Source: Perna viridis (lineage: Eukaryota). Taken from it: a stretch of 64,000 bases of DNA. Positions 1 through 64,000 of the stretch are shown here, piece by piece. Location: positions 24,738,001 to 24,802,000 of the forward strand of contig CM074517.1 in the NCBI GenBank assembly GCA_037379345.1, in the 5' to 3' direction. The translations under genes and the position numbers were made by a program. The notes under the pieces are model-generated. The model was not told the DNA's origin. It saw only the letters and a list, made by a program, of their open reading frames with translations, and searched no databases. The first letter of the stretch is position 1, and each line of letters starts with the position of its first letter.

Positions 1-1449
1 TTATTCCTAGACAACTAAATGGATGCATGTGCAGAATTGCCCAATATAAATAAGGACAGTCCCTCTTCATACATACCCTTTCAAAGAAGAATATAGATCA
101 CATCACTCATAAGTTTATAATATAATGCACTGTAGTGGTATCCGAAACTAAAATTACAACATATGAAGACGGTATTTTAGTCGATCAACAGGACTCATGC
201 ATTATTTGCGAAAATGAAGCACGGAAGCGAGTTTAAAATCTAAATAAACTGCAAGTGCTGGTTTCATGTAATTTCCAGTCTTGTAGTTGAATTCCAGTTA
301 TTTTAATTTGTCATTTTCCGGAAACGAGCATATCCGTCATCTGTTTTAATAATTATTGTAACTTTTTGCGAATTTTGTTAAAAAATGCATCAATTTTGAT
401 ATTACACATTCATGTTTTTTTCAAAGGTGAATGTTAGTTTTGACTAACTGGAACGATTAAAGAGAAATTAAAAAGAATTACAAAGAAGGCATTGAATTTG
501 GTGAAAAAAGGGATATAACTCTTTTTTTTTTTCTATACAAAATTTAGTTGCTGTCTTAGGAAACTGAGAAATAATTTTCTTAGGCATCTATTGTCAATTT
601 TAGAAAATATTTTTACTTTTTGACATACATATACAAACATCACACTGGAGCAAAGAATTTAAAAAATGATACAATTAACTATGTGCCAACCAAATCATAG
701 GAACTGCGTGATTTCTAAATGACAGTATCTTAACATTTTAATGTGACGAAAAGACGTTTTTTTAAAAATTAACTAAGCCATTTGAATTTTACTAAAATCC
801 GTATGGTAGGCTACAGTAGTGATTACAATGTACTTACCATTCCTAGAAATAAGTCTTAAATTTTGACATTATACATTGTTGATAGTTTAAGCTGCACCAT
901 GACAGGAAAAGTACGAACTCGATTTGAAAGACGGTATGATTGTTTTGGTTTCTGGAATTATCTATGATATGATATCAGACCCCAACTCTCACTTAATCTA
1001 AATAAAAAAATATAGTAGGGATACAAGTTTATCCAAACTAATGACGGTTGTATAGTGTGTTTCAATATTTTTTTCATTATTGAACTTTCTGCGTTTTAAA
1101 ATTAAAAAAAAACTTACCTTTGATTTCTGTTAACATGTTTATCAAGACATCGGTACTGAACACCTTGTAATTATACCACGTGAAAACCCAAGTCTCATGA
1201 ATATACTACTTCTGAATTGGAATAACGTTTGTGTAATTAATACCTATGTTATATATTTCCCACTCGTGATTTAATATTTAGACGCTGTTTAGGACACTTC
1301 TTCAATTACAAGGAATATGATCTTGATAACGTCTGGTTAAAATGACATTTATTTTTAATATTTTAAACCAAATAATATTACCAAAAAAAAAAAAAACAAC
1401 AAAAAAACAACAAAAAAACGAATTACCGTTAAACCCACCTAAGTGATTT

Positions 1450-1720
1450 TGCTTGGGTCTCAACGACTGGTAATGATTTTCAGAAATATGGCATAATATC
1501 AAAATGTTATGCTGGAATTACCACTGTTAATCCACATCATTCTGTTGTTTATATTTGAATCTGGAGTGCTTGTAACCACCTGAATTTCAATTCTAAGGTA
1601 TGAGGCCAATGCCATCACCATTACATGATCTGCCCACTCGCCATTTCTGGACATTCTTTCCAGATATAACGTTGTCACCATTTCCACACAGTCTTTTAAT
1701 TCAACCAAACCATCATTCCT
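1450..1720 (-). pseudogene. Frameshifted OTU-like cysteine protease domain fragment (pseudo-exon)
   Basis: ORF 1499-1708 reads YLERMSRNGEWADHVMVMALASYLRIEIQVVTS, resembling OTU helices and the W-A/G-D motif. After a frameshift near 1500 it continues LILCHISENHYQSL (OTU His loop, HY.SL). Candidate acceptor ctttttaaag just upstream of 1720. No catalytic Cys segment is seen. Confidence 0.65.
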
Positions 1721-1895
1721 CTTTAAAAAGTAAAGGCTTTATTATATAGTGATGGCCTAAATGACGTATTAACTTGACTGTTTGGCAGAACCTGCCTTAC
1801 ATTATATACAATTGTTTTAGTAGAAAAGATAAAGGATAAGCATCCAGGAGATAAAGCTAAATTTAAAAAAAAAACAAAATATCAAATATATATTC

Positions 1896-4126
1896 CTTTA
1901 CCATAGATTTCTAAGTGTAGGTCAAGATATGAGGCTGACTTCACAGTGTCTGTAGTATCCTTTATCTCAAGTTCTTTAGGGTAGATGCGATGCATCAAAT
2001 CCCCGAAATTAGGATTGTTTAAAGATAATACGTCATCTATATAGCGGAAACTGAGATTAAAGGATCTAGCTAAACGATATTCTTTCTTTCGGATCAGATC
2101 AGCTATGAAGTCAGCCTCATAAGAGTGAAGAAAAAAGTCAGAAGATAAAGGAGCACAATTTGTTCCCATTGGAATACCGACCGATTGTTGAAAAACGCGT
2201 CCACCACTCTGGACAAATATGTTGTTGATTAGAAATTCCAGCATTTTGTAAACCTCTTCCTCTGTATATTTGGAAGATGATTTGGAATTATTTCTTATAA
2301 AGTGTGAGGAATCTCTACCAAGAACTATATATTTGTATCTAGGTGTACCATCTTTTTTGGAAAAAAAACAACGATGTATAATGTTTTTAAGTCGGGATTT
2401 TAACTGAGTATGGAGAATAGAAGTATACAGGATCCACATTGAATTAATACCACTACAGGAGTAACAAGTGTTGTGGTAGGACTGTAGACCCTCTTTGACA
2501 GTTGTTGGTATAGAAGTTAAAAGTTTTGAAAGAGGTTTGATGGTGCATTTTGCAGATCAAGCTATGGTCTCACTAACCACTTCTTGGTCAAATGGCCACC
2601 CCCGTATGTAGTACCAAAAACACACTGAACCTAGACATATGCATTGTAAGTGAATTATCTGTGTGTATTATGATTAAAAGTAGTCAAAATAAAGCTGAGA
2701 ATGTGTACTTTAAAATCATATATGTAATTAACTACAAAAGTATATGAATATTGTTTACATGTATGAGTAATTTGCCTCCATGCTGTCAGTTAGCAGAACA
2801 GGTAAAAATGTGGATTTTCAGTATTATTTATTCAAGTAAATTTTGTGGAGAATTTCTACAATCATCGTACCATTAGCATGATTTTGGAAGCCTTGTTTTC
2901 TAAGCTTCGCAACGGTATGCAACTTTAAGATGTCATTTGTTCTGGGAATTCACAGTGAGACTTTTTTAACATGTAAAGTAATGGAAACGTTAGAAATGGT
3001 TAGTGAGACCTATGAAACGTTGTTTGTATGGATTCTTGTATGGAGTTTAGGAATCCAGTACATAGACGGTAAAACACAATCATCGTCCTGGGTAGAGAGA
3101 CCATAAGAGGATGGCACAGATTTATGGTTTTCCACAATCTCTTCTTTGGAGAGTGTGGTAGCATCAATGGAGACATCATGTAACTTAGGTGACGTATAGT
3201 GGCGATGGTCATGACTCCTTTCCCATCTTGGATTTTTGTCAAATAAATTAATCACATTTATGCCATTGTTATATTGGCTTGAAAGGTTTCCTATACTTTT
3301 GATGTTGTCATTGCATCCGCAAGGTATTGCAGTACCTAGTCTGCGTATCCAGTACTCCTCTCTTTCCCTGCGATAATTTTTACTTAGAACGGGACTGTTC
3401 GTAGGATGGTAATTTTTTTCTAAAATACGAACGTTCATAGAGAGAATTGAATGATCTTGTTGATTAAAGTGACAAACAGTAGGGGATTTGGTAGTGTTAA
3501 TTCCCGAACGATGACCGCACATCTTTTGTTTAATAGTTCTTGCGTTTCTCCGACATATACAAAACCACATAAGTTGCATTCTGATCAATGTATTAAGTTT
3601 GTTGATATGCAACTTAAGTCATCGTGACTTCTTATATGGAAGGTTTTGTTTGTAAGGGAACTGTAGAAGTAAGGGTCTGTTATAAGAATGTTGCATGTTT
3701 TGCAATTTTTAATACCACATTTTGATATCGTTGTAGTCGAATATATCATTTAAAGTGATGGAACATGGTTTGATAATTTTGAAATAGTTAGAATTTTTGT
3801 GCTGGAAGAGCTGGTCTGCAGACTGAACGAGTTATTGGGTACTTTTAGTTGAATTGGTTGGAGCACTTTCCATACCAGACGTGAGCGTGCTAAGATTCCC
3901 ATCTGGGGACACCACTTTCTTACAAGACAACAGAGTGTCCGATCTGCTGTCAGGTTTGGACCTTTTTACACTGGGCAACATCCGAGCCAGTTTTTACTTT
4001 CATTCCTCTTGTTAAAACCATTATTTTTTGAAAATTGTATTACCGGGTTGATGATCCACCAGCAGAGGTATCGACCCAGTGGTGTGAAAGAGTAATCAAG
4101 GGAAGCAAGGTTATAGCGGTAATCAA
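1896..4126 (-). mobile_element. Penelope-like retroelement, Naiad-type order (N-terminal GIY-YIG, C-terminal RT), decayed, internally deleted and 3'-truncated
   Basis: Minus strand, 5' to 3': CGIKNCKTC Zn-knuckle (~3720-3690), then NLIH*SECNLCGFVYVGET (GIY-YIG, ~3600-3545), then GHRSGIN..HFNQQDHS..RREREEYWIRRLGT..PCGCND. This is followed by RT segments LPSMYWIPKLH, RFIA, QSVGIPMGTNCAP, FRYIDDVL and ASYLDL. EN and RT are fused at ~3165. A copy of the element's 3'-terminal unit lies immediately upstream of the 5' end (4090-4126), a pLTR-like arrangement. Confidence 0.9.
2566..3010. mobile_element. Non-autonomous TIR element (MITE, PIF/Harbinger-like) inserted in the Naiad RT
   Basis: 19-bp TIRs GGTCTCACTAACCA(C/T)TTCT at 2566-2584 and 2992-3010, with a 3-bp TAT duplication at 2563-2565 and 3011-3013. 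Removing it restores the RT codons RFIA. The superfamily is inferred from the GG termini and 3-bp TSD only. Confidence 0.85.
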
Positions 4127-4189
4127 CATGATATCATATATCACCAAATTGTTAAATATTACGCAATGTTAGGCTACTTCTTAAAGGCA

Positions 4190-7100
4190 AAAGGCTGGGA
4201 AATATTCTATGAATCATTCTTATTTGTTGACAACTATTGTAACCTAAGTTTTTTTTTACAGTTCGAAAAAAAATTTGCTATTGCTTTTATTTATGTAATG
4301 AAATCAAAGATTGTCAGGGTCCAAGCGGTATAAATCAATGATTGTCAGGGTCCAAGCGGTATAAATCAAGGATTGTCAGGGTCTAAGCGGTATAAATCAA
4401 GGGTTGCCAGGGTCTAAGCGGTATCAGGGAATATATTTAACATTATTTTTTAAAGCATTCTCTGCTTGTTGTCTTTAACATTAGAAACAGATTTAAAAAA
4501 AAACTTTTCTTCATGACCACATCACCCCAGTTAGCAAGGTTTCTATAAAGTCTTGTGATAATTTACATATAGGATTTCAAGCAAATGAAATTCAATGCAA
4601 TATGATCGAGGAACTTTTGAATGACCTTATCATTAAGAAAAGAAAGCTTTATACGCAAAAAGAAAGGGGGTCTTACTACTGATAAATTAAACGTGAGTCT
4701 TTTGCTCTCACAGTAGGTGAAGATGTGATATAGACTCACAAGAGTACATGGTGAGTTGTATGTCAAGGCTAACTTTATATGTGCAATGGAGATAGTCAGC
4801 AAACCGACGAGCTTCAATGGTTTTACATTATATACATCACAAAAAGCAGGACAAGAAAACTTGAGCAAATGCTTGATATTAGAGGGATCCTTTGAATAAT
4901 ACATGTAGTTCTGAATTTCCGTGATTTAAAACATACTTTTTTCGTTTGTTGGTATTTTACCGCAGTTTTATTAGAGGTCTTGCTGCTATTTTATGTATTT
5001 TGGGTAACTTGATCTTATTTGTTCTCTGCCGTGTCATAGTGAAAATGTCAAGACAAAAAACAAACAGAAAACAAAACAAAACAAAATATTTTAAATCAGC
5101 ATCTCAGGTATCGTTATTGCATTCTACAGCGGGTTTTTTATTTTTTTTTTTCTGAAGCCGAGTTGTACATTAATGCACACAGATGTATTGATGTCTATAT
5201 TTGGTATGTTGTTTCATGTTTCTTTCTTTTCATCCATGGCCTTTTATAATATCGTTTGTTCACAGTGTGGTTACCCTTGATTCGCTTTTTAGAAGCTAAC
5301 AATACGGCGAAAACAGTCTACAATTTACAAAGAAACCTATCTATACAAAAGTACAAGCGAAAACTGGGTGTACCTTTGTGGAAGGCACTATTTTTATAGT
5401 TTTTATGAAAAAGCCAGATACACGTGCCATGTCTAAAGGTTAACGAGTGAACCTATCCTATCTGTCTCATCTTTTCCTCATAATTGAAATGAATATGTCA
5501 TACGCTAGATGTGTCCTATGTAAAACCTCTTAAACGGAGATTTTGAACTCTAGAAGTTACATATAGTACCCCTTAAACGTCATCAAAAGAAATTATTCAC
5601 TTTGGAGTCATGATATATTTTATTTCTACACAAGTTGTCCTGTCATTCCATTGGGAATTATAAAAGAAGAATAACCACGCCTATCAGTTGGTTGTCCAAT
5701 CCATTTTTTCTGTGAACTTTGTTATAATGTGAATGTTCAACTATCAGACCTTATGTGGATTGGCTGTAGTTTTATCGCCAGTCCCCTTTAAATAAGATTT
5801 AATTTTGTTCTTTTAAAATTAATTTACCTTCATATGCAATACAAATTATTCAATTATGTTCACAAGTTGTCTTTTCATAATGTTAGTTATGACGTTTAAA
5901 TATGATTTATATCACGTGACTTCTAATTTTTTGTGCAACAACTCACAGTCAACAGACTACGAAAGTTTCTATGACTCATTCATATTTGTTGACAACTACT
6001 GAAACCTACGTATTAAACAGTTTGTTGTATTTAATACACGTGTATTGATTTTTAAATAAAACTAAAGATTACCAATGTCAAAGTGGTACCAGAAATATGA
6101 AAATGAAAAATAAAAAAGGAACCCAAAACCTATTCAGAAAACCTGAAGAACGAAACGGAATGGTCGATTATTTCAAAAAGCTTCATATCATTTCTGGGAA
6201 ATTCCACGAAGTTGTTTCTCTCATGCGTGGTAGTCTATAAAATAGGAAAATCGAATAAGGTAAGATTGTCCTCATGCCACATTATATTAGTCGGCAAGGT
6301 ATTGATGGTTTCCTTAGAGTTTTTAGTTTGGAAAATATAATTTTCAAAACAATCATAATAATCTTATTGCATTATACATGATCGAAAAGCTTTTAAATAA
6401 CATAATCACTTATCAATGAAAACTTCATACACGGGAAGAAAAAAACTGGTCATGAGTTTTCACCTTTCGATGATATCTATGAGAGGGTAAAAATTCAATC
6501 CATTTGTAATGATATATGGAAATGATAAAAAAATGTATGACGCTTTAATGACAATTCATATAGCGTGATATATGAGAATTTGAACAAATGCTTTTCTTTA
6601 AATCGTATTTTCAAGGAGATCTGAAAGACATTCGGTCTCATTTAAACAAAACAAATTAACAAACAAACAAAACAAAACAAAACAAAAAAAACGATAGGTG
6701 TAAGAGGTCTATAAATATTCAGGGCTTTTGAATCACAGACGAAGTTCTAAATTTCCATGTTTTAACATACTTCTTTTTTTCGGGGGCTGGCAAATGCAAA
6801 AAAAAATATTACGACAGGAATCTGAAAAAAATTGGCCCTGATTTTATTTCTATAACGTAATCAACATTTTTTGTATTTTATGTTTTTCATAACTGGTATG
6901 GGGAGATAATAATGCGGTCTGGAAGATTCAAAAATTGCTAAAAAATGAATCATTTGAAATCAGCACCTACTAGGAAGTAAGTTTTATTCTACAGTGGGTT
7001 TTCCACAATTAACCTCAGTTGTTTTACATGACAACGGGGTTGCACACTTAGATTTAAATGATTTGTATGTTGTTTGCTTGCTTTTTATGTGTATTGCTTT

Positions 7101-7370
7101 GTTCCGTCCATGGCCATTGGTTATATTCTTCGTTCAAAATGTCATTGCACTTGATTTCATTTTATAGAGACATCGCGTTGGTTGTTAACGTCATTTACTG
7201 CGGTGAACTAAATAAGAGAGATAAGTACAGACGGTAAACATTTTCGTTGCCAATAGAGAACGTCATTGATATTATCCAGGGAATGATTACATAGGAACAA
7301 ACGTATGGCAAATCAAAACCGCAGAAAGAAACAACCTTTTCTACAACATATCCGGAGGAAACTTAAAGTA
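4190..7370. repeat. Old local tandem duplication (~4190-5365 vs ~5950-7370)
   Basis: Collinear diverged blocks at 4200/5960 (ttctatga.tcattc.tatttgttgacaacta), 4900/6740 (agttct.aatttcc.tg.ttt.a.catactt), 5095/6957 (aaatcagca..ttctacag.gggtttt) and 5232/7105 (tccatggcc). Confidence 0.7.
4301..4424. repeat. 31-bp minisatellite, 4 copies
   Basis: AAATCAA(a/t/g)GATTGTCAGGGTC(C/T)AAGCGGTAT units start at 4301, 4332, 4363 and 4394. Confidence 0.95.
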
Positions 7371-9459
7371 TTTGCTCAAAACTATCTCGTAACGTTAAAT
7401 GTCATATTTTGTTAAATTTTAGATGCACATTATTTTAATATATGTGCAGATGTCTTTAAAAAGAATAATTGTCAGATATATCTAACAGTTGCTTTAGAAT
7501 GGAAATAGCTATATTTGTGTAGTATTTGAGGATATTTAAATCCAATAAAGTCATCTTCTGATTGTAATTGTGCGTAGATTTGATAAGGAACTGGTAACGA
7601 GGCCATTTATAAAAGATCTGAATCAATACCTAGAGATCCGGTCAAACGTTCATTTAATTAGGGGATATGTGGCCGTTTGGGTTTTGTTACACTGTTACCC
7701 AACATTTTTTTTTAATTATTTGGAATAGATTCATAATGTGTTTTTTTATATTTTGATGTTTTGCATCCGCAAAATCATAACCTTTTCTTATTGTTTACCT
7801 TGAAGATATCGTGTGAGTTAAACTTTAGGATATAATGTGGCCATTGATGATATAACTGGTAAGCAAACTTTATGAACCAAATATATATTTTGATGGCTGT
7901 CACTTCCAATTGACATAATGTCTAGCTGGAATGTGTGATTGATCCATCAAAGCCGCACAGTTCACGCTTGAATTGATATGATAGGATGACAACATCTGAA
8001 AATCTAGAAAAAAACTAGGCAACATCAGCTGTATTTCTAGCTTGTAGATCACAATTGTGTGTTTGTTTTTGTTCTTCTTGTCATTAAAAAGATGGTATCT
8101 CTGTCATGAACAAAAAAGTATTACAAAAATGTATGACTCAAGTGGAAACTCGCAGCTTGGACAAGGTGCATCGAAAAGCTGAGCATGCTCAGTTTTTTCC
8201 AGAAACAACCGCTGATTTGCATATAAAATGCAATATCCGGGCTCGACGAAAGAGGAAAAGAAATTTATGACACGGTGCAAAAAAATGGATTCTCATGTTG
8301 CAGATGGATACGTGTGTAGTAACCACCATAAACATTTTGCATTGATTACTTTATTATTCTTGCAATATAAGATTCAAAGACAGAAAATACATTCAAAATA
8401 ATGAGAACATACATTTAAAAACTTAAATGGATAAGTTATTCATCCCAATGGACATATCAAGATGGTTAAGCAATAGAGTAAGAAATTGAATTGACTGTCG
8501 AATATTTGATTGTTAATACATAACAAATAACAAAGTTAAAATGATGCAAATTTACTACGTTCTACAAATGAACAGATACTAATTTCAAAGAATGATTTCA
8601 TGAATAATGCTGTGTCAAAAGTAGCATCATATTTGCAAATTTTTCCACATGGAATTAAACCATCAGTGTGTAGAAAATGTTTGCTTTCGTGAATTCCTTA
8701 AATATTCATTAGTTGTTGCTTACCTAATATCGTGTCTTTCCTGTACCGTTTAACCTGCATTTTGAGGTATTCAATTTGGTTAATGTCATAGAGTTTTGGA
8801 CCAAATGATAGAAAACCCAGACAGTTATGATACATTTAAAAGAGATATTGAGTTCTGGAGACTAAATATATTGTCTATAATAGTAAGTATCAATAAATTC
8901 TTCGCATGTTTATAGTTTGGCAGTTTTTGGGCGATAGTGTATTTAAATATCAGTTACTCGTCTGCCTTTTTTGTTGTACACTATTCGAGACTTCGCCTTA
9001 CACTATGCTTTTCAAAAATGAACTTTATCAAATTCTTTTAAAATTACATATATTTGTTACATGTACAGAGTTTGTAAATTGAATATTTTTGGGACATTCT
9101 TTTGCTTTTGTTTACCGGAATTCGAAAAGTTTTTTTATATTAATTTTATATTTGTCATCACTGATGTTTTACATTGAAAACAAATTGTTTAATGCAAGGT
9201 GTATCATACCTTGTAAGTAGATATTGACTGAGTGCCAATATTATTATAATAATGATTTATGTTACAACATTTTAACATGCTTTTATCAGCTGATGTACAT
9301 ATGTTATATTAGTATGTGACACACAAATAAATATTATGTCTGCCTGTTTTCTGTCTGTTATGTACAGGTCCATGCTGTTTAATTATAATAGAAAAAAACA
9401 GCTCAATCTAATCTTTGGTAATTGACAAATTCATTGACAACTAAAGGATAAAACAATTG

Positions 9460-10011
9460 GGTAGATCATTACTAATATCTCTAGTAGATAATTCCCCTAG
9501 TTTTTCTTAAAGATGACCTTGAATGAATACACTTTAGAATTTTAATGTAAAAGACATAGGTCACTGAACTTGATTTTAAGATAATGGAGCCAATATTTTA
9601 CTACATTTTATATGGACTCTGTAAGAAATTTCCCAAATTTCGCAAACTTCTATGAAAAAAACTATCAGATAAAATTTCTTATAACTTTATACAAAGAACG
9701 ATTAACTGATATGATTTCATATTTCAAAACGATAATGGGGATCACTGAACTGTTTTTCTTGCAATATTTGAAAAACATTCCCTATTCATTTAAATAGAAC
9801 ATTTTATCGCCACTTATCTCCCTTTAAAAGAGCTTTTTTAAAGTTATGTTTTTAATTTGACGCTTCTAATTTTTATGGGGAAAAATTATTTGAATAATTA
9901 AGATATATTGTATTTTAAATTATTTCGAACATTGTTAGTTTATAGAAAATATATGCCTGCATAGTTTTGCAAGACCGAAAAGAAAGCTCCGTGTAATAGG
10001 TTTGATCTACC
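9460..10011. mobile_element. Non-autonomous TIR element (Kolobok-like)
   Basis: Termini GGTAGATCA and TGATCTACC, with TTAA on the right flank (left flank degenerate). Internal sequence is shared with ~43960-44428. Confidence 0.55.
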
Positions 10012-10146
10012 TTAAAAAGAAAATGGTTTGGAGTATTAAATGTTGTTTCAGATACATGCTTTCAAATACTTTTATTTCTAAACATATATCAAGAGCAAGA
10101 TATTATCAAAAATAAACTTTAATTTCTTTTAACGCATTGTTTAAGG

Positions 10147-11623
10147 GAGTAATCAAGGAAACCAAGGTTCTAGCGGTAATCAAAAGAATGTAATCAAGGG
10201 ACAGGTGCCAGACATTGAAAACAGATATACACAACAAAGAACATAAAGTAACTAAAATAATACATACAGAGTAACAAAAGTAAAGAGCAACACGGACTCC
10301 ACTAACAACTGGGAGCATGGACCAGGTGCACTGATAGGGTAATCGTCCTTTGCTTTTCTAGAAACACCCGCCGAGTTGCTCATAAAAAGGCAAGTCCGGG
10401 GTAGTTGAAAGAGAAAAGGAAAACTATGACACGTTGAACAAATCAGATTCCATGGCTCAGATTGATACACCGTAATAATCCCCGAGTTCATTTTGACGAC
10501 CATAAAACTTCTGTAGTGATGACTTCAATCTTGCAGCAACATAACCCTGTTCCAAAAGCCTATTTGTTAGAAGTGTAGCGCGGTACAAAAAGTCTGCGTA
10601 GTTTCGGCAAGCTCTGGCATAACGTATGATTTGTGATATGAACACTCCGTACGCAGGTGCTGAAGGGATGTTGCCACAGATGAAAGGAATGTTGACGATT
10701 CTGAATGAAGTCATCACGTTTGTTGTAAGGTTTGGTCAATAGTTTTCCTTTACTATCGATTTTTAAGTGTAGGTCAAGATATGAGGCTGAATTCACAGTG
10801 TCTGTAGTATCCTTTATCTCAAGTTATTTGGAATTGATGCGATGTATCAAATCCCCGAAATTAGAATTGTTTAATACGTCATCAATAAAGCGAAAACTGA
10901 GATTAAATGATCTAGCTAAACGATATTCCTTCTTTCGGATCAGATCAGCTATAAAGTCAGCCTCATAAGAGTGAAGGAAATAGGTCAGCAAGTAGTGGAG
11001 CACAATTTGATCCCATTGGAATGCCGACCGTTTGTTGAAACACGCATCCACCACACTGCACAGATATGTTGTCGATTAAAAATTCCAGCATTTTGTAAAC
11101 ATCTTCTGTATATTTAAAAGATGATTTGGAATTGTTTTTACAAAGTATGAGGAATCTCTAATAAGAACTATATGTTTATATCTAGGTGTACCATCTATTT
11201 TTGGAAAAACAACGATGTATAATGTTTCAAAGTCGGTATTTTAACTGAGTACTGGGAATAGAAATATACAGTGTTGAAAAGTCATAGGTTTTAATGCTAT
11301 TATATTCTGATAATAGTCTGGAACTGATGGTCTCCAGAAGATCTTTCGAATTTTTCAAGATCCACACTGAATTAATACCACTACGGGAGTAACAAGTGTT
11401 GTGGTAGGATTGCAGACCCTCTTTGACAGCTGTGAGCATATACATTAAAAGTTTTGAAAGAGGTTTGGTAGTACATTTTGCAGATCCAGCCATGTAACGT
11501 TGTATGGTTTCTTGTGAAGTTTAGGAATTCAGTACATAGACGGTAAATCACAATCATCGTCTTTGGTAGAGAGACCATAAGGGGATAGCACATATTTATG
11601 GTTTTCCACAATCTCTTCTTTGA
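10147..11623 (-). mobile_element. Naiad-type Penelope-like element, 5'-truncated RT plus complete 3' UTR, frameshifted
   Basis: ORF pieces AGSAKCTTKPLSKLL, IKTYDFSTLY, FRFIDDVL, SASYLDL and PAYGVFISQIIRYARAC..SSLQKFYGR, followed directly by the ~280-nt 3' UTR ending CTTGATTACTC. Highly similar to 1896-3165. Confidence 0.92.
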
Positions 11624-11795
11624 AGTTGACAAAGGGAACTGATTGGAAATCAATACATAATATTAATGTAGATAAAAAATGAACGTTAACAAAGGTCTTG
11701 TAATGTTTATTTCACTTAATTTCCAATTTCTGATTTCTATTTTAATTGTCTCATAACAATATTAAGTAGTCTTGTTCCAAAACCATGGTGTTAAG

Positions 11796-12196
11796 GAGTA
11801 ATCAAGGGAACCAAGGTTATAGCAGTAATCAAAGAGTAACCAAGGGAACCAAGGTTATTGCGGTAATCAATGAGTAATCAAGGGAACCGAGGTTATAGCG
11901 GTAATCAAAGAGTAACCAAAGGAACCAAGGTTATAGCGGTAATCAAAGAGTAATCAAGGGAACCAAGGTTATAGCGGTAATCAAAGAGTAAAAAAGGGAA
12001 CCAAGGTTATAGCGGTAATCAAAAGAATGTAATCCAGGGACAAAGACCAGACATGGAAAACAGACATACACAACAAAGAACATAAAGTAACTAAAATCAT
12101 ACATATAAAGTAACAACAGTAAATGAGCAAATCGGACGCCACTAAAAACTGGGAGCATGGACCAGGTGCACCGGTAGGGTAAGCGTCCTCTGCTTT
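11796..12196 (-). mobile_element. Naiad 3'-UTR fragment with six tandem copies of the terminal 38-bp unit
   Basis: GAGTAATCAAGGGAACCAAGGTTATAGCGGTAATCAAA units start at 11796, 11834, 11872, 11910, 11948 and 11986, then ordinary 3' UTR continues to ~12196. Confidence 0.92.
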
Positions 12197-13759
12197 TAAG
12201 GGGTATAAACTATATTTTAGTTATCCTTTGAATTTTGATAGCGAATCCAAAATCTTTTTTTTTATTGATATTGTTGATCTAGTCTCTTGGGTGTTTTATC
12301 GAAGAGGGATGAAAGTCTACAGAAGGGTGATATCTTAACTGAGCTATTTGTAGGGGTTTATTTGTAGTTCTTTGAACTATCTGAGGAAATAATTCACAAA
12401 GAAATGGAGACTAAATTTTGGTGTACATCTTTTGAAGTTTTCTTCTCTTTAATATTGTTTAACTGATAGTGTCAGTTGAAGTTGGATCATTATTTATCGT
12501 GGTCATTTTTCTCGCGCAATATATTGATTTTTTTGTAATCCATTTGTAAACAGTAGCCTACTAAAATGTCGAAATCAATGTTTTTCTCTTAATTTTGGTT
12601 AAGTCTGTAATAAGTATAATGTTTAGGGCAATAAAGGTTTGTCTGTTAAAATGATAACCACATTAGTAATGAATTTAGATGACAAAGGATATTCCTTCGG
12701 ATGAAAGCAACTACAAAGATTTGTGCATAGTTTTTGAAGAAAAAATGGAGGGATTAGCCATATGTAGACGAGAAATATTTTCCTCTGTAAGTTTCTTCAA
12801 GGAAATGTATATGAAAATTATGTAGTCTTCATATTTTTTTCTTTTTTTGCTGTGTATCATATCCATCTTGATCTTTTTATTTACATTATTTAGCAATAAT
12901 AAACAATTTGTTTTATTTCCATTATACATACATTTCTTCATTAATGCTGATCTCTTTTCGTATTGAGCGTCATAGTTTACAAATGTTTACAAAGCCTTTT
13001 CGAATTTATATTGGGATGGTATTTCTACCTGTGGTCTTTTGCTTCAATGAGCTCATATGATCCGTCTAATCGTATCATACTAATACAAAACAGGGTCTGT
13101 TCGATTGATATATCGTTTAATCCTACAATACCTGAAATATTCATTGTATGACATCAAACTATAATCAATCAAGTATTTAGTCAGGTTTGAAAAAAAACAT
13201 AGGATTTGCTCATACATCTTATCTGTTAAAAGTTAAGAGCATTACAGTTATACGTACTACTTTTGATTCAGAATAATGGACATTTCAGTTTAAAATCAGA
13301 AAAAAACGACATAAACAGTATAAGATTTCCTTCCCATAGTAAAATCTTTTATATGGTGTCCTTAAGTGGTTGATAAGTGCAATGCAAGTGCAAGTGTATT
13401 TTTCAATTTAAAAAAAAGAGATATTATAGGACGCAATTTTCTAATGACCAAAATCAATCACAGTAAACTATTTTGAGTAGATTAACTTGTTTTTACTGAT
13501 TTTATAACACTCAAGTAGCATTTGATCAAATTCGTATGATAAACAAACATTAGCATGTTGCTTTTCATGCAACTATTTGTCTTTGGAGATATAATCATAT
13601 AGAATACATTGCAGAATTCAAAATCAAGGGTGGTAACTCTACTAAAGAAACTGAGATATAATGGAAACTATCGAATTGTCTATGGATCTATCTTCTAAAA
13701 CCAGATATATTGGAATGAATAATTATATAATCCATCATATAGAGTTTTGAGTATTTCTT

Positions 13760-13885
13760 TCATACAAATAATATTTGGATCTAGATCTTTCTATATATTT
13801 AACTATAATGCTGCTGATGAGAGGTTACTACTTAAAACGCGTGCATAGCATATCGAAATACGCAATATATGATTGTATTTTTGTA
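13760..13885 (+). ncRNA. Degenerate type-I minimal hammerhead ribozyme repeat
   Basis: ATGCTG-CTGATGA(13814)-GAG gttacta CTT-AAAA-CGCGTGCA-TAGCAT. Stem I and the CUGAUGA core are present; CGAAA reads TAAAA (CpG-type decay). Flanks are shared with 35920-36010 and 36282-36410. Confidence 0.55.
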
Positions 13886-14692
13886 CTATGTAACCCTAAA
13901 TTAAATAATGATGTAACCTTTTTAGATGTATCAGATATCACATAATTTGCATGATTCTTACAAAACTGAAGTTTGTTCCGTCTCATAAGCACGCAGTTGG
14001 TCATTCATCATCAAAGTAAAGTCCCCTGCCATATAAAATTTTTCTATGAATACTATATATAAAAAAAACTTTTGTACTGGTTACAGCTTAAAATAGCGAC
14101 AAAAATGGGGGGAAATGTTCTACCTTTTATCTTTTAGCAGACGATCTAAATTTTTAGTAAAATAATTGTAAGATGGGGAGTAATGACTGTCTATTTCTTT
14201 CGACACTTGAGGACGTTGGTGAACTCATCCATTCCTGACATGTGATAACAATGTTTCATTCTGATTAACCTCTAGAGAAAGTTATGAATATTATACCCAT
14301 ATTAAGACAAGGTCTACCAAATGTAAAAAAAAATAACTGTTGAAAGTAAAAATGAGGTTTACGGCTTATGTCATTTATGACAGTGATAATGCAACGCAGA
14401 ATAGAGTGAAATATTTTTTTTTTTTTAAATATTGCAATAAAATATCTTACGCCTTGATTAAAATTATTCTATACCAAGAGAAATGTCTATTATCATGGGA
14501 CAACTTAGAACAGAATATCAATTTTAACAAGTAGTACATATTTATATAAAAAACAATTCAAAGAAGAAACAAATAATGTCAATGTACTTTATATAACTTA
14601 AATTTTTGATAGAATATTGATTTTGATTATAATTATGGAAACATGTTAATTAAAAGCTGTAATAATAACATACTCAGAATTAAAATTTAGTC

Positions 14693-14825
14693 ATATTCTA
14701 TTTTATTCTAATCTGTTATATTCTGTTATATTATATTCTATTCTTTTATTTTCTAATCTGTTATGTTCTATTCTGTTCTATTCTATTCCATTCTACTCTA
14801 ATCTGTTATATTCTATTCTATTCTT
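14693..14825. repeat. (TATTC)n degenerate microsatellite
   Basis: Run of tattc/tgtta/taatc pentamers. Confidence 0.85.
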
Positions 14826-14899
14826 TTAAATATAGAACCTACGGTATAGCGACTATTTCAAACGATAACGATTTTAATATCATACAAAAGTGATAGAAA

Positions 14900-15025
14900 G
14901 AGTAATCTACAAAGAACATAAAGTAACTAAAATCATACATACAAAGTAACAAAAGCAAATGAGCAACTCAGACTCCACTAAAAACTAGGAGCATGGACCA
15001 GGTGCACCGGTAGGGTAAGCGTCCT
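14900..15025 (-). mobile_element. Naiad 3'-UTR fragment, internally deleted
   Basis: gagtaatc is joined to acaaagaacataaagtaac...ggaccaggtgcaccggtagggtaagcgtcct. Confidence 0.85.
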
Positions 15026-17769
15026 TGAGAAAAAAAATGAATTTATGAAAAGGATATAGTAAAATAAAATCAATCTCTTGAATCCGACAAAAAGAAAATT
15101 TCCCCCAATATTTGTCGCCATTTTAAGCTGTAACCAAACTTTGTATGTGTGTAAGGTGTATTAGATCATATAGGACACAACTAAGATAAAACAGCATAGG
15201 CGTATTCAAGGGGGTCCCGGTTTCCGTCTCCTCCACCCGAACAGTTTGGTTGACAATATGTAAAATAATCATGGAGTATGATTTTGTTTTTGCAATAGCG
15301 ATATTTTATGTTCCCAGTTTTTTTAATGCTTTGGGTTTACTTTTATATGTTAACGTTAAGTATCATTCTGTGTAGGAATTTGGCAACAAATAAGTTCGTC
15401 GTTTATGCCTCAAATACATTTAAAGCAACCTAAAGGTTATTGAATTTATCTTAAAGCATTTAGACATAGATATTATTTTACTGCTTTGCTTAAATAGGGA
15501 AAAAGTGCTGAAAAATTTTCCCGCCATTTGTCCATAGTGCATTTAAACCAAAATTGGCCTATCAAAAATTTAAAGAAAACAAATTTCACAAATACTTTGA
15601 TGGTTATTTCTAGAGGTCATGAGGTATAAATACATGTACTCCTATAATGCAATAAAATCTCCGCGTTTCTTCTTTTATCTGTTGATATAGCGTATGCTAT
15701 TTTAAATTATCTAAATTACCATACTGAGAATATACCCGTAGTCACCGTATCCATATTAAACAGAACACTCTAGCCTGTTTACACACAGCAAATGATCTGC
15801 TTTCCTTAATCTTACGGCTATGCTTGGTATGTACTGTTTTTATTACAATGGTACGGATTATATCAATTGATGTTTGATTTTATACGATTATTGTTTCCTT
15901 TCTGCAAAGAATATATTGTGACTTTCACGAAGCCACCAGAGAGTTGGAAATTAAATAAAATACACCGTTAGTGAACATTGATAGAAATAAAACATGCAAA
16001 CCGTAATATTGTGCAATTCAATAGACAAGCCTCACAATTTTTGTTAATTGATGTTTTAACGATGACGTAAAATGATGTTCATTCGTAAAGATTTTATAAC
16101 ATGCTGTAGCAAAACCAATTCCTTTGAGGTCCGTATTTAGAAGAGACTAATCACATTTATCAACAAAGTACATGAAGTGTTATTTTTTTTTTATTTTTAG
16201 ATATATATTATATATGTGTGTTTATCTATTCACTGTGAAATCAATAAAATAGGAATTATTGCTTTCGGAGGGAACGATAACGATGTGTAATACAGTTGCG
16301 ATTTTTAGTTGTTCTTTCAAGGTTTGTACCTGACTCGATTTACTGAAATACATTAATGTTGTAGAAGCATTAGGGAAGTCTAAATTTTGACAAGTTATAA
16401 TTGCACAAATAAAGGTTAGATATTCGCACTAAAATGATTGCAAGTAATAAGTTTTAGTCCCCCTTTCAGAAAATGTCTATAGTGATAGCTGCTATTCCCA
16501 TAGCTATCGCTTTAGGTCATTAACTACCATTCAGCACGTGTTTTATAAAGTACATTTGAAGGTTAATGTCTTCCATTGATTCCATGATCTGCTTCTTCAT
16601 TTTTTTTCTTTTCGAAATGTTGTCGATCAATAATATATAGTGCATGTAAAAGAAAGATAGGTATCTGCTTTAATGAAGCAACCACCGAGTTTCTAAAGTT
16701 GAAATCTACACTTGAGTTGATTGGAAAATAGATTTTTAGAAAAATAGAAGAACTTTCTTCTAAGGTAAGCTTACAATTTTTATTTTCATTTTTATTTGTT
16801 TTATATTACCATATTTTCATGATTTGTTATTTATAATAATGTATGTTTTCTTCTAATTTTTTCTTAAATATCTTCTTCAAACCCGTCTTCTATTTACCTC
16901 AAAGTTAACTCAAAGTTAATGAAATTGACATTGAAATAACTCGGAAGTGTTTTTGATTAATGTTTTTTTTAATATTGTTTTTTCTTTGTTTGTTCATTTG
17001 TTTGTTTGTTTGTTTTTGTTTGTTTGTTTGTTTGTTTTTGTTTTGTTTTGTTTTTTGTGTAATTGATCATCAGCGAAGTTGATTTTTGTTTATTCTTTAA
17101 TTTGAAAAGAAAATATCTTTTATTTTACAAAGCTTAAATGTTCTATAATACTGTATTGAGCGTTTCTTTAGAATAATTTGTTGAACGAATTGATATAATA
17201 TACATTTTTACAAGAAAGAAGGACTCTACACGCTTTTGGCAGGTTTGCAGTCAAGATATGCAATAAATAATTAGTTTGCTGCCAATAAAAACAAACATTT
17301 AAACCAGGAAAACGTTACGTTCGTGACATTGCCAAATGTGACCGCAATAACGACGTTTGCCAAACTGAGCGCACATGTCATTGAAAACGTCAAATGTTTC
17401 CCAGACATATTTTTTTACGCTAAAATAAAAGGACGACCACATCATGATGTAACGCACTATAAAGAACTTGAATGACGAAAATACTGAGGAACAACCAAAC
17501 ACAAACACTTTATAGAATAGGGCAAATACGTGTTAAAAATCCAGACAAATGTCCCAATTAATTTGTCGAGCTAAACATAAAAAGAGAGAAGTTCAATCAA
17601 GATTTAATACAAATATGTACGTTTACAATAAAATACTATAATTTTAGTTTTCGTGTATGTCCTTTAAAAAGCAATGAGTATTGAAATGTTTGCAATGTAT
17701 GACTTTTTATGGAATAAAATTGATCAAGACCTTTTCCTCAACAGTAATCACTATAAGGATGGGGTATTT

Positions 17770-17900
17770 TCTTGTTACTTTGTATGTATGATTTTAGTTA
17801 CTTTATGTTCTTTGTTGTGTATGTCTGTTTTCCATGTCTGGTCTTTGTCCCTGGATTACGTTCTTTTGATTGCCGCTATAACCTTGGTTCCCTTGACTCT
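17770..17900 (+). mobile_element. Naiad 3'-terminal fragment
   Basis: ttgttactttgtatgtatg...gctataaccttggttcccttgactct matches the sense-strand 3' end. Confidence 0.88.
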
Positions 17901-19374
17901 GTTATAAATGTTTGAGCTATATCATAAACCGAAGCCCTGGTGGTATTAATGGTCAATAACTTAACAAAATAAGGAAAGGACACAATTTGATAACTGTTTC
18001 CGACTTTGTAAGTTTATTTAACGATATAGGTGAAATGAAAATGTGCCTTGTGATTGCTTTATTGCATGCGGTAAAATTAATATATCATAGTATTTTAATT
18101 AATTCAGATATATGATTTTATGACATATCTGGAGGTTCCCTCCGAAAGCGAACGGCGTAATACCTATGATTGTTTTAGTAAAGCATAACATAGTGAAAAC
18201 TTTACCTAAAATCATGTTCACTGTGACGTATTTCAAAAAGAAAAAAACTGGAACAAAAATTTTAAGCCTGAACATATACAAGGCTTCAGGCCTATATCAT
18301 TTCTGCGGATTGCAAAGTGGTATACTTTATAATTTAATAATAAATTTAGATATATCTGTGAGACATTTTCGTCTACACATTATAAGTAGAATTTGTAGTA
18401 GGAAACCTCTGACATGTTCGATGAGTTCTTCCTCGGGGAAAACACCGTATGTAAGATCTTTTACTTCGCAAAAGTAATAATTTATTAGGCTCATTTTCAA
18501 AACTTCAACCATCATTGCGAGTACACTGTACGTATACATATCATAAAAATCATATATACCTTAGAAATCATGCAAATGCATGTACTCGTATGATACATTT
18601 TAAGCTTTTTTTAATATGCTATTCACGTGCTTCGTATAATATCTATGGATAATCTGTCTTCGTTGTGCGTTTCCTTGAAAGTCTGGCCCATATTAATTGA
18701 GAACAGGTTGCCTTTTGTAGAATAATCAAGTTAATATGCTGTATTTAATAATTTTCGTATATTTATTATGTGATGTGTGAGAAAAGAAAGATTTGGTTTA
18801 AATCTTTTTACAATTCCTAAGTACTATAATTTCAGTTCCTTGTTGACGCTTATTCCAACACAATAACTGTTTTTTTAAGTTCTCCGAAAGTACCGTTTAA
18901 TTTGTAGCCTCCCTGGTCGGTCTTCCGCCAAATAAAAAAAAACGATCTTTTAATGGTAATAAGAGAAAAAGAACTGAAATGTTTAAATTTCTGATGAAAA
19001 TATGGATCTGTATTTTAACGTCACACCAGGGTTATGATTTTCGTTGTACCGTATATTTTGAAGTTAAAATTGCGTTTGAAAGATTTAAAATTTTAAGGAC
19101 TGTATCTAAACGTTATGACATGCATACGCTAAAATTCTAATCAGCAAAAAATCTGCTTTACTTTCCAAAGTTCTTTCTATAGACACAACATAAAAAAACC
19201 TTAGTTTACATATAGTTTAGTATTACATTTGATGTAAGTTTTCTTTTATCGCGATTCTTTCGTTCTGACTTTGCAATGTCTTGAGACATTAGTGTAAAAA
19301 TGAAGTTAGTTATTATTAGCCTATTAAAACTTTGGGTATGTTTCAGAATATTTACAAAAAGCAATATTGCCGGG

Positions 19375-19383
19375 TTATTATTA

Positions 19384-19434
<51 letters not shown>

Positions 19435-19462
19435 TTTGTTATTATTTTATCATTATTATTAT
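19375..19462. repeat. (TTA)n/(TTTA)n microsatellite
   Basis: Direct reading; it explains the spurious ORF 19300-19524. Confidence 0.9.
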
Positions 19463-19764
19463 TTTTTTTGCAAATATTGAATTTAATATTTTTAACTTTA
19501 TCTGAAATAAAACACAATGTATAAGTTGAATAGGTGTCTGGTAACGCATTTTAATCATTTTTTAGCGAGAGAAACCACAGTAGTTATAAATACCGAAATT
19601 GGAATGGCACCAATATCATACGAAACATAAATGTTTGAGAGATCTTTTAATGAAAATTATATATGCAATTCAAATAAACATTTAATTAATTTCATTTTTG
19701 GACCCTTCAAGGAACTTGACCTTCATTCTTGTGTTTATTTGGGCATCCTGGACTATAGTACACT

Positions 19765-20706
19765 AAACACTGGGAGCATTGACCAGATGGACAAGTAGGA
19801 AAGCACCCGCTAAGTTGCTCATAAAAAGTCCCGTCAAGAGTGGACGACAAATGGAAAGGAAAACTATGACACGGTGAACTAATCGGTTAATTTTTGACGA
19901 ATTATGGGGCAATTATTACAAATACCTGTAGGAACAAATTGTGCACCATTCTTAGCCGTTCTATTCCTCCATTTCTATTTAGCCAGCTTTAAACAAGGGT
20001 TACTACAGAAAAAAAGAGAAGAGCGATTTCAATTTCCGTAATATAGATGATGCATGATCTCTGAAAAAATGCTAGCTTCAAGGATTACCTTCATCTAATC
20101 TGCCCAAATTAACTTGAGATTAAAGAGACAACTGATGCACCTGCATCATAACTAGACTTTCATTTGCACAAAGATAATACAGGACGTTTGAAATCTTTAT
20201 GACATACGTCATTATTTTAACTTCCAAATAATGAATTTCCCCCTGTCTTAGTAGCATGAACCAGGTGAAATCATGATCCCAGTTTTTAGTAGAGAGTAAT
20301 CAAGGGAACCAATGTTATAGCGGTAATCGAAAGAATGTAATCCAGGGAAAAAGACCAGACATGGAAAACACATATACACAACAAAGAACATACAGTAACT
20401 AAAATCATACACACAAAGTAACAAAAGCAAATGTGCAACTCGGACTCCACTAAAAACTGGGAGCATGGACCAGGTGCACCGAAAGGGTAAGCGTCCTCTG
20501 CTTTTCTAGAAACACCAGCCGAGTTGCTCATAAAAAGTCAAGTCCGGGGTAGACAAACGCGTTACTCATTTTCTTTTGTTGTTTTGTATGTACTGTTTTG
20601 GTTATTTTGTGTTCTTTGTTGTGTATGTCTGTTTTCCATGTTTGGTCTTTGTCCCTAGATTGGCTTCTTTTGATTTCCGCTATCATCTTTGTTCCCTTTA
20701 TTACTT
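19765..20706. mobile_element. Nested cluster of Naiad fragments: old minus UTR piece, old plus RT/UTR copy, and a young minus copy at 20294-20559
   Basis: 19765-19890 is a diverged minus-strand UTR. ~19900-20291 is plus-strand RT (IPVGTNCAPFLAVLFLHFY, YIDD, LDFHL) running into UTR catgatcccagtttttagt. It is interrupted by a near-consensus minus-strand UTR and resumes at 20560 (gttactcatt...gttccctttattact). Confidence 0.8.
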
Positions 20707-23479
20707 TATCACAATTTGATTTACTGATATGTTATTTCAATGTCAGAAGCGAAACAAGATATCTTCAATAAAATTCAACGCCTAACCGGTTTGATTGCCT
20801 GCCGAACTTGACACTAACTAACTGCAATGATGTAGCTCTTTTTTGACACAAGAAGCTATAAATCCCACTGCTATTGTGTGAATGCGTAAAAATTACGAAG
20901 ATAGTTGAATGTTTTTATTATGATTTATAATACCCATATTTCTAGAGAGACTAATATTTTATCCTTTATTGGAAGTGAATGTTTTATATTGATATTTTTT
21001 TTAATCAAAGCACACTTCAATATGATAATGACTAAGCATTTTACTTTAAGAATATACAGAATTAAATGATATGAAAATAAGTTCTATATTCGAGGACAAG
21101 AACAGCATATGCAAATACGGCTATAATAAATATTACTATTTCGGACACAACTCATTATATGTTTTATTTGGAAGCGTCGTGTAACCGTGTTAATGTGTAT
21201 GAAATACACATAGTTACATGCTTTTTCCTTTGAAATCTTGAATAGAACTTTCAGCAAAATTTTGATAATTTTTATCACGTAGTTTTTTGCTAAGATATAT
21301 CAAGTTCAAGATTAAATATTGCTCTTGCTTCCGTTCTTGTATTTGTGTGTATGTGTGTGTGTGACGTCTTTTTGTTATCTTCAGTTTTTATGTGTGATCT
21401 ATTTCATTCGGATTGCCACAATTGTCTTTGTACATCGTTTTTGTTAATCCTACTGCTGATGATTCTGTATTGTTTGCCATTGTATTCTCAAGTTCCAGAT
21501 GGAAACACCATTATAGGCTCATTCAAGGTATTAGTTAACCAAGGTTCAAACTACATTACAATTGGTATAAAGGGACCTAAAAAGTGGTTTAAATACGGAT
21601 TTAGTTAAGACAAATTTCACTGTACAAGGAATTCAAACTTCAAATTTACTATTCCAATTTAGACAATATACACCTGATTAACAGAGCAAATAAAAGATTG
21701 AACAATGGAATTGAGATTCAATCGTTTAGAGCCATTTATGGTCCAGTAAGCAAGCGTAGTCTGTATTTAACCAAACACACAATTGCTTCGGTACAGACAT
21801 ATGGATAACACGTGGACTTATTTTACGCCTTTAATGAAAACATTAAATAGATATCTTAAACAAGAATCAATTTAGTGTAATTATTTTTATAGCATGAATG
21901 AGTTTTTTTCTCAGTTGAATATCCGTTTTATAAGTATGATGGTCTTTTTCACGTAATTGATTATGATGACTGTGTTTACTTTGTTAAAGCCTTTCAAAAT
22001 AATGAAGCATTCAATTTCCATATCAACAACACACTATTCAAAACCTGGTAATTTTCAATGATTGATCATACGATTTTCTAATGATAACTTGCAATAAAAA
22101 GAAATTGGATATTATGGAGACAAATATCAAAAGGTCTTTTAACTAGAGGATTGGGCAGGAAATTATACTAATGTTTGATCGTTCTATGTTGGTCTTAAAT
22201 GGGGTTTAGTTGATTATAAAAGTGCAACAGCAACTAATTCCAAAGTTCTATGATATAACAAGTAACGACAGAAAAAAGTATTCCTTTGGATTTATACATT
22301 CCAATATCTTTATTTCATTTCTGAAACTACTTCTACAAACCATTTTTGACGAAAATCTAAAAATTGATTATGTAGAAATAGACGACAGCCCAAAGAGGAA
22401 TGTGATTGTCATCAGTTTACCTCCATTGTCGACTCCATCACCGTCTGTGAACTTTTCTTTTAATATCTTCTTTACTGATACTACTTGACAGCTTTATGGG
22501 TGTCATCAACAAAATTTGCATCATATTATTGATCCCTGAACAATATTAAATCTATCAACATAAGTATGAGATAAAGCTGCTTATCGCAATTTTTTTTAGG
22601 GTTTAGGTTGTCGGACGAATCCTAGTTAGAGTTTCTGCCCTGGAAAGCCGAAAATGATGTTTTTGCTGATATTATCAAATGTTTTTGAAATCATAGTATA
22701 TACAAAAAACACATTTAATTGATGAAATTATCATTATGATCGCAGATATGGAAAACTTTTAATTTGATGGAATATTTTTACATCGCTAGCATCACTTATT
22801 GATAATGCTAAGTATTGAATTCGATGTCAGTAAGTGAGCAATTTAGGACTTCTGTGGCATCTTGTCAATTCAAGAATAAGATGTGTATGATTCTATATTT
22901 TACATACATATAGATTTAGGTCACTTTGAAAATCAGAGTATGGCGTTTGAAACAATATATTTTTTTAGGGGGGAGGGTGGCTGGGAACAACTTGAGTTAA
23001 ATGATACTTTTATAGATTAAAACACGAAAACGTCAAGTACACATCCTTATGCTAAGAGCGACTTTTTATATCTATGCATCTGTCTCAAAACTGTTGTTGA
23101 ACGCGTTCCCTTTTCATTGCAAAATCAAAAAGGAACAAATATGGTGATTCGCAACAAATGCATAAGTGCATAACTTAAATCCAAAATATTAAATATATTC
23201 AGAGATCACCAAAATTTCTTGGACAAGTGTATGTACACGCCGCATTCAAATAAGCTCTTAATGGCCAATACATTAAAAGTAATAAAATAGAATATAGAAC
23301 AATTCTTCAAAATCAAATTTAATAATCGTAATTATACGAGATATGTAAAAAGACACATTAATGAATGTTTTAGGGTATGAACTATTCGAGATGAGTTAAT
23401 ACCTAGTTTTACTTTCATGTAATAACAAAATTACAGAACTGAATAACTATAGGCAATAGTAAAAATGAGAAGTCAAAAT

Positions 23480-23585
23480 TAAAGTCCGTATGACAAATGT
23501 TTATATCAAGGTAAAAACCGGAAATTGGAAACCACTGCATTTTCCTATAGAAATGGTAGGTTAAATTGGGGTTTATAGCGCGCTG
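23480..23585 (-). repeat. Dispersed repeat, inverted copy of 56326-56410
   Basis: aaagtccgtat.acaaat...aaaaccggaaa.ttggaaaccac.gca...tagcgcgct is shared with the reverse complement of 56326-56410. Family not identified. Confidence 0.6.
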
Positions 23586-26500
23586 GATGTCCGATGTCCA
23601 TTACGGTTTATTATTTCCGGTATAGTTCAACACAAACGGGGAGCACAACAATTGGTGTTTTTTTTTTTTTTTTTTCGGTCTTCTGTTTTGTTTTGTTTTT
23701 GAATTTGTTTTTGTTTCTTTTTTGTGGAAAGGGGGTAATTGATTCATAATTATTTGATTTTGTTTTGTTTTTGTTTTTGTTTTTTGCTACTATTTCTTTT
23801 TATAACTGCAAGGTTGTTTTTTTTTCAAACACTTTTATCCTAAAGTAAACACTTAGTTCCAGTTTTTATCCATGTTTGTGTCTATTACTTTGTTTCTATC
23901 TCTATTAGCCTTACTTTCTCCTTTAATCAAATATTTAATCATAGCTTTATTGTAAGTGTTGAATACAATATTCCTCTTGTGTTTCAAGTTTACAAAGTTT
24001 ATGATATCATAAAAGTAAAATAATAATAGCAATAAATCGTTGATTGATTTCAATACCTTGTTATCTCACAATCTTTGTAAAATGTTCGACGTTTTTATTT
24101 TAGATTACTTTTTACCTAAAAGAACGATCGTCATAAACATACTACTGTTCTTCTTTAGCTACTTTGTTATTGGTTTATTTATACAGCATATCCAATAATT
24201 GCAATAATTCATAAAAATACAACATCTAGCTTGGCTTTTATCTCATCTAGTTTTTCACTTCATTAAACGGACTTGTTTCTTGTATTTGTATGTCAGTCTT
24301 TAATCTTTAATGCTGAAAGTATGTAGCTTTTCATGGTTCGATATCTAAGTAAACTCAACCTTTTTGTTCTGGATTTCCAACCATGTGAAGGTAATTGTAA
24401 TATAACTTATTCCTTTATAAAGCGACATATTAAGGTGTACGTTTATGAATATTGGTTGATATTGTCTTGCGTAGCATTGTATTTAACGCATGCTTGAAAG
24501 TGATTTATCCATACAATAATCCTTTAGTTATACAACGAAGCTATTTCTGATCAATTTGCCCTTTTGTCATCGATGTTGTCTACGAATTTAAAGATTGTGT
24601 TGGAATTTAAATCATATTCACTTTTGGTTGCTTTCTATTGTGAATATAATGGTACTATATAATAGTATTACATATTATTCATTTAGAAAAGTATTTTTAA
24701 TTCCAATACTGCACAAACTTAGACCATGGTAGACTATCATGATCCAACTGCTATGGTTATACCATTTTGACGAGATATGCCTTTTTTTTACCTGACAGAT
24801 TTTTTTTAAATCTGACTAGAACTTGATGTTTTGATAGAGTAATTATGGGAACCTAGATTCGAGCGAGAATAAAAATAATGTAACCAAGGGATATTGAGTT
24901 TGGGAACCCCAAGATCCGTGAATACATGCATGAACGACCGAAAATAGCTGTCCAATCCTATAGTAATACCATACTTAACGAAAGCTCATCAAACATTGTG
25001 TATTCCCGGCCTCTCTATATAAAGTCATACATATCTTTAAATAGACCGGGGATAAGAGAGGTAATCAAAATAGAAAAGTTTTCACACATTTGTATGACTT
25101 CTGATATTAAAGCTGTAAAGTGACACTGATGTAAAAGTGAAATAATCTAAGCATGACTACAGCTTCTGCTAGAACAAAGGTGTCAACCTCCAGTAACTTT
25201 GCATTTTGTAAACTAGGAAATTGAAGTATGATTCATTAAATATTTCAAAAGCCAACATTAAGGAATATATATTTCAATAGATGGGAAACTGTTTGAAATG
25301 ATGGCATCTATTGTATAAAAAGATTCCTTTAGATAAAATGTTCAAATTGAAATATGTAATATAAACTAGCTGTCAAGAATGAGGCAGTACACCTAACCAA
25401 TAACTAGTTTACAACCAGTCTTATAACTACTCAACCTTTCAGAGTTTAAAAAAGTTATAGCCAGTTTTATAACTCCTTACGAGATGTCAAGCTTTCTTTT
25501 TATTATGTAGCTGTGTTCAGTTCAGCATATAACTCTTGTCCAGCATATAACTGTGTCCATTATATAAGTAAGTTTGCATCATTCTATGCACAGCAATGCT
25601 CTTTATTTTTTATAAGTCATCATATTTTGGTACATGTATTAGGTAACATTTATATTGAATACTTACATGATTTAAGCCATTGATTTTACGAATAAAGAAT
25701 TTTTTCCTATATTTCACCTCAAGATCTTTTAAACATTGAAAATAACACGGATGGTGAACTTTTCTAAAACTTTATACATGGTTTTGTACATGAATGATCC
25801 ATATAATATCATTTTTGAACAAAAATTGAATTATAGGTTTTTGCAAAATAAAGATATAGTTTTATATAGGCAGACAGCTGAAAATTTACTTCTTTTTCTT
25901 ATCAATGGTAAAATAGATGTCCAGTTATTCTTCTAAAACATGAATAGGATAACAAAAATCAAATTTTAAAAAAAATCTTTTCTAAGTGAATTTGACTAAA
26001 TATTCAGTTGTTTACCTAAATATTCAGTTGTTTACCTAAATATTCTGTAAAAATGATCTGTAAATACTAGATATGGTTTTGTTTGGCCGGTGATGTAAAT
26101 TTCTAAAAATAGCAATTTTGTTCAAAATCTGCATGTTGAAATTGTCAGAAGATGTACTTAATATGTAATGTAATATTATGTACAAATGTAAAAAAAACAA
26201 TTGAATTGTAGCAAAAAATTAGGTGGTACAACATGGCTCTACCTTAAGTGTATCGAAAAAGGTTTTATAGAATGTTCATGCTGCTATGTTTTGGTTAAAA
26301 GTGGTTCGTTCTACGTTTTCAAATCGTGTATACTTTTCATAATTATAGTGGTTGTTGGCTTGTGAATATTTCATAATATTTGTATAACCATTTTGTGCTT
26401 TATTAGACAATTATGAATATAAGGTATATAACTTTCCCTACCTATTGACTTTATTATTATGAATAGTATTGTTTATGAAACATATTGTACGTGTAATAGT

Positions 26501-38473: not shown

Positions 38474-39020
38474 TTTTAGCTCACCTGGGCGAAGGCATAA
38501 AAGTGATGTGAAAATTTTTGATCCGTCGAAAAACATGACCGTCGTTACTAAAAATAAAGCATATGGGTCCGGCAGATTTTTTGTAAATATCTCCAAAACA
38601 GTTAGGTTCAGCCAATGTCTGACATGAATGAAAATGTACAGCGTGATGAGATCTATCTAAAGTCAAATTTGTGTGTAAATCTGTGAAATCAAGTTGATGT
38701 TATTGCCCTTTTCGATATTTGTCGCTATTTTCCATGTTATTTCTTTCAAATATCTTCTCCTTTGAAACCACCATGCCAATTTGAACCAAACTTGGTATAA
38801 ATGTTTCTTAGGGTGTTTTGCATAGAAGTGATCCGCCGATTGTGGTCCGTTGAAAAACATAAAAAAATATAAAATAAAATATAAAATAAAAAAAATACCA
38901 TGTCAGACACAAGTATTTTTGCATATATCTATCGTTAGGTTAAGCTACCTTGGACATAGGTAAAGTGATCAGCATGATGAGATCTATCATTGGTCAAATT
39001 TTCGTGAAAATCGGTTAAGC

Positions 39021-39058
<38 letters not shown>

Positions 39059-39257
39059 GCTATTTTAATGCTATTACTCAAATGATTTTCTCCTTAGAGA
39101 CTACTGAACTCAATAATAATTAATATGATTGTTCCTTAGGTATTAGGGTTAGGAATTGTAATTCAAGAAAATATGGGTGTTTTTTTTACAAAAAATAGAA
39201 AGTTGCTTATCGAAACAAGGTGAGCGATTCATTAAGGGTCTTTAAAGCCTCTAATTT
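38474..39257 (+). mobile_element. Non-autonomous Helentron-type (HINE-like) element in the 3' region of gene A
   Basis: Starts TTTTAGCTCACCTG, has the complementary subterminal AGGTGAGC at 39218-39225 followed by a short end palindrome, and two internal ~320-bp tandem units (~38530 and ~38854). Absent from paralogue B. Confidence 0.7.
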
Positions 39258-39274
39258 CATTTATTTGTTTTCAC

Positions 39275-39280
39275 AATAAA
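39275..39280 (+). terminator. Candidate polyadenylation signal of gene A
   Basis: AATAAA in a block conserved with 58713-58880 (AATAAA at 58724). Confidence 0.45.
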
Positions 39281-39528
39281 GGTGTCTTTACACTTCACCG
39301 TGCTTTGTATATCAGTTATACACATGTAATATACGTTTGTCGTTTATTCTTTTATTTTAACATTACATACATCTCTGAATTTACCATCCTAACATAGATG
39401 AAAGAAAAAGACACATTCAGCTCAAATAGAAATTATGAAGAACGTTGAAAAAAGCCATGACATTTAAAAGTTCTAATTTTGTAAATGGCCTTGACCAACA
39501 TCCTACAAATTGACTATAAATTATTCAA

Positions 39529-40215
39529 GAGTAATCAAGGGAACTAAGATTCTCGCTGAAATCAAAAGAATGTAATCAAGGGACGAAGACCAGACATGGA
39601 AAAAACATACATAACAAAGATCATAAAATAACCAAAATAATAGATACCAAGTCACAAAAGTAAATGAGTCAACTCGGACCCCACTAAAAACTGGGAGCAT
39701 GGACCAGGTGCACCGGACAAAGTCACCGACGGACGGACAAGCAACTTTTTGGAGGTTATCACATAATTACGTCGCGACTTTGTGTATACAAAAAAAAAAC
39801 ACATATATGAATCATTTACTAGTTATTGTCTGTATCTCACAGTTCCACGAATTAAATCTTTAAAATTTAATGGAGCGCTTCCTTATTTTTTTCTTTCATT
39901 GTCTGTGTAGACATGTTTCATGGATATCGTATAATATCATTGATTTCACTCTAGCACAGCACTATTTAAAAATGGGAGCATGGACCATGTGCAATTATGA
40001 CACATTGAACAAATCGGTTCTCAGACGGTGCAGATGAACACACCTTAACGATCCACGTATCCATAATAGCGACCATTAAACTTCTGTTGTAATGACTTTT
40101 ACCTTGTATTAACCCAGTTCTAGGAGCCTAATTGTAAGAAGTCTAGCGCGATACAAACATTCTGCGTAATTACGACAAGCATGACGTATGAGTTGTGATA
40201 TGAAAAATCAATACG
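39529..40215 (-). mobile_element. Two older Naiad 3' fragments (39529-39716 and ~39967-40215)
   Basis: Diverged UTR copy, plus a second piece with RT C-terminal codons homologous to 10430-10650. Confidence 0.75.
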
Positions 40216-41349
40216 CATTACCAAAAAAGCAAAGTTTCAATTGTTGTTGCTTGTAAAAAGGCGGTGTCATTTTTCACGTGTTTCTAAATATAATGGGCCT
40301 TCAAAAAGGTAATGTATGGCATCTTCAACCACCCAGCCACAGACACAACCTGGATCATTTACAAAACTAATGCGGACTGGATCTGCATTCAGGGCACGAC
40401 ACCTGTGTCGAACTTTTGTGTATAGAATGTTAAAAAGTCTACAACCTGTGATTTAAAAAGGTTTAATATAAATTTCAAATCGGTTTGCTTTTTTTTAAAC
40501 TAGATATATTTGGAAGATTGCGAATATTTGATTTCATATTGTCCCAAAGTTTAAGTACGGATGGAAAAGAATATTTGGAATTTAACTGTAATCTTGTAAA
40601 TGGTTTTCTATACCTAGAAACGGACCGCAAGTTTCTTTATCTTACATCTTGTTGATACGGTGATAAATAGTCATAGTCATTAAGATCAGATGGACATTCG
40701 TGATGGTGAATTTTATGAAACAAATTAAGTTTTTTTTTTTCTTTTTCTTCTAAATTGCAGGAGTTCGCATCCAGTTTCCAAATATAGGGAGTCTATATTT
40801 GCATATTTTAGAAGAACATTAACAATTCTTATTACCATCTTGTATACAAACATCCCAAACTTCACAAGCATATTCCAACAAGGGTACAATAAAGGCAAAG
40901 TATTTTTTTCTGGTTCTGTCCACTAAGTGTAAATTTAAGTTTACGCAGCATTGAAAGTTCAATCGAAGCGCTTTTCAATATATTTGGAATATGACTCCAT
41001 TTACAATTGGAATGAAATGTAACAAGTGTTTATGATTTTCAACACATCTAATCAACTAATCATTTAATCTTATACCTGGTCTATCCGGTTGGCTTTTTTG
41101 TTTGGTTCATTTGTGGGGTTAGGGTGTATTGAAATTTACCGGCCAGTTTTTTACCAGTTTTACCAGTTATTTATTTTATCTAGATCTGAGTAAATGTTTT
41201 TCTCAATTTGTTACATATTTCTGGAGGCATCTGAAAGTAAAACATCATCTGCAAAAAACTGGATAGACTTGTGGTAAAGTCAGCAAAGTCATTCATATAC
41301 AATAAGAAAAATAAAAAAAAACTTTTGACCTTTTGGAACACTAGCTTTA

Positions 41350-41612
41350 AGAGGAACCAAGATTATAGCGAAAATGAAAAGAATGCAATCCAGAGACAAA
41401 AAAGTAAATGAGAAACTTCAAACTCCACCAAAAACTTCGAGCATGGACCAGGTCCACCGGTAGAGAGAGCGTCCTTTGCTTTTCGAGAACCACCCGCTTG
41501 CTGTACATAAAACGTCAACTCTTGGGTAGACGAAACAGGAACGGAAAACTATGAAGTTGAACAAATCAGTTTTGATGACGCAGATGGATACATCGTAACG
41601 ATCCATGAGTTC
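41350..41612 (-). mobile_element. Older Naiad 3' fragment
   Basis: ggaaccaagattatagcg...gcatggaccaggtccaccggtag...; minus strand reads MDRYDVSICVIKTDLFN. Confidence 0.8.
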
Positions 41613-42559
41613 ATGTAAAGTAATGACTCGCTAGGATTTGAGGTTGAACACTTTGGTATATGTGTTATTATACAATCATGTCAAACATTTGGTATTTAAC
41701 CTAATTGTAATGATAAATTAAATGATTTAATTAAAATTCAAATAACTGTAAAATGTTTGTACAATTCAGTTTAAAGCTTATATACAACTGGATATTTAAC
41801 ATTTCGGAATTCCTAACAATTTTATAAACATCATCAATGGAGATTTTCTTATCTAAAGAATCATTCTAAACTTAAATTTATAAGTTATAGCTATAGAACC
41901 TGGGTTTCTATTTTGATCATATTGATGTAACAAATTATAAAAAAAAAACAATGTTTGTTCAAGCACTCAGTACAAATTCCATATTGTTTGTAATATAACC
42001 ATCTGACAACACAGTTTCATTCGGAATGGTAAATGGTCTGTCATTACCTTTGCCAATGATGACAATACTTTGACAAAATTGTTAAGAGTATTAATGTTTA
42101 TATCCAAGAGATCTTCTTTGCATTTGGTGCCAAAAATTGCGGTAAATCTGTAGGACTAGCTGATCTAAGTCCTTTCCCTTACTCAAATAAAGATATCACA
42201 TATTTATGACTATTGTTTGTATAGCGCAAAAACTTCTCTGCTCAACATGTGTCATTCCATTTTAAATTCAATTTACTTTTCAACTATGGTTTCAAAATTT
42301 TTTTATTACAACCATTCAAAAGTTTGGTTTTCTTGTTTTATTTGGATGCCTCTTATTGTGTATTATATTAACGAAGTCATAATATGTATTACTGACTAAA
42401 GTTCGAATATTAGCCTAAATATGATCGATCAAAACTGCCTATACGGGATTTAGCCGACCAATATGGCTTAAATTACCCGTTCAATACGTCATATTGACCT
42501 GGTTAAAATCCATATTGGCCTATTATGACGTTTTGGACTAGTTGGTCAATAAAGCAATA

Positions 42560-42666
42560 ATTATGTAAGGTTTTCATATTGTCTGAGGTATTGGTCCTCG
42601 GCTCAGTCGTGTATGGTTAGATGAGGACAATTAATAACGCCAATATGAAAAACCTTACGCAATAAT
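42560..42666. mobile_element. Short foldback MITE
   Basis: Inverted arms attatgtaaggttttcatattg and caatatgaaaaaccttacgcaat, plus inner gtcctc/gaggac. Confidence 0.6.
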
Positions 42667-43959
42667 ACAACATTATCTGTATCAGTTTGATAACCACTTG
42701 TATTTTCATTATAATATATGAATTTATAAAATTTACCACACTGCTATCATCCTGAAGAGGGGACCAAAAACGGCCCTTATTGTACCTTGTCCTTTACCAC
42801 TATCATTTTACATCGAATTATTTGAAATGTTATAAAGCATATACAACATGGTTATGGACAAATTAATTTTTATTTATCATCTTCATTTTCACTATTTTCA
42901 CCCAAATAATTTATGTCATTATTATCAACAATTGATAACAATATAGATGTTTATGTATACAAACAATACAAAAAATCACAACCATTGCAGTCTATTATTA
43001 AGTGTTTTTTTTTTATTCTCAATTGTGTTTGCTCTGTAATTGGACTGTTTTGGTTATATGTACTTTTTGGAAGGAAGTCTTTTGAATAAGATCATTTTGG
43101 GATTCACTTTTATTTTTGATATTGGCATTGAAAAACTCTTATCTTGAATTTCGAAGTTAACATACTTTTTTCACTTGTCCTTGAATGTGTTATATGTATC
43201 TTGTCCTCATATAATACGACCGATTGATAGATGTTTGAATGCCGGAAAGAATCTGTGAATGATTTCATCTGCTTCTCTGGACTTTGCCTTAATCTTAACC
43301 AGCAGAGGACTATATATCAGCATGATTCTTCATATGTCAGCTCACAATCCTCAGAATGGCATGTGGGGTTAGCAGATGTGCAGTGCAGTACAGGTCATAG
43401 GAAATGAAGAGTCTATAATTAGCATGGGAAACTCCAGTGTTGTCACAAGATAGGGGTATATTTAGATATCTTTATGGAGATTAGGTTTTAACAGCACATG
43501 AAGGAAATGCACTTATAAAATGTACCGAAATGTTTTTTGTTATTTTTTTTCAGAAACAGTTTTAATTTTCGAAATAAAATGAGAATTTTTTTCACAGCGC
43601 TATGAGAAACAGGTGGTAATTTCTGCGTAGGACTATTTTTGCAAATATTTTTTACGTTCCAAATGTCCACTGGTTGAATTGGTGGTCTGTAATCTAAAAT
43701 AACTAGATATGAGTCTGATAGACAGTTAATTATGCATGTGTGTTCTTATTGCTAAATGAGATGTAATAGTACTTTCCATGATCTTGCGGGATAGGATACA
43801 CTCATCTTGTAAATTTCATTCTTGTGTTCAATTTAGAAATGAGCTCATCGGGTATTAATTTATATTTATTCTTAAGACTCTTTTTGATAGACACGTAGAT
43901 GTACATCGTATATATATTTGAACCAGTGTCTTTACTCCTATTGTGAGGAGAACTTGTGT

Positions 43960-44428
43960 TTTTGACATATCACCAGAATGGGTCACCAATCCTTATTTTG
44001 AGAAAGTTTGGTCTATATTGTACAACATTTCATACAGATTTTGTTTGGAATTTTCACTTTTTTTCCAAACTACCATGCATTAAAACACTGGTATAGAGAG
44101 TTTCTTATAAATTGTTTAAAAAAACATTTCAGCGACAATTGTCAGTATTTCAAAAAGAAAATGGGGGTAACTGAACTATTTTCCTCGTCATATTTAATGT
44201 CAAATATTCCTATTACATTTCTATATAACATTTATCCACCAAACTTATCCCCTTTGAAGATTTTACCCGTTAATTATCTCTCGTAGAAAGAGGCCTTCGT
44301 AAATTAATGCTTGTAAGTTTACTATACAATTTTTTGTGTCAAAAAGTGATTTAAACGTAACATTTAATTGAAAATGATTTGCAAAATGGCAGAAAAGAAT
44401 ATTCCGTGTTATTGGTATGGTCTACCTA
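43960..44428 (+). mobile_element. Diverged relative of the 9460-10011 TIR element
   Basis: Shared tatttcaaaa.ga.aatgggg...actgaact.tttt.ct and terminal ccgtgt.at.ggt.tg.tctacct. Confidence 0.55.
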
Positions 44429-46399
44429 TTACATGTGTAACCGGTGTATCCAAATTAAACAGCTTTCTACTAAGATTTTCGCTTAGTTCATTTTAAAACG
44501 CCTTTGAGAATATGGCTTAATACTAAACTAAGTTAAACGCATTCATAAACTAGTTTAAAATTTAAACCGATTCTTTGAGATTTAAATACGATGATTTCAA
44601 ATCATCACGCCATAAAATATTATTTCGGTATCAAACCAATTTAAGTATTATGTGATTTTTATACAAAAAAACGTTTGACTATTTGCTTATATTTTAATCA
44701 AATTTCATGGATTTTTGTGAGATATAGAACAAACGGATCTTAATTTTCAGGACAATGAAAAAAATACATTTTACAGAAAGTAACAGAGTTTACATAGTCT
44801 ACAGTATAGTTTGCTAATCCAAATTTCAGGGTGATTAGGTGAACGTGAGTGATGTAGCAAAGTTGTTCAGACCATCACATATGTTTGTATCAAATCAGTT
44901 TTGGGATTTATCATTTTAGGCTAAAGTCTGAAAAGTCTAACAAAGAATGAAAGTTTGCACTTGTCCATGATACTTTAAAATTTCGAAGGTTTTCTCCTTC
45001 CTAAAAAAAAACTAGAATATTTGTCTGAACGAGTAATTTTATAGTTCAACGGTTCATAACAGAAATAGTAGTCTACATGCTTCATTGATCTGCAAATAGA
45101 GTTGAATAAAACTCCGATATGCATTGAAGTTTTCACGTTATTTATAGGATCGTTGTATAAAGTCAGAGACAATGGTCGTGCCTTTATGTAATAATCAAGG
45201 AAATTTTTTAGGAGGTAAAAACGAAAAGCCAACATTTTACTTCTTAGGGAGTTCTGATAATAGCGTCCTTTGTAACTTTCTGTTACAATATCCTCCCCAG
45301 AAACTGGAGATAGAAGTTTAACGGACCATCAATACTGTGACAGCGCAAAGGTGTAATCAAAGATACCGTTAATTTCAAGTTCTTTCTTTGTATAAATGAT
45401 ATCTGGATCAGTTCTTGTAAAAAGAATTGTAGCTGATCTCATTTTTTGTGGGGACAGTCATTTTTTTTGCCATCAGTCTTTATGAGATGGCATATTTGTT
45501 TCCACTTTCGAACTTTCTATAGAAGAAGAAGAGTTTTTGATGGTTGTATAACCGTTTTCCTGTACTTGGGAATATCAAATTGTACGCAAGTGTTTTTTTT
45601 ACTCTATTTCAGTATTGGGTAGTCTGTTATTGAAGTAGTATTGTATTGGAAATCAGTATCCATTTTATCTACATTTACTTAGTCACTAAGTTTATGGTTT
45701 TTGACTTGAGATAACAAACTCCATATGACAAAGTGCCACTGATATTATTCACTCTTACTGACTCACACTTAAAACTCTTGCTCAAATCGTTTCTTTTATG
45801 AATAATGGTCTTATAACCACGCTATATCTTGTGACTGTGCTGGCTAGTTGTGTGGTGTTGTTTTCGAATTCGAACACTTGAAATTTTAGCGTTTCTTAGA
45901 CACTTTTATACTTTTCTCGATCAATTTTATATGAGCTTCGCGACGTTTCAGATTTTATTGTTTTATGCATTTGATTACTAATTAATTTCGTTGATCAAAA
46001 CACTATTTCCTTTACTTAGAGACTAGAATTGTATTTGAAAGTCCTTGAACCGTACGTTGTTATTTTCTTTTATGCTGTGCAATTATTTATTTTCACTGCT
46101 CAAATAAAAAAATCCGGATTTATCAATGTCTTCAATTTCTTGTATGTAGTCACCTTTTAAAGATTTCATGTCCATATCAATGCGATATTTCTTTGAGCTT
46201 TATTCCATCGAATAAACAGATAAATTGCAAGTCGTCATCAGTTGAAGTTTTACGTATCGTTTAGCGTGTATCTAAAATCGACCGTATATTCAATATTTGA
46301 CGCACAATATGGCCTCCATTATTTCGCCATTAGTTTTCCTTAGGCTCAAACGTTGTTTTTTGTTTCAATGTCACAAAATACTTCACGCATGGATCGTGT

Positions 46400-46457
46400 T
46401 CAGACTACTTGTTTGGTGAATACCCTCGGACCTATGGAGTGGTATCGTCCCAGTCGT
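46400..46457 (-). repeat. Third copy of the ACnACTGGGnCGAT motif region
   Basis: Reverse complement acgactgggacgataccact..ccgagggtattcaccaaacaagtagtctga aligns with 36037-36105. Confidence 0.65.
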
Positions 46458-46660
46458 TTCTTAATTCACAAATACCAATCAAGTACGGGTAACAATCGCG
46501 GGTTCTCTTGTTTTATTTTATTTTTTTATATTATTTTACACTGCAAGGAAATGGAACTCAACGGATATGGCATCTAGTTTACTTTTTTTCAAGTATAGAT
46601 AGATTTATATATTAGTATACATATTCTTTTGAAATCAATCAATATTTTATCTCCGATTAG

Positions 46661-47142
46661 CCCCGTGCAGGTCCAGGTGGCAAAAGAATAGGCCTGCAGC
46701 AGCGCTAAGCTTGTCGTAAAAGGCGACTAAATAGTGCTCAGAACCCTAGACGGGGGCGAGGGCGCTCTGCCCACAGAGCAACTGGGTTGTGTTCCCCAGG
46801 TGGTGGAATGGGGTACCCCTGGTGTGTTACATGCCAGGGTTGTCAGGCTATAATACGGAAAACCTGACCGCAAACCATAGTGGTGCACTGTGTTGGGAAA
46901 AATGCCACGTTCCTTGCACGTTAAAGAACCCTACTCTGGCATTCTCCCGGAATAGGAACCACAGAAGACTAAATTGCTCGACCCTACCCACCTCTCACTA
47001 TTTCCAGTGGCAATCAAAATTTGTCGACCCCATTATCCTTGTGTCCCATTCCATTTTTCATTTCATCATCATTTCATGTTCATCTCCTGAATATAACTGA
47101 AATATTGCTGCTCGGGCGTTAAACCCCAACAAACAAACAAAC
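46661..47142 (+). mobile_element. SINE-like non-autonomous retroelement with (CAAA)n tail
   Basis: GC-rich 480-bp island with a structured head, central GCACGTTAAAGAACCC (resembles conserved Meta/Deu-type SINE body motifs) and a LINE-type 3' end aatataactgaaatattgctg..ggcgttaaacccc(aaca)n. Absent from the paralogous region near 29530. Confidence 0.75.
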
Positions 47143-50100
47143 CGACAAAATTATAATTACATTAAGTATTATTTATCTAAAACCAACCGGTGGTAGACAC
47201 GAAGAAAAATAATGATTCAGATTTAATTTCAATAGTATTGTATTCAGTTAAATTATTATATTTAAGCTATATCATATTGCAAGTCAATTGGTTCTATTGT
47301 TTCATTATTTCGAAAATTTAACGTAGTCAGTACCTATGTTTTAATATCACTTTTTTATTCTTTAACTAGATCTGACTTTTTCCAGAAACAACGTTTACAG
47401 CTAGTATTAGAATAACCCTGTAAGAGTTAGATCAATCTTTAGTTGATGTATTTCTTTGAATTTTGTGATGTAATAAGTTTTTGTACAGATATCTTATATA
47501 CTTTCATTGTAAATGTTTTTTTTTTTATAAATGCAAATGAGTATTATGTACATGTATTTAGAAATGCATTCCATTTAATTATATTTCATGCAAAGTTCTA
47601 CTGTAAAGCCATTGTGTACTTATAGAAATAATAGTTTGCACAAAGGAAACGTTGCTTATTTTAATTGTTAATTGAATTTTCCCCAAAAAAAATAATTTGA
47701 AAATTAAGAATTGCATATTGAAATGCTGTCAAAACAATCTCTAGAATCTTGAATAATTAAAGCACAAACCAAGATACATCTATGAATTGTTATGTTATTA
47801 TGTAGATTGTCATTATGTAATGTTTTCGTGGCAAAACGTTTTTTCACTGGTGTGTTCTTTTATTTTGATGCTTCGATTTATTTTTGACCATACTAAGAAA
47901 ACACGATAACAAAATAAAAATTGACATCTTCTCGTTATGTTAATATAGAAAGATGAATGTGAATGTTTCAAGACAATAGTGGTTTTTATGCTTTATTTAT
48001 TTTTCCTTTTTTGCAATTTATTCAGAGAAATTTATTTTTTCAAGAAAGTCAAAAACAAAACGTAAACATATGGATAGATTTTTTTCGTTAAGAAATAAAG
48101 ACTAATAAAGTTTTTACGCCATAGATGAAAAATCAAAAGAAAGACTGAATGCATTTCTTAGTAACTTAATCGATCGCATCTATGTAAAATTTATGGAAAC
48201 TGGTTGTTTAAAGACAATTCTAGTACAGATTCATTTGTTTTTCAACTTTTTCAGTGGATAAGTTTACTTGATTTCAATCATACATTCTTGTTCAAATAAT
48301 CAAAAACCAATGATAACCACGTGATTCCTTGGTTTGACGCTTCAATTTTAGAAACAAAAAATAATTAATTAATGGAATATGGACTTGAGACAAATTGATA
48401 ATAAATAATTCTGAATAATTGTTCTTAGTTTGAAAAATCATTAACGACCACGTTGAAGATTTTAGTCTAAGCGTGAGTCACTAAAGACAATTTTCAACAA
48501 AGAAACAGAATTAATATCTATAATGAGGTAGGATACATTTCTATTCCAATTTCTCACATAAACTACAGTAATATCCCTAAGAATTTTTTCATGTTTATCT
48601 ATTTGCATATTTCGAAATTATTGAGAATGATATATATATTAGTTGATACTGCGTTTGTATTTGTTCTGCTGTAAATCTGTTAAATAATTTTCATAATTTT
48701 GATACCAATGCTCTTTAATAAGTTTTTCAAATAGTAGTATCAAATATAATGTACCATTAATACATGTAAAAAACAGAAACCATTTATTTCAACACAGATA
48801 TTGTTGATGTTTAAAGAATATAACAACATTGATTGAAGGGAGAATTTTTTATCATTTTACATTTTTACTACTAATATATTATTTGTCGAAATATAAAACT
48901 TGTGATAAATGTACTGCGATTTGATTTTAGTCATCCTTGTAAATACAAATTTTAAAAAATTAATATTGACGGAAAAATAAATGCAGCTGTTTCTACTATT
49001 TTCCCCCAGATAAAGTACCATTGTAATTGTCTGCTACTATATATGCTAAAATGGACGCCATAAATACCTCCATTGTGGTCGAGGGTTCTTGTAATGCCAT
49101 TCTGGGGTTTTAAAAGATAAATAGATACATTTTTGTATAACATAAACGCTATAGAAATAATTACAACGGTACTTTATATGGTGGAAAATAGTAGATTCTT
49201 TTTATTTCGGCAAGAATTTTGGTTTCCTTTATTACTTTTTTTCTGACGTGTTAGAAATAAATATAAAATAACACAATAATAGGTTCTCAGTTTCTATTAT
49301 GTGCCGCAGTATTTTGAATTTTCATATGAAATGTTCCTTTAAAGTACCAATCCATATTAGACAATGACTGGTTGTGTTGTGTGGTCTGTATTTCTGAATT
49401 TGTACCTGTAAAATGCAAAACAAAATCGAAACGAAATGAAGTGAAAGGAAGCGAAACGGGAACAAAATAAATATCGAAATATTTGACATAGCACGTTCAT
49501 CTCAAAATCAACGAATAAATTCTTAAAAAAAGACAGGATAATAGAAGTTTTGTTTTTGTCTTGATATTGAAAGTTCATATATATATATAACAACATTTAT
49601 CTATAAACTCGTGTTTTCGTTTTGGCTTACGACCATTTATATATTGTTCAGTTCATACATGTAAAGAATATTCAAAGCCATTGTATGATGACAATGTAAA
49701 TGAATGGCGAAAGCCTGATCAAGTTCATATTTAAAATTTGGAATTCTAATTGATATTTAGATAAAGATGAAGGTAATCAGTTTTTAAAACAATAAAAACA
49801 AGGTAGATATATACATTAAAAACTGGTCTAACCAAACCGCTTTAGGACTTAAATAAGTAGAACCCAATTTCAGTTTTATTTACATTTACTTTACATTTAC
49901 AATGTTATCGATCATAATGATGATTGAATAAATTTCCGTTTTCTGCTTCCAAATGTTGACGACCTAGTTAAGACTATTTCCTAGACGTCTAATCATGATT
50001 TTTTTCTACATTTCCCTAAAATTACCCATCAATTTTTTTTTTTAAATTAAAAAATAGTTTAATATTCTTCTTTATATTTGTAGATACAGTTTGTACAATG

Positions 50101-50167
50101 TAAATGTAGTATTAAATTTATTCTATTATAGGTGAAGCGATAGGTTGAATTAAGACGAGCCAAAGAA

Positions 50168-50222
50168 ATGAAAAACTTTCTACATATTCCGTTACTTCTG
50201 GTTAACTGCATCCTACTTAAAG
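50168..50222 (+). CDS. Ig-domain membrane protein B, coding exon 1 (signal peptide)
   Basis: Acceptor before 50132, MKNFLHIPLLLVNCILLK, G|gtatgt. Confidence 0.8.
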
Positions 50223-50783
50223 GTATGTTTACTATTTCTCATCAATTTAGGTACATGCTTGTTATTTTCCATATACTCTGTATTGAATGTGATTGTGCTC
50301 TATTCAAGGGATATATGAGGGGAAATCAATTGAGAAAACTATGACGTAAAGGACAAAAGACGCTGAACAGCACTACATAACTTAACTTTGCACTCAGAAT
50401 AACGAATAGCAAGAACCAAACTAATTTTTTAATCACTTTGCACTTGCAATGTTCAACGAAAAGATCACTTCAGTCAAGCAAATATATATTATTAAACAGG
50501 AGAATTGTAACGCGGTTTCGATATAGGGTTGTTTTGCATTCATTGACTTGGTATTCAGTATTTTATCTTAAAGCAAGGACCAATAGATATCAAGTATTTG
50601 AAGTTAATGATTTGGTACTTTATGTTCTGACTTATTCAGTGATAAAAACGTTTTTCTTTTATCATCTCTTTGCCACTTGTGGTACTTTTTTGCAGTTTTC
50701 TTCATTTTTATCCTTGATAAACTTGCATTTATATTTTTATCAAATTTAAAATTGCTTGAACATATCAAACGAGTTGGTTTTAG

Positions 50784-51089
50784 GTGGATGTCTGGTTGTT
50801 AATACGCATGGTACAGAAGAGAGCGAAGCTGTAGGAGGTTCCCAACTTTTCGAGGTTGACCTAGAAGAGTATACAGGGATAGTGGAAGGTTTTTGGATCA
50901 AGACAGATTTTACAGGAAGAGAACATATTATTCGTATAGATAATCAAAAATATTTTTCAAAGGACAAAGCTGACTTTAGAAAACTTACTATTGACTCTGT
51001 AGAGAATTCTGATGCTGGTTATTATGTCTACCGTGCTACAGATGACTTGGAAACTGTAGATAGTTCTCCTATTATTTTTTTGGTAAAAG
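50784..51089 (+). CDS. Protein B exon 2: Cys-less Ig-like domain
   Basis: 306-nt phase 1-1 exon: GGCLVV..GFWIKTD..KLTIDSVENSDAGYYVYRATDDLETVDS. Confidence 0.85.
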
Positions 51090-51316
51090 GTTTGTATGTA
51101 TTTGGTAGAGATAAAATGGTAATCAAGGGAAACCAAGTTATAACAGTTATCGGAAAGGAAATTATCATCTTAGTTGTCAAAACCTAACGTTTAACTGTTT
51201 TACATTACGGATATTGGTATTATAAAGTATGATGATTGTGTATTACTAACATTTTAATGTGTGTGTTTGTGTGTGTGTGTGTGTGAATACTTAAGTATTC
51301 AGTTTATGTCTTTAAT

Positions 51317-51618
51317 ATGCCACAACACAGGTAGGTACGAACACGTCAACAGAATTAGTTTATCTAGGTCAAACAATGACTGACTTTTTATTACCTACCA
51401 AAGTGATCGTGTGTGTCAACCGTTCATTAAAAAAAGTCTCTGTTTTGGAAACAATCATAAATGGGAATTTAGATGTAAGATACAGTGATAGTATAGTAGA
51501 CCAACATCGTTAAATATTAGAAATATTCAAACGGGAGATTTAGCAGCCTATGTTTGTATGGTTCAGAGTAAGAATTGCATTTGGGGCAGCCCAGCAATCA
51601 CATTACAGTTAGCTACGG
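51317..51618 (+). pseudogene. Dead copy of the second Ig exon inside gene B
   Basis: Aligns with 34060-34368, but the acceptor reads tttaat, the donor reads G|atattt, and the first Cys and Trp regions are frameshifted. Confidence 0.88.
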
Positions 51619-51659
51619 ATATTTAAAGTTTTAGTCGGAAAAATAACAGGTGTAGCCTT

Positions 51660-52085
51660 CTATAACATTGATTAAACTAGTCATCTAGCCCATGTTATGG
51701 AATCGTCATTTATTCAACAAACAAATCTACCCCTATATCATGGAATCATCATTTATAAACCAATATTTCCTTATAACATTGGATTGTCATTGATTCAGCT
51801 ACTAATCAACACCAATACATAAAATAGTCATTGGTTCAACATCCTTACATTAAATCGTCGTTGTTTCAACTACTAATCTACGCCTATAACAAGAAATCGC
51901 AATTTGTTTAGCAAATTATCTGCCCCCAATAACATGGAAACACATTTAGTTCAACTACTAATGCGCCCCTCTAATATGGAATTGTCATTGCTTCTACTAC
52001 TCATCTATACCTATATTATGGCATTGTTATTGGTTCAACAATCTAATCTACCCCTCCATCATGTCATCATTGGTTTAACTTAGGT
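51660..52085. repeat. Intronic ~41-bp minisatellite, paralogue of 34460-34862
   Basis: Same consensus ggaatcgtcattggttcaactactaatctacccctata, ~10 units. Confidence 0.85.
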
Positions 52086-52543
52086 TAATCTAAATCATAG
52101 ATTTGCATTAGGTTCATTATTAATAATTCATCGGCTCAACTCAATATTATTGTCCCTAAAATCATTGCATTGAAGCCGATTTAACCAATATTATTCAAAA
52201 ATGAACTGTCGTCGCTGAACAAATAATCCTTTCTCATATCGCCGACTTTGACTTACTTATGAGATAATTGTGCAAAGGTGAGTTACTGTCCAACCAAATA
52301 GGCTGGTATACTATATAATAGGAGCAATGGACAGCAGCATTGCTTTCACTGATTTTCTTTTTTAGATTGTTAGTTTTTTACTTACATTTTTAGCCTGATT
52401 TTGTTAAATTTTTGACACTCTTTCGTTTTCTTTTGGTATTTGATTTTCAGTTTTTGTTTTGTTTGTTTGTTGCTTATTTCTTTTGGTTTTGTTCTATATG
52501 GCAAGGATTTTTTTGTTTCCTTGTTTTATTTAAGTTTTTTTTT

Positions 52544-52682
52544 NNNNNNNNNNNNNNNNNNNNNNNNNNNNNNNNNNNNNNNNNNNNNNNNNNNNNNNNN
52601 NNNNNNNNNNNNNNNNNNNNNNNNNNNNNNNNNNNNNNNNNNNNNNNNNNNNNNNNNNNNNNNNNNNNNNNNNNNNNNNNNN
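52544..52682. other. Assembly gap
   Basis: Run of N. Confidence 1.
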
Positions 52683-53088
52683 TTTTCCAGTGTTGATCTG
52701 TCTTACTTTTGCAAATGAAAATACTGGATAAAGCCCATGGGCGGTGCTGTTATTTAAGATAAGTAGTTCCGTTGTGATGAACCTTACTTTCTGAAACAAA
52801 ATTTATTGTGAGTGATTTACTGGATGTCATGAAGAAACAATAAATTCTCGGTTATATATTCTTTTAGCATTTTCTCCCGTAAAATTATTCAACTTCATCA
52901 CAAATGTGGTCTTTCGTGCTGGTGAATAAGAACTTAAGATATTTCATGAAACAAATTCTTTTGTACATAAAGACAAACTGATTTGCGTAGAATTTACTTG
53001 TCCGTTCATCTATAGAAAAATAATTTCGATTTTCGTCAGTTATTTTTTTTTTATTTTGAAAGAACTAATATGTCAAGTTTTCTGTCAG

Positions 53089-53205
53089 GTTCGATTGACC
53101 AGGATAAGATCACTCCAGGAGCTAGTGTAACGTTGTCCACCATGCATATGACCACGAAAATTAATAATGAGACCAACCAACAAAAAGATTCGCATTCGAC
53201 TGAAG
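53089..53205 (+). CDS. Protein B stalk exon a (Thr/Ser-rich)
   Basis: 117-nt phase 1-1 exon tgtcag|GSIDQDKITPGASVTLST..HSTE G|gtataa. Confidence 0.75.
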
Positions 53206-53509
53206 GTATAATCATTAAAACAACTTTAATCTTCTGTAATATAACGCTTGATGTCGCGGATTACTGTATGGTTCATCTGACAATCCTTTTACTCGAATTC
53301 GAAGAGTGTTTGTGTGTTTGTTTGTTTTTATGGTTTCTGTTCTCAATTGTTTTGGGTTCTGTATTTAATTTCAACTGCCTTGATTTTGCTTTCATTTGAT
53401 TTCTCTGTTAGGTTTTTAGCTTTTTTATCATTTTTAGTCTAATTTTGTTCAATTACATGTTAGTTTTTTACGGATGTGTTTTGCTTTGTTTTTATTTATC
53501 GGCCTTTTT

Positions 53510-53671
53510 NNNNNNNNNNNNNNNNNNNNNNNNNNNNNNNNNNNNNNNNNNNNNNNNNNNNNNNNNNNNNNNNNNNNNNNNNNNNNNNNNNNNNNNNNNN
53601 NNNNNNNNNNNNNNNNNNNNNNNNNNNNNNNNNNNNNNNNNNNNNNNNNNNNNNNNNNNNNNNNNNNNNNN
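53510..53671. other. Assembly gap, possibly hiding a further stalk exon
   Basis: Run of N; the sequence after the gap copies the intron sequence that follows the 53089-53205 exon. Confidence 0.9.
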
Positions 53672-54317
53672 CCGTCCTCCGTTATACAGCGCATAATTCC
53701 GTGGATTGCTGTATGGTTTATCTGACAATCCACTCTATCGATATCAAATCATTGTCTATCATTGTGTGTTTATTATTTGAATAATTCTTATCTCAATTGT
53801 TATGGGTTCTGTTTGAAATATCAACTTCATTGATTTATTCTTTCATATAATTTCTCTTCTGGATTGTTAGTCTTGTCTTTCATTTTTCTGTCTTGTTTTG
53901 TTAATTTTTTATGTTAGTTTTTTACGGTAATGTCTTGCTTTGTTCACATTATTTTTTTTTTTTTTTTTTTTTTTTATGTTCGTTTGTTGCTTAGTTTTGG
54001 TTACTTGTTTAATATTTTGTTAAGATTTTTATGTTTGCTTGATGAGTGATCGTTTTTGTTTTTTTTGTTTTGTTGTGTTTTGGGGGGGTTCATTACCTTG
54101 TTTTGCTTTGGTGTGTGTGTGTGTGTGTGGTTTTGCCTTTTTTAAACGAAGGTGAACTGACTTTACATTTACAAAAGACAATACTGCAAAAAGCTTAATG
54201 GTTGTATTGTTACTTAAGATATGTAAAAGATACATAAATGCAACCTGCCTTGCACAGAGTATACTTGTCAGTATATCTATAGAAAATCGTCAGTTTACCT
54301 AGTTTTTTGTTTGTCAG

Positions 54318-54506
54318 GTTCGATTGACCCGGAACAGAGTACTGCTGGAGCTCGTGTAACAGATTTTACCTTACAGTTGACTACTAAAGTAAATGAGACC
54401 AAGCAACATACCACTATTCGTACTAACAGTATCTCTACCGATTATGGAACACAAAGTGGCAATGAAGTAACGAGTCACAGTATCAAAGACACTCAACAGA
54501 CTGAAG
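54318..54506 (+). CDS. Protein B stalk exon b (duplicate of exon a)
   Basis: 189-nt phase 1-1 exon tgtcag|GSIDPEQSTAGARVTDFTLQLTT..QQTE G|gtatta. Confidence 0.75.
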
Positions 54507-56712
54507 GTATTATCATTAAAACAACTTTTTTTTATCTAATGCAGCACTGAATGCTGCGGACTGATATATTGTTAATCTGACAATCTTCTCTGTTTATTTT
54601 TGTTTTATTTAGTTTTCAGTGATAAATTAAAGAAAAAAAATTGTGCGGTAGATATAATTCATCTGAATTGTTAATATTGTGCCGCAATTTAACTTTCCTT
54701 TCATCATTCCTTCAGCACTTGCTACTGGACGCCGAATGGGACTTGATCTTTTTGTGATCAAAATCAATTTTGTTTCACAAAAATTCAATTTTGTATGCAA
54801 ATTAGTTTACAGAATCCTTTGGATATGCAAATTAATTCAAAATGTGCAGCATTATGTACACGTATATTACAAACTTAAAGCATTCACTGCAATACAATGG
54901 ATATGTTTCGAATGTGCATGGTTATAACAAAGCACATAAGTGAAAGAAATATCGGATATCGTAATCGTATTACCCACTGTGTCACTTAATCTTGAATCTA
55001 AAGATCGATCATTTGAGCGTTTGTAATCAAAAAGGAAACGAAAGTTAGACACGTACTATATCGCGGTTTTTCATTTCGCCCGACCTGTTCCACTCAACCA
55101 AATCTCTTGTGTCATACATCAATAAAATCGGAATGAAATAAGGAATCTATCTGTATCAGGCAAAAAATCTTGAGGGATAGTGGAACAAAATAATCATTCG
55201 CCGACTTTACAGATTAACATATTTCACCGCACAATACCTTTCTAATATGATTTTCTTGACTAATCTGACAATTATTTCTTTTTACAGCAAAATTTATGAC
55301 AAATACAATAATAAAGTTTATCTTGTCAAATTGTAACTAATTGGGTTGCGATTAACAGGTCGGGCAAAGCATTTTATAGTTGAGTTGAAAGATGTCAAGA
55401 AATTATCCCGTGATTCACCAAAAGAAATCCCATTAAATCGAAAGTAGAAAAATCGTGTGTTTTAAAACTTTTTTTTTTATATCTGACGGGAACTGGAAAC
55501 AAGTCGCAAGGCTTTTACAAGTCCATCTCCTGCGATATTGACAAAAATATAATACAAAGATCGCATGCGCTTAATAACATAATTTATACTGTTAACAATT
55601 TGTGGAAAAGGAATGGTGAAGAATTCAATTCGGAAGAAAATGAAATTAATCAAGTTGCAAGTCAGTTAATAAATCTCTTACTCTTTAGAATAAAGTTCTG
55701 CACCTTGATAAAAACTTGCTTATTTTGATCATCGGTCATCTGATCAGAACCAAATAGCAAAATATCGGTATTTAACATAACTGGTAAATTTAGGGAAAAT
55801 AGAGTCTCATTGCGAAGTTCTCGATATCCATCACAATGTAATAAGAAATGAGATATTGATTCACTTCTTCCGCAAACGCAAGAGTAATCCCTCTAGGGAC
55901 CCCTGACCTTCCACTTACGACTGTAATGAACATTTTTTTATTTAAATGACCATCCGAGGGTACAAGCTTTGAGAAAGTTGCACTTTGGACACTGTTTTAC
56001 CCCTGCATGGTGAGCACCATCTATTTATGATTGATTTTCATAATGTGTACTAATTAATTTTTTCGTAGTTTTTACTTGTATATTAATATTATTATTTCAT
56101 CTTGAACTTGACGCACTTTCCATCCATAGTTCTAGTCTTTTGGAAACTCATGGCTATGATTTACATCACGTTTATTGTATTTAGTTCTTTTTATTTTCAT
56201 TTATTTATTGTTCATATCGTCTCTACTTTTTTTACTTCTAGTTTTACCGATTTTGACTGGCGGCAATTTGATGCTGCCTACTTGCGTTGAAATATACCGT
56301 AATGAACCGTTGTAGAAGCGGGAGGTTTAGCGCGCTATCAGGACCATTGCGGTGGTTTTCCAACTTTCCGGTTTTTTCCCTGATATTTCAATTTGTTATA
56401 CGGACTTTCCATTTAGACTACTCTTTTTAACTACTGCCTAGATTTAATCAATTAAGTAATTTTGTTATCATCTTTCATTATTGAAACTTAATTTGGGTTG
56501 AATGCTATTTGATAACATTTATATTTGTATGTAAAGTTTCTATAAAATGAACCATTCTGTATCTCAATTTTTTTTTATGTTGGCGATAATTTAAATTCAC
56601 TTCATATATGTACATAATTTCTCTATGGAGAAGTGGCATTTAAGGCTCTTTTGTCTAAAATACAACTGAACACTTATCATAGTGTTAAATATGTCTATTG
56701 TGAATTTTGAAA

Positions 56713-57003
56713 GAGTAATCAAGGGAACCAAGGTTATAGCGGTAATCAAAAGAATGTAAACCAGGGACAAAGACCAGACATGGAAAACAGACATACACAA
56801 CAAAGAACATAACGTAACTAAAATCATATATACAATGTAACAAAAGCAAATGAGCATCTCGGAATCCACTAAAAACTGGGAGCATGGACCAGTTGCACCG
56901 GTAGGGTAAGCGTCCTCTGCTTTTATAGAAATACCCGCCTAGTTGCTCATAAAAAGTCAAGTCCGGGGTAGACAAAAGAGGAAAAGAAAACTATGACACG
57001 TTG
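56713..57003 (-). mobile_element. Naiad 3' UTR copy (left arm of an inverted pair)
   Basis: Near-consensus UTR with a single terminal unit. Confidence 0.92.
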
Positions 57004-57109
57004 TGTTGGACAGAATATCTTAATTTTAGTACAAATCAAGTCTTTTGTCCTTTTAATGCTATAATTTTCAGAAGTCCTTATGTTTTGTAAGTTGTTAATG
57101 TTATGGATT

Positions 57110-57642
57110 CAACTCGTGGATCGTTATGGTGTATCCATCAGCACCATGAAAACTGATTTATTCAACGGGTCATATTTTTCTTTTCCTCGTTTGTCTACCC
57201 CGGACTTGACTTTTTATGAGCAACTCTACTGGTGTTTCTAGAAAAGCAGAGGACGCTTACCCTACCGGTGCACCTGGTCTATGTTCCCAGTTTTTAATGA
57301 GTCCGAGTTGCTCATTTGCTTTTGCTACTTTGTATGTCTGATTTTAGTTACTTTATGTTCTTTGTTGTGTATGTCTGTTTTCCATGTCCGGTCTTTGTCC
57401 CTGGATTACATTCTTTTGATTACCGCTATAACATTGGTTCCCTTGATTACTCTTTGATTACTGCTATAACCTTGGTTCCCTTGATTACTCTTTGATTACC
57501 GCTATAACCTTGGTTCCCTTGGTTACTCTTTGATTAGCGCTTTAACCTTGGTTCCCTTGGTTACTCTTTGATTACCGCTATAACCTTGGTTCCCTTGGTT
57601 ACTCTTTGATTAGCGCTTTAACCTTGGTTCCCTTGGTTACTC
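57110..57642 (+). mobile_element. Naiad 3' end with six tandem terminal 38-bp units (right arm of the inverted pair)
   Basis: LVDRYGVSISTMKTDLFNGS, then UTR, then TTTGATTACCGCTATAACCTTGGTTCCCTTG(A/G)TTACTC units at 57415, 57453, 57491, 57529, 57567 and 57605. Confidence 0.93.
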
Positions 57643-58191
57643 TTAGAAAGAAAAGTAAAATCAAATGGAGGTTATTTGTCAAAAAGACAAAAGTCACTTT
57701 ATATTAGTCAGTCAGGTAATAATGTTGATTCGTTCCATTGGCACTTATTATGTGCTGCTATATTTTCTGGTGAATATGGAATGTTAACAGCGTAGGAAAT
57801 TATACTATAATAGTTGAAGTCATCGTAATTTTCATAGCGTATGGATCAAAACTTTCATCAATTTGTTTGTATACTAAGTTTTAAAACCTCGTGTTACATT
57901 GGACGCGTGATACTTGCTGCAATAACAAAATCAAGGAAATAAACGTAACACTACTTTTTAAGTAACAAGTTTCATGAAATCTGTAAAAAAAAAACGTTTT
58001 TTTTACCTGCTTCACTAACGGTGTATTGTGGTATTGCAGCCGCTAGTCTCTATCCGTCCGTCCGTAACGCTAATGGGCTACCTACAGTACTTGAATGAAC
58101 TTTATGAAAACTGGGAAACATATGTACTACGGTTAACTTTGAAACCGAATAAAACGCTAGCCAAGTTTTGAATGCCTAGTATATCTTTCAG

Positions 58192-58523
58192 TTGAATGTC
58201 CATGTGATTGTGAGTTTAAACAGAGGCCAGAATATTGGGCAAGTCAAAACTTGACAAACTATACTATGGAAGAACTGAGAATAATTCTGAGACCCGTTTT
58301 GGACAAACTTGAGAAGGAATTAAAAGTTGACAAGACAAAACTTTCATCGACCATCAGAAAACTGGCGAGTGCTGAAGACCACAGACCATCTTCTAAACAT
58401 ATTGGTTACATTGGAATAATATTTCTGGTGTCAGTTATTGCGCTGGTGGTCATTTCAGATGTAATTTCGTTTAAACAGTACGTTTTCAAAAAATGGACAA
58501 ATGGGTCATTATCAAATGAATGA
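58192..58523 (+). CDS. Protein B last exon: CPCDC, coiled coil, TM, short tail
   Basis: ctttcag|VECPCDCEFKQRPEYWASQNLTNYTMEEL..LSSTIRKLASAEDHRPSSKHIGYIGIIFLVSVIALVVISD..SNE*. Visible exons total 999 nt = 332 aa plus stop. Confidence 0.9.
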
Positions 58524-59289
58524 AAAGCGAAGCAGCCTTGAAACAATGAGTTTATATTAAGTAGCAACAGGATTCTATCCACGTTTTTTTAAAGTAATTC
58601 AAGGGCTGCAAATGGTATCTAGGTGATTTCTATTTCCTAGCCATATTATATTCCATTTTCATGGTGGGAAAAAAAAACACCGAACAAAGGATGCTTTTCT
58701 TATTCTTACTTATTTGTTTTCATAATAAAGATGTTTTTTTTATTTTATCGTGTTTTAAATACCAGTTAATACACATGTATCATGTTTTCCATTATAAATT
58801 CTTTCATTTCAACATTACATAAGTCTCTGCCTTCACCAACCTAACATACAAGAAAAAAAGAAGTGTTCAGTTCAAAATGACAATATGAGAAATGTTTTTT
58901 TTAATATGACATTTAAAAGTTTTAAATAAGTAGAAGGTATGAAATACCCCAAGACAGCGAATTTCCAGTAGAGAGTTTGATCTCTTAAATTGTGATTCGA
59001 ATTGTAAAAGATTGATATTTTTCTCATTACACATAAGATTTTTCTGCAGCATAAACGACCGCAGCATGTCTAACACTTTTGTGGTTACAATATTAGTTTT
59101 TGACACAGTTAAGCATATGGACTTCCAGTTCATTATGGACCCATCAACTGATTTGGACACAATAATTGAAATTCAAATTCATTTTCGAAATTGGACGAAA
59201 AATAAAAAAGTCGATTTTTTTGTTTTGTTTTGTTTTGTTTTTTTTTTTTTTGGTGGCCCTTTGGCCCCTTTTAAATCGAAATTTCTGAA

Positions 59290-62200
59290 AACATGGCCGC
59301 CGACCGAAAGTGGTAGTTAGGTGTCCGAGAAAAATCTTGATACTTTGTCGATTTGCAACATTGATATTACATTCTGTGATGATAAAGTGATTTAGTGGAA
59401 CATATATATTCCATCATGTGAGTTTGAACAGAATTTTTACTACGTGCTGTATTTTCAAACTTTGACAAAGAACTCTGCATTACAAAACAATCGTAAAAAC
59501 TGTTCATTACTATTCACTTCGAGTATTCATATACTTCATGACAGAGATTAACGGTACAGCCCAGGTTGGACTTTGGACCTTGTCGCGCCGCAAGCATTAT
59601 AACAATGGATGATAATGAATCCTTTGATTCCGAATTCAGTAATCACAGTGGTCATGATCCGTTTAACGAGTCGAATCACAATACACAGAATGGTATTTCC
59701 GATAGCCAATTTTATTACCTTGATATGCTACACCTTATACGATCAAGCTTTGGTTAACTTGTTAGAAAGACATTTAAGCAAAATCTTTTGAATGTTACTG
59801 AAGTGAACAACCTGAAACCGATCCGGACGTCCATTTTCGATCGTGTACGAAAAGGACACCCTTCACTACATAATAACAAACTAATAGGATGCAATCAACG
59901 AGAAAACGGTCAACCCATAGGTGACAAACTTGATCACGATATATTCATAATCTACCAGTATCTGGAAAGTGCTGAAAACATATCAGAACTCAAACAGTGT
60001 ATATCAAAATCGAAAAGAACGGCAACTACAACAGGTGATGACGCCATTATGATGGATATATTTAACCGACTTTCGACAAGTACGGCTGCTAAAAGTGCTG
60101 ATAATCCTGTGTCCGTAGCAATGCTATTGGAAATATAGAATTTTATTATAGAAACAATCCGTCCCGTGGCTGAAGATGTCCAAAAAACTTACTGACAATT
60201 TTGAAAAAGAAATTTCATTACTAAAGAATAAAATTAAGGATAAAGACTCGGTGATATCTTCACGAAGAAGAGTTAAAACAGTCCCAAATGAAAGTAATCC
60301 GCCTACAAGCCGATATTAAAATTCAAAATCAAACATTGAAGGAACGGGGTGACGAACTTCGAAATGCAGACAAGTCCAAAACAAATATGGACAGATTAAC
60401 AGACAAGATAGACTGAACTATATTGAAAATAAATTGAAGAATTAGAAAACGGCCGTTGTTCCAGAAAAAACTTACTCGGATGTGACTAAAGAAAAGTGTA
60501 CTTCTGCCATTCCTGAAAGAACTGAACGTACGCAAGATAATCTACAGTACGAAGATGTATCCGAATACGACGAATCTAGTCAAATTTTCGAAACAAACAA
60601 TGATAGACACTTTGAACAATTCGAATACAAAGAACGACAAGAAACAGAACGACCATCAGAAAGACATATACGAGCTAGTGACAATGCAGTATTCCGCAGT
60701 GTGGTCAGAAAAAGAACTAATAAATTGTATTGTATAATGTTGTACCACATACATCATACGAGTTAGTTAGTGATGCCGAGAGTAAGGGTGTGCACGTGAC
60801 TTTTACAAAACTGTTGAAAAGGAGGGAGAATAGAGGAAAAGCTTCTTATATTATGCTTGTTAATTTGATTGAAAGTGATTTTGTAAACCTTGTTGAGAAT
60901 GATGGGTACTTCTGGCCTGAAGGGGTATATTGGAGGGACTATGTCCCCTACTAAAACTGTAAAAAATTGTTCACAATGATAGCGTTTATTGTTAATCTCT
61001 GTACATTTTTTATTTTTTGCACCATGTTAAGGTTTGCAACATGGAATATGAGAGGTGCAATGTATGACACACATTATTTTTAGTATATTTTAAATGAATC
61101 TGATGTGTTTTTGCTCACGGAACATTGGCCTAATGAAAGTGATATTTCATTTTTTGGAAAATTTGGCAGAATATTTTTTAGTTGTGTATAGCATTAGCTC
61201 AAATTGCTTAAGCAGCAATAAATGTTCAGGTGGAACTGCCATTCTAGTAAGAAAGACAATTGATTTCAAATGTACTGAACTAAACATACAAAGTGATCGA
61301 GTATGTGGTATCAGGCTGTCATCAGACAATTTTCAAGATATTTGTATTTTGTGTACACTATTACCATCAACGAATTATAGAGCTGATGATTATGTAATGT
61401 CTTTAGAAGAGGTATTTACATATTATGATAGGTTATGTGATAACTGTGTAACTATCGTCGGTGGCGATCTTAATGTTGATCTGAGTAACAGTAAGAATAA
61501 TATGAAATGTAAATCACTACGTGTATTTCTTAAAGACAGAAACTTATGTCCAGCCCTTTACTTCAGAAACGAAAAGGGCCATTGTATACTTTTCATTCAA
61601 AAGATAATAGTAGAAAAACTCTTGTTGATTACATCTGTATACCTGAGTATTTATCTAATGATTTATAACTAATCGAGGTTAGGAAGGATTGTCCATATGA
61701 TGTTTCAGGTCATTTACCTGTTTTTGTATATACTAATATCGATCTGCTGAAAAGTGCACAGGGTGTTTCCTCTGTGAGCGTAAAAACTCTAAAATGGTCA
61801 AAAGCGGATTGGTTTGAGAAAATGATGTACAAAACCGAAATAGATCGCTTACTGAACTTTGATGTGAACATTGATGAATGAAAAGGCACTGATGAAATAG
61901 AAAGAATGACATGTCTATTCACAAATGAACTCCATATTGCTGCGAACTCGTGTATTCCGACAGGCTGTTATCGACGGTTTTTAAACCGTACTGGAAAAGT
62001 GAACACCTTAATAACTATCATTATCATCAACGAAAAGCTAGACATGAATGGATCAGTGAGAATGGACCAAGATCAAATGATGACGTAACATATATAGAAT
62101 ACAAAGACAAAAAACGAGAATTTCGTAGACAAAAACGAAATGCCGAGAAATTGTGGCGTGAACATGAATTTGGTGACATTCAAACGTCGGCAGAGACAGA

Positions 62201-64000
62201 TATAACGATTGTTATAGACATGTCAGGAAAATGAGACGACCGAAACAATCTACTACTAAACTTGTATACGATAATAAGGTCGCAGAGACTGATGCTGAAG
62301 CGTGTCAGTTGTGGGAACAATACTTCGATGAACTTTATACACCTGCCGCAACTGAAAACTTTGATAAAACTTTCTGTTAGGAAACAACAGAAACCGTTCA
62401 AAGATATAGTAATATGTGTGCATCTGTTTCTATTCCACAATTGGAAAAACCTATAAGTGTAGACGAAATTAAGAATCAAGTAAAAACGTTACAAAACGGA
62501 AAATCTCCAGGCCCGGATGGAATAGTGAACGAACATTTAAAATACGGCGGCGATCAAGTGATTAAACTTTGTATAAACTTTACAACACGATACTGTAAAA
62601 CGACTATCTTCCGGAGACTCTTAGACACGGTATAATGATCCCTATATACAAAGGCAAGAATAAAGATGAAAGTTCGCCAAACAGTTACAGAGCTGTGATT
62701 CTTACATCTGTTATCAGCAAACTCCTAGAAAAGATATTTCTAACACGTATTCAAAATTATCTGGAACGCATTAAAACTGTTTTACCTCATTAACTTCAAT
62801 TTGGATTCGTGAAAATGCATGGCTCTATTCCGGAAATATACACACTGCAAGAATCGGTCAGGTACTACATTGATCAATCTTCCAAAGTATTTTCGGCTTT
62901 TCTTGATAACGAAAAAGCTTTCGATCGTATCTGGCAAGATGGATTGATGTACAAACTCTGGAAGATTGGTATACGGGGAAAATTGTGGAACATTATATTC
63001 ACTTCTTACAAAACTGATACCGCTCATATACAGTTTAATGGTTTGATGAGTCGATCGTTTCATATCAAAAATGGCGTTGGACAGGGAGAAGTGATGTCCG
63101 TTTGGCTATTCGCAATGATCTCATAGTGCAATTATTAAATACAAACTGTGGATTGATTGTTGTCTCTCTACACATACCAACTATTCTTCTAGCTGATGAT
63201 ACAACTTTATCTAGTGCTACAGCCACCGGGCTACAGACATTACTAGATACTGTTTGAAATTATCCATATTCTTGGAGACATAAGTACAATGCATCAAAAA
63301 GTACCTGTGTCGTCTTTAACCTGTGAAATCTTCCAAAAGAGAACCAGAATACGACTTTAGAATTGTAATATACACGTTCCAATAAGTCAAACTGTGGTTT
63401 ATGCTGGAACTATCATAGACTGTTCCTTTAAAACGATTGAGCGGACAGAAAAAGCTTGTAATAAATTGAAGCAAAATCTACACTCATTGTATAACATCGG
63501 TGTCAACCCCGATGGAATGAGTCCGATTTCAAATAGTATTATATGGAAAAGAATTGTTCTACCTACTGCTTTATATACATGTGAACTGTGGGGGAGATTA
63601 ACAGAGACTGAAATCGATATGCTTGAGAAAACCCAGAGATATTTTGCTCGGTTTATACTCAAACTACCGAAAACATCTCCAACAGATGCATGCATAACAA
63701 ACTTAGGACTTTGGACAATCCAAGGCACTATTGATAAATTTAAACTTTTATTCTTCGGACGACTATGTAGATCCGATTCCGAAACGACTCACAAGAAACT
63801 GTTTAATTTCCGTTTAAGCCAACTACTTACTGGTGAATTAGACAAGCAATCCATAACATATGATATTTTAAAAACTGTGGTTAAATATGGCATGCTATCA
63901 TTCATCGAAAACTATGTGTCCGAATGTTATAAACCTAATAGACTTTTAAGACTGGCAGCAAACGATTTCCGCATACGTCAACAGATGATAACCTTGGTCT
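59290..64000 (+). mobile_element. Decayed two-ORF LINE (APE endonuclease + RT; CR1/L2-like group, clade uncertain), truncated by the window end
   Basis: ORF1 remnants at ~59585-60954 include a coiled coil and end FWPEGVYWRDY. ORF2 starts at ATG 61024: MLRFATWNMRG, GGTAIL, GGDLNV, SGHLPV, then RT motifs GKSPGPDGIVNEHLKYGG, NSYRAVILTS, QFGF, FLDNEKAFDRIW, GVGQG and LADD. Many stops and frameshifts; the 5' boundary is approximate. Confidence 0.9.

Follow-up and report, generated by a model that had tools for sequence, protein, structure and literature searches.

Six-unit arrays of a 38-nt tail at 3′ ends of a Naiad-type Penelope-like element in Perna viridis, and their possible origin in reverse transcription

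A Naiad-type element family in the window

The window, a 64-kb stretch of Perna viridis DNA, harbours copies of one retroelement family, among them the following.

1893..4089, minus strand: decayed near-full-length Naiad with the conserved 5′ motif, an N-terminal GIY-YIG region and a large internal deletion, its 3′ end missing
10147..11640, minus strand: long older copy, 5′-truncated, with decayed reverse transcriptase (RT) and a single tail, 10.8% from consensus
12024..12197, minus strand: 5′-truncated body of the insertion that carries array B
14900..15026, minus strand: deleted copy that lost ~100 nt internally and kept the last ~8 nt of the tail; common end base, flank beginning TTTC
20294..20559, minus strand: single-tail copy, nearest relative of the array A element, with two transversions in common, one of them tail variant A19
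30795..31109, minus strand: single-tail copy, 3′ flank beginning TTTCA
56713..57003, minus strand: single-tail copy that faces the array A element head-to-head, with 107 bp of spacer between them, 3′ flank beginning TTTCA
57111..57414, plus strand: body of the array A element, a 5′-truncated Naiad with the last RT ORF codons and the 3′ UTR, followed by array A

Layout and sequence alignment both point to a Naiad-type Penelope-like element (PLE), as the original prediction had it: a GIY-YIG region lies ahead of the RT, and the tail, inverted arms (20294/20706 and 56713/57642) and 5′ truncation were all found. Translations of the copies at 4089-1893 and 11640-10147 gave a decayed ORF with the GIY-YIG region before the RT, and the former, which is frameshifted, reads CKTC..CNLCGFVYVGET ahead of the RT. 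The RT pieces of that copy (about 3180-3000 and 2556-1893) are separated by unrelated DNA. Full-length relatives could be aligned with its pieces; in one of them (P0058) Pfam places GIY-YIG at 131-222, while a Pfam search with the window's own endonuclease piece gave no match. At the fingers insertion between RT motifs A and B, the RT piece of the window is colinear with its relatives and, by eye, also with the Naiad rows of Fig. S1 in PMC8557442. The window copies lack the CxC/DKA region ahead of the RT core through deletion or truncation; DKA was found in 8 of 8 aligned relatives, including P0003 (69% identity). At the Rfam gathering threshold, which minimal or decayed ribozymes could escape, the whole window gave 0 matches, and no canonical hammerhead ribozyme was found in it, as in Naiad PLEs.

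The search with the RT piece retrieved 575 relatives among 1243 candidates. The best of those listed share 44-69% identity and are mostly unnamed; the best 120 of the 575 include one named bivalve protein. Six family motifs and two others found no match in the supplement of Craig et al. (PMC8557442), where line wraps could mask one; the family is therefore probably uncurated. Nine RT relatives (L001-L009) lie in contigs of bacterial assemblies, six of them from SUP05-group or mussel-symbiont genomes, and are most likely host DNA; similar matches in bacterial assemblies were noted by Craig et al. (PMC8557442). L001, from a bivalve-symbiont assembly, is a nearly complete related element.

Tails, partial tandems and inverted arms have been described for PLEs before (PMC8557442, PMC3846280). 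With the Naiad PLEs of PMC8557442 the present family shares an N-terminal GIY-YIG, a C-terminal RT, 5′ truncation, inverted arms, a 30-40-bp end extension and a conserved 5′ motif. In the available text of that paper, however, a single optional tail and no arrays are described, whereas here a tail was found on nearly all ends.

The 5′ truncation points of the other copies range from 22 to 1494 nt, and three tiny older insertions of 22-62 nt reach scarcely beyond a tail (32312-32333 and 49192-49236, plus strand; 24837-24898, minus strand). The inverted arms 20294-20559 (minus strand) and 20558-20706 (plus strand) abut; since one is 4% and the other 14% from consensus, they apparently stem from different sub-lineages; either an older copy served as insertion site for the other, or synthesis jumped from one template to another. 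The copies at 56713 and 57111 may be arms of one insertion. CTTAA adjoins the tail end of two separate insertions (10141-10146 and 11790-11795) and other flanks are T-rich, a possible target preference. A tail-like match at 51151-51119, within an open frame (E=0.18), was taken as chance.

Outside the family, paralogous segments of 67-79% identity pair 32365-34827 with 50080-52056 and 37058-37599 with 58030-58575, and a degenerate 42-bp repeat occupies 34492-34825. By eye, the open frames at 33975-34385 and 50750-51187 resemble immunoglobulin-domain exons.

The 38-nt tail and the two six-unit arrays

The tail units, the arrays and their surroundings are as follows (array units numbered u1 to u6).

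4090..4126, minus strand: 5′ tail unit of the near-full-length copy, unit positions 2-38 (37 nt), with the element 5′ start TTTCACACC directly after
4301..4424, minus strand: tail-like array without element body, four 31-nt units, relation to the tail tentative
11791..11796: probable target-site duplication (TSD) of array B, 6 bp, 1-nt overlap with the element end
11796..12023, minus strand: array B, six 38-nt tail units, private changes star-like, G32 in u3 and u5, T10 in u6
12196..12201: partner of that TSD, 2-nt overlap with the element start
57415..57642, plus strand: array A, six 38-nt tail units, u1 with A19, u2 with T10, u3-u6 with G32

An ungapped scan recovered both predicted arrays as six exact 38-nt units placed head-to-tail (57415-57642, plus strand; 12023-11796, minus strand). 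At period 38, TRF counted 6.1 copies at 57415-57644 (score 404) and 6.4 copies at 11796-12040 (score 393); it returned 34 rows for the window, many of them tandem repeats unrelated to the tail. The probable TSD pair (11791-11796/12196-12201) brackets the array B body together with all six units, and no convincing TSD was found for array A and the other copies tested. Two N runs (52544-52682 and 53510-53671) mark the assembly as scaffolded, so that repeat counts may be affected.

The arrays represent 2 of 14 family 3′ ends in the window, a set composed of 13 ends from a profile search at E<0.001 plus the internally deleted copy ending at 14900, with four weaker profile matches (E of at least 0.012) excluded. 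The remaining 12 ends carry one unit each, and no end carries two or three. Among the former are the copies at 10147, 20294, 30795, 39529 and 56713, for which one unit and a common end base had been predicted and were seen in 5 of 5.

The unit contains an 8-nt direct repeat of period 27 (57416-57423/57443-57450). A GATTAC word stands 35 nt ahead of the junction both here and, by eye, in the Naiad_Olur consensus, and is a candidate boundary signal. The tail-like array at 4301-4424 lies 175 bp from the 5′ tail of the near-full-length copy; its best unit was equalled by 3 of 3000 shuffles and another unit by 140 of 3000, and it is possibly a tail-only array of a related family.

Neither the unit at 4126-4090 nor the variants shared between the arrays figured in the original prediction. 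The 5′ boundary of the unit coincides, to within 1 nt, with the 5′ junction of the near-full-length copy. The Naiad_Olur consensus likewise has ~40 nt from its 3′ end at its beginning, ahead of the homologous 5′ start, L001 displays the same head-to-tail junction of tail and 5′ start, and Naiad insertions are described with a 30-40-bp tail at either end (PMC8557442). Because the unit is found at 3′ ends and at the 5′ start of the near-full-length copy, the element reads tail-5′UTR-ORF-3′UTR-tail, and the resulting head-to-tail junction is tail/TTTCAC. The 38-nt unit is thus the Naiad tail, which is the smallest pseudo-LTR.

The sequence beyond the 3′ ends bears on the template. The 5′-start sequence TTTC follows the unit in 3 of 12 flanks, with TTTCA in 2 (P=1.6e-4), and the next-tail sequence TTTG in 0 of 12, a count that excludes two ends with decayed termini and carries a 1-nt boundary doubt in three. 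Flanks that match the junction of tail and 5′ start fit RT initiation inside a tandem transcript, as in the Anolis element, and the template seems to run past the unit into the 5′ start of the element. An RNA hairpin that might anchor the RT at this junction was rejected as not significant in the window or in L001 (none of five junction folds significant, z from −2.0 to 0.0), and three tandem units gave no better fold than shuffled sequences (z −0.13).

Age of the arrays and source of the extra units

Five young copies differ from their consensus by 3.5% on average. Array B bears 7 private changes over 228 nt (3.1%), compared with 8.0 expected (95% CI 2.8-14.4), and is about as old as its insertion, with a lower bound of ~1/3 of that age. 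The predicted origin of at least one array close to the time of insertion is supported by this match between private changes and family divergence. The further suggestion that part of array A grew later also held: units 4 (57529) and 6 (57605) share a variant, and u3 equals u5 and u4 equals u6 exactly. The identity of u5u6 with u3u4 extends over 76 nt (P=0.005 if the units are as old as the insertion), and two units were therefore added late, or by the assembler. A single late 76-bp duplication, at the DNA level or in assembly, took array A from at most four units to six.

The variants carried by the units differ in their distribution. The array A element shares two transversions with the copy at 20294 (P=0.012 for any of 10 pairs; 0.046 for any two changes), and one of them, A19, occurs in u1 only. 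A19 in u1 looks like an inherited source variant, and its confinement there implies that u2-u6 are seemingly not copies of u1. The extra units of both arrays share G32 and T10 (P=0.013), a P value that, like the others on variants, is post hoc and modest and comes from two arrays in one 64-kb window. T10 falls in u2 of array A and in u6 of array B; position 32 is mixed among the units of both arrays, with G32 first at u3 in each; and one unit of array A is identical to one of array B. G32 was found in 4 of 8 non-redundant extra units and in 0 of 11 first or single units (Fisher P=0.018, the units not being independent), while the sole 5′ tail in the window (4126-4090) has A32. Grouping the arrays as one clade by their bodies was rejected, as the bodies have 0 shared derived sites in 212 columns, differ at the lineage-splitting site 216 and belong to different sub-lineages. 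CpG decay as the cause of the shared T10 was also rejected, as 0 of 82 CpG opportunities were mutated in the five young copies. Since the extra units look old, lack A19 and have variants in common across sub-lineages, they seem to have been built at or near insertion from other tail templates; gene conversion between copies could alternatively have spread the variants.

The original prediction had the RT realign on a template of about 1.5 units, the half unit being supplied by one further feature.

57397..57416, plus strand: imperfect upstream copy of the unit end, found in family copies and never written into the arrays

The upstream copy itself is real: computed on the 30795 copy, its similarity is equalled by 25 of 3000 shuffles and by 4 of 7308 window tiles. 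It is probably what remains of an earlier tail duplication. Telomerase uses the 3′ partial repeat (alignment region) for pairing and writes the upstream copy into DNA (PMC12039810); realignment on 1.5 units thus predicts the upstream variant in the units and a period of 39-41. When 566 realignment registers were enumerated on upstream sequence, unit and junction, those with the longest pairing (4-6 nt) gave a period of 39 or 41 and 25-39 mismatches to the real arrays, compared with 2 mismatches for a period-38 register with a 3-nt TTT overlap. The upstream variant was found at 0 of 10 array junctions. For these two arrays, the results contradict a 1.5-unit RNA template. Both arrays lie in the same 3-nt register, with 107 direct-repeat registers of at least 3 nt on offer, 38 of them longer. 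The broader proposal, that the RT realigns on and recopies its own terminal template, survives in part: an origin in reverse transcription is still the best reading, but recopying of the element's own unit is disfavoured by the restriction of A19 to u1. The telomerase analogy in its 1.5-unit form fails.

Repeated initiation, inheritance or slippage

The best model, to which we give a probability of about one half, is repeated initiation at the junction of tail and 5′ start, with a stop after 38 nt and template jumps. Boundaries, junctions, ages and variant patterns are read directly from the DNA; to these it would add a stop, jumps and recourse to several RNAs. The RT would start inside the RNA at this junction, as the flanks and the biochemistry of the Anolis PLE suggest, and the common end base would thereby be fixed. 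At a junction with only a tail upstream, the RT would stop after 38 nt; the AAA at the cDNA end could then re-pair with TTT after a tail, and the tail would be copied again from the same or another RNA. After several rounds, a jump to a tail backed by 3′ UTR would carry synthesis on into the body. In that case the arrays would be partial tandems of minimal size that arose at the time of insertion or shortly afterwards, with more than one tail serving as template. A series of insertions of tails alone into an existing end would be indistinguishable from this and is counted within the model.

The 5′ boundary of the unit, the TTTC flanks, the shared register, the age of array B, the position of A19 and the sharing of G32 and T10 all argue for repeated initiation, as do the internal start of a PLE RT on tandem RNA (PMC11167929) and the repeat copying guided by 3 nt that has been proposed for DRT2 (PMC12039810). 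It fits less well with the unit counts, which are 1 or 6 only, where a simple stop-or-repeat process predicts otherwise; with the six units and the first G32 at u3 in both arrays, which suit a shared ancestral array; and with the one 5′ tail of the window, which has A32. The fixed 38-nt stop is a postulate of the model, and other copies are truncated anywhere from 22 to 1494 nt. Furthermore, no significant RNA structure was found at the junction, and TRF detected no terminal array at L001, L006 and L008, the three related loci with readable 3′ ends.

The main rival, possible though less probable, is inheritance, by which one or more source elements with a rare multi-tail array were copied faithfully, and single tails came from other sources or junctions. 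It accounts for the greater part of the same observations. The features that both arrays have in common (six units, G32 first at u3, G32 and T10) are what it would predict; it agrees with the equal age of array B and its insertion and with counts of one or six, it accounts for A19 being limited to u1, and the degenerate upstream copy hints that a tail duplication was once fixed in the family. However, the array bodies have no shared derived sites and differ at site 216, and the nearest relative of array A has a single tail. T10 occupies different units (u2 and u6) in the two arrays, and the single-tail flanks of both sub-lineages match tail/5′ start, not tail/tail. Inheritance is also silent on the origin of the first array.

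Post-insertion slippage or unequal exchange from one tail, with later conversion between copies, is unlikely. Late duplication does occur, as u5u6 demonstrates (P=0.005); L008 has a 24-nt array of 7.3 copies (5362-5540) inside its 3′ UTR, away from the priming end; and unrelated tandem repeats are many in the window. Yet A19 did not spread beyond u1, array B matches its body in age and has a star-like pattern, and both arrays occupy one weak register out of 107, exactly at the tail boundaries, with variants in common (P=0.013).

Equally improbable is a weaker version of the original prediction, in cis recopying of the element's own 3′-terminal unit through TTT realignment, in the manner of DRT2. 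The period of 38 and the TTT overlap fit it, array B is as old as its insertion, and the RT has the Naiad fingers insertion, which has been likened to the TERT IFD; but all units should then equal u1, whereas A19 is found in u1 only and the base at position 32 varies among the units of each array. The 1.5-unit template is hardly credible, its real upstream similarity notwithstanding, given the empty junctions and the mismatches listed above.

Comparison with known systems places repeated initiation among several related processes. In Poseidon PAc of Anolis (PMC11167929), the RT likewise starts within a tandem transcript, the tail lies between defined sites and genomic ends fall on those sites; PAc differs in its C-terminal endonuclease, its hammerhead ribozyme and an optional tail that is the stretch between two start sites, and reiteration is not reported in the available text. 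Slippage in LINEs and Alu (eel UnaL2, Drosophila I factor, Alu A-tails; PMC1636434, PMC3415434) also makes terminal repeats in priming and has been likened to telomerase, but the unit is 5 nt in UnaL2 and 1 nt in A-tails and is templated in cis by the existing repeat, whereas here it is 38 nt with a 3-nt overlap and templates are apparently mixed. The bacterial RTs DRT2 and DRT10 (PMC12039810, PMC12632851), which group with TERT and PLE, synthesize long tandem cDNA off an internal RNA template, for which realignment on a 3-nt motif has been proposed in DRT2 (PMC12039810); they differ from the present case in a dedicated non-coding RNA, a defence role, one fixed template and biochemical proof. 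Telomerase has a related RT and head-to-tail repeats at the priming end, yet it employs a half-unit alignment region and one template to make uniform short repeats, whereas here the half unit is unused and the units are mixed. Non-LTR retrozymes (bioRxiv 10.64898/2026.07.22.740005) form tandem arrays from PLE pseudo-LTRs, but with hammerhead ribozymes and, it is thought, circular RNA; here there is no Rfam match and the arrays are attached to bodies.

No report of multi-tail arrays was found in the literature searched, which covers older Penelope work thinly. In the metadata seen for PMC8557442, 3′ tandem repeats are listed for none of 54 Naiad families. By eye, no 3′ tail array was seen in 14 Naiad consensus ends, where a consensus would collapse arrays, and none in four ends of Chlamys families annotated 'tandem repeats at 3′ end'. 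The genome contig collection contained 0 exact matches to a 24-nt pattern from the tail. The nine loci that a protein scan gave belong to other families, and TRF detected a terminal tail array at none of them.

More speculatively, and with doubt, we suggest that the Naiad RT, a eukaryotic enzyme closely related to TERT and equipped with a fingers insertion, might remain attached just downstream of the junction of tail and 5′ start. Using an internal template, it would extend nicked DNA by 38-nt repeats, with realignment over three bases and switches from one RNA to another (for example, two bound by an RT dimer), until a single strand transfer led into the body. In its role the PLE tail would resemble the R region of retroviruses, and the arrays would record, as genomic fossils, the addition of repeats by a mobile relative of telomerase.

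Where the formation of PLE tails and partial tandems is concerned, Craig et al. (PMC8557442) ask for an in vitro system; one PLE, the Anolis element, has been reconstituted in vitro (PMC11167929). Because the boundaries are fixed, the junction is 3 nt and the tail variants are marked, a genome-wide count together with primer extension can separate re-initiation, inheritance and slippage. If inheritance or slippage is true, the arrays would be a minor structural variant of a known element. If re-initiation by the RT is true, they would document that the eukaryotic RTs closest to TERT as a family can copy repeats, and would reveal a way in which the ends of retroelements give rise to minisatellites.
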